This document shows positions 1 through 64,000 of a stretch of 64,000 bases of DNA, piece after piece. The DNA lies in the NCBI GenBank assembly GCA_963729715.1, contig CAVSPA010000003.1, positions 256,001-320,000 on the forward strand, given 5' to 3'. A program made the position numbers and the translations under genes. The DNA comes from an uncultured delta proteobacterium (GTDB lineage: Bacteria > Desulfobacterota > Syntrophia > Syntrophales > UBA2185). The notes under the pieces are model-generated. The model was given only the letters and a program-made list of their open reading frames with translations, was not told where the DNA came from and made no database searches. Position 1 is the first letter of the stretch. Each line of letters begins with the position of its first letter.

Positions 1-265
1 AGTTTTTGCCGTGGGGTTCATGCCCGGGTTTCCCTATTTGGGAATCCTCGATCAGAGGCTGTATGTGCCGAGGCTGGAGACGCCTCGCTTAAGAGTTCCC
101 GAGGGCTCCGTGGGCCTTGCTCAGCTTCAGACAGGAATATATCCCTTTGAGTCGCCGGCGGGGTGGAGAATAATAGGAAGGACGAAGCAGAAGCTCTTCG
201 ATTACAATAAAGAGCCTTACAGCATCTTCCGGATTGGTGACAAAGTGAGATTCATACGCGCATGA
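1..265 (+). CDS. pxpB: 5-oxoprolinase subunit B (PxpB/KipI family), C-terminal part; runs off the window start
   Basis: Motifs GFMPGFPYLG, PRLETPRLRVPEGSVG, QTGIYPFESPAGWRIIGRT; overlaps the PxpC gene (ATGA). Confidence 0.85.
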   Translation, partial: VFAVGFMPGFPYLGILDQRLYVPRLETPRLRVPEGSVGLAQLQTGIYPFESPAGWRIIGRTKQKLFDYNKEPYSIFRIGDKVRFIRA

Positions 266-1200
266 TCGAGATCATTCATCCCGGAATCATGGCCATTGTC
301 GTTGACGGAGGCAGGTTTGGATACAGGGAAGTGGGCATACCGACTTCGCCTGCCTTGGACCTGTATGCGTTCGGTGCTCTTAATAATCTCCTCGGCAACA
401 AAGGCAATGCCCCGGCCATAGAGGTATTCGGCGAAAAATTTTCTCTGCGATTCGGCAAGGATGTCTGTTGCGCCATTACGGGAGCAAAGGTGAGAGCCAG
501 CCTTGAGGGCAGGCCTTTGCAATCATGGATGTCTTTTACGGCAAGGGCCGGGGAGGTATTGACGGTAGACGAGGTCAGGGAGGGGTTCAGATATTATGTC
601 GGATTTTCCGGTGCTCCCGTTCTCGAGAAAATCATTGGAAGCTATACGACCAATCTCGAGTGCCGGTTCGGCGGTTACCGGGGACGGGCTCTTCAGAAAG
701 GCGACCGCGTTGATTTAGAGGACATCAGGATGGTAGATGTTAAGCGCATTGCCGAAGAGTTTGTGCCGTCCATGATGCCGCGGCATACGCTGAGAGTAGT
801 GGAAGGCCCTGAAAGCAATTATTTCACTGACGAATCCCTGGCGGAATTCCTGGGCGGCAGGGGAAGGACGGCTTTCACGGTCTCCATGAAGATGAACAGG
901 ACCGGTATCCGGCTCGACGGCAAACCCCTCGCATTCAGAGCGGATGCGGAAGAAAGCATCATATCAGAGGGATTGCTCCCCGGCAGCATCCAGGTTCCGG
1001 GAGACGGCCTGCCCATCATACAGCTCCATGAACGCACCCTCGGGGGATATGCGAGGCCGGCCCTGATAGCCAAAGTGGACCACGACCTTCTTGCCCACCT
1101 GAAGCCGGGCGACTCCGTGATCTTCGAAATGATAGGAATGGAGGAGGCGGAGCGCCTCTTCGATAGGAAAATAGAAATCGTAGCATCAATTAAGAACTGA
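262..1200 (+). CDS. pxpC: 5-oxoprolinase subunit C (PxpC/KipA family)
   Basis: DGGRFGYR, FGGYRGRALQKGD, NRTGIRL, GSIQVPGDGLPII, TLGGY motifs. Confidence 0.85.
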   Translation: MIEIIHPGIMAIVVDGGRFGYREVGIPTSPALDLYAFGALNNLLGNKGNAPAIEVFGEKFSLRFGKDVCCAITGAKVRASLEGRPLQSWMSFTARAGEVLTVDEVREGFRYYVGFSGAPVLEKIIGSYTTNLECRFGGYRGRALQKGDRVDLEDIRMVDVKRIAEEFVPSMMPRHTLRVVEGPESNYFTDESLAEFLGGRGRTAFTVSMKMNRTGIRLDGKPLAFRADAEESIISEGLLPGSIQVPGDGLPIIQLHERTLGGYARPALIAKVDHDLLAHLKPGDSVIFEMIGMEEAERLFDRKIEIVASIKN

Positions 1201-1214
1201 TATAGGAGGCAGCC

Positions 1215-2474
1215 ATGTGGAAATTTCTGAGGATTTTTTTTGTGGCAATCATGGTCTTATCGTTCACCTCTCTCGCAAGCGCGCAGAATGAGATCCGGAT
1301 CGGGGTTATCTTTCCCCTGACAGGGCCTCTGGCAACCACGGGACAGGGTCTGTTAAAAGGTGCCGAGTTGGCAGCCGACATCATCAATAACAAATATAAT
1401 CTGAACATGCCGCTGGCAAAAACTGCAGGACTGCCGAATCTTAAAGGCGCCAAGATAAAGATTATCCCAGGCGACCATCAGGGCAAGCCGGAAGTCGGCA
1501 TGGCGGAGGCGGAGCGTCTCATCACGCAGGAGAAGGTCGTTGCCATCATCGGCTGCTATAACAGCGCGGTCACGGCCACTGCCGCTCAGGCCGCGGAACG
1601 TTATGGCATTCCCTTTCTAAACGACAGCTCCTCATCACCCAGTCTGACTGACAAGGGCTTCAAGTGGTTCTTCAGGACGACGCCGCACGATGATATGTTC
1701 AGCGAAAACTTCTTCATCTTTCTCAACGATCTGAAGAAGAAGAAGAAAATTACCGTGGGGCCAATTGCACTCCTTTATGAAAACACACTGTTCGGCGCGG
1801 ACTCCCGCAAATACCAGGAAATGTATGCAAAGAAGTACGGGTACCAAATCAGCGGCGCCGTGCCTTATCCCGCCAAGAGTACCCAGTTGACGTCGGAGAT
1901 TCAGAAACTCCGCAGCTATAATCCGTCCATTATCATGCAGACGTCGTACACTGCGGACGCCATCCTGTCCATGAAGACATATAAGGAACTAAATTTCGCG
2001 CCTACAGCACTGATCGCGAACAATGCGGGTTTCAATGACCCTGATTTGATCAAGTCCCTTGGAAAGGATGCAGACTACATCCTGAGCAGAGAAGTGTGGG
2101 CGAAGGATCTTTCCGCGAAAAAGCCGATGATCAAGACGGTCGCCGACATGTTTGAAAAAATAGCCGGAAAGCCCATGTCGGGCGACTACGCCCGTTCGTT
2201 TACGGGTATGATCGTTCTCGCGGATGCCATCAACCGCGCAAAATCCACGGAGCCCGCGAAAATCCAGAAGGCACTCCTGGAGACGAACATCAAGGCCGAC
2301 CAGTTGATCATGCCGTGGGACGGTGTCAAATTCAACCCGAAGACCCACCAGAACGTACTTGGCAAAGGGATCATTGTTCAGATACAGAAGGGTGAGCGCT
2401 ACACTGTATGGCCCTTCAATTTGGCCACGAAGGATGTGATCTGGCCTTTCCCGAAATGGGAGGGCAGGAAGTAA
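1215..2474 (+). CDS. Branched-chain amino acid (LIV-type) ABC transporter substrate-binding protein
   Basis: Signal peptide, IRIGVIFPLTG, EAERLITQEKVVAIIG; RBS AGGAGG; heads a livHMGF-like set. Confidence 0.9.
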   Translation: MWKFLRIFFVAIMVLSFTSLASAQNEIRIGVIFPLTGPLATTGQGLLKGAELAADIINNKYNLNMPLAKTAGLPNLKGAKIKIIPGDHQGKPEVGMAEAERLITQEKVVAIIGCYNSAVTATAAQAAERYGIPFLNDSSSSPSLTDKGFKWFFRTTPHDDMFSENFFIFLNDLKKKKKITVGPIALLYENTLFGADSRKYQEMYAKKYGYQISGAVPYPAKSTQLTSEIQKLRSYNPSIIMQTSYTADAILSMKTYKELNFAPTALIANNAGFNDPDLIKSLGKDADYILSREVWAKDLSAKKPMIKTVADMFEKIAGKPMSGDYARSFTGMIVLADAINRAKSTEPAKIQKALLETNIKADQLIMPWDGVKFNPKTHQNVLGKGIIVQIQKGERYTVWPFNLATKDVIWPFPKWEGRK

Positions 2475-2542
2475 CATCTCATCCACCCGGGTTTCATGCT
2501 TTAGGTGCAGGCAAAGAAGATAACGTAAAGTAGGATACATCC

Positions 2543-3406
2543 ATGGAAGGCGTCTTTACGCAAACCCTGGTGAGCGGCATCCTGATCGGTTTCGTTTATG
2601 CACTGATCGCCGTTGGTCTCACCATGATTTTTGGGATGATGGATATCGTCAATTTTGCCCATGGCGAATACCTCATGGTTGCTATGTATTTCGCTTACTG
2701 GTTTTTTGTTCTCTTCGGTATGGATCCCCTATACTCCCTTCCCTGGGTGACGGTTCTGCTGTTCCTTCTGGGAGTCGTCACCTACTACGTCTTCATCAGG
2801 CCGATCATCAACGCCCCCATGCTTTCCCAGATATTCGTAACCTTCGGCATTCTGATTCTTCTGAGAGGCGTGGCCCAGTATTTGTGGAATGGAGACTACC
2901 GCATGATCCCCCAGACGTTGACAAGCGGCAATGTCAGTATCTTCGGCGTCTATGTCGGTGTCTCGCAGCTTGTCGCAGCAGCGGGCGCAATCATCTGCAA
3001 CGGTCTTATCTTCTGGTTTCTTAAATCTACCAAGGTAGGCATGGCCCTGGAGGCGGTTTCCGAAGACAAGGAAGCGGCAAGACTCATGGGGATCAACAGT
3101 GACCGGATGTTTGCCCTTGCTTGGGGCATCGGCATCGCCACGGTCGGCGTGGCCGGCGGCTTGCTTTCGAGTTTCTATTATGTGTTTCCGGAAGTAGGCT
3201 CCAATTTTTGTCTTATAGCTTTTGTTGTTGTCGCTCTCGGCGGCTTCGGCAGTGTGCCGGGGGCGTTTATCGCGGGGATCATCGTCGGGCTGGTTGAGGT
3301 GCTCTCCGGCTATCTCATTGCGCCTTCTCTGAAGTTTATGTTCGTCCTGCTCTTGTACCTGGGCGTGGTCTTCATCAGGCCCCAGGGATTCATGGGAAGG
3401 AAATGA
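2543..3406 (+). CDS. livH: LIV-type ABC permease (LivH-like)
   Basis: YALIAVGLTMIFG..VNFAHGE; multiple TM segments. Confidence 0.85.
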   Translation: MEGVFTQTLVSGILIGFVYALIAVGLTMIFGMMDIVNFAHGEYLMVAMYFAYWFFVLFGMDPLYSLPWVTVLLFLLGVVTYYVFIRPIINAPMLSQIFVTFGILILLRGVAQYLWNGDYRMIPQTLTSGNVSIFGVYVGVSQLVAAAGAIICNGLIFWFLKSTKVGMALEAVSEDKEAARLMGINSDRMFALAWGIGIATVGVAGGLLSSFYYVFPEVGSNFCLIAFVVVALGGFGSVPGAFIAGIIVGLVEVLSGYLIAPSLKFMFVLLLYLGVVFIRPQGFMGRK

Positions 3407-3413
3407 TGCGGTC

Positions 3414-4358
3414 ATGAAAAAGGGTCTGTTCGTATTCATATTGTTCATGTGCGCTCTCGCGGCGGTCCCGCTGTTTTTGAGCGACCCATTTATGTGCCAT
3501 ATCCTCATCATGATCATGATGTACGCCACCATGAGCATCGGCTGGAACATCATTGGCGGATATGCGGGCCAGGTCTCGTTCGGCAATGCCGCATTTTTTG
3601 GTGTAGGAGCTTATACGACGGCTATCCTCCTCGTGAACTTCAGCGTCAACCCCTGGCTGGGAATGCTGGCCGGCTGCGTCATTTCCGTAGGTCTCGCCGT
3701 GGTCGTCGGATACCCGTGTTTCCGTTTGCGGGGGCATTACTTTGCTATCGCCACCATTGCAGTGGGCGAAATCATGGTGGTGATCTTTACAAACTGGGAC
3801 TACGTCGGCGCCGCAGTGGGCATCTACATGCCCATCCTCGAGGAGTCGTTTACGAACTTTGAATTCCACTCTTCGAAGATTCCATACTACTATATAATCC
3901 TCTGCATGCTGCTGTTTGCCATCGCCGTTTCTTATGTCCTCGAGCAAAGCAGGCTGGGTTACTATCTCCGGGCAATCAAGGATGATCCTGACGGGGCGCG
4001 GAGTCTCGGGATCGATATACAGAAATGCAAAATGATCGCCTTCTCCATCTCGGCCGTATTAACCTCCATATGCGGGACGTTCTACGGCCAGTACGTGTTA
4101 TATATCGATCCGTCGAGCACGATGGACCTCATGATGTCGATCCATCTATGTATCATCGCGCTGATCGGCGGCATCGGAAAACTCTTCGGGCCCGTTATCG
4201 GGGCCTTCGTGTTCATCCCTCTCATGGAGCTAACCAGGGTGTATCTCGGAAGTGAAGGGCAGGGAATCGATATGATCATCTACTCCCTCCTAGTCATTAT
4301 GATCGCCATCTGGCGGCCGCAGGGGCTCTGGGCATTGTTTTCAAGAGGTGAGAAATGA
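3414..4358 (+). CDS. livM: LIV-type ABC permease (LivM-like)
   Basis: WNIIGGYAGQVSFGNAAFFG, RLRGHYFAIAT. Confidence 0.85.
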   Translation: MKKGLFVFILFMCALAAVPLFLSDPFMCHILIMIMMYATMSIGWNIIGGYAGQVSFGNAAFFGVGAYTTAILLVNFSVNPWLGMLAGCVISVGLAVVVGYPCFRLRGHYFAIATIAVGEIMVVIFTNWDYVGAAVGIYMPILEESFTNFEFHSSKIPYYYIILCMLLFAIAVSYVLEQSRLGYYLRAIKDDPDGARSLGIDIQKCKMIAFSISAVLTSICGTFYGQYVLYIDPSSTMDLMMSIHLCIIALIGGIGKLFGPVIGAFVFIPLMELTRVYLGSEGQGIDMIIYSLLVIMIAIWRPQGLWALFSRGEK

Positions 4359-5110
4359 GTTCCGAGATCCTCGTAGTTGACAATGTGACCAAACGCTTCG
4401 GCGGGCTTACGGCCAATGCGAATATTTCCTTCTCCATGAAGGAAGGGGAGATCATCGGTCTCATCGGACCTAACGGGGCGGGGAAATCCACGCTCTTTAA
4501 TTGTATATCCTGTTTTTACAACGCCGACGGCGGGAGAATCGTCTTCAAGGGACAGGAGATTACGCGCAAAGACCCGGAAACGATCTGCAGGATGGGTATC
4601 GGCCGGACATTTCAGATCGTCCGGATCTTCAAGGACATGAACGTGCTGGAAAATATCATGATCGGGGCATTCCTGAGATGTCCGAGACGAAAGGATGCGC
4701 AGGCCCGGTCGGAGGAAGTGGCGGGCATTTTCCGGTTCACGGACAAATTATATTTGAAAGTGACTTCTCTTACTATTTCTGAACAGAAAAGATTGGAGGT
4801 CGCCAGGGTCTTCGCAACAGAACCGAAAGTCATGCTGCTCGACGAAATGATGGCGGGCTTGAATATACATGAGATCAAAGAATCGGTTGAGCTTGTCCTG
4901 CGGCTCCGGGAGATGGGCATATCGCTTGTTCTTGTCGAACATGTGATGGAAGGCATCATGCCGATTGCAAATCGCATGGTGGTTCTGGACTACGGGGAGA
5001 AAATAGCAGAAGGAACCCCCGATGAGGTCGTTAACAACGCGAAGGTGATTGAGGCTTATTTCGGAAAAAAATATGCTGAACGTAGAGAAAATAAAACTCG
5101 GATACAATAA
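4355..5110 (+). CDS. livG: LIV-type ABC ATPase (LivG-like)
   Basis: Walker A GPNGAGKST, GIGRTFQ, LLDE, VEH. Confidence 0.9.
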   Translation: MSSEILVVDNVTKRFGGLTANANISFSMKEGEIIGLIGPNGAGKSTLFNCISCFYNADGGRIVFKGQEITRKDPETICRMGIGRTFQIVRIFKDMNVLENIMIGAFLRCPRRKDAQARSEEVAGIFRFTDKLYLKVTSLTISEQKRLEVARVFATEPKVMLLDEMMAGLNIHEIKESVELVLRLREMGISLVLVEHVMEGIMPIANRMVVLDYGEKIAEGTPDEVVNNAKVIEAYFGKKYAERRENKTRIQ

Positions 5111-5777
5111 TATCCCTGTGATTCATGACGTTTCTTTCCGCATAGAGAAAAGCGAAATAGTATCTCTCATCGGCGGCAATGGAAACGGGAAATCGACCAT
5201 ATTGAAGGGTCTCAGCGGCATCATGCACCCTTCATCAGGAAATATTATCTTCAATGGCCAGGACATCACAACGGCTGAGGCCCACAAGGTTGTAGCTTTG
5301 GGCATGTCCCACGTGCCGGAAGGGAGGCGGCTCTTCCCCAGCTTGAGCGTATACAAGAATCTGCTCTTGGGTGCCTATCTTACGGATGACAAGAAAATTA
5401 TTGAAGATCGGCTGGAATACGTCTGCAGCATCTTCCCGATCTTGAAGGACAGGGGGCAGCAGAAGGCAGGCACCCTCTCCGGCGGTGAGCAGCAGATGGT
5501 GGCCATCGGTCGGGGCCTGATGAGTAAGCCCAGGCTCCTGATGCTTGACGAGCCGTCCTGGGGCATCGCACCGAAGCTTGTCGAAAAGATATTCTCGGTG
5601 ATTCAGGATATTCGGAAGGATGGTGTAACCATTCTCCTTGTCGAACAGGACGTTCAGGAAGCCCTGGATATCTCGGATCGGGCCTACGTAATCCAGACGG
5701 GCAGGGTCGCCCTCGAAGGAACAGGCAGAGAGCTGCTTTCCTCAGAACTCATACAGAAGTCATTCCTCGGCTTGTAA
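5073..5777 (+). CDS. livF: LIV-type ABC ATPase (LivF-like); start placed at ATG 5073
   Basis: GNGNGKST, VPEGRRLF, LSGGEQQM, LDEPS. Confidence 0.9.
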   Translation: MLNVEKIKLGYNNIPVIHDVSFRIEKSEIVSLIGGNGNGKSTILKGLSGIMHPSSGNIIFNGQDITTAEAHKVVALGMSHVPEGRRLFPSLSVYKNLLLGAYLTDDKKIIEDRLEYVCSIFPILKDRGQQKAGTLSGGEQQMVAIGRGLMSKPRLLMLDEPSWGIAPKLVEKIFSVIQDIRKDGVTILLVEQDVQEALDISDRAYVIQTGRVALEGTGRELLSSELIQKSFLGL

Positions 5778-5999
5778 TCCCAAAGACATTGTTGATGCGG
5801 GAAACGCAAAAGTCTGCTCCAGGCGCAGTTGTATAATTTGGCCTCTCGTACTGGTCTCTATTCCCTGTTCCTTTCTTCCTTGTTGCTTTTCTTATTTTGC
5901 CAATTCACACAACATTTCCCCTGTAAATAGAAGCCTAATAAGTTGATATTATTACACTCACCATTAAGGTATCGACAAGGCTATTTTCATTCTTTTTTG

Positions 6000-6015
6000 T
6001 GACGGCTGGCCGTCA
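6000..6015. promoter_or_regulatory. Perfect 7-2-7 palindrome upstream of the oxidoreductase operon, possible operator
   Basis: TGACGGC-TG-GCCGTCA in an AT-rich intergenic region. Confidence 0.3.
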
Positions 6016-6287
6016 TGAATGTTTCAATCGGAAATAATCAAAATACTGCTGAACTCTAACTTAACATGTGGTACATGTATCGGGGCAGGTCAGTGAGGAC
6101 ATCGTTGGAATAAGCACGTGATTTCCAGTTGAAATCTTCAACGGAAGTGTTTAGACTAAATGCAAGAATCTTTGCGGTGACGCTTGCCTTCCTACATCGT
6201 TTAACTGTATGTAATGGTACTGCCATTAATGATGAAAGCAGGGTATAAGAAATTACAAGTTGAGAACAGTTTAGTATTCGAGGCACC

Positions 6288-6527
6288 TTGGACGAGGGAA
6301 AATCGCACCTAAGAGACCTCTTGATTAATCGTCAATGGTGCAAGGGATGCGGCGTGTGCGTTGCTTTCTGCCCTAAGCGCGTCCTGTTGCTCGACGACAT
6401 GGGGAAAGCCGTTGTTGCGAGGGGTGAGGACTGTATTTGCTGCAGGCTCTGTGAATCTCGATGTCCCGATCTGGCCATAGAAATGCCGTTTATCCTCCAG
6501 TATGATTGGCGGGATGTTTCTCCTTGA
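6288..6527 (+). CDS. 2[4Fe-4S] ferredoxin, delta subunit of a 2-oxoacid:ferredoxin oxidoreductase
   Basis: Two CxxCxxCxxxCP motifs (CKGCGVCVAFCP; CICCRLCESRCP). Confidence 0.85.
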   Translation: MDEGKSHLRDLLINRQWCKGCGVCVAFCPKRVLLLDDMGKAVVARGEDCICCRLCESRCPDLAIEMPFILQYDWRDVSP

Positions 6528-6578
6528 TTTCTGGTGTCCGGATATGGCCATAAATCACAATCGAATAGGAAAGATGAC

Positions 6579-7727
6579 ATGAAAGGCAAAGTGAAGTTTG
6601 TACAGGGAAACGAGGCGTGTGTGGAAGGTGCCTTGTATGCGGGGCTTGATTTTTTCGCGGGTTATCCCATCACTCCTTCCACGGAGATTGCCGAACTTCT
6701 TGCTTTTCGGCTTCCTATGCGATGCGGCAAGTTCATACAGATGGAAGATGAAATCGCCTCGATGTGCGCCATTATCGGAGCCTCCCTTACGGGACGCAAA
6801 GTCATGACAGCCACAAGCGGTCCCGGCTTTTCGTTAATGCAGGAAGCGGTTGGCTACGCGATCATGGCGGAAATCCCTTGCGTGATCGTTAACGTGCAGC
6901 GAGGGGGGCCATCGACGGGAATCCCGACTCATGTCAGCCAGGGCGACGTGAATCAGACTCGCTGGGGGACGCACGGCGATCATTCCATTGTGGCCTTGAC
7001 TGCTTCAAACAACCAGGACGTTTTCGCGATGACCGTGGAGGCGTTTAATATCTCCGAGACCTACCGGACGCCGGTGGTGCTTTTGTTCGATGAAGTGGTA
7101 GGCCACATGCGTGAGCGCCTGGTTCTGCCAGAGGAAGGAGATATCCCCATAGTGGAACGTCTGAAAACGTCGGTGAAACAAGGGGTGGATTATCATCCCT
7201 ATCTGCCACGTGAAGATGGTCGGCTGCCCATGTCCGATTTCGGGGGCGTTCATCGATATAACGTGACAGGTCTATACCACGACATGTGGGGATTTCCATC
7301 AGATGATCCGGGTGTTGTGCACGGGCTCATCAGGCATTTGATGGACAAAATCGACAACAGAACCAACCAGCTTGTCAGGTTTAAGGATTTTTACACCGAG
7401 GATGCCGAATTCTTGCTCATCTCTTACGGTTCCGCAGCGCGTTCCGCCCGGCATATTGTGGAAAGACACCGCAGGCGTGGAGAAAAATACGGACTGTTGG
7501 AAATGCAGACCCTCTGGCCGTTTCCATACGATCTGGTAAGGCAGAAAGCCGCCGGGGCAAGATACATTGTTGTCGTGGAGATGAACTCAGGGCAAGTCTG
7601 TCAATCCGTCAGACTGGCAGTGGACCGTCCGGAGCGGGTCTCTTTGGCCAACAGAATTGACGGTGTTTTAATCAGCCCGACGGATATTCAAAGGATGCTG
7701 CATGTGATCGAGGGGAAGGGGGTTTAG
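6579..7727 (+). CDS. korA: 2-oxoacid (probably 2-oxoglutarate):ferredoxin oxidoreductase alpha subunit
   Basis: GYPITP, QMEDEIAS, TATSGPG, QRGGPSTG; start taken at MKGKVKF. Confidence 0.85.
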   Translation: MKGKVKFVQGNEACVEGALYAGLDFFAGYPITPSTEIAELLAFRLPMRCGKFIQMEDEIASMCAIIGASLTGRKVMTATSGPGFSLMQEAVGYAIMAEIPCVIVNVQRGGPSTGIPTHVSQGDVNQTRWGTHGDHSIVALTASNNQDVFAMTVEAFNISETYRTPVVLLFDEVVGHMRERLVLPEEGDIPIVERLKTSVKQGVDYHPYLPREDGRLPMSDFGGVHRYNVTGLYHDMWGFPSDDPGVVHGLIRHLMDKIDNRTNQLVRFKDFYTEDAEFLLISYGSAARSARHIVERHRRRGEKYGLLEMQTLWPFPYDLVRQKAAGARYIVVVEMNSGQVCQSVRLAVDRPERVSLANRIDGVLISPTDIQRMLHVIEGKGV

Positions 7728-7730
7728 GCA

Positions 7731-8534
7731 ATGGCGGTAAAAGATTACATTCGTGAACGATTCTTTCCTCACATCTGGTGCGCGGGTTGCGGGCATGGCA
7801 TTGTTTTGAACGGTTTGATACAAGCGATCGAGAAACTGCGGTTGAATAAAAACGACATCGTCATGGTGTCGGGCATTGGCTGTTCCTCACGAATTACTGG
7901 CTACCTTGATTTTCATACGATGCATACCCTGCACGGTCGCGCTCTGGCTTTCGCTACAGGGATTAAACTGAGCAGACCAGAATTGAAGCTAATTGTGCCC
8001 ATGGGCGACGGCGACGCCCTTGCCATTGGAGGCAATCATTTCATCCACGCCGCCCGGCGCAATATAGATATTACGGCCATTGTGATGAATAACCAGACCT
8101 ATGGGATGACCGGTGGTCAGTACTCCCCCTTATCCGGTTACGGAACCATGGCGAGCACCGCCCCTTACTCAAATATCGATCAGAGTTTTGATGTGGTCGA
8201 GTTAGCCGCCGCTGCCGGTGCGACTTTTGTGGCTCGGACCACCACATATCATGTGCAGGAGATGGTCGAAATGATCCAGGAGTCAATCGTGCATAAAGGA
8301 TTTTCTGTGGTGGAGATCATGTCCCCGTGCCCCACCTACTTTGGGCGCAGAAACCGGCAAGGCGACGCTGTGGACATGCTTAATTATATGAGTAAGACAA
8401 CAATCCCTGCCGATTCCATAGCTAAAGAGGATAATCCCAATCTAATTGAGCGTGGAATTTTTATTCGAAAAGAACTGCCCGAATATTGCTCCGCATATGA
8501 TACAATCATTCAACGTGCCAAGGAGGGGAAATGA
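7731..8534 (+). CDS. korB: 2-oxoacid:ferredoxin oxidoreductase beta subunit (TPP-binding)
   Basis: WCAGCG, SGIGCS, LHGRA, GDGD...NN, YGMTGGQ. Confidence 0.88.
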   Translation: MAVKDYIRERFFPHIWCAGCGHGIVLNGLIQAIEKLRLNKNDIVMVSGIGCSSRITGYLDFHTMHTLHGRALAFATGIKLSRPELKLIVPMGDGDALAIGGNHFIHAARRNIDITAIVMNNQTYGMTGGQYSPLSGYGTMASTAPYSNIDQSFDVVELAAAAGATFVARTTTYHVQEMVEMIQESIVHKGFSVVEIMSPCPTYFGRRNRQGDAVDMLNYMSKTTIPADSIAKEDNPNLIERGIFIRKELPEYCSAYDTIIQRAKEGK

Positions 8535-9082
8535 TGGTGGAGCGGACCAGATTTGTATTTTCCGGAGCAGGGGGCCAAGGGGTTGTTACAGCCGCCATCA
8601 TTTTGGCTGAGGCGGCTGTGCTCTTCGAGAATTTAAATGCGGTTCAAACCCAGGTCTACGGCGCTGCCGCGAGAGGTGGGGCGACTCGTTCCGAAGTTAT
8701 TATTTCCGACTCGGAGATATTCTTTCCAAAGGTCAACCAGCCAAACGTGCTGATTTGCCTCACCCAGGACGCGTACAACAAATTCTCTCGCGTTATCCGC
8801 CCCGGAGGGCTGCTGATCACGGATACACATTATGTTAAGACTGAGCGGACGGTCGATGCTATGCTCAAAGAGTTCCCCATGTATCAGACAGTGATTGACA
8901 AAATAGGAAATCAGATCGTGTTCAATATCTGTGTGCTTGGGGTTGTGATCGGCCTGACAGGGATTGTCCGGTCAGAATCTGTCATGAAGGTACTTGAAAA
9001 GCAGATCAGCCCAAGTTTTATCGAAATGAACCGTAAAGCCCTCGATTTGGGACTGAATCTATCGGAGGGAAAGAGAAAATAA
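8531..9082 (+). CDS. korC: 2-oxoacid:ferredoxin oxidoreductase gamma subunit
   Basis: GAGGQG, YGAAARGG motifs; coupled to the beta subunit. Confidence 0.85.
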   Translation: MMVERTRFVFSGAGGQGVVTAAIILAEAAVLFENLNAVQTQVYGAAARGGATRSEVIISDSEIFFPKVNQPNVLICLTQDAYNKFSRVIRPGGLLITDTHYVKTERTVDAMLKEFPMYQTVIDKIGNQIVFNICVLGVVIGLTGIVRSESVMKVLEKQISPSFIEMNRKALDLGLNLSEGKRK

Positions 9083-9114
9083 AGAACCACATTGAGCACT
9101 GTGATCTGATATCC

Positions 9115-9300
9115 CTACCAAACTGCAACAAAGCCATCCGTTCGCGATTCCGTTGCACCGGCCAGTACACCTTCACTGTTTCGCCAGATAATCTGCCCCG
9201 CCTGGGCTGCAAGCGGCTGCGAAGTTGCAACCATGCCTTTCCTGGCGAAAACCATGCTTCGCCGGGACGGATAAGGATGATACAAAGGGTCATATTGCAT
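9115..9300 (-). pseudogene. ggt: Gamma-glutamyltransferase remnant: N-terminus fused in frame to the extreme C-terminus
   Basis: MQYDPLYHPYPSRR...GMVATSQPLAAQAG (GGT N-terminus) joined directly to QIIWRNSEGVLAGATESRTDGFVAVW (GGT C-terminus). Confidence 0.8.
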
Positions 9301-9346
9301 TTTCTTCAATCCTTTATAGAAATTTTCTATACAGGCTTCCTGAGGC

Positions 9347-10819
9347 TTATACGTATCCAAGCCACTTCCAGTATGTGGCCCCTAAGAGAAGAATGACGAG
9401 ATAGGCGATGATTGTTAAAGGAATGCCTGTCCGCATGAAATCTTTAACTTCAAATGTTTCTGTGCTGTATGCCACCATATTTTGTGGCGCATTTACCGGC
9501 AAGATAAACCCGAAGCTCACCACGTACTGTAAAATCATTGTCATGCCCCATACGTTCATGCCCGCCATCTTTACCTCCTGCAATACCGAAATCACAATCG
9601 GTATCATAGCTGACGCCAAAGCGGTGGCACTGGCAAACCCAAGGTGGATGATAATGAGGAAAGCGGCAAGGACAGCCAGAATTGTCAAGGCAGGCATGGT
9701 CTGTAAGCCAAACCAGGTGACAATCATTTTAGCCAGCCAGGCAGCGGCTTTCGTGGAAAGAAGAGCCGATCCAAGGCTTATGCCTATCCCGAACAACATC
9801 AGAGTACCCCAAGGGATTTTTGCCTGTGCTTCTTTCCATGTCATTACACCTACAACAGGCATCAGCATGATGGCCACGGCAGCGAGGGTCGTAGAGGCGG
9901 TATCGAAATTGTGGAGGACCATTTCGGTAGACCAGAAGAATAGCAGTGTAAGCGATACAGCGAACAGCTTCTTCTCGTTCAGTTTCATAGGACCAAGGTC
10001 AGCCAAGGCTTTAGCGATAGTTTCCCGGCTGCCTGGGATTTCCTCGGTGTCAGGCGGCATGACCTTCATCAAGACGTAATACAAGACCACAGACATAATC
10101 ACGGCGAAGGGAGCGGCGGCAATAAACCATTCGAACCAGGTAATCTGTTTGTTAAGAAGTTTATCAATAAAGCCGATGGCAACCATATTTTGTGCGGCTG
10201 CCGTTTTGATACCGACATTCCAAATACTATCAGCCTGGGCGGTGGCGATCATCAGGACGCCGGCAAATTTGCTCTTTTTATCCACATTAAGCGCCAGGAT
10301 AATCCCCATTACAATAGGAACCAGACAAGCGACCCTTGCGGTTGTGCTGGGAATGAAGAAACTGAGAACGAAACCCACAAAAATTACTCCAATCAGAATA
10401 CGGTTAGTCTTCGTCCCTATTTTAGACAGGATGGATAAGGCGATCCGCTTGTCGAGGCCGGTCTGCATCATCGCGGCGGCGATAAACAGCGCCCCGCCCA
10501 CTAAGGCAGTCGCGGGGTTGCTGAATCCGCCCAATGCCAGGGAGAGACCCTTGGAAGTTCCCATGACGCCCTTGGGATTGGCAACATCGGGTGATGTGCC
10601 GAGCAGGAAGACCATAATCGCCAGGATTATGGCGGCGCTGATCGGGTAGGAAACAGCCTCGGTCATCCAGATTATTATCGAAAAGATAAGCATGGCGATC
10701 ATTCTCTGACCCGCTACCGTTAGTCCTTCCGGCGTCGGCATTGCAATGATCCCCAATAACACAACAACACTGATAATAAGGCCATAGCGCTTGCTGAAGG
10801 AATCCTGTTCTGCTTTCAT
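9347..10819 (-). CDS. DASS-family sodium-coupled anion (dicarboxylate) symporter
   Basis: IWMTEAV, IPSTTAR, ASATA, LPVNAPQN, DFMRTG; many TM helices. Confidence 0.88.
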   Translation of the reverse strand: MKAEQDSFSKRYGLIISVVVLLGIIAMPTPEGLTVAGQRMIAMLIFSIIIWMTEAVSYPISAAIILAIMVFLLGTSPDVANPKGVMGTSKGLSLALGGFSNPATALVGGALFIAAAMMQTGLDKRIALSILSKIGTKTNRILIGVIFVGFVLSFFIPSTTARVACLVPIVMGIILALNVDKKSKFAGVLMIATAQADSIWNVGIKTAAAQNMVAIGFIDKLLNKQITWFEWFIAAAPFAVIMSVVLYYVLMKVMPPDTEEIPGSRETIAKALADLGPMKLNEKKLFAVSLTLLFFWSTEMVLHNFDTASTTLAAVAIMLMPVVGVMTWKEAQAKIPWGTLMLFGIGISLGSALLSTKAAAWLAKMIVTWFGLQTMPALTILAVLAAFLIIIHLGFASATALASAMIPIVISVLQEVKMAGMNVWGMTMILQYVVSFGFILPVNAPQNMVAYSTETFEVKDFMRTGIPLTIIAYLVILLLGATYWKWLGYV

Positions 10820-10959
10820 AATTAACTCCCTCTAAAAAAGTTAATTGACCCACGGCTGATATTGTTACCATATTTTTATATAGAGTTCTGTAGTTATTTT
10901 GATTATCACAAATTGTAATCTGTACTATTTCTCTATGCGATGAGGTGAGGATAAGTAGG

Positions 10960-11379
10960 GTATGCCGTGTAAAACGTATGACTAGTCGGTTAAAGTCCGA
11001 CGGTGGGAGTTCTGTAGTTCGCCCACGTAGCTGGAGGGAAGTGTTAAGGGTAACCTGAAGCATTAAGTTCCCTGACAAAGGTTCCTATAGGGAGTCGAGC
11101 AAACCTGCGGGTCGCAGCGTGAGCGAACCTAGATGTAGCCTCAAAAATCACAATGGAGTTGTCGACCCTCTCCTACACAGGGGAAGACCGGAGCATCTAT
11201 CCTGACGAAAACCACCAGAACCGATAGATGGACTTCCGTGGTAACAGGGGTGACACGCAGGGGCAGCCAGACGAGAATGAACGCGGGAGACCCTTGTCGA
11301 TGCTGCGAGAGCGGCAACTGGTGGATATAAGGAAACGAAGTTTCACTGGGTCGGCACGGGAGTCGGAGTTGCCCATAGT
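10960..11379 (+). mobile_element. Group II intron A (outermost): DI, DII, J2/3 and the start of DIII only; interrupted by intron B
   Basis: 5' GTATG; GTCGGTTAAAGTCCGAC DI motif; EBS1 loop CCTAC (11172-11176) complementary to upstream GTAGG (10955-10959); GTCGGAGTTGCCCATAGT DII/DIII junction. Confidence 0.75.
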
Positions 11380-12296
11380 GTGCGCTGGGCAGCGCACTGA
11401 TCAGGAAGGTTAGAGTCCCTCTGGCACCCGGATGAGGGGTGTCATATCCAAAGGCGGGGGTAACGCCTCGCTGGACGCGGAGAACAGATAAGGAGAACCC
11501 TAAATAGGGCACGAAGCCGGAAACGGTGGAAACAGACAAGGGGATGCACCTAAGTTTGATCTCTGTCGACAGACAACCGGAGGACAGGGTGTCCATCGTG
11601 AGATGGAATCCGAAGGGTTTGCGGAGAAATACCGGGCCGTAGTCGAGGGAGCCATCCCAAGGACGAACCGGTCGGCCAAGGGTGGGGCAAGGTCGAGCCT
11701 GCACTATGGAGGCGAAGGCGTTCTCATCCACCCGCCGCACCAGGGTGTTTGCGGGCGGCATGGTAGGGAAGATCAGTGAGTGACCCCAGGAGGACTCACA
11801 TGGTTTCCGGGTGGCACCGGAATAAGTGACCCTATAAGCATAAGCGAAGTGGGAAGCGATGCCATGTGAGTAGTCGGACAACCGAATAATACCTGAAGCA
11901 CGGTGAAAGCCATGTGACCGAGGAATCGGCAGAAGAGTGATCTGGGGAAGGCGGTTGACAAGGGTGGTCGGGGCGAAACGAGAAGCGAGATAAGGAAGGA
12001 TGATGACGAGGATAAGTTCCGTCAGTGAAAAACCCATAAGTGATCATTCGAGGAGACTCGTGGACTGGATCAAACCGACCGGTGGAAGGAAGGCCCACTC
12101 ATTAGTGGACAAGGTTTACAAGATGAAGAAGAGCCGATCTTCGATCCGGTATTCGAGGAAGCCAACTTCGGGTATCGGAAGGGGAGATCATCGAAAAATG
12201 GGTCTTGTGAATCTTGTATCGCTAATACCTTCTATCACATCTGCCAGAAAGGCAACTTTTGTGAAAGCCGGATGCTGGAAAACTGCATGTCCGAAT
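11380..12296 (+). mobile_element. Group II intron B: DI-DV with internally deleted RT ORF; interrupted in DV by intron C
   Basis: 5' GTGCG; EBS1 ACTATG (11703-11708) pairs with IBS1 CATAGT (11374-11379); RT fragments HSLVDKVY / EPIFDPVFEEANFGYRKGRS / GLVNLVSLIPSI; DV AAGCCGGATGCTGGAAAACTGCATGTCCG at 12265-12293. Confidence 0.85.
12000..12245 (+). pseudogene. Remnant of the intron B reverse transcriptase/maturase
   Basis: N-terminal segment, an RT-2a-like segment in another frame and a C-terminal segment joined by deletions; no YADD. Confidence 0.75.
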
Positions 12297-13100
12297 GTGT
12301 GTCCAGCGAAGGCTGGTATGTTCAGCAGGAGTTAGTCCTGCCGGGGAAAAAGACAGAAGCCCCGTAGCTTGGATAGCAGGGTGGCGGGAAACCAAGACTC
12401 TGAAGCCTATCGACAAAGCCACCGAAAGGGTGGTTGCGAGTTACCAGGCCGTAACGAGAGTGAACGCAGAGGTGGCCCCGAAAGTGTGAAGCCCCGGAAG
12501 CCGAGCCTGCATCCGTAAGGCGAAGGCAAGATGAACAGACGAAAACTGGATGATACGTTTGATTCATTCCGGCGGGGTGATAGCGACAGCATGGTAGCAA
12601 GGACAAACCAAGCAACTGGAGAAGCCCTCCTCGTCCCAGGGAGAAATCTCTGGAGCAAGGTAGATTCTATAACCGTGAACAGCGGGAAGTGGATCGAAGG
12701 CGAGAGGGTGGCGGATGGGTTCGTAAGAGCGATGAACCGGAGTAATAGCCGGGGAGCAAAGGAGCCCTGCTGTTAATGATCTTCCGACAACACTGGGAGG
12801 TAAGGGCGAAATGATGAAGGCGCCCGTTAGTTTACAGGACCTGAGGAGGAAGATGTACTTAAAGGAGAAGTCTGAAAAGGCGTGGTGATTCTGCAAGGAA
12901 CCGCTGTGGTTTCGGCTGGGACAGGTGGAATAGGGACTGATTATCAGGCCTGAAAGCGCTGCCAGACTGATAGGTCACATAAACCTTTAGGAGAAGTTAA
13001 CAGGAAAGCATAGTGCGGGAAATCCGCATGCTATGATTGACGAGGCGGGGGCTGGAAACGTACTGAAAGTGCTCAGTGACGCGCCAGTCCTCGACCCTAC
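12297..13100 (+). mobile_element. Group II intron C (innermost): complete DI-DVI, ORF-less, 804 nt
   Basis: 5' GTGTG; DV AAGCATAGTGCGGGAAATCCGCATGCTATGATT (13006-13038) with AGC triad; DVI ending GACCCTAC with bulged A at 13094 and terminal AC. Confidence 0.9.
12811..12950 (+). pseudogene. Remnant of the intron C reverse transcriptase/maturase
   Basis: MMKAPVSLQDLRRKMYLKEKSEKAW* F(W) N-terminus fused near 12893 to a C-terminal ARNRCGFGWDRW segment. Confidence 0.7.
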
Positions 13101-13146
13101 GACAAAATTCTTGCACCCGACGGATCGAAAGTCCGGTACAGCACCT

Positions 13147-13719
13147 TCAGTAGAAAAGTTCTTTGATAAGGACACGACCGGAAGGGTCGAAAAGAAAGCC
13201 CTCCATCTTCAGTAAGGCCCGTTTCATTTCGATACCGCCCTGATATCCGCCCAGTGTTCCGTCAGAGCGAATGGCACGATGGCATGGTATTATGATCGGA
13301 AACGGATTGGTAGCCAAAGCTCTGCCTACGGCGCGTGCACCATAGGCATCACCGAGATGATTGGCGATCCGATGATATGTACTCACACTGCCGCGCGGAA
13401 TTCCATGTTCAGCAAGCAAGACCCTTTGCTGAAATTTCGAGCATAGATCCAAACGAACAATATCGAGAAAGAAGTGGACGTCTTCGCCCGTCAGGAATGC
13501 TGCAATCTGGTCGGCAACAAAATCAACCTCGGCGCAGGAAGAAGGTATGAGATCGGGAAAGGATGTCTGGACAAGCTGCCTGGCCGACACTTTGGGCTTG
13601 GAAAGCAAGGCACGCCAGATTTTCGGCTGACCTCGATGTACTTGCCAAAGGACGGCTACCGAACCGAAGGGTGTCCTGCGAAGGCAGTAGGATGACGGGG
13701 TGTTTTCTGTCTTCTTCAT
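13147..13719 (-). CDS. ogt: Methylated-DNA--protein-cysteine S-methyltransferase
   Basis: IPRGSVSTY, ARAVG, NPFPIIIPCHRAI, LGGY motifs. Confidence 0.9.
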   Translation of the reverse strand: MKKTENTPSSYCLRRTPFGSVAVLWQVHRGQPKIWRALLSKPKVSARQLVQTSFPDLIPSSCAEVDFVADQIAAFLTGEDVHFFLDIVRLDLCSKFQQRVLLAEHGIPRGSVSTYHRIANHLGDAYGARAVGRALATNPFPIIIPCHRAIRSDGTLGGYQGGIEMKRALLKMEGFLFDPSGRVLIKELFY

Positions 13720-13854
13720 GTGTTTAACAATTATTGCCGTTTGAAATACAGCAGCCTCGTCATGGTTTAAGAGCCGCTGCTTTCAGGAAGGGATGACCAG
13801 AAGATCAAATCCTGATTTTGCAAAATCGCGCAACCGGCCCGATCGCCAACTGCA

Positions 13855-15048
13855 TCAGTGCCGGGCCCTAAGGTGCTGTACTGCCTTTTCCAGGCCGTCC
13901 AGTGTCAGCTCGAACATGGGAAAGACCTGGCCGATCATGCCGACGGTAAAAGTATGGCGCCAGTCATCTTCAGGCTGGGGATTGAGCCAAACGGCATGGT
14001 GAAATATATTGGCAAGATATTTCAGACGCTCCAGGCCGGTCCCAACCTCCACCTCATCGATGTATATCGACCCGGTGGTGTGGATCAGCTCATAGGGAGC
14101 CATGCTCGCATCGCCAACGATGATGAGCCTTGTTTCCGGATCTTTGCGGATGAACTCTTCGATAGGCTCCGGCTTGTAGCGCCGCTGCGCGTCCTGCCAG
14201 ACACGGCTGTAAATGGTGTTATGGAAGAAGTAGATTTTCAAGTCCTTGAACTGGCTCCGGGCATAATGAAACAGGGTCTGGACGACCTCGACATAGGGGT
14301 CCATAGACCAGCCGCCGTTGTCGATCATGAGGATGATCTTGAGACGATCCGATAACCGGCGATCGAAGATGATCTCGATTTCTCCGGCGTTTCGCATTGT
14401 CTCATAGATGGTCTCATCCACATTTACAAGATCTTTCGGACCGGAGGGAATCATGCGGCGCAGCCGCTTCAAGGCCTCGCCCATCTGCACCTCTGTCAGA
14501 GGGCCTTCCTGTGAATAATCCTTATATCGCCGTTCCATGGCCACCTTGACGGCCGATTTGTTTCGGGACTGCCCACCCACGCGCATCCCGCCTGGATGAT
14601 AGCCAGAATGCCCGACCGGCGAGGTACCTCCCGTGCCGATCCAGCGGTTTCCCCCGTGATGGGCTTCCGTCTGATCCTTGAGCCGGTCGAGAAAATATTG
14701 GATAAGCTCTTCGGGCGTCATCTTTTTCAGTTCTGATGCGTCGAGACCAAGGGCCTCGGCGATTTGCTCCGGGTTCCTCAGCCATTCTTCGAGAAGCGCC
14801 TTCACGATTTCCGTAAGCTCAATTTCTTCCGGCGCCTTGAGGGCAACGCCGCGGAAGAAATGCGCGAAGACCTGATCGTACATATCGAAATAACGCTCGC
14901 TCTTTACGAGGATTGCACGGGCGGTCGTGTAAAAATCATCGACGGACTGGATCATGCCGAGGCTCAACGCCTTCTGCAGCCTCAAGAAAGACGTAGGCGA
15001 CACTGGAAGCCCGCGCTCACGGAGCGTATAGAAAAATTCGATAAACAA
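13855..15048 (-). CDS. VWA-domain (CoxE-like) partner of the MoxR ATPase
   Basis: HHGGNRWIGTGGTSP, DNGGWSM MIDAS-like motif, VGDASM, VWLNP. Confidence 0.8.
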   Translation of the reverse strand: MFIEFFYTLRERGLPVSPTSFLRLQKALSLGMIQSVDDFYTTARAILVKSERYFDMYDQVFAHFFRGVALKAPEEIELTEIVKALLEEWLRNPEQIAEALGLDASELKKMTPEELIQYFLDRLKDQTEAHHGGNRWIGTGGTSPVGHSGYHPGGMRVGGQSRNKSAVKVAMERRYKDYSQEGPLTEVQMGEALKRLRRMIPSGPKDLVNVDETIYETMRNAGEIEIIFDRRLSDRLKIILMIDNGGWSMDPYVEVVQTLFHYARSQFKDLKIYFFHNTIYSRVWQDAQRRYKPEPIEEFIRKDPETRLIIVGDASMAPYELIHTTGSIYIDEVEVGTGLERLKYLANIFHHAVWLNPQPEDDWRHTFTVGMIGQVFPMFELTLDGLEKAVQHLRARH

Positions 15049-15060
15049 ATCCGGTTCCTC

Positions 15061-15903
15061 TCAGCGCATCCTCGCCGACTGCTGGGTGGCGGCAGCGAGA
15101 TCTGCGCTCTTCTTGAAAAGGATGCCCAAATAGGGCGTGTTTCCCCGCGAAAGCGATTTTATGTGCATATCGGGGTCCGTCTTCAGGGCGCGAATCCAGT
15201 TGATCAGTTCCCGCGTGGCCGGCTTCTTTTCAATTCCCTTGAAATCGCGCAGGCGGTAGAAGGCCTCGATGCAGGCCTCGGAGAGATCCTTGCCGAGATT
15301 GGGGAAATGAACGCCTACGATGAGCCGCATCGTCCCGGTATCGGGAAAGGCGATGTGATGAAAATTGCAGCGGCCGAGGAAGGGATCGGAGAGGTCCTTC
15401 TTCGCGTTGGAGGTAATGATGATCACAGGCCGGTTGCGCGCCGTGATGGTCTTGTCAATTTCTATGATATCGAACTGCATCTGGTCGAGGACGTCGAGCA
15501 TGTCGTCCTGAAAATCGCTGTCGGCCTTGTCTATCTCGTCGATCAAGAGCACCGTCCGGACCTCCGATACAAAGGCTTGGCCGATTTTTCCCATCCGGAT
15601 GTATTCCTCGATATTGCTGACGTCCCGCTTGGAATCACCGAAGCGGCTGTCGTTTAAGCGCGTGAGGGTATCGTATTGATACAGGGCGTCCACAAGCTTC
15701 ATGCTGGACTTTACATTCAGCACAATCAGGGGCATCTTCAGGCTTTCGGCAATGGCATGGGCGAGCATCGTCTTTCCCGTGCCCGGCTCCCCTTTGAGCA
15801 GGAGCGGCATTTCCAGGGCTATGGAGACATTCACAACTTTTGCCAACTCGTCATCGAGAACGTACTTGGACCCGCCGCGAAAAGAATTGTTATCTTTGGT
15901 CAT
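15061..15903 (-). CDS. MoxR-family AAA+ ATPase
   Basis: GEPGTGKT, YQYDTLTRLNDS, LLIDEIDKAD, IITSN, RCNFHHIAFP. Confidence 0.88.
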   Translation of the reverse strand: MTKDNNSFRGGSKYVLDDELAKVVNVSIALEMPLLLKGEPGTGKTMLAHAIAESLKMPLIVLNVKSSMKLVDALYQYDTLTRLNDSRFGDSKRDVSNIEEYIRMGKIGQAFVSEVRTVLLIDEIDKADSDFQDDMLDVLDQMQFDIIEIDKTITARNRPVIIITSNAKKDLSDPFLGRCNFHHIAFPDTGTMRLIVGVHFPNLGKDLSEACIEAFYRLRDFKGIEKKPATRELINWIRALKTDPDMHIKSLSRGNTPYLGILFKKSADLAAATQQSARMR

Positions 15904-16046
15904 GTATAAACTCCTTTTATAACTGCGTCGTTAAACGCCGGATATTTTTTGAATCGTGTTTTCCTATTTCATCTGTGGAAAAATTACCAGCGTTTTTTTC
16001 AACGCAGCCGATAGTGCATCAATATTGCCCGGCATATTGCAGGCCG

Positions 16047-16826
16047 TCATCGAAGACAATCGAGGATGGCATCCTTTGTCTTTGTCATATCGGCAAGCTT
16101 GACCTCTAGGGTCATCGTTGACTTGTAGCCTTTCTCCGCGAGGAGACTGAATATCCGCCGGTAGTCCACGATGCCCTCTCCGAGGGGCAGATGGATGTCA
16201 TCCTTTGGCGATTTTCCGCCGCGGTTGTCATGCACATGCACATGCTCTATCCGGGGGAAACAGTTTTCGATGAAACCGAAAGATGTGTTCTCCCTGGAGA
16301 GGAGCTGGCCGTGGCCTATATCCAAGGTCATTTTCAAGTCGGGAACATTATCAAACATAGGCATGAAATGATAATATCGTTCACTCAGGTTTTCAATGCA
16401 TAAAACTATGCCCGCGTTCCTGGCAGATGCGACCATCTCCGACGCCAACTCGATCTTGCGTGCGGCCGCTTCATGCGGAACATACCTTTCGTCCATCCAG
16501 AAATGGAATGTTCCCTTCGCGATGCCAAGCGCTCCTGAAAGTTCGAAGAGTCTCTTCATGCGGGGGACGAATCGCTCCTCAAGAATCTTCGTATCAAAGG
16601 TGTTATCTTCATTGGGATAGTGGGCAAGATACGTGATACCATAAAGGCTCTTCAGTCTTAGAAGCTCGTCGAGTTCACGCTCGACATCTTCCGGGACATA
16701 AAGCGAAATCTCGGTGAAAGGATATCCGAGTTTTCCGACTTCGTGAATCTGCCCTATCGAGTGGGCTCTCCCGCCGATGATGAACATTCTGTATTCCCTG
16801 ATGCCTTCGTTTAGGGATTTAAGCAT
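16047..16826 (-). CDS. Sugar phosphate isomerase/epimerase (xylose isomerase-like TIM barrel)
   Basis: Metal ligands IENL, LDIGHG, HVHVHDN, DIHLPLGEG, LEV; true start may be MFIIGG. Confidence 0.8.
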   Translation of the reverse strand: MLKSLNEGIREYRMFIIGGRAHSIGQIHEVGKLGYPFTEISLYVPEDVERELDELLRLKSLYGITYLAHYPNEDNTFDTKILEERFVPRMKRLFELSGALGIAKGTFHFWMDERYVPHEAAARKIELASEMVASARNAGIVLCIENLSERYYHFMPMFDNVPDLKMTLDIGHGQLLSRENTSFGFIENCFPRIEHVHVHDNRGGKSPKDDIHLPLGEGIVDYRRIFSLLAEKGYKSTMTLEVKLADMTKTKDAILDCLR

Positions 16827-17027
16827 AGACCGGTCTTACCTGCAGGGCAAGGTGAGGTTTGCTTCCTCCGGCCGTTTCATGACCATAGATATATCAAACC
16901 TGATGAGAAAACGCATATCTATTATTATCGACTATCACAGGCGAACTACATCAGGGGCCGCTATCAATTGTTTAAGCATAGAGTATTCGGACGATTTTAG
17001 GACGTCACGCTCATAGGACGAATTAGC

Positions 17028-17055
17028 TTGACTTCCTCCAGATTGAGAGTATTCT
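17028..17055 (+). promoter_or_regulatory. Putative sigma70 promoter
   Basis: TTGACT-16 bp-TATTCT. Confidence 0.4.
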
Positions 17056-17134
17056 AAGATTAAAACCATGTAATAGACATCACTGAAAAAGCTGATGAGC
17101 CCTCTTCCCGAGTAGGGAAACAAAGAAACTATTG

Positions 17135-17176
17135 AAGCCCTGTCCATTACAGTGACACAGGGCTTTTTGTTTTTTT
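17135..17176 (+). terminator. Intrinsic terminator-like hairpin upstream of the ORF at 17236
   Basis: AAGCCCTGT...ACAGGGCTT followed by a long T tract. Confidence 0.65.
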
Positions 17177-17235
17177 AGGACGGAAAAGAATCCGGGGCAT
17201 TAATTAGATGATATTTAACGCAAGGAGGTTGCAAG

Positions 17236-17544
17236 GTGAATATACACCTGATCGAACATTTAAATAATTTTGCCAAGCTGTCGGATAATGTATGGGAAAG
17301 CGGCTGGTGGACACTGGATGAAAATAAAGCTCAAAAACTGGTTGGCGGTGAGATTTTTTTTCATAAGAAGAAACAAGAGCCTTCCTTTTACGGCGGAACC
17401 ATACTTGGGTATAGAGTGGAGCCGGATGGCGAGTATCAGGGGAAAATTATTTTCAAGCTCCAGCATAAAAAATCATGCAGGGATGTCAGGACAGACAAAT
17501 CCGGATGGTCTAAGGAAATGAAGATAATAGGGATGGAACAGTGA
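17236..17544 (+). CDS. Hypothetical protein
   Basis: Strong RBS AAGGAGGT, GTG start, 102 aa. Confidence 0.7.
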   Translation: MNIHLIEHLNNFAKLSDNVWESGWWTLDENKAQKLVGGEIFFHKKKQEPSFYGGTILGYRVEPDGEYQGKIIFKLQHKKSCRDVRTDKSGWSKEMKIIGMEQ

Positions 17545-17563
17545 GTCGAAAAGGATAAAGACC

Positions 17564-17944
17564 ATGACCGAAGACTTGATGGACTATTGGGTGAGGCTGA
17601 TAAAGCCGATTTTCCCGACGAATGCTTGGATTGTTCCACATTTCGCCGACAACGATCACATTATACAAATTGATTGGAACCTCGACAACAATACAAAGCA
17701 GTCAAACAAGCGCTCTAAGAAAATTGAGATAATAATCAAAGAGGATGCAATTGACCTGTATCTCGACAAAAACAAGCAGGATCGTGAATTATATGGTGAC
17801 GCACTAAAGCTGTTTATCGGCGAGCGGTATAACCATTTTAATCCTGATAACGAGGCTCTCACGAACAGATCTGTACGCACAGAAAAATGGTTAGTCTCAA
17901 AGGCTATCCTTAATACATTGACCCCTTCACATAGCTTGATGTAA
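17564..17944 (+). CDS. Hypothetical protein
   Basis: 126 aa, 19 bp after the previous ORF, AAGGA RBS. Confidence 0.65.
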   Translation: MTEDLMDYWVRLIKPIFPTNAWIVPHFADNDHIIQIDWNLDNNTKQSNKRSKKIEIIIKEDAIDLYLDKNKQDRELYGDALKLFIGERYNHFNPDNEALTNRSVRTEKWLVSKAILNTLTPSHSLM

Positions 17945-18006
17945 CTTTTAAAAATATAGTTCTGCGGTCAACACAACCCATCTTCCGTAATTTCCACTTT
18001 TCCAAT

Positions 18007-18059
18007 GTCATTCCCGCCCCCGATAAGAACATTCGAGGGCAGGCTCCCACTGGAATCCA
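18007..18059. repeat. REP-like GTCATTCCCGC...GGAATCCA palindromic unit
   Basis: Same ends as the interrupted copy at 18070/19846 and the inverted copy at 41384-41405. Confidence 0.6.
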
Positions 18060-18083
18060 TCCACCTCCTGTCATTCCCGCGGA

Positions 18084-19830
18084 GAGACTGTGTCGTAATA
18101 GGTTAGTGACTTTGTAGCATAAGCGCTCTTTGACAAAAGAATATTAGGAACTCGTCACGATATTCAACCTGATAATATTTAAGACACCTGTCAGCACACA
18201 TTCAAATGGATATTCTGTCGGGGCAGACGCACACGCTGATTTCTCTGCTACATTGCGCTGTGGCCGTAATCATACTCAAGGCTGCCAGCTTTTCTCTCAT
18301 TACTCCAACGCCAAAGATCGTAATCATGCGTGCAACATTGAAGCAGGTTGCCAACAGTGAGGTCTCGGCTTGCACTCCATCTCGCCCGCGCAACAGAAAG
18401 GCATCGGTTTTTAGATTCCGCTTAATGTGCCCAAAAGGATGTTCCACCCTGGTTTTCCTTCTGGCGTAAATCTTCTGAGAGGCTGCCTCCTGATATTGCA
18501 CCTCCAGTTTCTGCTTTACCTCCTCACTACGCAGCCGTACAATCCTGCGCCCTCTCTTTGACTTGGTACACTGGCCGTAATGCTTGCAGTTATAACACTG
18601 CTGCTTGTCCGCTATCAGATAATTCCGTTTGCCTTTCCTTTTATTCGTGCCTTGATAACGCAACCGCTGTCCTTCAGGACAAAGGTAGCAGTCCTGCTCC
18701 TTGTCATAGGTAAAATGGCTCTTGCTGAAAGCGCCCTCTTCCTCGTGCAGCGCCTGTCGCTGAGATGGAACAATCACCTTTATCCCTTGTCCGTCAATCT
18801 TCTCAAGTTCGTCGGTGTTGGCATATCCGGCATCGGCGCAGGCTGCATCGCAGGGATTCTTAAACAGCCCGTTTGTCCGCTCAATCTGTCTGGTGAACTG
18901 ATTCATATCGCTGTTTTCGCTGACTGCCTCGGCTTGCACGATCAGCCCATGTTCATCATCCACCACACTCTGTACATTATAGCTGGCATGACTGCCATGA
19001 ACACTCCTCATGATCGCACAGTCAGGATCGGTTTGATTGACCACCTTCCGGTCATTCGCCTGAAAGGTGTCCAGCACCTCTTTAATTCTGCCTTTTAAAT
19101 CATGAGCCTTGGCAAGCTCCTTGTCCATGGCCACATAAGAGCCTGACCCTTCCTCCTGCCGGTCTACGGACTCGCAATCCTCAAGTAACTGCTCAATCCG
19201 ACAGTCTATATCGACCAAAAGCTTTTCATAATAAGCCCGGTTATGGGTCCGGTCACGTGATGCATTAGCACGGATCTTCGTACCGTCAACAAATAAGATA
19301 TTACCCGCGATCAGTTCCAGTTTGATGCATACCTGGGCACAGTGTCGTAAAACCTTTTTCAACGCTTTCTTGTTCCGGCGCCGGAACTCCGCTATCGTCT
19401 TATGGTCAGGTTTCAAACCGCCCATGAGCCAGATAAAGGCTATGTTATGGTAACACTCCCTCTCCAGCTTACGGGAACTCTTCACGCCGTACGAATAGCC
19501 ATATACAAGCAGCTTGAGCATTGACCGGGGATCGTATTCGGCATTGCCTACCTTGTACGGATTGATATTGATTCCCGGTTCATGGAAATCAACAGCTTCG
19601 ACAAAGGCGTCATAGGCCCTGACAGGATCATCCTCAGCCACATATTCTTCAATGCTCTGGGGAAGTAAACTCATCTGCTGACGATCGCCACTTCGATATG
19701 CCATGCTGTTTCTCCTTTCGGAAAAACTCTATCATATCAATGTGGCTTGTGTTACAGCTTTTTCTCCTAAACCTAATATCTTTTTGTCAAAGAGCTTGAT
19801 TATGCATTTACCTAATTACGACACAGTCTC
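18084..19830 (-). mobile_element. IS1182-family insertion sequence
   Basis: Perfect 16-bp terminal inverted repeats GAGACTGTGTCGTAAT (18084-18099) / ATTACGACACAGTCTC (19815-19830) around one transposase. Confidence 0.9.
18202..19704 (-). CDS. IS1182-family DDE transposase
   Basis: YDPRSMLKLLVYGY..SSRKLE, PDHKTIAEFR, VDGTKIRANAS, TDPD, ADAGY, VEHPFGHIK. Confidence 0.92.
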   Translation of the reverse strand: MAYRSGDRQQMSLLPQSIEEYVAEDDPVRAYDAFVEAVDFHEPGININPYKVGNAEYDPRSMLKLLVYGYSYGVKSSRKLERECYHNIAFIWLMGGLKPDHKTIAEFRRRNKKALKKVLRHCAQVCIKLELIAGNILFVDGTKIRANASRDRTHNRAYYEKLLVDIDCRIEQLLEDCESVDRQEEGSGSYVAMDKELAKAHDLKGRIKEVLDTFQANDRKVVNQTDPDCAIMRSVHGSHASYNVQSVVDDEHGLIVQAEAVSENSDMNQFTRQIERTNGLFKNPCDAACADAGYANTDELEKIDGQGIKVIVPSQRQALHEEEGAFSKSHFTYDKEQDCYLCPEGQRLRYQGTNKRKGKRNYLIADKQQCYNCKHYGQCTKSKRGRRIVRLRSEEVKQKLEVQYQEAASQKIYARRKTRVEHPFGHIKRNLKTDAFLLRGRDGVQAETSLLATCFNVARMITIFGVGVMREKLAALSMITATAQCSREISVCVCPDRISI

Positions 19831-20119
19831 GCAGGCAGGAATCCAGTATTTGTTCTTTACTGTATCAGACTTAAATAATTGCCATTGTATTTATAATAAA
19901 ACTGATCTCATCTAAAATTTATAAAATATCTCCTGCACGCATACATTTAAATCTCTATTCTTTTCTCAATTCACATATAGCATTAGTGCTACCCTTCTCA
20001 ACCTCTCCGAGCCCGACGTCTCTCATGATGTTGTTCAATCCGAAACGATAGCCTGAGGCAATCACCAGGGAGCCCTTGGAAGCTGATCCCGATGAGGCCT
20101 TTAATATTGGAGATAGGGA

Positions 20120-20736
20120 TTGACGCACATGTTTTTAAAATGGCTCTTGAAAAGAGATATAAGCAGCACAAGCGGTGTGATCTTCACGAAAATCGAGCTG
20201 CCTGGACATGACATCGCTGTTCCGTTCATTTGCCGGAAATGCGGAATATGCTGCATGACTCACATCCCGAAGTTGGCGGCGAAAGATTTAATGAACATCT
20301 CCCGCTATTTGAAATGGTCACCGGCAGATTTGATTTACCATCACACAGAGGGTTACCTGAAAAGAATACGAGGCAAGCAGAGGCCTGCATATTCCTGAAC
20401 GAGCAAAAGCTCTGCAGAATTTATGACCACCTCCTCCGTCCTGCTGATTGTCGGCTCTATCCCTTTTCCTATGGCGGTGCTGACGCTGATTGTGTAGCAT
20501 ATCTCGAGCATGCTCGAGTCGTTAAAATTCTCCTCATGAATGAAAGGTCTTTTGAGATTTATGATGCGAGTTTCTGTCCCAACCCGGATGTCCGATTAAT
20601 CCCTTACTCGAAATGGCCGGAAATCCGTCGCACACTGAGACTGTCAAATGTGCCAAGAGAGATGATCAGAGCTCTTTTGATTCTGAAGGATGCGCCTCTC
20701 ATGTCCGTGATAACGTTCTTTCTACTGAACAGATGA
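20120..20736 (+). pseudogene. YkgJ/CxxCxxCC-family cysteine-cluster protein, frameshifted near 20375
   Basis: FICRKCGICC in one frame; CIFLNEQKLCRIY..RPADCRLYPF in the next. Confidence 0.7.
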
Positions 20737-20790
20737 AGTGTTAAAAGAAAAATCCCCTTCACTCCATTTGCTAAAGGGGAAATTGGCACA

Positions 20791-21522
20791 TTATGCATCG
20801 ACACCGAGGTAGGCTTCGCGGACGCGCGAGTCGCCGAGGAGTTCCTTGCCCGGGCCGGAAAGGATGATCCTTCCCGTTTCGAGCACGTAGGCGCGCGCAG
20901 CTATGGAGAGCGCCATGCGGGCGTTCTGTTCTACAAGGAGGATCGTAGTGCCCGCCCGGTTGATATCGCAGAGCACCTGAAAGATGTCGCGCACGAGCAT
21001 AGGCGCGAGGCCCATGCTGGGTTCGTCGAGAAGCATCACGCTGCTCCTGCTCATCAGCGCCCTTGCTACGGCAAGCATCTGCTGCTCACCGCCTGAAAGC
21101 GTGCCGCCCTGCTGATCCTTTCTTTTCTGAAGCTGTGGGAAGATGCCGAAGGCCCTCTCATAATCCTTCGCAATCTCTCCCTTGTCTTTTCTCTGCCAGG
21201 TTGCAAGCTTGAGGTTTTCCATAACCGTCAGGTTTCCGAAGATGCCGCGTCCTTCCGGCACCTGCGCCATGCCCATGGCTACTATCCGGTGGGCGGCAAC
21301 GCCGCGCAAATCCTCTTGCCTGTATCTTATCAGGCCGCTGTAAGGCACTATGCCGGATATGGCGCGGAGCGTGGACGACTTGCCTGCGCCGTTTGCGCCT
21401 ATCAAGGTGACGATCTCGCCCTCATTAACCTCTAAGGAAATATTATCCACAGCCTTTATGTTGCCGTAGGCGATGGTAAGATTCTCGATTGAGAGCATGA
21501 TTCCGTTTGCGCCCATCAGCAC
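20791..21522 (-). CDS. livF: LIV-type ABC ATPase (LivF-like)
   Basis: GANGAGKS, VPEGRGIF, LSGGEQQM, LDEPSMGLAP. Confidence 0.92.
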   Translation of the reverse strand: MLMGANGIMLSIENLTIAYGNIKAVDNISLEVNEGEIVTLIGANGAGKSSTLRAISGIVPYSGLIRYRQEDLRGVAAHRIVAMGMAQVPEGRGIFGNLTVMENLKLATWQRKDKGEIAKDYERAFGIFPQLQKRKDQQGGTLSGGEQQMLAVARALMSRSSVMLLDEPSMGLAPMLVRDIFQVLCDINRAGTTILLVEQNARMALSIAARAYVLETGRIILSGPGKELLGDSRVREAYLGVDA

Positions 21523-22283
21523 TTCACCTCGCCAAGATATACTTCCAGAACGCGCGGGTTTTTCTGAATATCGCGCGGCAGTCCCTCTGCAATAGTCTCA
21601 CCGAAATCGAGGACAAGAAGCCTTTCGCAGATATTCATCACCAAGTGCATCTTATGCTCGATGAGGAGAATGGTCAGGTTGAACTCCTTCCTGATCCATT
21701 TGATAAATTCCATGAGCTGTGAAACCTCGTTGGGATTCATGCCGGCGGCAGGTTCATCGAGGAGAAGTAGCTTTGGTCTTGTTGCCAATGCCCTCGCAAT
21801 CTCCAGCCTTCTCTGCAAACCATAGGGGAGGTTCTTCGAGACTTCATCCGCGTACGTGTCCAATTTCAGGAAGGCAAGGAGATCCATGGAATGGCCAATG
21901 ATCTCTTCTTCTTCTTTCTGGAAGCGGCCCATATGGAGCAATGCCTCGACGGGACTGTATCTCACCCGCGCGTAATGGGCGATGCGGACGTTATCGAGCA
22001 CGGAGAGTTCCTTGAAGAGGCGGATGTTCTGGAACGTGCGTGCGATGCCGAGGGCAGTGATCGCGCTCGATGTCCTGCCGATAATTTCCGTTCCGTCGAA
22101 TGAGATGCTGCCACGGGTCGCTTTGTAGACACCGGTAATCAGGTTGAAGATGGTTGTCTTCCCGGCGCCGTTAGGGCCGATGATACCCACGAGTTCGTAC
22201 GGCTCGAGGTTCAGGTTGAATCCGGAGACCGCTGCGAGCCCGTCAAAGTAGTGCGTAACATTCTCTGCTTTCAGGACGGACAT
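21516..22283 (-). CDS. livG: LIV-type ABC ATPase (LivG-like)
   Basis: GPNGAGKTT, ARTFQNIRLF, LPYGLQRRLEIARAL, LDEPAAG. Confidence 0.92.
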   Translation of the reverse strand: MSVLKAENVTHYFDGLAAVSGFNLNLEPYELVGIIGPNGAGKTTIFNLITGVYKATRGSISFDGTEIIGRTSSAITALGIARTFQNIRLFKELSVLDNVRIAHYARVRYSPVEALLHMGRFQKEEEEIIGHSMDLLAFLKLDTYADEVSKNLPYGLQRRLEIARALATRPKLLLLDEPAAGMNPNEVSQLMEFIKWIRKEFNLTILLIEHKMHLVMNICERLLVLDFGETIAEGLPRDIQKNPRVLEVYLGEVKC

Positions 22284-23299
22284 CAGGTACCTGCCTTCTT
22301 TTCACGCCAGAGCCTGCTGGCGAGCATGTCGCGCACGGGCACGAACCAGCGAAATTCCCGGAGTCCCATAATGCCCTTCGGCCGGAAGATCATCAGCAAT
22401 ACCAGCACGAGCGGCATGAAGACCATGCGCCAGATTCCCATGGGCCGCAGGACCTCGAGCAATACCGTGTACACCGTGGCGCCGATTACCGAGCCTGCAA
22501 TCGACCCTATGCCTCCGAGGTAAACCATTATCAGAATGTCCGTCGATTTGATTATATCAAAGGCGCGGGGGTTGATGAACTGGAGGAGATGAGCAAAGAG
22601 CCCGCCTGCAACGCCCGCAAAAAAAGAGGAAACTGTGAAGGCGAGGACCTTCACATGGTTGGTATTGACGCTCATCAGGTCGCTCGCGATTTCATCCTCC
22701 CGGATCGAAAGCACGCCCCTGCCGAAATTCGAGTATATAAGATTGCGTATGACCCACACGGAAATGAGAACCCAGAAGAATACCCAAGGGAGGGTGGAGA
22801 GCTTCTCCATGCCGAGAAAGCCGCGCGGCCCGCCCAGGGCATCTATATTTTCAATGACGGACTTGACGATCATGCCGAAGGCGAGTGTGACGATGGCAAG
22901 ATAGTCGCCTCTTGTCTTGAAGGATGGAAAGGCGACGACCAGGCCGACAACGCCTGCGACCATTCCGCCCGCGATGACAGCCAGGGGAAATAACCAGGCC
23001 GCCATATGTGCAGGAAAAACCTTTACGGTAAGAAAGGAAGCGACATACGCGCCGATGGCCATGAATCCCGCATGCCCCACGGAAAACTCTCCCATGTAGC
23101 CGTTTATAAGGTTGAGGCTCAATGTGAGGATGATATTGATGCCGACGTACATGATGATAAGCTGGACGTAGGGATCGAGAAGCTCGAACTGCTGGATGAC
23201 AAGGGAAAGCGCAAAGACGAAGATCAGCAGGGCCGGTAACAGCCAGCGCTTCGTCTCCAGCTTCTCTTTGAATTGTTTTATGCGTGATGTGTTTATCAT
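22283..23299 (-). CDS. livM: LIV-type ABC permease (LivM-like)
   Basis: LNLINGYMGEFSVGHAGF, RGDYLAIVTL, IREDEIA. Confidence 0.9.
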   Translation of the reverse strand: MINTSRIKQFKEKLETKRWLLPALLIFVFALSLVIQQFELLDPYVQLIIMYVGINIILTLSLNLINGYMGEFSVGHAGFMAIGAYVASFLTVKVFPAHMAAWLFPLAVIAGGMVAGVVGLVVAFPSFKTRGDYLAIVTLAFGMIVKSVIENIDALGGPRGFLGMEKLSTLPWVFFWVLISVWVIRNLIYSNFGRGVLSIREDEIASDLMSVNTNHVKVLAFTVSSFFAGVAGGLFAHLLQFINPRAFDIIKSTDILIMVYLGGIGSIAGSVIGATVYTVLLEVLRPMGIWRMVFMPLVLVLLMIFRPKGIMGLREFRWFVPVRDMLASRLWREKKAGT

Positions 23300-23331
23300 T
23301 TATTCGTTTTTGTCATTCCGATTCTCCCCAT

Positions 23332-23420
23332 GTCATTTCGACCACAGGGAGAAATCTTACAAGTATGTAGTGCAGACCTTCAGGTCTGCCGTGCCAGCAG
23401 GAATAAAGTACTGCACTACA
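23332..23420. repeat. Intergenic REP-like cluster: GTCATTTCG..GAGAAATCT unit plus a GTAG-type REP doublet
   Basis: TGTAGTGCAGACCTTCAGGTCTGC (23366-23389) with inverted CTGCACTACA (23411-23420); first 22 bp recur at 37831. Confidence 0.6.
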
Positions 23421-23433
23421 TGTTCTCTCTTCC

Positions 23434-24309
23434 TCACACCTTCTGCGGGTGCGGTTTACCGAGCATGCCGTAGGGTCTGAATATCAGCAGCACCAATAAG
23501 AGCACAAAGGCGATAAAATCGCGATACGTGGAAGGCAAGAAGGCGACCACCATGATTTCCACGGTGCCAAGGATGTAGCCGCCGATCATGGCGCCGCGTA
23601 TATTGCCTATGCCGCCCACGACAGCCGCGATGAATGCCTTCCATCCCACCATGATCCCCATGTACGGATCGATTACCGGATACGCAAGACCGTACATCAC
23701 GCCCGCAGCGCCGCCGAGACTCGTGCCGATGGCAAAGGTCACAGATATAATCATGTCCACCGGTACACCGAGAAGAGGAGCGACCGTCTTGTCCCAGGAT
23801 ATCGCACGCATTGCCATACCCACCATGGTCCGCCTGACTATCAGATCGAGAATCCACATCAGGACCAGCGAAAGGATTATGACAAATACCTGCAAAGATG
23901 AGATGGATAGATCAAAGAATGTCCATGTCGTATTCTCGAGGAGTTGAGGAATCTGCTTGGGATACGGGTTCAAGGCGAGGGTAAAATTTTCCAGAAACAG
24001 GCCGACGCCGAGGGCCGTGATGATAGCGGAGACGCGCGGCGCCTGGCGGAGCGGCTTATAGGCGAAGCGTTCGATCACCACGCCGAGGAATGCAACGCCG
24101 GTCATGGAAAGGAGAAGTACCGGTACAAAGGGGAGATGAAACGATACAGCGGCAACGAAGCAGAAAAATGCGCCGACCATAAAGAGATCGCCATGAGCGA
24201 AGTTTATCATGGTGAGTATGCCGTACACCATGGTGTAGCCCAGGGCAATCAATGCATAAATGCTGCCGACTTGGAGCGCATTCAGTAGCTGCTGGAGGAC
24301 GTACGTCAT
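23434..24309 (-). CDS. livH: LIV-type ABC permease (LivH-like)
   Basis: GSIYALIALGYTMVYG..INFAHG, KAFIAAVVGGIG. Confidence 0.92.
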   Translation of the reverse strand: MTYVLQQLLNALQVGSIYALIALGYTMVYGILTMINFAHGDLFMVGAFFCFVAAVSFHLPFVPVLLLSMTGVAFLGVVIERFAYKPLRQAPRVSAIITALGVGLFLENFTLALNPYPKQIPQLLENTTWTFFDLSISSLQVFVIILSLVLMWILDLIVRRTMVGMAMRAISWDKTVAPLLGVPVDMIISVTFAIGTSLGGAAGVMYGLAYPVIDPYMGIMVGWKAFIAAVVGGIGNIRGAMIGGYILGTVEIMVVAFLPSTYRDFIAFVLLLVLLIFRPYGMLGKPHPQKV

Positions 24310-24358
24310 TCCGTTACACCTTGCTCTCCCATCGAGGGAGAGGAAAGGTTCTTAATCA

Positions 24359-25522
24359 TCATGGGTTCGCAGTTGCGAAATACACGAATTTTCCGCCCTT
24401 GATCTGCACGATCACGGCGCTCTTTGTGGGATCGCCGGAACCTTCCTTAAACTGCATATTCCCTGTGACGCCCTCGTACTTCGGGATTTTGGCGAGAGCA
24501 TCCCGGACTGAATCTCTGTCAAGCTTGGCGGCGGATTTGAGCGCCTGGAAGAGGAGGCCGAATGAATCGTAAGTAAGTGCCGCGACGTCGTCAGGCAATG
24601 TTCCGTACTTCGCTTTGAATCCCTCGATGAACTTCGTTGCCACGGGCGTCGCCGCGTCGGCGGCATAGTGGGTGCTGAAATAATATCCCTCGCAGTCGTT
24701 CCCGCAGAGTTTGTGCAGCTCCTGGGAGCCCCATGAATCGCTGCCCACAAAGGGCACGTTGATGCCCAGCCTCTTTGCCTGCTGGATCTGGAGCGGTATC
24801 TCGCTGTAGTAGTTCGGCAGGAACATCATGTCGGGCTGCGCCTTCTTGATCTTTGTGAGCTGTCCGGAGAAATCCTTGTCGTTCGTCGTATACGTCTCAA
24901 ACGCTACGACCTTGCCTCCGGATTGCTCGAAGGTGTCCTTGAATATCTCTGCGATGCCTTTGTTGTATTCAGAGGCGACGTCATAGAGGACGGCGGCTTT
25001 CTTTGCCTTGAGAGTCTCCAGCGCGAATTTCGCTACCACACGCCCCTGAAAGGGATCGATGAAGCAGGCGCGGAACACATATTTTTTGGGGACATTCGTC
25101 TTCGCGTCGAGGGTAGTCTTCGGATTTGTCGACCATGGTGTTATCATGACGACTTTAGAACTCTCTGCGATCTCCGAGGCGGGAAGCGCATAGCGCGTGG
25201 CGTTCGGGCCGATGATGGCGTGCACCTTCTGCTGCGTGATCAGCTTCTGGGCTGCGGAAGCGGACTGGTCTGGCTTTCCGGCATTGTCTTCGAGAAAAAG
25301 CTCCACCTTGTATTTCTGTCCTGCTACGTTTATCCCACCCGCGTCATTCACCTCCTTGACGGCCATCTCCGCGGCCTTTTTACACGACTCACCCACGGCA
25401 GGCATGTCGCCGGTCATCTCTGCATTTACGCCGATGCGGACAGTATTGCCTTTCTCGCCGCAGGCGACAAAGAACGCAATTACGACAACGCATAAGATAA
25501 ACAACAGGCCGAATTTTTTCAT
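24359..25522 (-). CDS. LIV-type substrate-binding lipoprotein
   Basis: Lipobox FVAC, VFRACFIDPFQG, DFSGQLTKIK. Confidence 0.9.
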   Translation of the reverse strand: MKKFGLLFILCVVVIAFFVACGEKGNTVRIGVNAEMTGDMPAVGESCKKAAEMAVKEVNDAGGINVAGQKYKVELFLEDNAGKPDQSASAAQKLITQQKVHAIIGPNATRYALPASEIAESSKVVMITPWSTNPKTTLDAKTNVPKKYVFRACFIDPFQGRVVAKFALETLKAKKAAVLYDVASEYNKGIAEIFKDTFEQSGGKVVAFETYTTNDKDFSGQLTKIKKAQPDMMFLPNYYSEIPLQIQQAKRLGINVPFVGSDSWGSQELHKLCGNDCEGYYFSTHYAADAATPVATKFIEGFKAKYGTLPDDVAALTYDSFGLLFQALKSAAKLDRDSVRDALAKIPKYEGVTGNMQFKEGSGDPTKSAVIVQIKGGKFVYFATANP

Positions 25523-25584
25523 ACTACCCTCTGTATAATAAAATTACTTAAAGAAGCGATGCTCAGAATCCGGGAGCGAGCACA

Positions 25585-25681
25585 TCCCGTAGCTTGCTGT
25601 GGGGTAAGCGAGCGAATGGGGAACATTGTTATTCCTTAAGGATCGAAGATTCTCCGCAGTTTACCGCAGAGAGCTTTAATT
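25585..25681. repeat. Short element bounded by two related imperfect palindromes (MITE/PATE-like)
   Basis: CCCGTAGCTTGCTGTGGG ... CTCCGCAGTTTACCGCAGAG. Confidence 0.4.
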
Positions 25682-25826
25682 GTTTATGGATATTTAATGT
25701 AACTCCCCGTCAGGTGCGGGAAGTATAGGAGATGAGGTCATGTAAGTCAATATAATTTGGCGGCGAAAAATTACCGGCACTACCGTGTATTCCTCGAAAG
25801 CGCAGGAAGATTTTTTGTACGCTCAT

Positions 25827-26444
25827 TCATGACCGCGATTTGACGGCCTGATAGACATCGCTGATAATCTGCCCCGACAAGCGCTCCAGAGATTCGCTCA
25901 ATCCTACGGCCAAACCCTCGGCGCTATTTTCCGTGCATGGCGCCGCACGGGAGTAACTTTTCTGGAAGACGACTTGTTTCGTGCTGTCCGTCTGATTCAG
26001 ATCCAGCAGCGTGACATAGATGGTAAGCAAGGCCTTGCGGCTGCCTTTTTGTTCGACGGCGAGGAATTCGGTGATGTTTCCTTCGAGGAGGAAGCGGACT
26101 AGGTCAGTATCCTGGTATGAAAATATACCCCGGAAGAGGTTGGTCTGCCTGAAATCGCGGACCAGGTAGTCGGCGACCATGTATCCCGGGTTTGCGCTCC
26201 AGCGGTCGTACGGAAACTTGTCGAGACCGATTGAACCGGTCCTGAATATCATGGAGTTGCTGTTGTAGAACTGGGCGACAGAAAATCGTTCCACCTTGAG
26301 AGACGCTGCGAGACGTACCGTATCCTTAACGGCAGGTGAGGCATAATCCAGCATGTAGTATTGTGTCCTGCTCGGCGGCTGCGCGCCCGTGCAGCCTGCC
26401 ATAACGAGAATCAGCACAGGAATAAATAGACCTTTTCTTATCAT
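25827..26444 (-). CDS. ABC-transport auxiliary lipoprotein (PqiC-like)
   Basis: Lipobox MAGC, YYMLDY, YDRWSANP; last gene of the MCE operon. Confidence 0.78.
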   Translation of the reverse strand: MIRKGLFIPVLILVMAGCTGAQPPSRTQYYMLDYASPAVKDTVRLAASLKVERFSVAQFYNSNSMIFRTGSIGLDKFPYDRWSANPGYMVADYLVRDFRQTNLFRGIFSYQDTDLVRFLLEGNITEFLAVEQKGSRKALLTIYVTLLDLNQTDSTKQVVFQKSYSRAAPCTENSAEGLAVGLSESLERLSGQIISDVYQAVKSRS

Positions 26445-26506
26445 TCCGTCCTCCCATTCAAAGTGTAATCTGCCGGTTCAACGCATTTAACTGGCTGCGC
26501 GACCAT

Positions 26507-27430
26507 TTACTGCCGTGATGGAGCGGGCTTGCTGAAAAAAAGATCAGAAGGATTGGCCTCGATCCTTTCCAGAAGCCTGTCCAGACTCTCCGATGCCCGT
26601 CTCAGGTTTTCCGTGGCGGTTTGTATATCTACCGCCGATGTCCGGGCAGTCCTGCCGAGGGCATCCATCACCTGATTTGCCTTCACTGCTGTGTCTTTGA
26701 GCCTCATGTCCTTGACATCGCTGTTCAGTTTAGTGAGGAGGGAACGCGCCTCAGCTAGCGCCTGTCTCGCTTCTGCGATGGCTCCTCCGAGGTTGCCTTC
26801 GGCCATGATTTTGTCCAGCCGCTTCATGGATTTGTCGAGGGCCGCTGTCGATGATTCGAGGTTAGACATAATCCGTTTCATTTGGGCGCTGGCGAAGAAG
26901 TTATCCGCGGACTCGGCTGTGGTCTTGATTTTTTCTGAGATGCCCTGGAAGTCGACATGGTTTATTTTCTCAATAACCTCATAGATGCCGGAAAGAATCT
27001 GCTTCGTTTCGGAAGGCCTGGACGGGATGACGGGATATTCAGCGGCAAAGCTGATCTGGGGTGAGAGTTTCATCGCTTCGGGTTGCTGCTGATCCAACTC
27101 GACAAAGACGATGCCGGTGATTCCCACTGCCTTGAGCTGCGTCACCGTATTCCTTGCCACATCGTCCTTCAGGTTGATCTTCATTACCACCTCGATGAGC
27201 TTATTGTCGGGGGCCACGCCGATCTTTGCAATCCTCCCGACTTCCACTCCCCGGTACTTCACGCTGGAGTCTTTCTGGAGACCCTGGACGGATTCGTCAA
27301 AATAGGTTACGTACATCGTCCCCTTTTCGAAATATTGCGAGGCGCCGATCCACACGACAATGCTTACCCCGACGATGATGCCTATGGTGACAAAAAGACC
27401 TATCATAAAAGTTGATGCCCGCCTGGCCAT
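26507..27430 (-). CDS. MlaD/MCE-domain protein
   Basis: N-terminal TM, FDESVQGL..SVKYRGVEVG, GITG, coiled coil. Confidence 0.88.
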   Translation of the reverse strand: MARRASTFMIGLFVTIGIIVGVSIVVWIGASQYFEKGTMYVTYFDESVQGLQKDSSVKYRGVEVGRIAKIGVAPDNKLIEVVMKINLKDDVARNTVTQLKAVGITGIVFVELDQQQPEAMKLSPQISFAAEYPVIPSRPSETKQILSGIYEVIEKINHVDFQGISEKIKTTAESADNFFASAQMKRIMSNLESSTAALDKSMKRLDKIMAEGNLGGAIAEARQALAEARSLLTKLNSDVKDMRLKDTAVKANQVMDALGRTARTSAVDIQTATENLRRASESLDRLLERIEANPSDLFFSKPAPSRQ

Positions 27431-27432
27431 TG

Positions 27433-28206
27433 CTACAAACCTCCCTCTTCTACACCTGTTGCTTTCCTGTTGAAGTAATTGACGACCCTGAGGTCCTGGG
27501 AATGTTCCTTGAGTTCTGCCGGGTCTCCCTGGGCTATGATGCCCCGGACGCTCTTGTCCAGGATGATGACCCTCTGGGCGAGACCAAATATTGACGCAAG
27601 TTCCTGAGTGACAATAACCATAGTCGTTCCCATGGCAGTGTTGATGCTTCTTATGAGGATGTCCAGTTCCGCTGCGGTAACCGGGTCGAGCCCCGCCCAG
27701 GGCTCGTCGAAGAAAAGAAGCAGCGGGTCAAGCGCCATGGCCCTCGCGAGGGCAGCCCTTTTCCTCATACCACCGGAGAGTTCCGAGGGCATATGGTTCT
27801 CATGTCCGGGCAGATTGACCAAGGCGAGTTTCATTTTCACAATGCGATCAATCATGGCTGGCGAGAGATCCGTGTATTCATACAAGGGCAGAGCGATGTT
27901 TTCGAAGAGCGTCATGGAGCCGAACAGGGCGTCCGCCTGGAACAGGACGCCGATTGTTTTTTGGATCTGTCGCATGGTCTCTTCATCGGCTTCGGTTATA
28001 TCCGTCCCGTTGATAATAATCCGTCCTGAAGAGGGTGTTAGGAGACCATTGAGATGCTTCAGGAGGGTGGACTTGCCGCACCCGCTCCCCCCGAGGAGCA
28101 TGAATATCTCGCCATGGCCGACCCGGAAGCTGACGTTTTCCAGAATAATGGTATCGCCATAACGGGCGGTGAGATTTTCCACTTCGATGATGGATTCCTT
28201 ATTCAT
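27433..28206 (-). CDS. MlaF-like ABC ATPase
   Basis: GGSGCGKST, MPSELSGGMRKRAALARA, FFDEP. Confidence 0.88.
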   Translation of the reverse strand: MNKESIIEVENLTARYGDTIILENVSFRVGHGEIFMLLGGSGCGKSTLLKHLNGLLTPSSGRIIINGTDITEADEETMRQIQKTIGVLFQADALFGSMTLFENIALPLYEYTDLSPAMIDRIVKMKLALVNLPGHENHMPSELSGGMRKRAALARAMALDPLLLFFDEPWAGLDPVTAAELDILIRSINTAMGTTMVIVTQELASIFGLAQRVIILDKSVRGIIAQGDPAELKEHSQDLRVVNYFNRKATGVEEGGL

Positions 28207-28246
28207 GCGGTCTTTCTCGCTATTCGTTATTCTGTCCTTTTGATCG

Positions 28247-29395
28247 TTATCTTACGTAATGAAGGATGATGGCAAACGCCGAGTCCGCGACAATAATGAG
28301 GAATATCGCTGATACGACCGCCGATGTAGTAAACGTGCCCACCGATTCCGCCCCTTCACGAACCTGGAATCCTCTCTGACAGCCGATTCCGGCAATAAGT
28401 CCGGCGAAGACGGCAGACTTAACCAGACTCGATACGATATCGAAGACGGCAATACCTTGCCGGGTCTGCTGGATGTAAGAGTAGGTGGTAAGATCGAGCC
28501 CCACGACACCGACCACGAGGCCGCCCAGTATGGCGAAAAGATCGGCATACAAGGTCAAAAGGGGTACGACAAGGATAGTCGCCAAAAATTTGGGCACAGC
28601 GAGGAACTGGATTGGCTCAAACCCCATGGCCTTCAGCGCATTAACCTCGTCATTCACAATCATCGTACCGATCTCAGCCGCAAATGCCGATCCTGAGCGT
28701 CCGGCCACCAGGATGGCGGTCATGATGGGCCCCAGCTCCTTCACCATGGCAATTGCCACGAGGGATGCCACGTATATGTTCGCGCCGAACTGCTTGAGCT
28801 GTAATGAAGACATGAAGGCCATGATGAGTCCCATGAGAAGGCCGATAAGCCCGACAATGGGAAGGCCGTCGACACCGGCCCTCTTCATGTAGTAGAGGAC
28901 ATCATTCCACCGCATCGAGCGCGGTTTGCGGAGACTGCTGATAAGGGCGAGTATAAGCTCGCCCACGAAACTCATAACCTCGACGAAATCATTAAGAAGG
29001 AACCGGGTGGCTTCTCCCATCTGCTCCAGGACATTCGGGGGTTTCCGCTCCGGGACAAGGGGCGGGATGTGATGCGCTTTTTTGTCAAGCAGATTCAGGA
29101 TGCCTTTGACGTTGTCGGTGATACCATGAAAAGTGACAGAAGCTGACCGGGCCTTCTGTTCCTCCTCCAGTTGGAATAAGGCGAGTGTCCCTGCACTGTC
29201 GAGGTACGTGACTCCAGCGATATCCACCATCAATTTCTTCAAAGGCTTATCTTGCAGCATTCCCCTGGCGTCAGACGTGAAGTCATTCAGATCGTCAAGG
29301 GCAATACGGCCTGAGACGAAGAGAATCACATCCCCCGGCTCGCGGTCTTCGCTACGGAGGTCATACTCTTTTTTCCCGACAAGAGGAGCTTTCAT
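28247..29395 (-). CDS. MlaE-family permease with N-terminal STAS domain
   Basis: YLDSAG STAS motif; KELGPIMTAILVAGRSGSAFAAEIGTM. Confidence 0.88.
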   Translation of the reverse strand: MKAPLVGKKEYDLRSEDREPGDVILFVSGRIALDDLNDFTSDARGMLQDKPLKKLMVDIAGVTYLDSAGTLALFQLEEEQKARSASVTFHGITDNVKGILNLLDKKAHHIPPLVPERKPPNVLEQMGEATRFLLNDFVEVMSFVGELILALISSLRKPRSMRWNDVLYYMKRAGVDGLPIVGLIGLLMGLIMAFMSSLQLKQFGANIYVASLVAIAMVKELGPIMTAILVAGRSGSAFAAEIGTMIVNDEVNALKAMGFEPIQFLAVPKFLATILVVPLLTLYADLFAILGGLVVGVVGLDLTTYSYIQQTRQGIAVFDIVSSLVKSAVFAGLIAGIGCQRGFQVREGAESVGTFTTSAVVSAIFLIIVADSAFAIILHYVR

Positions 29396-29594
29396 AATCT
29401 TCCCAAAGAGTGATGGTGTCTGCGCCTTAACTATATAAAATATAGATTAAGCTTAGTCCGGGTGTCAAGGAGAAGTACCTGAATTTTGTTGAATTATATT
29501 GTATCGGGAAACATAGACCGTTGAGGCTTGGCCTGATAAATAATGGGGTGATGCTTTTTTAAAAGCTATCAATTACCCAAGAGGACGCCCCAAG

Positions 29595-30029
29595 ATGCTG
29601 ATGATAACGCGTCTCAAAAAATTATATTCTTATCTGCTGATAGTACTCTTCTTCGCCCTGATTTCGGCGTGCGCCGCCCCCAAGCATCATATCCTGCAAA
29701 CTGAAAAGGATTATCAGCAGGCCTTCAACCGCGTCTATTTCCAAGGCCATGCCCAGATGGAAGTGCCTGTCAACTATGGCCGAATAGATCTGTTAACAGG
29801 AGACTATGCTATGGAAGTGGAGAGGATCGATAAATTCCACGAAGGCATAGGCCAGGCGCTGCGCTATGCCAAGGAGACGGGCAGAAAACCCGGCCTCGCC
29901 GTCTTTATCACAGATCCCACGGAACATGAGCTTGAGAAATTGAAATACGTGCGGAAGCTCTGTCAGTCCCTCGCCATCAAGGTATGGTATATCAACGAGG
30001 AATTCGAAAAGGCGCACAAAAAAAAGTGA
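29595..30029 (+). CDS. Hypothetical lipoprotein with a PD-(D/E)XK-like motif
   Basis: Lipobox ISAC; RIDLLT..YAMEVE...EGIGQALRY. Confidence 0.65.
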   Translation: MLMITRLKKLYSYLLIVLFFALISACAAPKHHILQTEKDYQQAFNRVYFQGHAQMEVPVNYGRIDLLTGDYAMEVERIDKFHEGIGQALRYAKETGRKPGLAVFITDPTEHELEKLKYVRKLCQSLAIKVWYINEEFEKAHKKK

Positions 30030-30179
30030 GCGCCACTTGTGAGGATGTCCATCCATACCGGCTCCCCAGTAAAGAGGAAGTTAGCAACAGGGGTCGTCTG
30101 TTTCGTTAACTTACGAGTCCCCGCCGGATCGTGTCTCGTAGCTTTTTCATTAATTTTAATCCCGTGACGACAATAAGAC

Positions 30180-30236
30180 TTGACAGCATTATGGAGCGCG
30201 TGTTATTTACCAAACGGTATAACTAACTGGTTAGTT
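30180..30236 (+). promoter_or_regulatory. Promoter (-35 TTGACA) and probable TetR operator palindrome
   Basis: TTGACA at 30180; AACTAAC-TG-GTTAGTT at 30221-30236 just upstream of tetR. Confidence 0.6.
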
Positions 30237-30265
30237 TATTATCGACTCTTTACGGAGGTGCAAGA

Positions 30266-30898
30266 ATGTATCTTCCAGCATCAGCCGGTAAAAAAGGCGT
30301 AAGTGTCAAGCGCATCCTCAAGGCCGCGGCGAGCGTCTTTTCGGAGTCCGGCTTTTCCGGGGCGCGCGTGGATGAGATTGCGAAGCGCGCGGGTGTCAAT
30401 AAAGCCATGATTTATTATCACATCGGCGACAAGGAAAAGCTTTATGCGGAAGTCATCAGCAACATTATCGGCAACACAGCAGAGATGATCGCGGGTAAGA
30501 TAAGAGACATACGCGACCCTGAAGAAAAGCTACGCGTCTATGTACGCACCTTTGCCCGCAATATAGACGATAATCCTCAGGTTGCTCCGGTAATGATGCG
30601 TGAAGTAGCCTCCGGAGGAAAACATCTTCCGGAAGTAGTGGCGCGGGATATTTTCCATATCGTAAATATGCTCAGAGGGATCCTTAAAGAAGGTGTGGAA
30701 AAGGGAATCTTCATAGAAACGGTTCCCTTCCTCATACACATAATGGTTATGGGCGCCATGATAACCTACAAGACCAGCGCACCTATAAGGGCCAGGTATA
30801 ACTGGCTGCCTCCCGGTATAAGGAAATTGGATGACAGGATATCCGGAAATATTGCCGGTGAAATCGAGAATCTCATCTTAAGAGCCGTGAAGACATGA
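30266..30898 (+). CDS. TetR/AcrR-family transcriptional regulator
   Basis: HTH GFSGARVDEIAKRAGVNKAMIYYH. Confidence 0.92.
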   Translation: MYLPASAGKKGVSVKRILKAAASVFSESGFSGARVDEIAKRAGVNKAMIYYHIGDKEKLYAEVISNIIGNTAEMIAGKIRDIRDPEEKLRVYVRTFARNIDDNPQVAPVMMREVASGGKHLPEVVARDIFHIVNMLRGILKEGVEKGIFIETVPFLIHIMVMGAMITYKTSAPIRARYNWLPPGIRKLDDRISGNIAGEIENLILRAVKT

Positions 30899-30902
30899 AG
30901 GG

Positions 30903-32252
30903 ATGGGGAATATGCGGACGAAGAATGTGCATGTGATTTTTTCTGTGACGATATTGCTTTTTTGTATTACTCATGAGACAGCTCTATCTGCGGAAAGGCT
31001 GACTCTGCAGCAGAGTATCGATCTGGCCTTAAGGCAGAGTGTTCTTATCCAGTCGGCTCAGGAAGGGGTAAAAGGGGCGGAAGCCCAGAAGCGGGAGGCT
31101 TTTACGGGATTTCTGCCGAAGTTCAGCACCTATTATAGTTACTCGCGGCTAAATGTGGACCCGACGCTGACTGCCACGCTTCCAGGCGCGCCGGGTCCCG
31201 TTACACTGGTCACAGGGACAAAGGATAATTACAGCTGGGCTGTGGAAGTAAAACAACCCATCTTTGCCGGCGGAGGAATACTCGCAAATTATGAGGCGGG
31301 CCGTCTCGGCCATGAAATCGCGTCGCTGGATGAAACGGCTGTTGTTCAGGACATAGTACAGGAGGTTAGGGTAGCCTATTTCAATATTCTGAAGGCGGAG
31401 AGGGGCCTCGACGTGGCAAGACAATCGGTGGAGCAGCTCGAAGCGCACCGCAGCATGGCCCAGGATTTTTTTGATGTCGGTGTGATTCCCAAGAACGATC
31501 TCCTCCGCGCCGAAGTGGAGCTCGCGAATAGCAGGCAGAATCTCGTCCGGGCGGAAAACGCCTTGGAGACAGCAAAAGCTAAATTCAATACTGTCGTCCG
31601 TAGGGAAATAGATACTCCGACTGAAGTCGAAGACATTCTTGCCCTGAAGCCGTACACAAAGACCTTCGATGAATGCCAGAAGCTTGCCATGGAAAAAAGG
31701 CCGGAAGTGAAGTCCTACACCCGGAAAGTCGAACAGTTACAGAAACTGGTAAAACTGGCCAAGAGTGAATATCTCCCTTCTATAAATGTCGTCGGCCATT
31801 TTGAACGCTACGGCGACAACGCCAATGTTAACGGCAGCCCCTATAAGAATCAGGACAACACGTATGTCATGGGGATGGCTACCTGGAATTTCTGGGAGTG
31901 GGGCCGAACAAAAAACCGGGTAGACGCCAGCCGCTCCCGGGAGAATCAGACGGCATACGCATTGGACAATATAAAAGATCAGGTCACTCTCGAGGTAAAG
32001 AACACCTGGTTGGCGCTCCATGAGGCCGAAAAGCAGGTGGCGGTAACAAAAAAATCAATAGAGCAGGCGGACGAGAATTTCCGCGTCAGCACGGAAAGAT
32101 ACAGGGAGCACGTGGGAACGTCGACGGACGTCATCGATGCGCAGACCCTGCTTACAAAAGCGAAGACGGATTACTTCAATGCCTTAAGCGACTACAATAT
32201 AAGCATAGCCAGACTGGAAAGGGCGATGGGCGTGCGGGAGGTTTTGCCATGA
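30903..32252 (+). CDS. TolC-family outer-membrane efflux protein
   Basis: Two OEP repeats, AYFNIL, DVIDAQTLL. Confidence 0.9.
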   Translation: MGNMRTKNVHVIFSVTILLFCITHETALSAERLTLQQSIDLALRQSVLIQSAQEGVKGAEAQKREAFTGFLPKFSTYYSYSRLNVDPTLTATLPGAPGPVTLVTGTKDNYSWAVEVKQPIFAGGGILANYEAGRLGHEIASLDETAVVQDIVQEVRVAYFNILKAERGLDVARQSVEQLEAHRSMAQDFFDVGVIPKNDLLRAEVELANSRQNLVRAENALETAKAKFNTVVRREIDTPTEVEDILALKPYTKTFDECQKLAMEKRPEVKSYTRKVEQLQKLVKLAKSEYLPSINVVGHFERYGDNANVNGSPYKNQDNTYVMGMATWNFWEWGRTKNRVDASRSRENQTAYALDNIKDQVTLEVKNTWLALHEAEKQVAVTKKSIEQADENFRVSTERYREHVGTSTDVIDAQTLLTKAKTDYFNALSDYNISIARLERAMGVREVLP

Positions 32253-33259
32253 AGAAGAGGATAATCGTCGTAGTTTTTGTCGTTCTCCTTGTAGGTGTTA
32301 GCGCCCTGGTCTATTTCGGACAGTGGCAGTCACAGCGGGGTGAACTTTATTATTCCGGAACGATTGAGGCAACTAACTCCAATCTCGCCTTCCAGGCAAG
32401 CGGCCGCGTCATCAACGTAGCTGTCCGGGAAGGTTACGCCGTAAAAAAGGATCAACTCCTTGCCGAACTCGATCCCACGGAGTTTCAGTCAAAGAAAGAG
32501 CAGGCACAGGCTAATCATGCCCGGTTGATCAAGACACGGGATCAACTCACAACAACTCTTAACATATACAAGAGCACCCTTCCGGCCGATGTCGTAAGGG
32601 CGGGGACAAATGTCACAAGCGCACGGGACGTCATGGATGACGCCCAGAAGAATTATCAGCGGTACGAGCAGTTGTTCAAACGAGGCGTCGTTACCGAGAA
32701 GGAAAGGGACTCCGTAAAGCTCAGCTATGATACGGCTAAGTCTAGACTTGATGATGCCGAAGCTGCCTTGAGACAGGCGAAGAGCAATCTGAAAAAGGTT
32801 GAAGCAACAGAGCAGGAAATAGAAGCAGCCAACTCTCAGATCAAACAGGCCAAAGCGGCTTTCGAACAGTCCGACATTCAATTGCAATATACCCGGCTGC
32901 TCGCGCCGTACAACGGAATCATCACGAGCCGCAACGTTGAACCCGGAGAAGTGGTGAGCCCCGGCCGCGAGGTGCTTTCCATGGCCGATCTCGAGACGGT
33001 AGACCTGAAAATATTTGTGGACGAGACTGAGATCGGAAAGGTGAAACCGGGGCAGGATGTGGATGTGAAAATAGATACCTTCCCCAATAAGGTTTACAAA
33101 GGGAAGGTGACGTTCATCTCACCCGAGGGCGAATTCACCCCTAAGATAATCCAGACCAAGAAAGAGAGAGTGAAACTGGTGTACCTCGTGAAGGTCTCCA
33201 TTCCTAATCCTTCTTTCGAACTGAAGTCCGGCATGCCGGCGGACGCCTGGCTGCGGTAG
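32249..33259 (+). CDS. HlyD-family periplasmic adaptor (YbhG-like)
   Basis: SGTIEA, APYNG, EFTPKIIQT..ER..LVY, GMPAD. Confidence 0.9.
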   Translation: MKKRIIVVVFVVLLVGVSALVYFGQWQSQRGELYYSGTIEATNSNLAFQASGRVINVAVREGYAVKKDQLLAELDPTEFQSKKEQAQANHARLIKTRDQLTTTLNIYKSTLPADVVRAGTNVTSARDVMDDAQKNYQRYEQLFKRGVVTEKERDSVKLSYDTAKSRLDDAEAALRQAKSNLKKVEATEQEIEAANSQIKQAKAAFEQSDIQLQYTRLLAPYNGIITSRNVEPGEVVSPGREVLSMADLETVDLKIFVDETEIGKVKPGQDVDVKIDTFPNKVYKGKVTFISPEGEFTPKIIQTKKERVKLVYLVKVSIPNPSFELKSGMPADAWLR

Positions 33260-33285
33260 AAAAAACTCTTGAGGCAGCGTAAGCA

Positions 33286-34050
33286 TTGTCTTCAAACGGC
33301 ACATCTTTCATTTCTATTGAGCACGTTTCCATGCGCTTCGGCGATGTGGAGGCAGTGCATGATCTTTCCCTATCCGTCGAACCGGGAACCATCTTTGGTC
33401 TCGTAGGGTCCGATGGGGCGGGAAAATCAACACTGCTGCGGATGGTGGCGACCATGATCCGGCCGGCATCGGGGAACATTCTGATCGGCACTCTCGATGT
33501 GGTCCGGGACAAACAGCGGGTGAAACCTTTGATCGGCTATATGCCGCAGCGTTTTGGCCTCTACCAGGACCTGACAGTCGACGAAAACATGCAATTCTTC
33601 ATGGATGTTTTTAATGTCCCGAGGCAGGAACGTGCTCAGAGAAGACAGAAGTACCTCGGATTTTCTAATCTGCTCCCCTTTGTCAGTCGTCAGGCAGGCA
33701 ACCTCTCCGGTGGAATGAAGCAGAAACTCGGATTGGCCTGCGTTCTGGTCCATGAACCGAAGGTGCTGATCCTCGATGAACCGACGAACGGCGTGGACCC
33801 TGTTTCACGGCAGGAGTTTTGGGAAATACTCGCCCAGATGCGCGCGGACGGCATGACCATCATGGTATCCACCGCCTATCTCGACGAGGGAGAAAAATGC
33901 GACCGTCTGGCGCTGATGCATCGTTCCCGTGTTCTTGACGTCGCCGCGCCGCAGGAAATACGCGGCCGTTTCGCAAGCCTCGAAGAGGCCATGATCAAGC
34001 GCATCCAGGAAGTGGATGAGGAGATCGTTCATGATTCCTTCAAACGCTGA
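33286..34050 (+). CDS. ABC ATPase (first half of a YbhF-like pair)
   Basis: GSDGAGKST, GYMPQRFGLY, LSGGMKQK, LDEPTNGVDP. Confidence 0.9.
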   Translation: MSSNGTSFISIEHVSMRFGDVEAVHDLSLSVEPGTIFGLVGSDGAGKSTLLRMVATMIRPASGNILIGTLDVVRDKQRVKPLIGYMPQRFGLYQDLTVDENMQFFMDVFNVPRQERAQRRQKYLGFSNLLPFVSRQAGNLSGGMKQKLGLACVLVHEPKVLILDEPTNGVDPVSRQEFWEILAQMRADGMTIMVSTAYLDEGEKCDRLALMHRSRVLDVAAPQEIRGRFASLEEAMIKRIQEVDEEIVHDSFKR

Positions 34051-34807
34051 GGCCGTAGCTGTAACGGCTCTTGAGAAGCGGTTCGGCGCCTTCGTCGCGG
34101 TGGATAAGATCACCTTCTCCGTAAGAAGGGGAGAAATCTTCGGTTTCCTCGGACCCAACGGTTCCGGGAAATCGACGACCATCCGCATGCTCTGCGGCAT
34201 TCTGACCCCCACGTCCGGGAGCGGCCATGTGGCAGGACACGACATCGCAAGAGACCCTGAGGAAATCAAAAAATCCATCGGGTATATGTCCCAGAAATTT
34301 TCCCTCTATGAAGACTTGACTCCCTACGAAAATATCAGATTCTATCTGGGCGTCTACGCTGTGCCCGAGGACCAGTGGAAAGAGCGCATCGACTGGATAC
34401 TGGATATGACACAGCTTGCAGAGGTGCGTAATCGATATACCCGGGAACTGCCGCAGGGCTGGCGTCAGCGTCTTGCCTTGGGCTGCGCCCTTCTCCACCG
34501 CCCGGAAATTCTTTTCCTCGATGAACCCACGTCGGGCGTGGATCCAATCACACGCCAACACTTCTGGGATTTCATCCGTCAGCTCGCTGCGGAGGAAATC
34601 ACCGTATTCGTCACTACACACTATATGGATGAAGCCCGGCATTGCGGGCGTATCGTAATGATCAACGAGGGTAAAATTGTTGCCGTCGGCAGTCCCGCGG
34701 AAATAATTGCTGCCACGTGTCCGGGGCGTCCTGATGCCGACCTGAATGAAGCCTTTATCATTCTCATGTCCGGGAAAACAACTTCTAACGAGGTATCTCA
34801 CCATTGA
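34031..34807 (+). CDS. ABC ATPase (second half of a YbhF-like pair)
   Basis: GPNGSGKST, GYMSQKFSLY, LDEPTSGVDP, TTHYMDEA. Confidence 0.9.
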   Translation: MIPSNAEAVAVTALEKRFGAFVAVDKITFSVRRGEIFGFLGPNGSGKSTTIRMLCGILTPTSGSGHVAGHDIARDPEEIKKSIGYMSQKFSLYEDLTPYENIRFYLGVYAVPEDQWKERIDWILDMTQLAEVRNRYTRELPQGWRQRLALGCALLHRPEILFLDEPTSGVDPITRQHFWDFIRQLAAEEITVFVTTHYMDEARHCGRIVMINEGKIVAVGSPAEIIAATCPGRPDADLNEAFIILMSGKTTSNEVSHH

Positions 34808-35937
34808 GACTGAGAAATATTAAAGCTGTAACCCGCAAGGAGTTCTATCATTTGATACGCGATTTCCGGAGCCTGTATCTGGCATTTGCCCTGCCGCTGC
34901 TGCTCATTCTGCTTTTCGGCTATGCCTTGAGTCTTGATGTAGATAACGTGGAAACAATCGTGGTGGATCATGACAATACGGATCTGAGCCGTGAGTTTAT
35001 TCTGCGCCTCGAAGGCTCGCCCTATTTTCATGTTGCCGCCCACCTGCCCAATATAAATGCCGCCACCGATTATTTAGACCGTGGAAAGGCGATACTTGCG
35101 ATCATAATACCACCGAACTGGGCAAGAGACATCCACTCGGATCGTGCAGCGCAACTTCAGGTCCTTCTCGATGGAAGCGACCCGAGCTTTGCCAATATCA
35201 CGCGAGGATATGTGAATGCCTTCATCTCACAGTACAACCAGAAACTGCTTATTTCATTCCTCAACCGCCAGGGGATGGACCAGATAAGGCCGCCCATCAA
35301 CGGCCGCGTGCGCGTATGGTTTAACGAAGACTTGGAGAGCCGTAATTTCATCGTTCCCGGAATCATTGCCGTCATCATCATGATCGTGGGGGCCATGCTG
35401 ACCTCCCTTGTCATCGCACGGGAGTACGAGAACGGAACAATGGAAACGATCAAGTCTCTGCCGCTCTCTGTCGGTGACTTGCTGATCGGTAAGGCGATCC
35501 CGTATTTCTTTGTCGGACTGACCGATGTCCTTATCTCCATTCTCATGGGTCAGGTTCTCTTCGGCGTCGTCATGAAGTCCAGCTTCTGGTTGATGATCTT
35601 GGCCTCTTCCATTTACCTGGCCGTAGCATTGACGCTCGGTCTCTTCATTTCCTGCGTCACGAAAACACAACTGCTTGCCAATCAGGGCGCCATTCTTCTG
35701 ACATACCTTCCTTCACTGCTTCTCTCCAATTTCGTCTTCCCTGTGGTCAATATGCCGACGGTCCTGCAGCTCGTGACATACGTCGTTCCCGCCACCTATT
35801 ACGTCAATATTCTGAGCGGCTTATATCTGCGTAACCTTGGGTTCGCCCATCTGTGGCCGAGCTATCTGGTCATGCTCTTCATGGCCGCCGTTCTTGCGGT
35901 CCTGAACTACGCCTTGCTCAAGAGGGAGGGGCTGTAA
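34804..35937 (+). CDS. ABC-2 permease (YbhS-like)
   Basis: KEFYHLIRD, LDGSD, FIVPG, AREYENGTME. Confidence 0.88.
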   Translation: MRLRNIKAVTRKEFYHLIRDFRSLYLAFALPLLLILLFGYALSLDVDNVETIVVDHDNTDLSREFILRLEGSPYFHVAAHLPNINAATDYLDRGKAILAIIIPPNWARDIHSDRAAQLQVLLDGSDPSFANITRGYVNAFISQYNQKLLISFLNRQGMDQIRPPINGRVRVWFNEDLESRNFIVPGIIAVIIMIVGAMLTSLVIAREYENGTMETIKSLPLSVGDLLIGKAIPYFFVGLTDVLISILMGQVLFGVVMKSSFWLMILASSIYLAVALTLGLFISCVTKTQLLANQGAILLTYLPSLLLSNFVFPVVNMPTVLQLVTYVVPATYYVNILSGLYLRNLGFAHLWPSYLVMLFMAAVLAVLNYALLKREGL

Positions 35938-35938
35938 T

Positions 35939-37060
35939 ATGAGCTGGCTTCGCATCCGTGAACTCGTCCGCAAGGAGTTTATTCTGCTCTTCCGCCACAG
36001 GAGAAGCAGGCGCGTCCTCATCGTTGCGCCGCTCATCCAGTTACTCTTGTTCGGATACGTCGTGAATTACGACATAAGGGTGATCCAGATCGCTATTCTC
36101 GATCAGTCCCACACACGGGAAAGCCGCATGGTAGCTGACGCCTTCAGTGCCAATAAAATTTTCAGGATCACCCAGATTTTGCAGAACGACCGTGAACTGG
36201 AGCAGACTCTTTTAGATACAAAGGTCGATATGGCGATCAAGATAGGGCCTGATCTCAGCAAGAAAATCAGAAAAGGAGAAACGGCCGAGATTCAAATCAT
36301 TGCCGATGGAACCATGAGCAACATGGCCTCCATCCGGATAGCTTATTCTATGCTGGTCATTGACAAGTTGAACCAGGACCTACTCAAGGAGCTGTATCCC
36401 CAGCATCTGGATTACGGCAAAATCGACGCGAGAATCAGAACGTGGTACAATCCAAACCTTGACAGTCAGTATTTCTTTGTTCCCGGCATCGTCGCTTTTG
36501 TGATTATGCTGATCGCCCTGCTCTTGACCTCGATTGCCATCATCAGGGAAAAAGAGGCCGGCACAATTGAGCAGTTGATTGTGACGCCCCTGAAGCCCAT
36601 TGAACTCATCGTGGGGAAAACGATTCCCTATATCATCATCTCGATCCTGCAGATGGTCGCAGTTACGATCATCGCCGTTGTCTGGTTCGAGATACCGCTC
36701 GCCGGGAGCGTTATCCTGCTCTTTGTAGCTACATTGCTCTTTCTTCTCTCCACTCTCGGCGTGGGTCTCTTTATCTCTACCGTTTCTTCAACACAGCAGC
36801 AGGCCATGATGACCACATTCTTTTTTCTTCTTCCCTTCTTCATGCTCAGCGGCTTTGTCTTTCCCATTGTCAACATGCCCGTTTTCGTTCAGTGGTTGAC
36901 ATACTTGAACCCTTTGAGGTATTTTCTGGTTATCATCAGGGGCATTTTCCTGAAGGGCATTGGTCTTGAAATTCTCTGGCCCCAGTGTGTGGCATTGACC
37001 ATAATCGGCCTTGTGGTGTTTACTGCTGCCGTAAGACGTTTCAGGAAGCGCCTTGACTAA
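35939..37060 (+). CDS. ABC-2 permease (YbhR-like)
   Basis: WYNPNL, FFVPG, REKEAGTIEQL, NPLRYF. Confidence 0.88.
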   Translation: MSWLRIRELVRKEFILLFRHRRSRRVLIVAPLIQLLLFGYVVNYDIRVIQIAILDQSHTRESRMVADAFSANKIFRITQILQNDRELEQTLLDTKVDMAIKIGPDLSKKIRKGETAEIQIIADGTMSNMASIRIAYSMLVIDKLNQDLLKELYPQHLDYGKIDARIRTWYNPNLDSQYFFVPGIVAFVIMLIALLLTSIAIIREKEAGTIEQLIVTPLKPIELIVGKTIPYIIISILQMVAVTIIAVVWFEIPLAGSVILLFVATLLFLLSTLGVGLFISTVSSTQQQAMMTTFFFLLPFFMLSGFVFPIVNMPVFVQWLTYLNPLRYFLVIIRGIFLKGIGLEILWPQCVALTIIGLVVFTAAVRRFRKRLD

Positions 37061-37076
37061 AGACGGGACAGGCATC

Positions 37077-37772
37077 ATGACAACTTCTGATTCGTCTCTA
37101 AAACATAACCCCTTCGGAGAACTGAAGAACTGCGTCGCACGCAAGACGCAGCCTAAGCCAACGTCAGCGCGCGTATCCAAATGCGAGCCGGAGCCTGCAT
37201 GCGATCCAGAAATTGAAGAGCAGGTTTTTCTCGAAGCCGTTCAGGATGTGAAGCCGATGCAGCAAGACAAACGCGCAGGGAAGAAGATCAGGAGCCGGCC
37301 GCCGAAGGCCGTCAAAGAGCTCCCGGAAACGGCAATCGTCGGTCAGCTTACGAATCTCGTAAAATACGGAGAGGGTTTCGTCATTTCGGATACGCCGGAG
37401 TATATCGAGGGCACAGGCTATGATGTGCATCCGGAGTTTGCCGTGAGACTCCATCGCGGGGATTTTTCCATACAGGCCCACGTTGATCTTCACGGGCAGG
37501 GCGTAGCGGAGGCAAAGAAAACATTCGAAGAGTTCCTGACCGGGGCAGTCAAATCGGGCAGGAGGACGGTCCTGATCATCCACGGGCGCGGTCTCTCATC
37601 GCCCGGTGAGCCGTTGCTGAAAAATAACGTCCGTGAGTGGCTTACCCGCGGTCACTGGCGCAAGTGGGTGATCGCTTTTTCAAGCGCGCAGTCCTATGAC
37701 GGCGGCGCAGGTGCAACGTACGTCCTCCTCCGCCAACGGCCTGTTTCAAAGCGCGTGCGAAAGGGACGATGA
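37077..37772 (+). CDS. Smr/MutS2-domain protein
   Basis: VDLHG, IIHGRGLSS, DGGAGATYVLLR. Confidence 0.88.
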   Translation: MTTSDSSLKHNPFGELKNCVARKTQPKPTSARVSKCEPEPACDPEIEEQVFLEAVQDVKPMQQDKRAGKKIRSRPPKAVKELPETAIVGQLTNLVKYGEGFVISDTPEYIEGTGYDVHPEFAVRLHRGDFSIQAHVDLHGQGVAEAKKTFEEFLTGAVKSGRRTVLIIHGRGLSSPGEPLLKNNVREWLTRGHWRKWVIAFSSAQSYDGGAGATYVLLRQRPVSKRVRKGR

Positions 37773-37830
37773 GCGGAATAATTCATTGTAACTCCGGCAA
37801 ATGTCCTTATCGTGGGCGGGAATAATGGAA

Positions 37831-37852
37831 TGTAGTGCAGACCTTCAGGTCT
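37831..37852. repeat. Second copy of the GTAG-type REP
   Basis: TGTAGTGCAGACCTTCAGGTCT identical to 23366-23387. Confidence 0.6.
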
Positions 37853-37907
37853 TCTTTCATCACAGTGTGCTCCCCCTTTCTTAAAGGGGGATTCGGAAGG
37901 ATTTTAA

Positions 37908-38381
37908 ATGCCCATACGCGAGGTAGGTTCTGTGACGCATACTTTCTTGTTACAAGAGGGAGTCTGGATCGCCCGCGGCCATTACTTTGATGACATGGAG
38001 CGCATGCTGGCGCTCGAGGGAATGGTCAGAATCACGCACCTAAAAGGTCTGTGGCTGAATGAAGGGGAGGCGGAAATCAAGATGGGAGAGAATCCTGTCA
38101 ATATCCACAGTCGCTACGAAATTATTCCTTTCGAAGAAGGCATGAATCAGACGACCTGGGAATCCGTGAACCCTGACCTGGGAATTCTACGGGGCCAAGT
38201 TATCATCGTTGCCGATACGATCATCTCTACCTGCCGCTCGGAAAAAGGTGAATCCACCGGCGCCGAATTCCATATAAGAGTGAGTGACGTTCATTATAAG
38301 AATCGAGGTATTTTCTTGAAAGGAAATGACAAGTTGTCATCCTGGAGCGTCGATCTGAAAAAATCATCCGAAAATTTATGA
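37908..38381 (+). CDS. Hypothetical beta-rich protein
   Basis: 157-aa ORF; GVWIARG is reminiscent of the lipocalin/calycin GxW motif. Confidence 0.6.
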   Translation: MPIREVGSVTHTFLLQEGVWIARGHYFDDMERMLALEGMVRITHLKGLWLNEGEAEIKMGENPVNIHSRYEIIPFEEGMNQTTWESVNPDLGILRGQVIIVADTIISTCRSEKGESTGAEFHIRVSDVHYKNRGIFLKGNDKLSSWSVDLKKSSENL

Positions 38382-38510
38382 AACTATTGTTTTCGAAGTC
38401 ATGAGACGGTTTAGAAAACGGCTTGATTAAGTGGGGCGTTTCCTGTAAATATTCTGAACATCACATCCATCAAAAAAGTTCGCCGAAGCCTGGTCAATGG
38501 AGAAGGGACA

Positions 38511-39506
38511 ATGCTGAGAGTCCTTGACGACGAATCCGCCATTAAAAGATACAGGCGACAGTTTATAAAAAGCTTCAAACCTTTCATCGATGAAAAAATC
38601 CCTGTGAATCTCGGCCATCCCGGTGCGACGGTCAAGGCAAAGGTCTTGTGGTCGGAGCGCCTCGGCATCTGGATGGTGAACGAGAAGACGTCGGGAAACA
38701 GGTACGGACACGCCTTCGGAGCGGAAAAGCCGGCAGGTACATCTCATATCCCGATTACATGTGAAATCAATTTCCCCGTAAAGGGGATTGACAGGCGCAT
38801 GGGCGGGGCGCTGGCGGAAGACCGCAACGGCCGCATCGTCGTGGTGCACCGGGGCAGAATCGGCGGCGGCAAGAAAGGTGTCGGCAAGGCCCTGTTCGAT
38901 GACCATTACAGGGGCGTTTGGGCAATCATGGAAGACGGTTCCGCGGAAACCACGGTAGCTTTAATAGGCGTTCTGAATTCACCCCGTTTTGTCAGGCAGG
39001 TCAGTCAATTTGTCCGCAAGGTTGACAGGCTGAAAGATCTTTTTTCGTCCCGGACTGCTCAAGTGGAAATGTCTTTCGACGAACTTCATTTTCGGGAAGA
39101 GCTTATCGGTGTGAGCTATGCGGATCCGCTGACTGATCCCGCATCTATGTGCGACCATGGTCTAATCATAAAGGATTTATACGATGCGCTTTCCCACCTC
39201 AGTCTTAGAGCGGGGAATGATCCAGAACGGGACCTCCTTATAGTAAATGCCAGGAAAGAGATAACTGCCGTTTTTGAAGTAATCACCGATGCATCAATAC
39301 ACAGTATACAGTCTGCCGCCGCCCGGCTGCTCCTCGCCAACACCGAACTCCCCAAACAACCCCGTCTGATTCTTGCTGTTCCGGAGGCTGTCGATGAAAC
39401 GCTACAGAGAAAACTAAAGAAACTTGGCGTCGATGTGCTTCCCTACAATTGGAAGCATGATGAAACCGTCTTCCTCGCTCTTCCTGCGCTGATTTCCGAA
39501 GCCTGA
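38511..39506 (+). CDS. Hypothetical protein with a degenerate C-terminal restriction-endonuclease-like motif
   Basis: 331 aa with RBS; RDLLI...VFEVIT...AAARLL pattern. Confidence 0.65.
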   Translation: MLRVLDDESAIKRYRRQFIKSFKPFIDEKIPVNLGHPGATVKAKVLWSERLGIWMVNEKTSGNRYGHAFGAEKPAGTSHIPITCEINFPVKGIDRRMGGALAEDRNGRIVVVHRGRIGGGKKGVGKALFDDHYRGVWAIMEDGSAETTVALIGVLNSPRFVRQVSQFVRKVDRLKDLFSSRTAQVEMSFDELHFREELIGVSYADPLTDPASMCDHGLIIKDLYDALSHLSLRAGNDPERDLLIVNARKEITAVFEVITDASIHSIQSAAARLLLANTELPKQPRLILAVPEAVDETLQRKLKKLGVDVLPYNWKHDETVFLALPALISEA

Positions 39507-39532
39507 TATGTGACGGGAGACAGAGCGCAAGA

Positions 39533-40539
39533 GTGCAATACCCTCTTCTTGAAGTCCTTTCGAAAAAGAATATTATGCGCATCAAAGAAAAAGACATTAA
39601 ATTACTGTGGGGTCGAGCTGCAAGTAGGTGTTCTTTTACAGAATGCAGGATGAAATTGAGTCAGGACAAGAAAAGATCAACAAAGGCTTTTCCCATAGGA
39701 GAACAAGCGCATATAGTTGTAAAAGAAGAAGATAGTGCACGAAGTGTCAGTATTCTATCTATAGAAGAACGAGATTCATACCACAATCTCATTCTATTGT
39801 ACCCCCCTCATCATACTATCATAGATAAGAATCCCGAAGATTATCCAATTGAAGCATTACACATGATAAAATCTCAACATGAATACTGGGTAGAAAGCGC
39901 TCTTTCGGGATCATCTGATTTGAAAGATCAAGCTGACGCTATTATCTACGGACATTTGATTGATATGGCTGTCGAAGCCTGCTCATTTGACAATTGGGAA
40001 AATTGTGTTAGTGGTTTAAACATGCCTGCGCATAGACTGAAGATCGACGTTTATGAAAAAGCAATCAAATCACAATAAAAATGCATAAGGCTGTCTTTCC
40101 TGGAACTTTGATCTAGCTAGAATCCGCAACGAAATTGTTTTCACGTAGTATGAACATAATGCTTAATTTGTATATGGAAAACGCCGAGAGTAAGGGTGAT
40201 GTATTTGTTGAGGACAGGACTTACAAAAGGACATGGCACGATCAAAAAGTATTTAGGGAGATAGTCACTCGACGAGATAGTTGGGAACGTTGTTTGGACG
40301 AGCTTGTACGAGAGGTTGTAAAGGCTGCTAATTGGCTTGCTGATATAGTACGTAGGGACATTAACCCTCTATTTATGGCAACCCAAGGTAAATTCTCTTT
40401 AGTTCATGGACCAGATGAGCGCTTATCATTTCAGACGACTATTCCAGAGTATTCAGCCGATGAAAAAATGGACTAAATTACTTCATATAAAGAGAAGTGT
40501 ATCTCTCTTAGAAAAATGTCTGATTCAATTGATATCTGA
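39533..40539 (+). pseudogene. HNH-endonuclease-domain gene broken by a frameshift and in-frame stops
   Basis: LWGRAASRCSFTEC, IGEQAHI, NLILLYPPHHTIID; frameshift near 40078, TAG at 40114, TAA at 40474; AT-rich. Confidence 0.7.
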
Positions 40540-40655
40540 GACATTGCATTTGCAGAATAAATGATTCTATCCGACGCTTATAATACTGAGCTCATTTTGG
40601 GAGTTGTAGGAACAGGGTAGGGCAATCATCAAGTCGTAACCACTTTCCACTTGCC

Positions 40656-41348
40656 ATGAAAGAATTCGTCTGTTTTGCCCATCGAGGTGCATCGGGGCAT
40701 GAACCGGAAAACACGCTGGCAGCAGTGGAGAAGGCCATTGCTCTGGGCGCTGATTGGATTGAAGTGGATGTGTATGCCGTTGCGGGCGAGTTGATTGTCA
40801 TACACGATGAGCGACTCGAGCGGACGACAAGCGGCGCCGGTTATGTCAGAGATGCATCGCTGGCCTACCTACGTTTCCTCGATGCGGGGAAAGGTCAGCG
40901 TATCCCCACCCTCCGTGAGGTCTTAGACTCTGTAGATGGCAGAGCAGGGATAGATGTCGAGTTGAAAGGGCCGGGGACCGCGGGATTGGCGGTTTCCCTG
41001 ATCGAAAAGTATGTCAGGGGGCGGCAATGGAATTATGAACAGTTCATCGTATCATCATTTAACCGTCGCCAATTAAGGAAGGTTAGGAAACTCAATCCCC
41101 ATATCAGGATCGGTATTCTCATAGATCGTCCCCGTCGCCACTACGCGATATTTGCCCGACGATATCATGCGTACTCTGTACATGCCCATATCAATATCGC
41201 AAGCACACGATTTATTGCGCGAGCCCACGAGCGGGGACTGAAGGTATTTATGTATACGGTTAATAGTCCGGAAGACATTGATAGATTGCAGGCATTAAGG
41301 GTTGACGGGATATTCACCGACTTTCCTGAACTCGTTGTTAAAAGATGA
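40656..41348 (+). CDS. Glycerophosphodiester phosphodiesterase
   Basis: AHRGASG.EPENT, IEVDV, HDERLERTT, IPTLREV, YTVN, GIFTDFP. Confidence 0.92.
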   Translation: MKEFVCFAHRGASGHEPENTLAAVEKAIALGADWIEVDVYAVAGELIVIHDERLERTTSGAGYVRDASLAYLRFLDAGKGQRIPTLREVLDSVDGRAGIDVELKGPGTAGLAVSLIEKYVRGRQWNYEQFIVSSFNRRQLRKVRKLNPHIRIGILIDRPRRHYAIFARRYHAYSVHAHINIASTRFIARAHERGLKVFMYTVNSPEDIDRLQALRVDGIFTDFPELVVKR

Positions 41349-41383
41349 CGACCTTACATTTGTTCAGAACGACGGTACCTCTT

Positions 41384-41405
41384 GATTCCCGCTTTCGGGA
41401 ATGAC
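41384..41405. repeat. REP-like palindrome (inverted GTCATTCCC...GGGAATC family)
   Basis: GATTCCCGCTTTCGGGAATGAC. Confidence 0.55.
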
Positions 41406-41537
41406 AAAAAGGGGAGGAAATGAAGATTTTTCTTGAGTGACAGACGCAGGAGCGACGTCGTGGAATAAGGGTAGCCGCCGCAGCCGCCGTAACCCCGAAG
41501 GAAGAGGGGATTACGAATGACTGCGACGGAGGATATA

Positions 41538-42479
41538 TCAGAAGCTTAAGGTGACAGTCAGGCCGCCGTAAAGGTAGTTGCTGTCGTTATCGCCCGGACT
41601 AGTCAATTTGCCGCGGGCCTTAATCTCATTTTTTGCATCGTCAGATAGAGGGAAGGAGTAGGATACGGTCGGGGCCACGGTAAGATACTTTGCCACACTT
41701 ATGGGGAGGCTCGCGGTGAGCACGCCGTCGTGGAAATTACTGAATTTGTCGTTTGTCGCCTGGTAATTGTCATTAAACTTCGGATATCCGCCATAAGATG
41801 GATTCACATTGTAGAGGGTTGCATCGGCATAGTCACTGAGTAAGTAGCTTGCGGATGCACCGAGTTGCAGAGAAACGGTCTTGTTTAATTCGAAAGTATG
41901 GGAAATCCCCAACATGAAATAATACTGGTGATAATGATCAATCTCCTTGTAGACCGTAAGAGTCGGCGTGAGGAGAGTATTAATACCTAAGGTGATAAAT
42001 ACTTCTTCTGAATCAAGAGGTTTTGGAGCGCCGGCATTCGGGGCCTGCAAGCCATAATAGATGTAACCAAGACCTGCGTTTAAAATGCCAAAAGTTTTGG
42101 TATAAGAGAGTGTAAGATCCGTTTCCGTCCAGGTGCTAGAATAACTGGCGCTTGTTGTCGAGTAGGGCTGTGTATCAATGTTCCCCCATATATTGGCGCT
42201 GAACCCTTTATAACCGACGGTCAGAGAAGGTTGAATCACAACGCTGTTTTTGGTGTTTTCATATCCCCGCCACACATATTTTGACAAACCGGAAATGGCT
42301 AACGAACCAGTGGGTTTATCTTCCCCAGGCGCAGCCGGAGCGGCAGCTTCTGTTGCAGGGGCAGATACTGCAGCAGGTTTCTGATCTTCAGCCAAGATGG
42401 AGGCCACACCCACTGTCAAAAAGAGCAAGGTCACAATCACACTTAAAAAAGCATTTCTCGCGAAGATATATTTTTTCAT
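41538..42479 (-). CDS. Outer-membrane beta-barrel protein, TorF/TIGR02001-like
   Basis: Signal peptide, SKYVWRG, ETDLTLSY, C-terminal Phe; RBS AGGAGG. Confidence 0.72.
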   Translation of the reverse strand: MKKYIFARNAFLSVIVTLLFLTVGVASILAEDQKPAAVSAPATEAAAPAAPGEDKPTGSLAISGLSKYVWRGYENTKNSVVIQPSLTVGYKGFSANIWGNIDTQPYSTTSASYSSTWTETDLTLSYTKTFGILNAGLGYIYYGLQAPNAGAPKPLDSEEVFITLGINTLLTPTLTVYKEIDHYHQYYFMLGISHTFELNKTVSLQLGASASYLLSDYADATLYNVNPSYGGYPKFNDNYQATNDKFSNFHDGVLTASLPISVAKYLTVAPTVSYSFPLSDDAKNEIKARGKLTSPGDNDSNYLYGGLTVTLSF

Positions 42480-42517
42480 CACAATTCCTCCTGATCTGAT
42501 TTTCGAAGTTATGTAAC

Positions 42518-42533
42518 TCAAGATATGTGCCAG
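42518..42533 (-). promoter_or_regulatory. Possible sigma54 promoter
   Basis: CTGGCAC-ATATC-TTGA on the minus strand (-12 element deviates from TTGC). Confidence 0.4.
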
Positions 42534-42813
42534 ATGTGAAAAGGTGGGTTAGCATCCATAATCAATTGAATGTGGGGAGTATTTGCCTTCTCTCCACGTT
42601 GGTTGAGAATGCGGCAAAGAAACAAAAATGTGATTTCTCTATAGAGTGACAACAAAATTGTATGTCCAGTGAAGTCGCGATGATTGCAGGATAAGCTGCT
42701 TGCAAGATTACTTAAAACAGGCGACCATCTTTTTTCCTTGATAAAACGAAAGCGAATCCTCTATGGTAGCTTTGCTTTCTTGCCATAAGAAGTAATCCGA
42801 TTTGAGGAAATAA

Positions 42814-44154
42814 ATGAATCTTCTGACCAGTCCGCTTCTTACCGATCTTTACCAGTTAACCATGATGCAGGGTTATGTGGATGAGGGTATGCAAGAAGAG
42901 GCAGTCTTTGAGTTTTATGTGCGGAGCCTGCCCCCGAGCCGCGGTTTCCTGGTCGCGGCCGGTCTTGATACGTTGCTCACTTTCCTCGAAGACATGCGAT
43001 TCACTGAAGAGGAACTAAAATACATTGCAGGTACGGGCAGGTTTTCCCAAGCTCTGCTGAATTATCTCGCCAAATTCCGCTTCCGCGGCGATGTGTATGC
43101 GATGCCGGAAGGAACAGTCTTCTTTGAAAACGAGCCAGTCGTGCGCGTAGTTGCCCCCATGCCGGAGGCGCAACTGATTGAGACGCGCCTGATTAATATC
43201 GTGCATTTCGAGACGCTCATTGCCAGCAAAGCGGCCCGTTGCATGCTGGCTGCAGATGACAAGGCTGTGCTGATCGATTTCGGGGTCCGCCGATCTCACG
43301 GGGCCGAGGCTGGGCTCCTGGCGGCTCGGGACTCATACATGACCGGCTTCGCCGGCACATCAACCGTGCTGGCGGAGGCCATCTATGGGATACCTATTTT
43401 CGGAACGATGGCCCATTCCTATGTTGAGGCCCATGGGGACGAGTTGGAGGCGTTTCTTAGTTTTGCCCGTGCGAATCCGAACAATACAACCCTTCTTATC
43501 GATACGTACGATGTCCATAACGGCGCAAGAAAAGCGGTTGAAGCGGCGAAAATATTAAAGGAGACAGGAATAAGTGTTCGAGCCGTGCGCCTTGACAGCG
43601 GTGACCTTTTGATTCTCTCGAAAGATGTCCGCGAGATTCTCGATCAGGCAGGTCTGACAGATGTCCGTATCTTCGCAAGCGGCAATCTCGATGAGTATGC
43701 GATCCGCGATCTATTGTCTTACAGGGCGCCCATAAATGGTTTTGGCGTAGGTACAAAGCTGGATACCTCAGAAGATGCGCCATACCTGGAATGCGCTTAC
43801 AAGCTGATGGAGTATGCGGGCATGCCGCGATTCAAGAAGTCACAGGGGAAAGCTACCATTCCGGGATGCAAACAAGTCTTTCGCCGCTTTGAAGACCGGG
43901 CGATGGTTCAGGACATTCTGACTGTTGATGGGGATGAGATAGAGGGGACCCCGCTTCTTGCCAAGGTGATGAGCGGCGGTAAAACTATTTCCAGGCGCCA
44001 GGATTTGAAAGAGATTGCGGTGTACACGCGGTCGCAGTTGAAGTCTCTTCCTGCTCATTTTCAGAGACTGGAGACGACACCGCCGTATCCCGTAAGAATA
44101 TCCCCCGCGTTATCAAGGATTGAACACGAAAGCGAACGGCGGTTGGGTTTGTAG
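42814..44154 (+). CDS. pncB: Nicotinate phosphoribosyltransferase
   Basis: LLTDLYQLTM, DFGVRR, GTMAHS, LIDTYD, VRLDSGDL, FGVGT. Confidence 0.93.
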   Translation: MNLLTSPLLTDLYQLTMMQGYVDEGMQEEAVFEFYVRSLPPSRGFLVAAGLDTLLTFLEDMRFTEEELKYIAGTGRFSQALLNYLAKFRFRGDVYAMPEGTVFFENEPVVRVVAPMPEAQLIETRLINIVHFETLIASKAARCMLAADDKAVLIDFGVRRSHGAEAGLLAARDSYMTGFAGTSTVLAEAIYGIPIFGTMAHSYVEAHGDELEAFLSFARANPNNTTLLIDTYDVHNGARKAVEAAKILKETGISVRAVRLDSGDLLILSKDVREILDQAGLTDVRIFASGNLDEYAIRDLLSYRAPINGFGVGTKLDTSEDAPYLECAYKLMEYAGMPRFKKSQGKATIPGCKQVFRRFEDRAMVQDILTVDGDEIEGTPLLAKVMSGGKTISRRQDLKEIAVYTRSQLKSLPAHFQRLETTPPYPVRISPALSRIEHESERRLGL

Positions 44155-44259
44155 ACTGTTCGTGATTCGTTATGCGTGACTCCGGGGTGCTCTGCGGAGA
44201 AGACTCTTCAGATTTATCTTCAATTTTGATCACAGAAAAGAAAGTTCCCCGCGAATTCT

Positions 44260-45867
44260 CTATTTTTTCAAATTACACTTTAGGGCCGCACCGATAAATT
44301 TGCCGAAGAGCGGATGGGGGCTAGTCGGACGCGATTTAAATTCGGGGTGAAACTGGCATCCGAGAAACCACGGGTTGTCCTTGATCTCGACGATCTCGAC
44401 AAGGCGGCGATCAGGCGACGTGCCGGTAATATGCAGACCCTTCTCAACGAGGATATCTCTGAAAGTGTTGTTCACTTCGTAACGGTGCCTGTGTCTTTCA
44501 CTGATTTCACTGATACCGTAAGCATCAAATGCAAAAGATTCGGACTCCAAAAGGCAGGCATAGGCGCCCAGCCTCATGGTTGCGCCCATCTCCTTTATGC
44601 TTCTCTGCTCGGGCAGATAATCGATCACCGGATACGCGGTGTCTTTGTCAAATTCGGAACTGTTCGCCTTTTCGAGTTTACATATGTGCCGGGCGAATTC
44701 CACAACGGCGAGTTGCATGCCCAGGCAGATACCGAAATACGGGACCTTTTTTTCACGGGCAAATTGAATGGCGGTAATCATTCCCTCAATGCCGCGCTCT
44801 CCGAAGCCTCCGGGTACGAGGATGCCATCAGCGCCTTCGAGAAGGTTGCCCAACCCTTCTTTTTCGATCTTTTCCGAATCGACAAAACGCAGGTTCACCC
44901 GGCAGTTATTTGCAATGCCCCCATGCACGAGAGCTTCATTGAGGCTCTTGTAGGAATCCGTCAAATTCACGTATTTACCCACTATGGCGATGCACACTTC
45001 GTGGGGAGGATTCTTGATCTTGTCTGCCACATCCTCCCATGCCTCGAGATGCGGCCTGCCCGTCCAGATATTCAAGAGGTCGACAATTTTATTATCGACC
45101 CCTTCCTTGTGAAAAACTATTGGCACTTCATAGATACACTGCACATCCTTTGCCGTAAATACGGATGAAACTTCCACATTACAAAAAAGAGCTATCTTGG
45201 CCTTGATTTCTTCCGGGAGAAAATCTTCCGTACGGCACAAGAGAATGTCAGGTTGAATACCGATTTCACGGAGGGCCTTCACACTGTGCTGCGTCGGTTT
45301 TGTTTTAACCTCCCCGGCAGTCTTTATGAAAGGGACCCAAGTTAGGTGTATAAATATGGCGTTTTGTCTTCCGACTTCATTACGGAATTGCCTGATTGCC
45401 TCCAAGAAAGGCTGGCTCTCAATGTCTCCGACGGTTCCGCCGACTTCTATAATCGCAACGTCGAACCCGGCCGCGCAGCTCTTGATGTAATCTTTTATTT
45501 CGTCCGTAACATGGGGAATCACCTGCACCGTCTTGCCCAGATATTCACCCTTCCTTTCCTTTGAGATTACCGAAAAATATACCTGACCGGACGTGAGATT
45601 GTTGCACTTCGCCATGCGGGTCGAGGTAAATCGCTCATAGTGCCCCAAGTCAAGGTCTGTTTCAGCGCCATCGTCCGTCACAAAAACCTCGCCGTGCTGG
45701 AATGGACTAAGGGTGCCGGGATCGACATTGATATACGGATCCAGCTTTTGATTGGTCACCCTGAGCCCCCGGCTCTCGAGAAGGGCTGCAATAGAAGCAG
45801 CCGCCAAGCCTTTGCCAAGGGAAGAGAGAACACCGCCCGTCACAAAAATAAATTTTGTCTTCTTCAT
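44260..45867 (-). CDS. pyrG: CTP synthase
   Basis: [51 protein letters not shown]. Confidence 0.97.
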
Positions 45868-48800
45868 GATTGCTCCTGAAATTTACTTGCCCGAGAGTTA
45901 TTGCTGTTCCCTCCCAGAGATTTTTTTATCTGACCCGCAATAACCTCCACCGTCTCGCCGAGGAGAATTCCTGTGGAAATACTTTCCAGATAGCGGTCAT
46001 CCCACGGCAGATTATATTCGTTGACGAGATTGCGGATGTCGTTGAATTTGTAGCCTAGGACATCTTTCTTTCCTTTCACGGAAAGTGATTCGTTAAATTC
46101 CACGTGGATCAAGAGCAGGCTCCCTATGCCTCCCCCCTCCCCGAGAAGGGGAATAACGACGATGGAAGCGCCATCGGATTTTCCCCGGCCGAAATATACA
46201 TGGCCGGTACTCACTATCGTCCTTTTGGTTCCCATGAGATTACTCGAACCTTCCGTCCTCGACTTCATCGTGAGTGAGACGCCCCCTCTGTCTTTAACAG
46301 TTATCGTTGAAGTATCCACGGGATTTCCTTCAGCGTCCAGATTATTAATGTCATAGAGAGTGTAACCGTTCAACGCGGCAATGGCCGGCTGAATCCTTGC
46401 GATGGTCAAGACATTCTTGGTGACGATGGATTTGGTCGAGAATTCAAGTTTCCTTAATATGTCAAAGACAATGCCTCTGAGAGGCTGTTCCTTCCTGCTT
46501 GTTCCGACTGTCACTGTCTTGGCCTGATGTCTGATGGCGTCTATCGGTCTCGATAGCTCATCTACCGAGTGGCCGAGAGAGATATCAAGCATCTCAACCG
46601 GGGACGGCAGCCCCTCCTCATTCCTGAAATCACTCCAGTAGTCTTCAAGAGGCAGCTTTCCGGCTGCATATTTGAGAAGAAGAACTATATCAGATATGGT
46701 ATTGACATTAGTAAATGAAAAGGCGCCGTCCGTTCTTTTTTGATTGAATTCGGACGAGAAATCCCTGACGATCTTCCGGTAGTTTCTGTCTGCAAGCCTC
46801 TCGTAAATGGAATAATTTTTTTTCTCATGTTCCGCCATTATAAGATCGAGATGGCTCCTGAATTCCCGCAAGAAAATTGCGTCTTCGTTAATGCTGCAGG
46901 CGGCATAGTAACCCCATAGATGTCCTGCTAGGGTATTTAAGATTACAGGCATGGGCATCGCCGCCCTCGGCACCTCAACGACCGCGTCGGCCACTCCGTC
47001 GAACCTGCTTTCACCGTCATCTGCAAAAACGACAACACCCGCTCTGTGCGCCTTGAAGATGGCTACATCTTTTATGATGTCTCCCGTCACAGTTTCCGGG
47101 CTGCCCGCTGCACAGACTATGATCAAGGGTTCGGCAGACAGGTCAATATGCTTCTTGTTTTCTATAAAATCCGATGATATCGTTTTGTAACATAGCTCGC
47201 TTAGTTTTATCCTGATCTCATCTGCCGCCGCCTTGTTAGGCCCGTCTCCCACTACAGCCCAGTACCTTCTCTTTTTTGCGAGCATATCGACTGACTGCTT
47301 GATTTGCTCCTTCTTCTCTATCACCCTGTTCATCATGCTGGGCGCCTGTTCGAGGTTGTGAAGCTCATCGGCGATAAAGTCGTCGGAGAAATTCGCAAGT
47401 AGCTGGCCAAGACAGAGCGCGAGTACATGACCCGCCACAACCTGAGAGTAGAATGCCTTGGTTGAGGCTACGGACATTTCTATATCCCTGCCGTCGCTCG
47501 TATAAAACACTCCGTTTGCCTTCCCTGTTATGTCGGACTGCCTCCTGTTGACGATGGCGATAACAGTCGCGCCCCGTTCCACGGCCATCGCCACGGCACG
47601 GTTGGTGTCTGTCGTCGTTCCCGACTGCGTGATGGGGATTACGAGTGTATCTTTCAGGTCATCCTCCAGGAAGAAGCCGCTCAATTCCGATGCGACCATG
47701 GCGCCAATCTCGATGTGAGTGCCCTTGAGATACCGCTGCAGGCCGCAGGCAACCGCCTCTCCGGCAACGGCGGCGGTACCATGACCGATGACAATGATTC
47801 TCTTTGTCTCACCGCGGGCGAAGGCCTGTCTCCACCCCTCCGGTATGATGTCCCGGCCAAGATTGAAGACAACTCTATATCTTCCGTTTTCCTCTTTTGA
47901 GATTCGATATTTGCCGCGCAGCGTTTTTCTTACGGAGAGAGTTGCTTCGGAAATTTCTTTCAGGAAATAATGCGGATAATTACCCCGATCTATATCACGG
48001 GTGGTGATTTCCGCCTTGTGCACGGAGTCGTTTCCCAGGGAGAGAGAAGTTCCGTCGTAAAAAAACGCGCTGATCCCCGCAAGACCCCCTTGAGAGTTCT
48101 GCTCAAGGATAAATATCTGGCCTGACACTTCAGGATCAGCGTCTGAAGAAGATCTTTCGCCGTCCATCTTCACGAAAAAAGGAGTGCCCTCCACGAGACC
48201 ATAAAGTTCCGACGAAAATATGTAGTCTTCGGGGGCAAGGCCTACATAAATGGATTGCCCGCTGCCCTTGAGGGCAAGAAACACCTTTCCCGGCTCCGTA
48301 TTGCAGGTCATGGCAATGGCATGCGAGCCTTCAAATGCGTTTACGGCCAGTCTGAACGCCTCGGCCAGATCATGCCCGGCAAGCAAATGTTTTTCAATTT
48401 GCAGGGGTATGATCTTCGTGTCGGTCGTAATATGTGGAGCAATGAGGTCTTCTCCCTCTTCAATCGCATTTCGGAGCGATTGATAATTGTCTATGTCTCC
48501 GTTTAAGATGACGTTAATGAACCAGCTTCCCTCGCCATAGACAGGGTATTTTTTTGTGATCTCCGGCCAGAGAGCATCTTCACGGCCGCCGTTGCTGTTC
48601 ATCGTAAAGTTATTAATCGGATGGCAGTTTTCTTCCGTAATGGAACCCACTGATGCCCACCTCGTGTGGGATATGGACGTCTCAAATTCCGTCTCGTACT
48701 TGGACAATTCATAGAACACCTTGTCATGGGAGATGAATTTTCTCAGATCTCTGACGTTTTGACCGAGTTCGCCGATAATGGATGATGTCTTGTATACGAA

Positions 48801-49679
48801 TGCGATATCAATCCCTTTGCCCCGCGGACTATTCACGGCTGTTATCGCATGAGAGACACAGATCGAACCGTTAATAAGGTCACCTGCGCGGATCCTCGTG
48901 GAATAATCATCGTACAGGCCTTTCTCTCTGAGCACTCTTAAGATATTCTCAAAAGAGGCCGTATCGGAGAGCCAGAAGGATATCTGCATCCCTGCCGAGT
49001 CCCGTCCCCTTACCTCCAACCTGTCGAGGCAGTTCAGAAGAAAATTTATTTTCCTATATTTTATAAATGATGCGGGAGAAATTTCTTTGACGCAGCCCGC
49101 TCCCGAGAGCCGCCTGATTTTTTCTACATTCTCGAGCACATCTTTCTCGAGACCCCAGATAATATCCTTCATCAGGATATGTCTACTGTTTATCGTTTCC
49201 GTCTCCTCCGTCGGGAAGTTACCGGCGTTTTCTTCGAGGCCTTTTTCTTCGACGAGGAAAAACACCTTCATCTCTTTGGTAATGTCCGACAGTTGAGAGG
49301 CAGTGAGGGGCTTGAAATAGATTTCCTGAAATGCAGCGTCTGTCTTTAACTGGAAGAGAGTTTCTTCCATTTCCTGAAGCTTTCGGGCACCCCCCAGATA
49401 TTGGCCGGGTGTGATAGAGCGGGCAGAGAGCGCCTTCATGTTATTTTTCTTGATGTTCCGGAAGAGTTGGGCAAGCTGCTTTATGAGGTTGCCTTCTTCA
49501 CGTTTGCCTGCCCCTTTTATTGCCAGGATTCCGGCGAAGCCGCAGCAGACGACATCAGGAATTATCGGGAAAAAGACTATCGAGTATTCGGGAACCGCAT
49601 GTGCATTAACGCCGACATAGATATTCCATTTCATGAGATAGCTGCTTACTTCAGCACACCATTGTCTTAATATCTGCAT
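45864..49679 (-). CDS. Giant (1271 aa) GlmS-like glutamine amidotransferase/SIS protein
   Basis: [53 protein letters not shown] match GlmS motifs. Confidence 0.8.
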
Positions 49680-49720
49680 ATGAAAATTATCAAAGTCCCG
49701 ATTTCGTTTGATTGATGGCG

Positions 49721-50980
49721 TCAGGAATTGCAGGACGGCAAATGGATTAATGCCTCATGAATGACCTGATCCACAATGTTTTGCAGCCATGCCGTTCCCT
49801 TGATTGATGCATTTCTATCCAAGCCCTGAATGACTTTTATATAATCGCCTTCGGCCTTAATTCGGTTATGAATAATCTTGATGAAGGCATCCCTGTTCTT
49901 GAGATCAACAGATGCCTCTTTTCCGGCTGCGAAAGTCTCCTCAAGCCTCGGCCAATTTTCGCTCAAATCCTTTTTCTGTTTGAGAAGCTCTTCCTGCGTG
50001 CATTTTTTCATGGCATCCCTGCCCAGTTCTATGGAGGTTTCCATTTTGATAGATAGGTCTTTGAAGCGCTTCAATCTTTCCTCAATGGCCATTTCAAGCT
50101 TGTCCATGGCCCCGACATACAGATCTCCGCCCATATGCTCCTGTTGAAAGAATGGTTGCCGGATGTGGGCATACCACTGTCTTAACGCTAAGAGGTTGGC
50201 GATGTAGCAGATGTTATTATAGACACGATGCTTGATACTTCTGTAAAAACCTGCACGAAAAGATTTGTCATGGGTGGAGATGTCTCTTTCCGTTATTAAT
50301 CTGTTTCCTTTAGGATAATCCCTCCTGCAAACCACTCCCGCCGCGGTCACGCTGCCATAACCGATTCTGACAGGACCGACCAGCCCCCCCTGACCACCCA
50401 GGAAAATGGGCGGTTGGTTTAACATGACGCCTCTCGGCACGTCGCCGATGAGTGAAGGTGTGGCTTTATCCTGGTTGGGTGTGTAATTGAAATGTATATA
50501 GGAGCTTCCGACTTCGCTGTGATTTTTCCTGCTCGTTCCGCCTGCCATGAAACAGTCACAAAAGTTGATGAGGCTGCCCAAGGTTACAAACGGGAAGAGT
50601 ATGGTCTGCTTTAATCCGACTGTATGATTCGCAGTGGCCTCTTCTTCTAGGACACATCCTTCACGGACCTGCGCGCCGCCTGCCACGGCCGCCTTTCGCA
50701 GAAAGACGGATGATTTGAAAAATCCCCCTCGCAGCTCGACATCCGGTCCTGTTTGACAATCGACGATCGTTGCCGGCGCCTCATATCCCAGCTTAGTTCC
50801 CTGAGAGATCAGGGTTCTTGACCCATAGATCCTGGTTCCGGGATAGATGGCTACGCCGTTGCCGGAAATCCTCTCAAGGACTATCTCTTCTCCGATATCT
50901 ATAGAAAAGGGGCTCGGTATATTGACCCCCTTCTCCATCAATTTAACTATGTTATCTGACAGGCTAACTTTTGTTTTCAC
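49721..50980 (-). CDS. GlmU-like hexapeptide-repeat protein lacking the N-terminal pyrophosphorylase domain; start estimated at GTG 50980
   Basis: KLMEKGVNIP..IDI as at the start of the GlmU C-domain, LbH repeats, helical C-terminus; longer ORF overlaps the Fis gene. Confidence 0.65.
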   Translation of the reverse strand: MKTKVSLSDNIVKLMEKGVNIPSPFSIDIGEEIVLERISGNGVAIYPGTRIYGSRTLISQGTKLGYEAPATIVDCQTGPDVELRGGFFKSSVFLRKAAVAGGAQVREGCVLEEEATANHTVGLKQTILFPFVTLGSLINFCDCFMAGGTSRKNHSEVGSSYIHFNYTPNQDKATPSLIGDVPRGVMLNQPPIFLGGQGGLVGPVRIGYGSVTAAGVVCRRDYPKGNRLITERDISTHDKSFRAGFYRSIKHRVYNNICYIANLLALRQWYAHIRQPFFQQEHMGGDLYVGAMDKLEMAIEERLKRFKDLSIKMETSIELGRDAMKKCTQEELLKQKKDLSENWPRLEETFAAGKEASVDLKNRDAFIKIIHNRIKAEGDYIKVIQGLDRNASIKGTAWLQNIVDQVIHEALIHLPSCNS

Positions 50981-51278
50981 GACTGATGCCCAGCTTGGCC
51001 ATTTTTTTCTGGAATGTATTTCTGTTGATTCCAAGGTAATTGGCTGCAGCACTCTTGACATTACCATTCCGCTTAAGGGCAATTTTGAAAAGACATCTTT
51101 CAACCATGATCAAGACTTCTTCATGCAATCTGCTTTTCCTCTTTTTTCCGTCACCGACTTGACAGAGGACTGTAGAAACGTCTTCAAGCTTCTTTTCCAT
51201 AGCCTCTTCAATAAGCGCATATGGCTTTGCCGGAACATTTTGATCCACAGCTGCAGATTTTGTTTTCTTACGTTTCAT
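50964..51278 (-). CDS. Fis-family HTH protein
   Basis: GNVKSAAANYLGINRNTFQKK. Confidence 0.85.
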   Translation of the reverse strand: MKRKKTKSAAVDQNVPAKPYALIEEAMEKKLEDVSTVLCQVGDGKKRKSRLHEEVLIMVERCLFKIALKRNGNVKSAAANYLGINRNTFQKKMAKLGISRENKS

Positions 51279-51369
51279 AATAACGACGCGCCCCTTCTCC
51301 CATTCTTTTGTCGTGAAGAAAGTCTGTGACTCTTAACTTAGCTTATGACTTTTTACAAGATAAGAAAAT

Positions 51370-51888
51370 TTACGAGGTAAACAGTTTTATTGTTATGATC
51401 CCTGCAAGAACCGCAGCCGTAAACCAAGTCATAATGATATCCGACATATTCTTTGCGGGATGTTCAATCTGTCTCCTGACTTCTTCTTCCACCTTTTCAT
51501 TGTCCATGTGAGAGGCAAGATCACCTACGAGAGTGGAAAATCTTTCATATGCATTGGATAGAATATAAAATCCCTTCACTGTAGTCAACAGGATATATAC
51601 CCTATTTCTCAGGATCAGGGCGCCTATATGAGTGATATCCTCCCAATGGAGTTCTTCTCTCCGCATGAATTTCCTGATCATGATGCCCTGGTCACCCGTT
51701 TTGACCATGCGGAATGCGGATTCGATAAGAACATAAAGAACGGGTATAAAGATCGCAGTAAGTAATATTCTTTCTAATTTCGACCCGCCCAGGAAGTACG
51801 ACAACAGGAGAAGAAAGAAGAGGAGAATAAAATCAGCGAAAAAGGGAATGAGAAACGATCTTCTTATTCTATAGACGTTTTGATACAT
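51370..51888 (-). CDS. Membrane protein with a bacterial PH-like domain
   Basis: Two N-terminal TMs, ELHWEDITHI motif, C-terminal TM. Confidence 0.65.
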   Translation of the reverse strand: MYQNVYRIRRSFLIPFFADFILLFFLLLLSYFLGGSKLERILLTAIFIPVLYVLIESAFRMVKTGDQGIMIRKFMRREELHWEDITHIGALILRNRVYILLTTVKGFYILSNAYERFSTLVGDLASHMDNEKVEEEVRRQIEHPAKNMSDIIMTWFTAAVLAGIITIKLFTS

Positions 51889-51923
51889 AGCTTCTTATGG
51901 GCAGACAGACGGGGATCTTTCAT

Positions 51924-52403
51924 CTATGCATCTCTAATGAAGAGACCACTCTTGCCGCCTTGTTTTGTGATTAATTTGACGTCCGAAAGAACCATGTTCT
52001 TGTCGGCGGATTTGCACATATCGTAAATTGTGAGAGCCGCAACGCTGACGGCGGTCATGGCTTCCATCTCCACCCCGGTTCTTCCCACAGTCTGCACTGT
52101 CGCTTCAATGGTAATTTCACCGAGATCAGCATCTTTCGTAAACATTATGTCAATCCCTGTCAATTCCAGGGGGTGGCACATGGGGATCAATTCGCTTGTT
52201 TTCTTCGCCGCCATGATCCCCGCAATCTTGGCAACAACGAAGACATCCCCTTTGGGTATTTTTCCCCTTTCGATGAGATTCAACGTCTCTTTCTTCATCA
52301 GGACCTTGCCCCGGGCAACGGCCTTTCGTACGGACCGTTCCTTTCCCGTCACATCAACCATCTTGGCCTTGCCTTTATCATCGAGGTGGGAGAACTTAGT
52401 CAT
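51924..52403 (-). CDS. moaC: Cyclic pyranopterin monophosphate synthase
   Basis: MVDVTGK, AGIMAAKKTSELIPMCHPL, TGVEMEA, TIYDMCK. Confidence 0.96.
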   Translation of the reverse strand: MTKFSHLDDKGKAKMVDVTGKERSVRKAVARGKVLMKKETLNLIERGKIPKGDVFVVAKIAGIMAAKKTSELIPMCHPLELTGIDIMFTKDADLGEITIEATVQTVGRTGVEMEAMTAVSVAALTIYDMCKSADKNMVLSDVKLITKQGGKSGLFIRDA

Positions 52404-52570
52404 TATGATTTTCTGAACCTCTCAGCCGGAAGTTGCGCCGAAATTAGCATAGCGCCTTTCCCCAGTCAAGAGAGTTAAAAAAATACTTTTCCGAAAGAAA
52501 TATCTTGCTATTAAACGACTAATTTTATAATATTTTCGCCAACTTTTGCGAAAATATCGGGGGGCACGAA

Positions 52571-53242
52571 TTGATTGTAAAAGTAATCAGCAGCACCGTT
52601 GTCGGTGTGGATTCGTATCCAATCGATGTGGAGGCAGACATATCGCTGGGACTTCCTCAATTTTTGACGGTGGGGCTTCCTGACATTGCAGCCAAGGAAA
52701 GCAAAGACAGAATCAAGGCAGCCATAAAAAATTCCGGCTATAAATTTCCCAAGAACCACGTTACCGTAAATCTCGCACCTACCGACATTAAGAAAGAAGG
52801 AACCGGTTTCGATCTTCCCATTGCAGTAGGTATCCTGACAGGCGAAGGTTGTATTGAACTTACGGACGCCCTCGATTACATCCTCATCGGTGAACTGTCC
52901 TTGGACGGGGGCATCAAGGGCGTCGATGGAGTCCTTTCCGCGGCCCTTCTGGCAAAGGAAATGGGAAAGAGGGACATAATCGTGTCAAGGGAAAACGCCA
53001 ACGAAGCCGCCATGGTGGAAGCTGTCGAAGTGATTCCTGTAGACGTCCTTTCCGACGTTGTTGAATTTCTTAACAGCAGGAAGAAAATAACACCACTTAC
53101 GCTTGACATAGCTGATCTATTCAATAAGAGCTGCAATTATCCTTTCGATTTCAGCGAAATCCGCGGTCAGGAGCATGCAAAAAGGGTGTTGGAAGTTGCC
53201 GCAGTCGGAGGTCATAATATAATATCATTATATCCTATTTAA
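52571..53242 (+). pseudogene. comM: ComM/YifB Mg-chelatase-like ATPase, truncated before Walker A
   Basis: VGLPD..KESKDRIKAAI, VNLAP.DIKKEG..FDLPIA, IGELSLDG, DFSEIRGQ..AKR.LEVAAVGGHNI then an unrelated tail and a stop. Confidence 0.85.
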
Positions 53243-53647
53243 CCATTTGATATTACTTCTTTGTACCATTTTCTCCCAGTCTCACTCAATAAACAACTAC
53301 CCAGATCATCCAATCTATTTAGAGAGTCCTGCCGACAACATGGATTGAACCTGTTCCTAGTAAGACTTACAATGGCTGTGTCTGCCCGATGTGTGTCATC
53401 ATAATTGAATCAGGCGGCAGCAAATTTTCAAAAAAGAAGGAGGAAGATATCCTTGACAACCTACTTATCATCAAGATTTTGTTTCAGTAATAATATCGAT
53501 TACTGTTTGAAACATGCATAGAACGTTTTGTTTTTCATCCCTGCAGCTCATCGTGAAGGCGTGATCTAATCAATCATTGTAGGACCATCGTTCCCGATCT
53601 TTTTTATTGCTTCTTTTTCGAGAATATCGAGTGACGAAGCTTTGATC

Positions 53648-55576
53648 TCAGAAAAAGATGTTCCAAGATAGGCTTGCTTCGGTGTTGCTCACGCTGTAGG
53701 CCCTTTGCCAGGTAATACCAACCCTGAGACTCCTGTTTGTCATGTAAGCGAAGTCTGTCTTCAGCGAAAGTTCGAGTGCATTGTGACTGTCCCCGAGAAC
53801 GTAGTCGATATCACGGGCATATAGATGGAACTTCCACTGGTCCCCCATGGATCGTATCATCCCTATAGACCCTCCCGTGCCGATGGCATAGAACTCATCC
53901 GAACGCCCGCCCAGGTCGGCCTCCACCTCGCCCATTATGTACAAGAGACCGAAAAGTTCATTTTTCCAGCTAAAACCACCTCCCGTGGTCAAGTCGTAGA
54001 TGAGCTGGTCTGCGCCGTCCGAGCCCAACCGCTGGCTGAATCCTGTCCGAACCTTCCAAGAAACAGGCGTGAAAAAGTCATCTCGGGGCGAGAGCGAGAT
54101 TATGTCCACGAGATCGAAATTCTGAAGCTTCAATCTTGCACTCTCGAAATAGTATCTTAACCCCAAGCTGGTGAAAACGATCTGGCTCCCTTCGACATAT
54201 CCCCGGTCGTTGTCAAGAAGGTCGTGGTAAGCCGGTCGATAAAGAACCTCCATGAAGCTATCGTCTTCCCTGATCCCCATACCGACTGAGAACTTATTCG
54301 AGAGATGGCCCTCGTCAGGCCTCTTTGGGATAGGAATCACGTAGTCTTCTTCTCCCGCTCCGCCAAATTGGCTGCGCACTTCGAGGATTTTCAGGAAATG
54401 TTCCGAAAATGCCTCGTTGGTGAGGTTCTTAGTCGCATACCGGTACTGTAGATACTCGCTTGCGAGATCTGTAGTCACGATCTTTCTTTCAGGAACAGCG
54501 TCAAGGGAAATAATCCGCTCCGGCGCCCATTCTCCCAATGCGATACTGCGGGCCATCTTTCGGTTCTCTTCAGGAAGGAGCGAGGAAAGGTGCCGGATCT
54601 TCGTTGCCAGTGACGGGCGGTATGTCACGCCGACTACAAGCCCGTTTCGTTGCACAACCCGAATACTATCTAATGGGATCACCCAAGGGCTGCACTGGTC
54701 CGTGAGCAACAGGTCCGGTCGGGCGGCATCGATGAGAAAGAAGAGAACATAGGAGCAGTTCTCATCGAAAAAGTAATAGTCGGCGTAGATCTGATCCATT
54801 TCGTAGGCATGCATCAAAAGGCGAAGGATCTCTTCACGGTTGAGATTGAGACGGTATTCCCAGATGTCTCGCTGCTCAATGTCGTTATACTCCTTAAGCT
54901 TTGTGTAATAGGGCATTATGGAAAAGTAACCGGGATAGAACCCGAAGATGCCTTTGACGGCATAGAGGGGACCGAAAGTCTCGTTCGTGACGGCGGTGTA
55001 ATTGACAGCATAGGCCAAAAGGCGGGTATGGTGGGCCGTATCGACCGTTAGAAGGGTGTGACCGAACATCGATGCAGGGCTGTTTATATGCGCTGAAGGA
55101 AAGATGAGGCTTACCGCTTCGGGCTGCATCTCCTTTATAATTGTATTGAAGCGCCCGCATTCGGACAAGGGGAGTTTCGCCGGGTCGATATTCAGTTTTT
55201 CTTTAAGCCAGGAAAAGCGGGCGACAAACCGGCAGATGGGATGTTTCGCTTCGTCCTCGAGAGGCTGGAAAAAGGCACGGATTGTCGCATCGAGTTCGGC
55301 ATCCGGGTTGCTCTTTCCCAGGGGGGAAAGGAAGAATTTTGGGTCATCAACAAGGCTTCTAAACCCGCTGACTCCCTGCCTGTAATGCAGGAGAATAAAC
55401 CAGTAGGGATCTTTTGCAAGACCCGAGTCGCGGGCCTGATTGACGAGTTGTTTGATGTAGATTGACTCATCCGCCCAGGCAGCCGGCGAAGCGGGCATAA
55501 TGACCCAGAACAAAACAAAATGAAAGAGGATGCAACCGTTCTTTCGTAAAAGCCGCATCCCCTTCAGGTTCATCAT
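53648..55576 (-). CDS. DUF4105 / Lnb-like protein (N-terminal papain-like domain plus C-terminal beta-barrel)
   Basis: CRFVARF.WL, SMFGHTLL, RDIWEY.LN, YYFFDENCSY, RPAYHDLLD. Confidence 0.8.
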   Translation of the reverse strand: MMNLKGMRLLRKNGCILFHFVLFWVIMPASPAAWADESIYIKQLVNQARDSGLAKDPYWFILLHYRQGVSGFRSLVDDPKFFLSPLGKSNPDAELDATIRAFFQPLEDEAKHPICRFVARFSWLKEKLNIDPAKLPLSECGRFNTIIKEMQPEAVSLIFPSAHINSPASMFGHTLLTVDTAHHTRLLAYAVNYTAVTNETFGPLYAVKGIFGFYPGYFSIMPYYTKLKEYNDIEQRDIWEYRLNLNREEILRLLMHAYEMDQIYADYYFFDENCSYVLFFLIDAARPDLLLTDQCSPWVIPLDSIRVVQRNGLVVGVTYRPSLATKIRHLSSLLPEENRKMARSIALGEWAPERIISLDAVPERKIVTTDLASEYLQYRYATKNLTNEAFSEHFLKILEVRSQFGGAGEEDYVIPIPKRPDEGHLSNKFSVGMGIREDDSFMEVLYRPAYHDLLDNDRGYVEGSQIVFTSLGLRYYFESARLKLQNFDLVDIISLSPRDDFFTPVSWKVRTGFSQRLGSDGADQLIYDLTTGGGFSWKNELFGLLYIMGEVEADLGGRSDEFYAIGTGGSIGMIRSMGDQWKFHLYARDIDYVLGDSHNALELSLKTDFAYMTNRSLRVGITWQRAYSVSNTEASLSWNIFF

Positions 55577-55587
55577 GAAGCGACCCG

Positions 55588-56058
55588 TTACATGTAGGCT
55601 ACAAGGGCTTCGATGTTGTTTAGCACGTCGATGTGCGTAACATTTTTAGAGGTGTAGATTTTGGAAAAGTTCGACTGGAGCGTTTCGCAGAAAGGAGTGC
55701 GTTGCCCTTCGGAGACCCCAATCAGCACCGCCAGGGTATTCACGTATTCGCCATTTCCACGGGCAATGTCTCTGGCCAGGTTGTCCATGTTCGCCGCCAC
55801 GAAGTCGAGCAACTTCTGGTTGGAGGTATAGTTCTTGGGACGCTCGCAGTTGGAGGTCCCGGACGTAATACCAAAGGTCTGGTTGCCGAAGGTACCGTTA
55901 GTCGTAACAGCAAAAGTCTGGGAAGACAAGCCGTCCTGATTTTCGAAGAGAATGGAGCCTAGGCCACACCCCGTGTTCTTCTCGTTTAGGGCAAACGCCG
56001 TTCCGGAAAGGACTATGACGAAAGTAATTACCATGACTAAGACGACACTTTTTCTCAT
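55588..56058 (-). CDS. DUF3015-family secreted protein
   Basis: GCGLG, TTNGTFGNQTFGITSGTSNC, LARDIARGNGEY. Confidence 0.85.
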   Translation of the reverse strand: MRKSVVLVMVITFVIVLSGTAFALNEKNTGCGLGSILFENQDGLSSQTFAVTTNGTFGNQTFGITSGTSNCERPKNYTSNQKLLDFVAANMDNLARDIARGNGEYVNTLAVLIGVSEGQRTPFCETLQSNFSKIYTSKNVTHIDVLNNIEALVAYM

Positions 56059-56497
56059 TAGACCCTCCTCCTTTTTAAGTTGATGTACATAGAGCTATCA
56101 CAGGATTCAAATCTTGTCCAACCAAAATATCCGGTTCACCTGAGGACGCTGTATAAGCTACTTTTTCTGTGATAGTCGATACAGACCTCCTTCTTATCTT
56201 GACTGGAAGTTCTTCAAGTGAAGGTTGGATGATACTGACTCTGCCTATTACTATTCTCCATCGTAACGATATGAAATATTTTTACCGACAGCAATTAAAA
56301 AAGACACCATTACAGTAGTCAACGATCTGAAAATTCATGTTTCAAAACCTTTGTTGGCCGTCTGCTCGTCATTGGCTCTGCTTTTTTACGTGTCAACGAT
56401 AACCGATTGTAATCTTCTACTCGATAAGCAATTGGCATTTTGACCAAGGAAGGCAGCCGCAGGCTGCATGTGATGGGAATAAGCTGCCAAGGAATAG

Positions 56498-56612
56498 CAT
56501 GTTTACACTCGGTAATGCGCAAGCGTGATCAATGAAAAAATGAAACAAGCCGGTTGTTGGTGCCACCTACCTATACGTAAAAATGTAAATCTTAAAAATT
56601 AATGAATACTGT
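56498..56612 (+). repeat. Direct repeat, copy 1 (downstream of the kinase gene)
   Basis: Exact core CCACCTACCTATACGTAA (56563-56580) plus flanking GCATGTTT, CGGTA, GATCAATG, CCGG, TAATGA shared with copy 2. Confidence 0.75.
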
Positions 56613-56639
56613 TTGTACTGTTTAATATGCCGCCATCCA

Positions 56640-59600
56640 TTATCTATTCAACTCTTTCTTTACGGCAAGCCCCAGTTTCTCGATGACATAGGGCTTTCTT
56701 ATATAGGCGCCCGCACCGAGTGACTGTGCAACATGCACCCTCTCCGTTTCCGAAAAACCGCTCACAATAATTGCCTTCTGGTCCTTGCGTATTTCAAGAA
56801 TCCTCTGGTACGTTTCTAATCCGTCGATACCGGGATCCATGATCATGTCCAGGATGAGCAAATCAACCGGCTGTTTTTTCACAAACTCTACTGCCTCTTT
56901 ACCGCCTGCGACAGAGTCTACCTTGTATCCGAGGCTCTCCAGCATTGCTGATGCTAAAAGGCGTTGGCCTTCCACGTCATCTACAACCAGAATGTGCTCG
57001 CCCCTGCCCATGTATTCGCTCTGGGGAAGGGTCCGTTCAATCTTGGTCAAGGCTTCTCTGGTCACGGGGAAATATAGAGTAAAGATACTCCCTTCACCCT
57101 CTGTGCTTTGTACATCAATGTACCCATCGTGATCTTTCACGGTGCCCCACACAACTGCCAGTCCGAGCCCCGTGCCGCTCCTGCCCATCACCTTCTTCGT
57201 ATAGAAAGGCTCGAAGATCCTTCCGAGATCCGCTGGTGATATTCCCGATCCCGTATCCGATACGGTAAGCACAGCATATTCTCCTTCCTGTGTGGTGTCA
57301 TACCCGTGAATCGGCCTGTCCACGTAACGGTTCTCAGTCCTGATCAGCACCTCTCCCGACCCGGATATCGCCTCCGCAGCGTTTGAAAGCAAATTCATGA
57401 CCGTCTTATTTAGATGTGTAGATGAACCTTTCATATTCAAGAGCTCGGCGTCCAGGGATGTTTTAAATTGGACGCCAGGATGATGTGACTTAATTGCCTC
57501 AAACTCTGGCATCTGCAAAAAATCCGAAATAACCCTGTTCAGATTCACTGCCTCTGAGACCAGCACGCCTCTCCGGGTAAGTGTAAGCAAATCCTGGATG
57601 ATTGCCGCTGCACGCTGTCCTCCTTTGAAAATCTGCATTGCGTGTCTTTGAAAGGGGCTGTCCTGGGGGACGTTTTGCATAAGAAGCTCAGAATACCCCA
57701 CTAGGACTCCAAGAACGTTATTGAGGTCATGGGCCACTCCGCCTGCCAAAGTCCCTAATGCCTGCATCTTCTCGGCTCGCTGCAGACGCTCCTCCAATAG
57801 TCGCCGTTCGCCCTCCGCCCGTTTCCGCTCGGTGATATCAACGTTTACGCTCATGACACCGTACACAAAGCCTTGAGAATCACGCAGGGGCGCTGTCGAG
57901 ACGCTGATATCTATGGGAGCACCATCCTTCTTCCGGCGGCGGGCCTCAACATCGGTGAAGCCTTCGCCCAGCAGCACACGCTCGCGAAGTTTGAGATGCT
58001 CGTCTCGTTTATCTTCAGAAATATAGGGGAGAAACTGCCCCAAGACTTCGCTTTCAAGCCAGCCAAACATCTTTTCTGCAGCGGGATTCCATCTCGTAAC
58101 GTTCCCTTCAGGATCAAACGATATGATAGCAAGCGGTGAGGATTGGATTATTGCGCCAAGGGTTTCATTCGTCTCATTCAGAGCTTCTTCAGCACGCTTG
58201 CGGTCCGTGATGTCGCGTATGGATTCTATGGCCCCAACGATATTCCCCGCAGCATTGCGCAATCTCGAAGCCGCGCCAGATAAATAAGCGCCTTTCCCTC
58301 CGTATGTTTTTGGAACATAAGTTTCCCCGTAAATTGTATCCGTACTCCTTTGAGCAATATCATACTTTCCCTTCTCAAATTCAGCATCCGGTGAAAGGGC
58401 AAGATCGATGAAAATCGGCCTTCGTTCACCATAAAAGGGGAGCGCATATTCATATTCTCCCTTGCCAATCATCTCCGCCTTGGGAACCCCGGTCATCTGT
58501 TCTATGGCTCTGTTCCAGGCGATGACTTTACTATCCGCGTCAATCACGAACGTGGCATCCGGTAAGAACTCGATGATTTCATCCAGGCGCCTGTGCGCTT
58601 CACGAAGTTTCTCCTCTGCTCGCTTGCGTTCAGTGATATCATCAACCATTCCTTCATAGTAAAGTATCCTTCCTTCATTATCACGTACCGTGCGGGCGTT
58701 GTTGGATACCCAGATGATGTTCCCATTTTTCTTGCGAATCTGATACTCATACTTCTCAATGCGGTCATGTTTCTGAAGCGTTTCCTTAAAAAACTCTCTA
58801 TCATACGGATTCTCATATACCTGTGTGGAAATGTCAGTGACGATTTGGACCATGTCCTCAGCAGATTCATAGCCATAGATACTGGCCATGGCAGGATTCA
58901 CATGGAGGAACTTTCCATCCGGCGTGCTCTGATAAATGCCTTCCGAGGCGTTTTCGAAGATGCTACGGTAGCTCTCTTCCGCTTTTTTGAGTTCCTGTTC
59001 GGCCAGCTTGCGCTCGGTGATATCGCGGGCAATGCACCGAAAACCAATTGCTTCTCCTTCCGAATTTTTCATGAGATTCAAGGATAATTCCATGTTGCGG
59101 GTTTGTTTGTCTTTCCTGATCAACTCAAAGTCATAGAGACTCCCCTTTTCTCCTGTCTTGTAAATATTGTTATAGACAGCGCGCAGTATTGTCACTGTTT
59201 CCGGCGAGGCATATTGCCTGTAATTCATATTCACTAATTCGCTTTGGGAATAACCAGAAATACTACAGGTGGAATCATTGCAGAACTTCATATTTCCCTT
59301 CAAATCGATCTCAAAATAGCCCTCAGCCATATTCTCCAGAATGTTGCGGTACTTCTCTTCGCTTTCACGCATCGATTGCTCACTCTTTACGAGGCTGTTA
59401 TATTGCGCTCGCATTTGCTCATCTGCCGCTCTGAGCTGTTGGTAGGCCTTACGCAACTCGTTATCTGCCCTCTTGCGCTCAGTGATGTCATGCACGATGC
59501 CCGTCGAAAGGATTCGATCGTTCGGTTCATGGAAGTAGCGACTATTGAGAATACCACAGAACTCACTGCCGTTCTTGCGCTTTATCTGTAATTCGATGCT

Positions 59601-60320
59601 ATCCGGGACCGGCTCACCCGCAAGGACTTTGGAATGCCTTTGTATAAGGGATCTCTGACTTTCCTCGGTGAGGAATTGCACGGAGTCCATCGATAGAAAT
59701 TCTTTTCTGGTATAGCCGGTGTACTGACACATGGCATCGTTTACGCTCAAGAACCTTCGCGCTGTTAAATCGATCTCGTAGATACCGGTAGGCGCATGCT
59801 TGACAAGATACCTGTATTTCTCCTCGCTCTCGAGCAGCGCTTTCTCTGCCCGCTTGCGTTCGGTGATATCCTGGTATGTTACCTGAAACTGTCTTTCACC
59901 GTCCCACAATATTTCCTTGCGGTAGACCTGGAGATTGCGGACTTCACCATCTTTTCTGATAATGCTTATCTCGTATTCGGACGGGACATAATCGCCTCGT
60001 TTTCTTTTTTCCCTTCTTATCTTGTACTCGGCATAGCTCTCAGGGGTATAGCGCTTCTTTAGGGGGATTGTGTTCAAATCCTCATAGCTGTAGATATCCA
60101 AAATCGCCCGATTGGCATAAATGGTCTCACCGTCTATGGTCACGATACGTATCCCCAGCGGGGAATCATCCAGAGAACGGCGGAAGTTCTCTTCAGCTCG
60201 GCGTAGCGCTTCCTCATTCCGTTTTCGCTCTGATTCTGATTGTTCCAGTTCTTTGATTCTCCGCTTTAGAGAAGCCAGTTCCTGGATCAGTACCTGCTTT
60301 GTCTTGAATTGATCTTTCAT
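56640..60320 (-). CDS. Multi-PAS hybrid sensor histidine kinase / response regulator
   Basis: About six PAS/PAC repeats ending DITERK; HisKA GGVAHDLNN; HATPase DTGSG/FEPFYT/GTGLGL; REC LLILDMIM. Confidence 0.93.
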   Translation of the reverse strand: MKDQFKTKQVLIQELASLKRRIKELEQSESERKRNEEALRRAEENFRRSLDDSPLGIRIVTIDGETIYANRAILDIYSYEDLNTIPLKKRYTPESYAEYKIRREKRKRGDYVPSEYEISIIRKDGEVRNLQVYRKEILWDGERQFQVTYQDITERKRAEKALLESEEKYRYLVKHAPTGIYEIDLTARRFLSVNDAMCQYTGYTRKEFLSMDSVQFLTEESQRSLIQRHSKVLAGEPVPDSIELQIKRKNGSEFCGILNSRYFHEPNDRILSTGIVHDITERKRADNELRKAYQQLRAADEQMRAQYNSLVKSEQSMRESEEKYRNILENMAEGYFEIDLKGNMKFCNDSTCSISGYSQSELVNMNYRQYASPETVTILRAVYNNIYKTGEKGSLYDFELIRKDKQTRNMELSLNLMKNSEGEAIGFRCIARDITERKLAEQELKKAEESYRSIFENASEGIYQSTPDGKFLHVNPAMASIYGYESAEDMVQIVTDISTQVYENPYDREFFKETLQKHDRIEKYEYQIRKKNGNIIWVSNNARTVRDNEGRILYYEGMVDDITERKRAEEKLREAHRRLDEIIEFLPDATFVIDADSKVIAWNRAIEQMTGVPKAEMIGKGEYEYALPFYGERRPIFIDLALSPDAEFEKGKYDIAQRSTDTIYGETYVPKTYGGKGAYLSGAASRLRNAAGNIVGAIESIRDITDRKRAEEALNETNETLGAIIQSSPLAIISFDPEGNVTRWNPAAEKMFGWLESEVLGQFLPYISEDKRDEHLKLRERVLLGEGFTDVEARRRKKDGAPIDISVSTAPLRDSQGFVYGVMSVNVDITERKRAEGERRLLEERLQRAEKMQALGTLAGGVAHDLNNVLGVLVGYSELLMQNVPQDSPFQRHAMQIFKGGQRAAAIIQDLLTLTRRGVLVSEAVNLNRVISDFLQMPEFEAIKSHHPGVQFKTSLDAELLNMKGSSTHLNKTVMNLLSNAAEAISGSGEVLIRTENRYVDRPIHGYDTTQEGEYAVLTVSDTGSGISPADLGRIFEPFYTKKVMGRSGTGLGLAVVWGTVKDHDGYIDVQSTEGEGSIFTLYFPVTREALTKIERTLPQSEYMGRGEHILVVDDVEGQRLLASAMLESLGYKVDSVAGGKEAVEFVKKQPVDLLILDMIMDPGIDGLETYQRILEIRKDQKAIIVSGFSETERVHVAQSLGAGAYIRKPYVIEKLGLAVKKELNR

Positions 60321-60562
60321 CGGGTTGCCCCCGTATTAGAAAATCGGCGTAGGTTGGGAAAGAAAGGTGAAGTATTCTTTTGCGAGACAATTAAATTGCT
60401 CGAAAGCTACCGGATACTTGTTGAGATGTCAAATGGAATATAGTCCATCAGATGCTGTTTACCACTTGATATCAGCAATATTTTTTGACTCTACCAGGTT
60501 ATTGATAGATAAAGGAAGGTCTCTATTTTTGTCGTCAGTAAAGAAATGGAAATTTTAGGTCT

Positions 60563-60678
60563 GCATGTTTCAACCGGTACTGCCTGAGATAGATCAATGG
60601 AAGTATTAAATGTACCGGCTCTCGTGTCCACCTACCTATACGTAACTCTACGTTATCTATAAAAGATAATGATTATTG
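60563..60678 (+). repeat. Direct repeat, copy 2 (upstream of the kinase gene)
   Basis: Exact core CCACCTACCTATACGTAA (60628-60645). Confidence 0.75.
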
Positions 60679-60696
60679 GTAGAAATGTGCAATAAG

Positions 60697-60727
60697 AAAA
60701 GGCAGAGCCGAGTTGACCCTGCCTTTC
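60697..60727 (-). terminator. Intrinsic terminator for the minus-strand genes
   Basis: AAAAGGCAG...CTGCCTTT hairpin, T-run on the minus strand. Confidence 0.55.
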
Positions 60728-60786
60728 CAGATTTAGCTTACAATCCTCTCACAAAATATGTACTGACTGCATGTCCTCTTCACGGT

Positions 60787-61041
60787 TCATTTCTCATCCA
60801 CAAAAAACCGACCTGTTTCTTTCATGGCTGGGGTGAATATCGAAAGTAATACAGGATGTTCTTTGCCGGGTTTCACATCAACGTTCTCCCCGGTCTTCGG
60901 ATTCCTTCCCGTATAAGGTTTATAATCCCTCACAGAGAAAACCCCCAATCCCCTGAGGTCAATTCTCCCGCCATTTTTTAGAGTGTCGGTAAATCCGTCA
61001 AAGATGAGATTGATGATGTCATCTTTTGTTTGTAATATCAT
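60787..61041 (-). pseudogene. HU/IHF-beta-like remnant
   Basis: GGRIDLRGLGVFSVRDYKPYTGRNPKTGE; lacks the N-terminal helix and has a divergent tail. Confidence 0.65.
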
Positions 61042-61063
61042 GCCGCCTCTAGTCTTTTGCGGG

Positions 61064-61519
61064 TCATCTCCCTGTTTTCGTCGGAAGAGGTTCCCCCGCT
61101 CGGTCCAAGTCCATCGGCCGATAGGATGGATCATCGTATCTGTAGACGTCCTTGACGAACTTCCCGACTTTTCCGAGAGAGGCCGCCACTCCCAGCGTTG
61201 CGAGAATAATGGCAAACAGGACCGCTAGGATGCGGATCGTTATCTTTTTTCTCTTCAGTTGCCGGGTGTATTCAACGAGCCGGATGTTATTTTCATTCAG
61301 CTTTTCCAGATTCTTCTTAAGCATCGAATCGTGCCACTTGATCGTCCGGTATTTGTCATCCAGTTCTGCCGTGAGTGCCTGACATTCGTGGTTCCTGTTT
61401 AAAAGCTCTTCTTCCATCCGCTTGAGCTCGGCATCTGATTTTTCCAAGGCGGCAATTTGCTCGCGCATCTCTCGCAGTTCGCTTATCAGCTGCTCTCTCG
61501 TTTTATCCTCATCTCTCAT
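61064..61519 (-). CDS. Coiled-coil membrane protein with a sensor-type N-terminal leader
   Basis: MRDEDKTREQLISEL..., heptad repeats, one TM near the C-terminus. Confidence 0.7.
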   Translation of the reverse strand: MRDEDKTREQLISELREMREQIAALEKSDAELKRMEEELLNRNHECQALTAELDDKYRTIKWHDSMLKKNLEKLNENNIRLVEYTRQLKRKKITIRILAVLFAIILATLGVAASLGKVGKFVKDVYRYDDPSYRPMDLDRAGEPLPTKTGR

Positions 61520-61647
61520 GCTCTGTGCCTCAATTTCTTCGCTTCGGGTTCCTGTGTCTGCCGGCTATTAAGCATCAAATCTTTATACAACATAAAACCT
61601 AAAAAAGACAAACCAAGGATCATGATGGTGAAAGTGTAGAGTTTCAT
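61516..61647 (-). CDS. Small membrane protein (43 aa), absent from the ORF track
   Basis: RBS GGAGGA; MKLYTFTIMILGLSFLGFMLYKD...; stop overlaps the next start (ATGA). Confidence 0.6.
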   Translation of the reverse strand: MKLYTFTIMILGLSFLGFMLYKDLMLNSRQTQEPEAKKLRHRA

Positions 61648-62047
61648 GATTTCTGTCCTCCATTAGTGGGGATAGAAACTCTATGTTGACTGCGGTTTCC
61701 ATTTGAACTTTGATTATTAGTGTTTTCATCAGAAATCTACAATAGAGATGAGTGATCATAGGTTAACGCTTTCAGTCAATATTGAATGCCGTTTGAAACA
61801 AAGTATGCCTGTGAAAATCGTCAGAGGCTTGACTTCAGGAAGATAGGGAGATGTAATATGAATGGAAAATAAGCCGTTAAATCTTTGCGCCTTTCATCCC
61901 GTTTTCAATGAGCTGCTCCGGCAATGCGGCCAGCACATTTGTATTTGCTATACCTAAGTGTGCCACGAAGGTGCATGGAAGGTGAGGGAAGGCCCCTCGG
62001 GGCCGGCTTACCGGCAAACTCCTGGACGCTCATAATTTTCCTACCTA

Positions 62048-62797
62048 TTATCTTTTCACCTTCGCCTGTACCGCCGCTGCCTCAATCGCCTCCTTTACCT
62101 TTTCAGGATCGCCGAGATAGTAATGTCGTATCGGTTTCAGGGCATCGTCGAACTCATAGACAAGGGGCATGCCTGTGGGAATATTCACTCCTGGAATGAC
62201 GTCATCGGGGATGTCGTCCAAGTGTTTGACTAGGGCGCGGAGGCTGTTCCCATGGGCGCTTACGAGAACCCTCTTCCCTGACCTGACCGCAGGCACGATA
62301 AGATTATGCCAGCAGGGCAGAAAACGCTCTACGGTATCTTTCAGGCATTCCGTTAAGGGTAGCTGCACCTTCGTGAGTCCTTTGTATCGAGGGTCGTGGC
62401 CTGGATAACGTGGATCGCTTTCTTCCAGCGCCGGGGGCCGGACATCATAACTTCGCCGCCAGAGTCTCACCTGATCTTCCCCATATTCCTCCGCCGTCTG
62501 AGCCTTATTGAGTCCCTGCAGCGCCCCGTAGTGGCGTTCGTTCAACCTCCAGTCGTGATGGCTGGGGAGCCACATAATGTCCATCTTATCAATAACGAGC
62601 CAGAGAGTCCGGATGGCGCGTTTCAAAACGGACGTGAAGGCAATATCAAATGCAAACCCCTGTTCTTTAAGGATACGACCGGCCTCTTTTGCTTCCTCGA
62701 AACCCTTTTCCGAGAGATCCACATCGGTCCATCCGGTAAAGAGGTTTTCTTTATTCCAGGTGCTTTCGCCATGACGGAGCAGTACGATCTTTTTCAT
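62048..62797 (-). CDS. gpmA: 2,3-bisphosphoglycerate-dependent phosphoglycerate mutase
   Basis: [31 protein letters not shown]. Confidence 0.96.
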
Positions 62798-64000
62798 TTC
62801 GCATCTTCCTTTGTTTCACCTCTAAGCTCAATGATCTCCATGCGGTTGTTTGCCTCCGAGTGTCTCGATGATGGTCCTTCTGTCAGTATCACGAGATCTC
62901 CCTTCACCTCGTGGGTCAGCAACCAATCCCTTACATAAGCATTCCAGCCTTCAGGATGCTCGGGCTCGTACACCGGATAGACTCCACTGGTGAACAGGAG
63001 TCGCTGACAGGAATCCTCCCGGGAACTTACCCCAACAATCCACACGGGGAGCTTGAACCGGGCTATGGACCGCGCCGTTGTGCCGCTGTGGGTCGGAACA
63101 AATACGGCTGCGGGGGTGATGCGCTCCAAAGCCGCTTCGACGCTCAAGGCGATCAGATCCGTGACACTGACCGGGCCAGTACGTTCATGAGTTGTGAGAG
63201 CCTCTTTGAGACCGTGGCGGGAACGGTATGGCTCTGTTGCTGCGGCAATCTTCGCCAGCATGGTTACGGCATCCACGGGATATTTGCCCATGGCTGACTC
63301 TTCGGAAAGCATGACGCAGTCCGTGCCGTCAAGCACCGCATTGGCCACATCGGTAGCCTCCGCTCGAGTGGGACGTCGGTTATCCGTCATAGACTCCAAC
63401 ATCTGCGTGGCCGTGATGACTGGTTTTCTCGCTCTGTTTGCACTGTGAATGAGGCGCTTCTGAACAATGGCAATCTGCTCAATGGGTATTTCCACACCGA
63501 GGTCTCCTCGTGCGATCATGATGGCGTCCGCTGCTTCGATGATATCGTCCATGTGTTCCAATGCTCTTGAGCGTTCAATTTTCGCAATTATGAAGGGGTT
63601 GTATCCCAACTCAGCCGCGTACTCCCGTACAGCAACAACATCCGCAGCACTTTCCACAAAGGACTGACTGATCGCATCCACTCCCTGTTCAAGAGCAAAT
63701 GAAAGGCATTCGCGGTCGTAATCGGTGAAGGCGCTAATCCCGAGGTCGATGCCGGGCAGGTTGAGTCCCTTGTGGGAGCGCAATTCTCCACCTACAAGGA
63801 CCCGGCAGATGACCTCATTAGCCTCCACTTTTACTGCTTCAAGCTGTATAAGGCCGTCATTCAGAAACAGGGTATCACCGGGATTAACCGATTCCGGGAG
63901 ACGGTCAAAGCTAACCGACGCCCGTGTGGCATCTCCAACAATGTCCTGGGTCGTAAGGGTAAAAGAAGCCCTAGGCTGCAAATTAACCGGTTCATTTGCC
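62794..64000 (-). CDS. pyk: Pyruvate kinase, N-terminus outside the window
   Basis: [42 protein letters not shown]. Confidence 0.95.

Follow-up and report, generated by a model that had tools for sequence, protein, structure and literature searches.

A probable fossil nest of three group II introns that has lost its 3' side, in an uncultured delta proteobacterium

Nested introns are not a new concept. Homing of archaeal group II introns into the ORFs that related introns carry in DIV is reportedly the subject of a 2003 paper by Dai and Zimmerly, to judge from its title. In Methanosarcina acetivorans, according to the passages of the review by Zimmerly & Semper (2015, PMC4424553) that treat nesting, up to five introns are nested by repeated homing into other introns, and are pruned by homologous recombination: a triple stack, such as an earlier note described on the present DNA, is not unprecedented. 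Miura et al. (2022, PMC8919778) state, in the part of their paper concerned with twintrons, that their own pipeline could not detect the outer intron. In a survey of literature listings and abstracts, no report was found of homing into DIII or into the DV/DVI junction of another bacterial intron, which is not a proof of absence.

The sequence analysed here, the window, is a stretch of 64,000 nucleotides from an uncultured delta proteobacterium of the order Syntrophales (contig CAVSPA010000003.1, positions 256,001 to 320,000). It contains a 2.14-kb gap (10960-13100) which very probably preserves, as a fossil, three group II introns nested in one another, named A, B and C from the outside in, whose 3' side was truncated later. 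The four boundaries proposed from the letters alone, 10960, 11380, 12297 and 13100, are all matched by independent copies in other genomes, in support of three distinct introns. The absence of any intact ORF was also confirmed: the longest stop-free frame of the + strand spans 113 codons, blastx returns RT remnants only, and remnants are all that the locus retains of an RT/maturase encoded in DIV. The stack is oriented antisense to both neighbouring genes, and an antisense ORF of 298 aa (11141-12037), which matches no Pfam family, crosses the A/B junction. A hairpin of the form GAG/GAC-CCT-loop-AGG-GAAG, previously noticed in all three introns, is indeed found at 11165-11187 in A, at about 11694-11717 in B and at 12503-12526 in C, and corresponds to the EBS1 hairpin. 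Covariance models, from which three DI sets and two DV hits were expected, agreed only loosely, returning two solid DI matches, a weak DI and a weak DV. A, B and C belong to separate intron lineages, and the order A>B>C very probably reflects a genuine history of nesting. The locus is not an intact Russian doll: it is the dead relic of a known phenomenon.

The three introns and their insertion sites

The features of the outermost intron are the following.

10955..10959, + strand: GTAGG, serving as IBS1 for A-type insertion and forming the last bases of the original 5' exon; complementary to the A loop CCUAC
10960..11379, + strand: intron A, A-type, an ORF-less mini-intron of which the first 420 nt remain, DI up to a DIII-like segment (RF02003 match, copies)
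11170..11178, + strand: EBS1 loop of A (CUCCUACAC), in a hairpin GAC-CCU-loop-AGG-GGAAG homologous to those of B and C

The 5' end of A, GUAUG at 10960, is followed by a domain I scoring 84.1 bits with RF02003 (10983-11122; gathering score 49), and its start, GTATGCCGTG, recurs in A-type copies at unrelated sites, seven of which lie behind GTAGG and one behind GTAAG. A 5-bp pairing run ending at the junction, as formed by the loop CCUAC and IBS1, is met at just 0.44% of random window sites. The empty site is preserved in another genome, G003, which shares the left flank up to 10959 and continues with unrelated DNA.

Intron A stops at position 420. Complete A-type copies of about 700 nt, found in G004, G012 and G003, proceed through ACCGCTTG...DV...DVI...CTCTACTCTAC, and the DV/DVI of a complete family member (L018) scores 46.4 bits with RF00029. 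The continuation ACCGCTTG follows the equivalent of 11379 in all six loci read (L001, L018, L019, L021, L022, L024), and in nine places, on contig C18 of the same assembly (G000) and in copies from other genomes, similarity to the window ends at 11379. The copy on C18 (44029-44448) is 100% identical to A. No A-type DV/DVI was found in the window or in the whole of G000. A is a fragment of a member of a group II intron family.

At the point where A breaks off, intron B begins.

11373..11379, + strand: IBS1 for B (CCATAGT) within A, forming 7 Watson-Crick pairs with the B EBS1 ACUAUGG
11380..12296, + strand: intron B, delta-ORF, B-type, from 5' GUGCG through DV, DVI missing (copies in G201 and G105)
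11703..11709, + strand: EBS1 of B (ACUAUGG), a hairpin loop in the RF02001 alignment, invariant in the window, G201 and G105
12000..12226, + strand: remnants of the B intron-encoded protein (IEP), N-terminus from 12000 and RT motif at 12131-12226 (blastx, G201 IEP)
12266..12296, + strand: decayed DV of B, the helix of its AGC triad mispaired at two positions (RF00029, 16.3 bits)

The B-type copies of G201, G105 and G116 all start at the base equal to 11380; B is 92% identical to the first (contig C156) and 90% to the second (contig C183). Its domain I scores 22.4 bits with RF02001 (11592-11779), below the cut-off of 32, the G201 copy itself reaching 29.3 bits. Similarly, DV, from 12263 onward, is sub-threshold with RF00029 (16.3 bits, cut-off 40), the homologous DV of G201 reaching 38.3 bits when scored together with its DVI. 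The two mispairs are a G.A and a C.A, the fold has z = -1.3, and 22 of 200 shuffled sequences fold as well. We also considered a hybrid DV, its 5' strand from B fused by deletion to a 3' strand from A, and dropped it: the 3' strand UCCG is, by eye, compensatory to the CGGA of B. The B DVI (UGAGCGGCGG) occurs neither here nor elsewhere in the assembly.

The G201 copy is 2026 nt long and encodes an intact IEP of 440 aa, in which YADD and other RT-type motifs were assigned by reading. The remnant in the window matches RT region residues 124-158 by blastx (E=0.001), and its N-terminal residues match those of the G201 IEP; B appears to derive, by loss of the ORF, from an RT-encoding intron of 2 kb.

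The EBS1 of B pairs with the last 7 nt of A at all seven positions; among random sites, 0.05% show a run of even 6. In 4/4 genome copies and 42/42 metagenome copies, the B-type 5' end is preceded by ...RTAKT and falls 12-14 nt after a GGAGUCGGA-like element, against a background frequency of 4.8% for the motif. The metagenome copies are 42 contigs with at least 30 nt upstream, among which 33 flanks are distinct, two further loci of the 44 having been too short. B is therefore at its own homing site, by its seven pairs and by a DIII-like position in other introns that is shared by 46/46 copies. In G201 and G105 the B-type intron ends ...CCGACCCGAC|ACCG..., in agreement with the A continuation ACCGCTTG, and G201 holds a complete twintron, B within an A-like intron, with an outer RF02003 match, an outer IEP and an outer DV/DVI.

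The innermost intron, C, follows the DV of B.

12297..13100, + strand: intron C, delta-ORF, C-type, from 5' GUGUG to 3' ...CCUAC, DI-DVI present (RF02003, copies)
12503..12526, + strand: EBS1 hairpin of C, with EBS1 AUCCGU at 12511-12516 (covariation with the 5' exon between copies)
12811..12948, + strand: remnant of the C IEP gene with two deletion joints (blastx; joints by comparison with G012 and G006)
13007..13037, + strand: DV of C, G.A for the conserved G.U of the triad helix (folding, comparison with G012)
13041..13100, + strand: DVI of C, in which the A at 13094, 7 nt before the 3' end, is bulged (fold)

Domain I of C scores 129.3 bits with RF02003 (12323-12459; gathering score 49), and full-length C-type copies in G012, G006 and G137 start and end at the bases equivalent to 12297 and 13100. 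Piecewise alignment to the 1944-nt copies of G012 and G006 shows C to be colinear with them except for two deletions, of 1097 nt at 12893/12894 and of 44 nt at 12939/12940, and blastx aligns the IEP remnant to residues 1-27 and 385-408 of a 427-aa C-type IEP. C is a 1.94-kb intron reduced to a delta-ORF copy, complete through DVI. The earlier description of C as complete is correct for its extent but not for its DV, where a G.A replaces the conserved G.U and which RF00029 does not see: DV/DVI gave no Rfam match, not even when 141 nt were scanned at E<=10, while intact C-type copies score 36.6 and 36.2 bits. The region 13004-13100 folds at -40.1 kcal/mol (z = -4.1), and C ends in ...UAC.

The EBS1 of C covaries with the 5' exon, AACCGU facing ACGGUU in G012 and AACGUU facing AACGUU in G019. 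An AACCGU at 12672-12677 was discarded as a candidate EBS1, the alignment, together with this covariation, placing the hairpin at 12503-12526. Against the end of the B DV (CCGAAU), AUCCGU forms 2 contiguous pairs and 4/6 overall; the placement of C therefore rests on position rather than on pairing, and pairing is equally imperfect in the genuine twintrons of G006 and G137. All five full-length C-type copies with both flanks read (one in G012, one in G006, three in G137) sit between DV and DVI of an A-type intron, the position taken by C in the window. Within the order, 7/8 C-type 5' ends follow a DV; in the scan of all genomes, a DV lies upstream in 14/42 loci and a perfect 8-bp hairpin in 5/42. 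RF00029 alone is insensitive to a DV separated from its DVI: of 40 loci scanned with the Rfam D5 models, 5 were detected at E<=1. A rigid DV template for upstream contexts was discarded, having missed canonical 34-nt DVs.

Full-length relatives of the C and A types encode, in the copies scanned, IEPs with RT and maturase regions (RVT_1 and GIIM; TIGR04416, 380 and 403 bits, respectively) and no endonuclease (En) domain. A C-type IEP has no match in G000 at E<=1e-60. The element as a whole is, as far as can be read from its letters, now inert: A and B cannot fold a catalytic core, the DV of C is damaged and the genome has no cognate RT.

Probable history of the stack and loss of its 3' side

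The nest was, in all likelihood, built by three successive site-specific retro-insertions, and truncated afterwards. An ORF-less A-type mini-intron would have entered behind GTAGG, upstream of a gene of the Na/sulfate-symporter family. A B-type intron would then have reverse-spliced into A after CCAUAGU, with its EBS1 (ACUAUGG) as guide, at the place where its lineage is normally found, in a DIII-like segment conserved among other group II introns. In a third step, a C-type intron would have gone in directly 3' of the DV hairpin of B, the DV/DVI junction of another intron being the standard home of this sub-lineage; in a fourth, internal deletions would have stripped B and C of their RT genes. 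Comparison with other copies bears out these four steps. The stacking of intron into intron, and the "chain of hyperparasitism" suggested before, fit these lineage-typical sites. Finally, everything due after C, namely the DVI of B, some 285 nt of A and the original 3' exon of A, would have been lost, leaving the 3' end of C against the tail of a gene of the methylguanine-methyltransferase type.

13101..13146, no strand assigned: right flank, tail of the methyltransferase locus, not intron sequence (G004, contig C33, homologous from exactly 13101)

The gene itself (13150-13719, - strand) matches PF01035, and upstream of the equivalent of 13101 G004 carries unrelated DNA. Homology to G003 ends at exactly 10959 and homology to G004 starts at exactly 13101, the two flanks being neighbours in neither genome. 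Around the inner introns, outer-intron sequence is thus found on the 5' side only, and host flank follows 13100. The earlier picture of a closed doll has to be abandoned here, since the 3' part of A (about 190 nt of DIV, DV and DVI) and the DVI of B neither follow C nor occur anywhere in the assembly; neither outer intron appears to be excisable.

As to the cause of this loss, which we infer, the leading candidate within the preferred reading, at a little under an even chance, is a recombination of C with a second C copy inserted at 13100/13101 (...GTCCGCTT|GACAAAATTC); a plain deletion is a rather less likely alternative, other causes sharing the rest. C is indeed a mosaic, its 5' part being closer to G006 (568/597, against 539/597 for G012) and its last 161 nt closer to G012 (153/161, against 142/161 for G006), a mosaicism that could also predate the locus. 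Neither a second C copy nor a reciprocal recombination product was found in the assembly, and searches of G000 for what follows the empty site in G003, for what precedes the right flank in G004 and for A- and B-type DVI returned nothing relevant.

The mosaic structure of C would also suit an assembly artefact, namely a real nest whose truncated right side, or left flank, is a chimera between near-identical intron copies, the true genome retaining the 3' halves. The genome is a 19-contig draft with an estimated contamination of 6.5%, A has its identical second copy on C18, and the contigs of sequencing run X1 break at 11380/11381 and include a second context behind a C-type 3' end. We regard this as improbable: the only other C-like piece of the assembly is 85% identical over 210 nt, C being otherwise unique, no contig, however small, carries an A-type or B-type DVI, and an X1 contig covers 12980-13250 without differences. 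This contig is the only one to bridge 13100/13101 in this way and may not be independent, as X1 may be the source sample. Among the contigs listed, none independently bridges the A/B junction with at least 31 nt on both sides; for the B/C junction, a single contig, of run X2, includes 26 nt of the left side, and the exact B|C junction 34-mer has 0 matches in the metagenome collection. The sequencing runs compared all consisted of contigs, which do not bear on transcription or splicing, and no run contains more than 41% of the sampled words. The X1 contigs have holes in their cover at 12146-12388, which prove nothing.

That three unrelated intron fragments merely landed next to one another where an intergenic region tolerated them, without any history of nesting, is very unlikely. 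G000 is admittedly rich in 3'-truncated intron fragments at unrelated sites (C7:199271-199381, C18:16851-16966, C18:27260-27349, C13:10393-10482), but A breaks exactly at the insertion point of B, with a 7-bp EBS1-IBS1 match at the universal site of the B lineage, and the B/C junction is the usual site of the C sub-lineage. An intact, potentially functional doll, in which splicing of C, B and then A would restore a continuous transcript, is hardly credible, although the three 5' ends are in the right order, C has a full set of domains and intact two-level versions, with outer sequence on both sides, exist elsewhere (B within an A-like intron, G201; C within A-type introns, G012, G006 and G137), since the flank shared with G004 stands where the missing 3' parts should be, the B DV is mispaired and the C DV lacks its G.U pair.

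Wider meaning and comparison with known systems

The fossil nest itself is of minor consequence. Inert debris between genes, it is left blank by ORF-based annotation, and it explains both the 2.1-kb "gene-free" gap and the break in synteny. Two RT-encoding lineages, on the other hand, seem to have other introns as their habitat and to occupy fixed positions within the ribozyme core. It is possible, and we propose it tentatively, that the B type, together with one sub-lineage of the C type, has specialised as "introns of introns" in several bacterial phyla, each insertion disabling the host ribozyme until the guest splices out, with an obligatory splicing hierarchy and self-renewing safe target sites; the C type may choose its targets by recognising the DV hairpin itself, much as terminator hairpins are recognised by class C introns, and the present nest would be the decayed remainder of such a chain, once complete at three levels. 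Such lineages offer natural material on ordered splicing, with the guest out before the host, on target choice by introns devoid of En, whether by hairpin or by base-pairing, and on how intron-in-intron homing may sustain retroelements without harm to host genes. Pipelines based on DV or RT will miss such elements or misplace their bounds.

Class C (IIC) introns typically carry a CGC triad in DV, while the DV here has an AGC triad; moreover, no terminator or attC context was seen for the stem-loops found here. Points of likeness are that the IEP lacks an endonuclease domain, its closest solved relatives are the GsI-IIC RT (E=2e-54) and 7uim (E=2e-46), and C-type insertions lie directly behind a stem-loop, be it a DV (14/42) or the 8-bp hairpin (5/42). 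A-type sites share the short IBS1, with no obvious conserved IBS2, given for class C in the relevant passages of PMC4424553. These introns are not filed as IIC here.

In the Euglena chloroplast twintrons (PMC4424553) and the "zombie" twintrons of plant mitochondria (Zumkeller et al. 2020, PMC7049729), as far as the relevant sections describe them, outer introns are likewise interrupted by inner ones, which often must splice before the outer intron can fold, and degenerate inner introns persist as fossils. These twintrons, however, are organellar and lie in expressed genes, and the zombie outer intron still splices, whereas the outer introns here are dead because their 3' halves are missing.

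The twintrons of Thermosynechococcus elongatus (Mohr et al. 2010, PMC2882425) are closer in mode of origin: in the parts of that report concerned with them, an ORF-less family homes to one conserved site in another family, its copies need RTs in trans, and EBS/IBS pairing marks retrohoming. There, in contrast, insertion takes place in DIV, between the first two ATGs of the outer ORF, so that the outer core is unsplit, and no more than two levels are described; in the present nest, the core of the outer ribozyme is split by the inner introns.

The arrays of M. acetivorans differ from our nest in the choice of sites, which here are a DIII-like segment and the DV/DVI junction and not, as the title of the 2003 paper indicates for the arrays, intron ORFs, and the nest described here has three levels, an open 3' side and a bacterial, not an archaeal, host. 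As the arrays are portrayed in the corresponding passages of PMC4424553, the two have in common site-specific nesting, a mixture of ORF-less and RT-encoding introns, the lack of host coding exons and removal by homologous recombination.

The intron stack and its setting

The locus comprises three group II introns, A, B and C, stacked between two minus-strand genes:

9350-10819, minus strand: Na/sulfate-symporter-family gene (PF00939)
10960-13100, plus strand: intron stack, 2.14 kb (A, 10960-11379; B, 11380-12296; C, 12297-13100)
10983-11122, plus strand: strong RF02003 domain-I match, 84.1 bits (cut-off 49)
11141-12037, minus strand: 298-aa antisense ORF, across the A/B junction
11592-11779, plus strand: weak RF02001 domain-I match, 22.4 bits (cut-off 32), permissive filters
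from 12263, plus strand: weak domain-V match, 16.3 bits (cut-off 40), permissive filters
12323-12459, plus strand: strong RF02003 domain-I match, 129.3 bits (cut-off 49)
13150-13719, minus strand: gene with a 6-O-methylguanine methyltransferase domain (PF01035)

The Rfam models support the proposed three tiers in part: two domain-I (DI) matches are strong and a third is weak, but only one DV was detected, below threshold. The last 120 nt of the stack had no Rfam match, a dedicated scan included. The earlier note was right that no intact ORF is present, plus-strand frames not exceeding 113 codons. The antisense ORF, which extends over two distinct mobile elements and has no Pfam match, is read as spurious; it has probably arisen as a side effect of the purine-rich composition of the sense strand, although gene callers may label it "hypothetical protein".

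The interval 9195-10912, which holds the symporter gene and the region upstream of it, has a 99.8% identical second copy, on the opposite strand of contig C5 of the source assembly, G000 (429118-427401); the two copies part 47 nt before intron A. In genus mates, similarity to the left flank mostly ends at 10912, and in one genome, G003, it reaches 10959.

Related copies and homing sites of the three lineages

All four boundaries proposed in the earlier note (10960, 11380, 12297 and 13100) are matched by independent copies. Contig C18 of the source assembly carries another copy of segment A, 100% identical, and in 40 related genomes the similarity of A-like copies ends exactly at 11379 in nine places, beyond which the A-type lineage continues with ACCGCTTG... 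in 6 of the 6 loci read. Complete A-type elements in G004, G012 (two loci) and G003 are ORF-less mini-introns of about 700 nt, in which the 420 nt lead into about 190 nt of DIV and these into DV and DVI, with the 3' end CTCTACTCTAC; the element in G001 has an RT/maturase gene. The 5' end is preceded by GTAGG at seven junctions and by GTAAG at one, the sites being otherwise unrelated, and G003 provides an empty site, where the left flank of the window runs to 10959 and then gives way to other DNA.

A-type fragments with the exact 5' junction GTAGG/GTATG..., ending after about 90-125 nt, lie at four sites of the source assembly (C7:199271-199381, C18:16851-16966, C18:27260-27349 and C13:10393-10482), and similar ones are numerous in genus mates. 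They keep 5' ends and lose 3' parts, the opposite of what is expected from abortive reverse transcription.

No relative of segment B occurs in the 21 other genomes of the family, and 300 genomes from the order yielded three, G201 (92% identity), G105 (90%) and G116 (93% over 256 nt), all starting at the equivalent of 11380. The G201 copy (2026 nt) carries an intact intron-encoded protein (IEP) of 440 aa, whose N-terminus matches the remnant ORF of the window at 12000. The EBS1 loop of B, ACUAUGG (11703-11709, placed from the RF02001 alignment), is complementary, by 7 Watson-Crick pairs, to the final 7 nt of A (CCAUAGU); by comparison, 0.05% of random window positions have even a run of 6 ending at them. 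In G201 and G105 the B-type 3' end reads DV-UGA-DVI...CCGACCCGAC and is followed by ACCG..., the same continuation as ACCGCTTG of the A-type; G201 is a complete twintron, with outer RF02003 match, outer IEP and outer DV/DVI.

In metagenome contigs the B-type 5' end was found at 44 loci, of which 42, with 33 distinct flanks, offer at least 30 nt upstream. In all 42 the upstream flank ends in ...RTAKT, with a GGAGUCGGA-like element about 12-14 nt before it, a motif with a background frequency of 4.8%; counting G.U, 7 pairs to EBS1 are formed in 14 loci, 6 in 27 and 5 in 1. The B lineage therefore appears always to occupy a single position within other group II introns.

Copies of 1944 nt in G012 and G006, and of 1944-1945 nt at three loci in G137, are colinear with segment C, all with equivalent start and end bases. 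The full-length C-type IEP is a 427-aa RT/maturase with no endonuclease domain; relative to full-length copies, two stretches are missing from the window copy, 1097 nt at 12893/12894 and 44 nt at 12939/12940. In the window C starts immediately behind the DV of B, and the full-length copies (G012, G006 and the three G137 loci) lie between DV and DVI of an A-type intron, the site reading ...ACGGTT, then C, then TGATGAGGGG...CTCTACTCTAC. This position is held in 5 of 5 complete copies with flanks read, and a truncated C-like 5' piece occupies it on C18 of the source assembly.

A C-type copy in G019 sits at a different site, where EBS1 and exon, both AACGUU, match each other, and in G012 the EBS1 AACCGU matches the exon ACGGUU; the hairpin at 12503-12526 is therefore the EBS1 hairpin of C. 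The EBS1 of C in the window, AUCCGU, pairs with the end of B's DV (CCGAAU) at only 4 of 6 positions, 2 of them contiguous, a weak point of the nesting history, though the match is equally imperfect in the genuine G006 and G137 twintrons. The two strands of B's DV also pair imperfectly with each other, so that the 3' strand may have changed since C inserted.

A scan of one genome per species found the C-type 5' end at 42 loci, the 40 of them scanned with RF02003 all scoring at least 72 bits. By inspection, a DV lies directly upstream in 14 of the 42 (six identified as A-type DVs by sequence identity, five recognised by Rfam D5 models at E<=1 and three by reading only), so homing behind DV is a habit of a C-type sub-lineage and not of the whole family. 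Five others, all in one Pseudomonadales MAG (L076, L079, L082, L084 and L094), directly follow a perfect 8-bp hairpin, ATTCCTGC-NNNN-GCAGGAAT or variants, a placement akin to the way class C introns target stem-loops; one comes after another C-type 3' end, and the remainder are at other sites.

Further observations concern the same lineage. Loci L100 and L106, about 2 kb apart on one Acidobacteriota MAG contig, form a head-to-tail C-type tandem, in which the 3' end ...CCCGACCCTAC is joined to GTG..., the next 5' end. More distant relatives in G093 (L035) and G122 (L048), with IEPs 53% identical, share the conserved site ...CGCTGGCAGGTGG inside a gene which, identified by eye, reads like an IS4-type transposase (YRCRWQVE), and are on that reading another instance of mobile-element targeting. 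In the complete twintrons read, the C-type loop CCUCGUC (12629-12635) is complementary to 3'-exon positions +2 to +8, the start of the host DVI (GAUGAGG or GACGAGG); in the window it is also complementary to the start of C's own DVI, which is not so in G012 and G006. The loop may make contact with the 3' exon, or the complementarity may be due to chance.

Present state of the ribozymes and the missing right side

From its sequence, the stack is concluded to be inert, because A lacks DIV to DVI, B lacks DVI and its DV carries two mispairs within the triad helix (fold z = -1.3, barely more stable than shuffled sequence), C has a DV in which G.A replaces the conserved G.U, and no C-type IEP match at E<=1e-60 was found in the source assembly. 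The DVI of C is canonical, with a bulged A at 13094. Intact C-type copies score 36.6 bits (G012) and 36.2 bits (G137) with RF00029, a model that found no match in the DV of window C. Intact introns of other families are present in the source assembly, their IEPs (473 and 438 aa) being only 32-37% identical to A-type and C-type IEPs.

On contig C4 (224900-228570) two RT-encoding introns of different families stand head to tail: the 473-aa-IEP intron has its DV at 226650-226721, and the RT of the next, split into two frames, starts at about 227451. A fourth RF02003-type lineage (5' GTGCGCCACGAGG..., 81.7 bits) lies on C13:400-960, minus strand, and reaches the contig end.

The sequence after 13100, GACAAAATTC..., is neither the DVI of B (UGAGCGGCGG...) nor the 3' part of A, and no A-type or B-type DVI was found anywhere in the source assembly. 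G004 is homologous from exactly 13101 onward, with unrelated DNA upstream, and the two flanks of the stack are not adjacent in G003 or G004. Intron C is a mosaic: over its 5' part G006 matches at 568/597 positions versus 539/597 for G012, and over the last 161 nt G012 matches at 153/161 versus 142/161 for G006. The simplest reading, which we infer, is loss of the 3' side by recombination between two C copies: C in the nest would have recombined with a second copy at the 13100/13101 site, deleting everything between them. Plain deletion, or an assembly jump between intron copies, may be the cause instead; public sequencing runs, searched as contigs, yielded no independent bridge of the A/B junction. 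Recombination between intron copies is the process by which Methanosarcina nests are pruned, according to the Zimmerly & Semper review (PMC4424553).

Comparison with known nested introns

The observation of three stacked non-coding group II introns is thus borne out. Their reading as a Russian-doll nest holds for a three-step chain of intron-into-intron insertions, but the nest is open-ended and dead, and its concept is already known, the stack adding another example. Methanosarcina acetivorans arrays, the closest precedent, reach five nested introns through repeated homing into other introns and recombinational deletion (PMC4424553); an ORF-less Thermosynechococcus family homes to one site of another family, a site that lies in DIV (PMC2882425); the inner intron of a Trichodesmium twintron is located in DI (PMC4649490); and the 'zombie' twintrons of plants are inner introns preserved as fossils (PMC7049729). 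Within open-access text, we found no description of a fixed guest position in the core or of an obligate intron-dwelling lineage. The lineage-level homing pattern is the part deserving follow-up: compared with all these systems, the guests seem to occupy a fixed position in the core of the host ribozyme, and intron-dwelling seems to be obligate in the B lineage.

Follow-up and report, generated by a model that had tools for sequence, protein, structure and literature searches.

A relic nest of three group II introns and two intron lineages with guide loops complementary to conserved motifs of other introns

Results

Three nested introns

The window analysed here is a stretch of 64,000 nucleotides from an uncultured delta proteobacterium (contig CAVSPA010000003.1 of assembly GCA_963729715.1, positions 256,001 to 320,000, forward strand). 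Within it, 10960-13100 holds three nested group II introns in a state of decay: the 5' part of intron A, intron B and intron C. In 5' to 3' order, A begins at 10960, B at 11380 inside A, and C at 12297 inside B. The nest is a dead relic, and the neighbouring transporter and MGMT-like genes are without evident effect from it. The features are as follows.

10953..10959, + strand, IBS1 of A (AAGTAGG) in the 5' exon, pairing with the EBS1 of A
10960..11379, + strand, 5' part of intron A: domains I and II and the 5' side of domain III, starting GTATG and ending ..GCCCATAGT
11170..11178, + strand, EBS1 hairpin loop of A, CTCCTACAC (EBS1 at 11172-11178), in a hairpin setting shared with B and C
11373..11379, + strand, CCATAGT, targeted by B; 5' side of the internal loop in domain III of A
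11380..12296, + strand, intron B, starting GTGCG and ending at the penultimate domain V nucleotide; domain VI missing, reverse transcriptase ORF fragmentary
11701..11709, + strand, EBS1 hairpin loop of B, GCACTATGG (EBS1 at 11703-11709, ACUAUGG)
12000..12131, + strand, N-terminal remnant (44 aa) of the B reverse transcriptase, 93% identical to the N termini of 441-454 aa reverse transcriptase/maturases
12265..12296, + strand, domain V of B without its last nucleotide; AGC triad at 12266-12268; 3' strand GTCCGAAT (12289-12296), the target of C
12297..13100, + strand, intron C: complete RF02003-type ribozyme from 5' GTGTG to 3' ..CCCTAC, its ORF deleted save for N- and C-terminal remnants
12509..12517, + strand, EBS1 hairpin loop of C, GCATCCGTA (EBS1 at 12511-12517), placed by an alignment of 33 family members and by flank covariation
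12811..12891, + strand, start of the C intron-encoded protein (IEP) ORF, MMKAPVSLQDLRRKMYLKEKSEKAW, then a stop; 78% identity to residues 1-27 of the G012 IEP by tblastn
12996..13100, + strand, domains V and VI of C; AGC triad at 12997-12999, branch A read 7 nt from the 3' end
13101..13146, + strand, 3' flank of C: ordinary chromosomal sequence from the tail of the MGMT-like gene region, and not the remainder of B or A

An earlier note, made from the DNA letters of this stretch, had described a stack of three introns, and all of its coordinates and strings were reproduced when we re-read the sequence. The nesting junctions stand; a simple triple insertion does not, as the 3' side is truncated and the stack is probably recombinant.

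Intron A gave an RF02003 match at 10983-11122 (84 bits) and in the window runs from its GTATG start through domain I to the 5' side of domain III only. It is 100% identical over 418 nt to a copy on contig C18 (44030-44447) whose domain III is uninterrupted and which reaches domain V without a domain VI. A fold of this uninterrupted copy places CCATAGT just above the domain III basal stem, as an illustration only (z -1.4, not better than shuffles). The A loop CTCCTACAC predicts an IBS1 of GTGTAGG. Four copies of A in the genome have the 5' flanks AAGTAGG, GTGTAGG (on contig C7, pairing 7/7), TCGTAGG and TTGTAAG. These four flanks and covariation in relatives agree with the earlier use of the upstream GTAGG to validate the loop assignment.

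The RF02001 match in B is weak (11592-11779, 22.4 bits, E 0.09, gathering score 32); we take this type of ribozyme to be chloroplast-like/IIB. That same weak match aligns GCACTATGG as a hairpin loop. Loop positions 3-9 form 7/7 pairs with the 5' flank CCATAGT at the insertion point, for which the chance is about 6e-5 given one fixed loop and one fixed site; the proposed complementarity of B's EBS1 loop to domain III of A is thereby borne out. At its 5' end the window copy of B has GTGCG; it also has the EBS1 hairpin and a domain V that shows AGC and 6/8 lower-helix pairs, and it lacks domain VI and the 3' end. Its full-length relatives have all group II parts, three of them passing RF00029, which makes the window copy a truncated member. 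Across 400 nt, its identity to 68 metagenomic copies is 77-89%. Further reverse transcriptase fragments lie in other frames at about 12110-12293; tblastn of P0004 matched 12000-12179, 12110-12202 and 12189-12293.

Intron C starts directly after GTCCGAAT and gave an RF02003 match at 12323-12459 (129 bits, gathering score 49). It has the GTGTG start and the domain V AGC, and its ..CCCTAC 3' end is shared with relatives. In full-length relatives, a 427-aa IEP ORF is inserted between C positions 598 and 599. The RF00029 profile did not report C's own domains V-VI in the window; the homologous segments in L002 and L003 narrowly missed its gathering score of 40, at 38 and 37 bits. The EBS1 of C, ATCCGTA, forms 5/7 pairs with TCCGAAT in the 3' strand of B's domain V, where 4/6 had been counted before. 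The suggestion that a single G>A change had altered this domain V is supported by relatives, which read GTCCGGTTT (more distant relatives) or GTCCGGATT, and by contigs of close B relatives from run X2, which read ..GTCCG GATT GAAC.. there.

The window retains just the 5' side of each host, and ordinary chromosome follows C. Complete twintrons do occur among relatives: L094 is a B-type intron in an A-type host with host sequence on both sides, and L003 and L015 each have a C-type intron in domain V followed by domain VI. Only fragments of reverse transcriptase/maturase ORFs are left in B and C, and no cognate reverse transcriptase of either type was found elsewhere in G000, the genome of the window.

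Circularly permuted group II introns have domains V-VI upstream of domains I-IV with the splice sites between them, as described in PMC8637638, and we considered this arrangement because a domain V directly precedes a 5' end here. It was rejected: the upstream domain V stops one nucleotide short, no domain VI precedes GTGYG, and the host domain VI comes after the 3' end of the inner intron.

The 3' junction

In the congener G004, homology begins exactly at 13101; the sequence reads ..AAGTCCGCTT|GACAAAATTC and is intron-free there. Insertion of the whole stack into one site fails as an explanation, as the empty site in G004 is preceded by GTCCGCTT and not by A's GTAGG. Domain VI of B and the 3' half of A are missing from the window and were also absent from the rest of G000. 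Their loss most likely came about, to judge from these junctions, by homologous recombination or deletion between the C copy in B and a second C copy. The latter would have entered an ectopic, domain-V-like chromosomal site, GTCCGCTT|G, beside the MGMT-like gene. This site forms 4/7 pairs with the present EBS1 of C and is 7/8 identical to the common target GTCCGGTT. We also count in favour of recombination that two loci of one MAG, L017 and L020, have their 5' and 3' host flanks swapped between them. A search of G000 for the reciprocal product found none. The timing is unexplained: the two copies of A are 100% identical over 418 nt, yet the inner B is heavily decayed.

Relatives of B

A blastn search with B against 60 relatives returned only a 46-nt domain V match, and relatives were therefore sought via the IEP fragment. 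Overall, the survey covered about 950 genomes and the best 80 of 532 IEP relatives. The latter, on short metagenome contigs, yielded a set of 69 B copies including that of the window; 5 further copies came from an independent DNA search of 400 genomes of the phylum.

The B lineage encodes an endonuclease-less reverse transcriptase/maturase and has the EBS1 ACUAUGG, or close variants, complementary to C-R-U-A-G-U plus a following A, a motif in the internal loop of domain III in many kinds of group II introns. As had been anticipated for homologues of B, the domain III CATAGT was enriched in their 5' flanks, which end in TAGY in 62/74 copies (58/69, plus 4/5 of those from the DNA search, these four being TAGT) and in YRTAGT in 49/68, against a background of 118/215547 positions. 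Across 67 B-lineage flanks the consensus is C-R-T-A-G-T, which the window target CCATAGT fits. Beyond the inserted copies domain III resumes, with A as the first base in 49/56 of the 3' flanks.

A same-strand match to a host domain I-IV profile was present upstream at 30 of the 40 B loci tested, and 10 had no host domain I match. These hosts belong to four Rfam families (D1D4-2, -3, -4 and -6). Moreover, 56 B flanks of at least 100 nt fell into 46 clusters. The inner introns of L125 and L124 are 100% identical and those of L132 and L127 99.75%, yet the hosts within each pair differ in class. EBS1 and flank form 6 or 7 pairs in 64/68 copies. Compensatory changes are seen in GCUACGG with CCGUAGC and in CGUAUGA with UCAUCCG, and EBS1/IBS1 covariation, which the earlier note had proposed as a check, was observed in the C family as well. 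A sub-lineage of B with a one-base EBS1 change sits at another conserved intron motif, CCGUAGC|UUGG of domain I. The B lineage's own domain III site was located in 17/69 copies by regular expression, the only ones in which that search placed it.

Relatives of C

The C lineage has the EBS1 A-A/U-CCGUA, complementary to the domain V 3' strand UACGGUU. Among 41 distinct copies of the family, 21 have a domain V at the junction by a formal test (background, 778/147578 positions), 3 lie in decayed or shifted domain V hairpins and 17 lie elsewhere. The enrichment of domain V expected for homologues of C was thus found in these 21 copies and the 3 decayed or shifted ones, and other copies carry other EBS1 loops. 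In the domain V copies, insertion is before the last nucleotide of the host domain V; the 3' flank begins with C or U, that last nucleotide, and continues with the host domain VI. The hosts represent no fewer than three types of ribozyme (D1D4-2, D1D4-4 and B). One host, L112, carries both lineages, each at its own site.

Mean EBS1-flank pairing in the C family was 5.87/7, a value reached in 0/2000 shuffles. The relatives often have 5-6/7 pairs with mismatches at -2 and -6, and the window copy has 5/7. Where copies lie outside domain V, the EBS1 loop differs and pairs 7/7 with the copy's own flank (L025, L028, L033, L040, L044, L054 and L042), and L029 occupies a 6/7 look-alike site inside a transposase-like ORF. 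The flank of L028 was taken by eye for a domain V, an assignment that we dropped, as L028 is 167 nt downstream of an RNase P RNA gene and is counted as non-domain V.

A quick IEP tree, in which L031, L035 and L043 are labelled unknown because their 5' ends were not located, concentrates the domain V copies in one clade (SH-aLRT 90); a minimum of 5 changes of the domain V label is required on this tree. Both types of IEP contain Pfam RVT_1 and GIIM and no further domain, with lengths of 441-454 aa (B) and 427 aa (C).

Discussion

Taken together, the flank, host and EBS1 data lead us to conclude that both lineages very probably home into conserved motifs of unrelated introns: their guide loops match motifs of the ribozyme core, and the nest described here would be a decayed example. 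The view of the earlier note, that B and C belong to intron-targeting lineages inserting into the catalytic core of unrelated introns, largely holds, by flank surveys and host families. Insertion recurs at one conserved host site with EBS-IBS complementarity; what is targeted is the loop of domain III, the 3' strand of domain V or, in a B sub-lineage, the domain I motif, rather than the reverse transcriptase ORF of a closely related host. Both lineages appear to be widespread and to live mainly inside other introns, in a sample that is biased toward the best IEP relatives.

Homing of an intron into an intron is already known from Thermosynechococcus and Methanosarcina, there at ORF sites according to the accounts cited here. 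In Thermosynechococcus elongatus, ORF-less F3 introns (TeI3a-e) lie inside F1 introns (TeI4a-e) (Mohr, Ghanem & Lambowitz 2010, PMC2882425), the target as given there being between two start codons of the reverse transcriptase ORF in domain IV. Similar to the B lineage, identical inner copies occur in diverged hosts and were taken as independent insertions, and the ORF-less inner introns rely on a reverse transcriptase in trans. By contrast, the T. elongatus hosts are described as close relatives of the inner intron, all within one genome, whereas the lineages reported here have core-motif targets, hosts of four Rfam domain I-IV families, and occurrences in many phyla and metagenomes. In Methanosarcina acetivorans, introns are nested up to five deep without coding exons (Dai & Zimmerly 2003, as summarised by Zimmerly & Semper 2015, PMC4424553). 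That summary likewise mentions loss of copies by homologous recombination and introns as 'a perpetual homing site', but for one archaeal genome.

In twintrons of Euglena chloroplasts, one group II intron lies inside another (Copertino & Hallick 1991/1993, as cited in PMC4424553), and the inner intron often must splice first for the outer one to fold. These twintrons differ in being organellar, degenerate and fixed in genes, and guide-matched lineages are absent from the description in that source. The IIC introns behind terminators and the IIB1 introns at groEL stop codons (PMC4424553, PMC12584367) resemble the B and C lineages in that a whole lineage is tied to one generic, recurrent target and not to one gene. 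However, the targets named in those two sources are terminators, attC sites or stop codons and not other introns. Our literature search found no description of a lineage homing into domain III or domain V, with a prior mention in Michel et al. 2007 being possible.

By established group II biology, excised intron RNA would reverse-splice into DNA where EBS1 meets IBS1, to be copied by the intron's own reverse transcriptase. Because the B- and C-type IEPs lack an endonuclease domain, priming would probably be from replication forks. Since the target motifs are conserved across intron classes, any resident intron would offer a harmless homing site. Besides guiding insertion, the EBS-IBS pairing would let the inner intron splice out and so restore the host ribozyme, which the earlier note had taken to be disabled. 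Selection could add to the pattern, in that insertions inside introns are harmless and so survive.

An explanation by survival alone would go further and hold that insertion takes place at any short EBS1 match, that it is mainly the cost-free copies in introns that persist, and that EBS1 is not adapted to intron motifs. It would fit the copies at ectopic look-alike sites (L029, the G004-type site and L184), the 17/41 C-family copies outside domain V, and the shortness of the recognised motif, whose information lies in 6-7 nt only. We nevertheless regard it as improbable. YRTAGT occurs at about 5 in 10000 positions of the same loci, yet it precedes 49/68 copies, at the same structural place and on the same strand of the host. 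EBS1 is kept among copies that are 76-90% identical and come from many phyla, and its one-base change accompanies the move to the conserved domain I motif CCGUAGC|UUGG.

Alternatively, a few ancient twintrons may have spread whole or by descent, so that the flanks reflect a shared ancestry of host and inner intron. Host and inner intron are indeed shared at some loci (each of the pairs L135/L133, L116/L117 and L099/L137 shares a flank cluster), and composite twintron mobility is called possible by Mohr et al. 2010 (PMC2882425). As a general account we judge this highly improbable, given the spread of the 56 flanks over 46 clusters, the four host families, the identical inner copies in hosts of different classes, the presence of both lineages at their respective sites in L112, and the EBS1-flank covariation at off-target sites.

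Chimeric joins through repeated intron sequence, which could in principle give both the nest and its abrupt 3' end in an assembly of 19 contigs with 6.5% estimated contamination, and to which the breaks of public-run contigs at the intron boundaries 11379/11380 and 12293-12296 might be thought to point, are hardly credible when nested junctions are base-exact (GTGYG, 3' AY) in dozens of independent assemblies, a Logan contig spans 12980-13300 with zero differences (from a run that may be the source sample), and homology to G004 begins exactly at 13101. The public runs were searched as contigs only; none contained half of the sampled words, and the uncovered parts carry no meaning.

If homing into core motifs is confirmed at the bench, the best-conserved parts of the group II ribozyme would also be a liability, serving as generic landing pads for other introns. 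This would help to explain the abundant broken relics of nested introns in bacterial genomes and metagenomes, which confuse annotation and break assemblies. The two lineages are natural material for studying how far EBS1 alone sets the choice of target, and for the sequential splicing of nested ribozymes; their guide loops could serve to tag or inactivate resident introns. The locus itself is a modest result.

A wider reading, which we put forward tentatively and consider rather unlikely, is that group II introns carry parasites of their own. At least two widespread, endonuclease-less lineages would have guide loops fixed on near-universal core motifs, leaving introns of any structural class open to invasion; they may select for change of these motifs and may act as switches. 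In such a parasitic relationship, the one-base EBS1 variant would have given access to the domain I motif as a target, and invaders would be switches in that the host ribozyme depends on the inner intron splicing first. Possible traces of an arms race are the G>A change in the domain V target of B and the CGUAAG/CGUAUG forms of the domain III site in the close C clade. A further possible trace is that the C lineage's own domain V mismatches its own target.

Three nested group II introns in one intergenic space

The 2.3-kb intergenic space between a transporter gene and an MGMT-like gene contains three group II introns, all on the plus strand. The outer host, A, is present only in its 5' part.

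Features of the intron-bearing space (window positions)
9347-10819, minus: transporter gene, left border
10960 (start, GTATG), plus: intron A; RF02003 match at 10983-11122, 84 bits
11380 (start, GTGCG), plus: intron B, right behind A's ..GCCCATAGT; weak RF02001 match at 11592-11779, 22 bits, E 0.09
12297 (GTGTG) to 13100 (..CCCTAC), plus: intron C; RF02003 match at 12323-12459, 129 bits
13147-13719, minus: MGMT-like gene, right border

The 5' neighbor of C is ..GTCCGAAT, the 3' strand of domain V of B, and the sequence beyond 13100 is neither the remainder of B nor that of A. All strings and coordinates of the earlier note were correct on re-check. Its single G>A change in domain V of B (12294) is supported by contigs of close B relatives in sequencing run X2, which read GTCCG-GATT. 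The candidate EBS1 guide loops of the three introns share a hairpin context (CGA-stem, 9-nt loop, stem-GAAG). With EBS1 defined as loop positions 3-9, pairing with the intron's own 5' flank is 7/7 for B and 5/7 for C; for A it is 5/7 at the window copy and 7/7 at a copy on contig C7 of the same assembly (GTGTAGG before the insertion point).

Contig C18 (44030-44447) has a further copy of A, 100% identical to window 10960-11379 over 418 nt, which continues uninterrupted through CCATAGT into ACCGCTTG; B is therefore a clean insertion in domain III of A. The C18 copy also bears the 5' fragment of a C-like intron, 86% identical, directly behind its domain V strand ..GCACGGTT. The A copies are identical, yet the nested B is heavily decayed; this could stem from gene conversion, from homogenization during assembly, or from a B that had lost its ORF before it inserted. 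Two further 5' fragments of A, 105-111 nt long (C7:199375-199271 and C18:16960-16851), each lie directly behind GTAGG and end abruptly. They are 3'-truncated like the window nest, an uncommon form of truncation among retroelements.

The nest in the window is a dead relic. No B- or C-type reverse transcriptase was found in this genome assembly, and the group II reverse transcriptases that it does encode are of other types (about 32% identical). Upstream of the transporter gene, 93 nt (10820-10912) recur with 98% identity on contig C5 (427493-427401), and may represent a duplicated promoter region or a paralogue.

B-type introns insert at a conserved domain III motif

The 44-aa ORF remnant of B is 93% identical to the N-termini of RT/maturase proteins (intron-encoded proteins, IEPs) of 441-454 aa. 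Using one of these as a query, we collected 80 metagenome loci, the best 80 of 532 relatives, in which blastn with the first 400 nt of B located 68 intron 5' ends. As the earlier note had anticipated, the domain III motif is enriched at these sites: among the best 80 of 532 relatives, TAGY ends 58 of 69 flanks (68 metagenome copies and the window copy), and YRTAGT ends 49/68 compared with a background of 118/215547 positions in the same loci. Target information resides at -6 to -1 (C R T A G T) and +1 (A, 49/56), with weaker conservation at -21 to -13, the GAAGUCRG / GGUGGCGG element of the host. Domain III resumes beyond the 3' end of the intron (..CCTCCGACCCGAC): in most of 59 copies, the next nucleotides are A-S-Y-G-A-U-G-A-A-G... 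A host DI-DIV was found upstream on the same strand at 30 of 40 loci tested with Rfam (D1D4-2, n=3; D1D4-3, n=8; D1D4-4, n=9; D1D4-6, n=10), and none at the other 10. Clustering of the 56 flanks that reach 100 nt gives 46 groups, and identical or near-identical inner copies occupy hosts of different classes (L125/L124, 100%; L132/L127, 99.75%).

Loops of the B lineage covary with the flank, a different flank going with a different EBS1. Seven pairs form in 38 copies, six in 26, five in 3, and two in a single copy, which is a tandem junction. In one sub-lineage (L140, L149, L139 and the copy at 1366 of L157), EBS1 GCUACGG or GUUACGG goes with CCGUAGC of CCGUAGC/UUGRAUAGC (slash, insertion point), a motif conserved in domain I of D1D4-4 introns; this target differs from that in domain III by one base, at -1. 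The same motif is present uninterrupted in C (window ~12362-12377). EBS1 CGUAUGA goes with a non-intron site, UCAUCCG. When 400 genomes of the phylum were searched at the DNA level, independently of the IEP, 7 genomes matched and gave five more B 5' ends, four of them at TAGT.

C-type introns are enriched in domain V

Full-length relatives of C in two related genomes encode a 427-aa IEP. With this query, we obtained 79 loci from species-representative genomes, 30 of which have a recognizable C-type 5' end. The total of 41 distinct copies also includes the window copy, the C18 fragment, the copies in G012 and G019, and seven from a phylum search for C. In a formal domain V test anchored at the junction (AGC triad and at least 6/8 lower-helix pairs), 21/41 passed, against 778/147578 background positions under a relaxed form of the test. 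A further three (L015, L017, L004) lie in visibly decayed or shifted domain V hairpins, and 17/41 are located outside domain V. Enrichment of domain V sites, with EBS1 covarying with the flank, thus agrees with the earlier proposal for C. Insertion is just before the last domain V nucleotide, and downstream of the intron come a C or U and then domain VI of the host; hosts include D1D4-2-type, D1D4-4-type (A-like) and, in the window, B-type introns.

Loops of the domain V clade (GCAACCGUA, GCAUCCGUA and similar) are complementary to UACGGUU or UACGGAU. The loops of copies inserted elsewhere (Acidobacteria, Wolbachia and others) are very unlike these and fit the flank of the copy in question, with 7/7 pairs in several. 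Mean EBS1 pairing in the family is 5.87/7, which was reached by 0/2000 flank shuffles. In a quick-search IEP tree, domain V copies are concentrated in one 13-row clade (SH-aLRT 90) and the pair L041/L029; L029 lies inside a transposase-like ORF, where its site, CCCGGTT, departs from the predicted UCCGGUU at a single position.

A bacterial RNase P RNA gene lies 167 nt upstream of another family member (L028:1438-1984), whose altered EBS1 matches its site 7/7. Within the close C clade, the introns' own domain III site (window 12700-12730 and C-family loci) differs from the B target CGUAGU in 16/25 matches, reading CGUAAG, CGUAUG or CGUAUU; more distant members retain CGUAGU or UGUAGU. This could reflect escape from B-type invasion or plain drift.

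Homing into the ribozyme core

Our results support the view, put forward in the earlier note, that B and C represent lineages homing into core motifs of unrelated introns, with four host families for B. Both IEP types contain RVT_1 and the maturase domain GIIM, and no other Pfam domain was found in either. According to Zimmerly & Semper 2015 (PMC4424553), introns of this kind reverse-splice into DNA through EBS-IBS pairing, with replication-fork primers. By matching, over 6-7 nt of EBS1, a motif that is indispensable to nearly all group II introns, these lineages would gain renewable, harmless sites, and the same pairing would let the inner intron splice out, restoring the host. Judging from contig sequence, the host disabling also claimed earlier applies to the DNA itself and to decayed copies like those in the window; as a function it is a proposal.

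That introns can home into other introns is established (PMC2882425 and PMC4424553). The F3 introns of T. elongatus enter the host's reverse-transcriptase ORF between its two start codons (PMC2882425), and M. acetivorans has nests that are described as homing into related intron ORFs (summary in PMC4424553). Compared with these accounts, in which the target is an ORF, the B and C lineages target a ribozyme core motif, the hosts of B are broader (four Rfam DI-DIV families), and both lineages are widely distributed; record titles of homologue loci name Thermodesulfobacteriota, Pseudomonadota, Chlorobiota, Planctomycetota and one Syntrophoarchaeum MAG. In the papers examined, no description of lineages targeting ribozyme core motifs was found.

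Truncation, recombination and multiple nests

B relatives run on as ..GTCCGGTTT-GAGCGGCGGACGG..CCGACCCGAC (domain VI), a segment absent from the window, as is the 3' half of A; neither was found elsewhere in the assembly. Homology to a congener, G004 (92% identity), starts exactly at 13101, where G004 reads ..AAGTCCGCTT before and GACAAAATTC after the junction, 7/8 identical to the usual C target GTCCGGTT, and the preceding 400 nt of G004 contain nothing intron-like. A Logan contig spans 12980-13300 without any difference, from a run that may be the source sample itself. The simplest account of the truncation would be deletion between C inside B and a C at an ectopic G004-type site. Recombination between inner copies does happen, since L017 and L020, in one MAG, are near-identical C-type introns whose host flanks are interchanged. 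A D1D4-2-type domain V lies 5' and an A-type domain VI 3' of one, and the reverse holds for the other, which looks like reciprocal recombination.

At L112:1130-3540, both lineages occupy a single host intron, the B type in domain III and the C type in domain V. At L047 (~2040-2240), a D1D4-2-type intron starts one base behind the FADD codons of a C-type reverse-transcriptase ORF and may exemplify the ORF-homing type of insertion. L018, from a MAG labeled as archaeal (Candidatus Syntrophoarchaeum), has intron matches at three levels (D1D4-3 with D1D4-1, then D1D4-2, then C type), and its C-type IEP match spans a longer stretch than usual.
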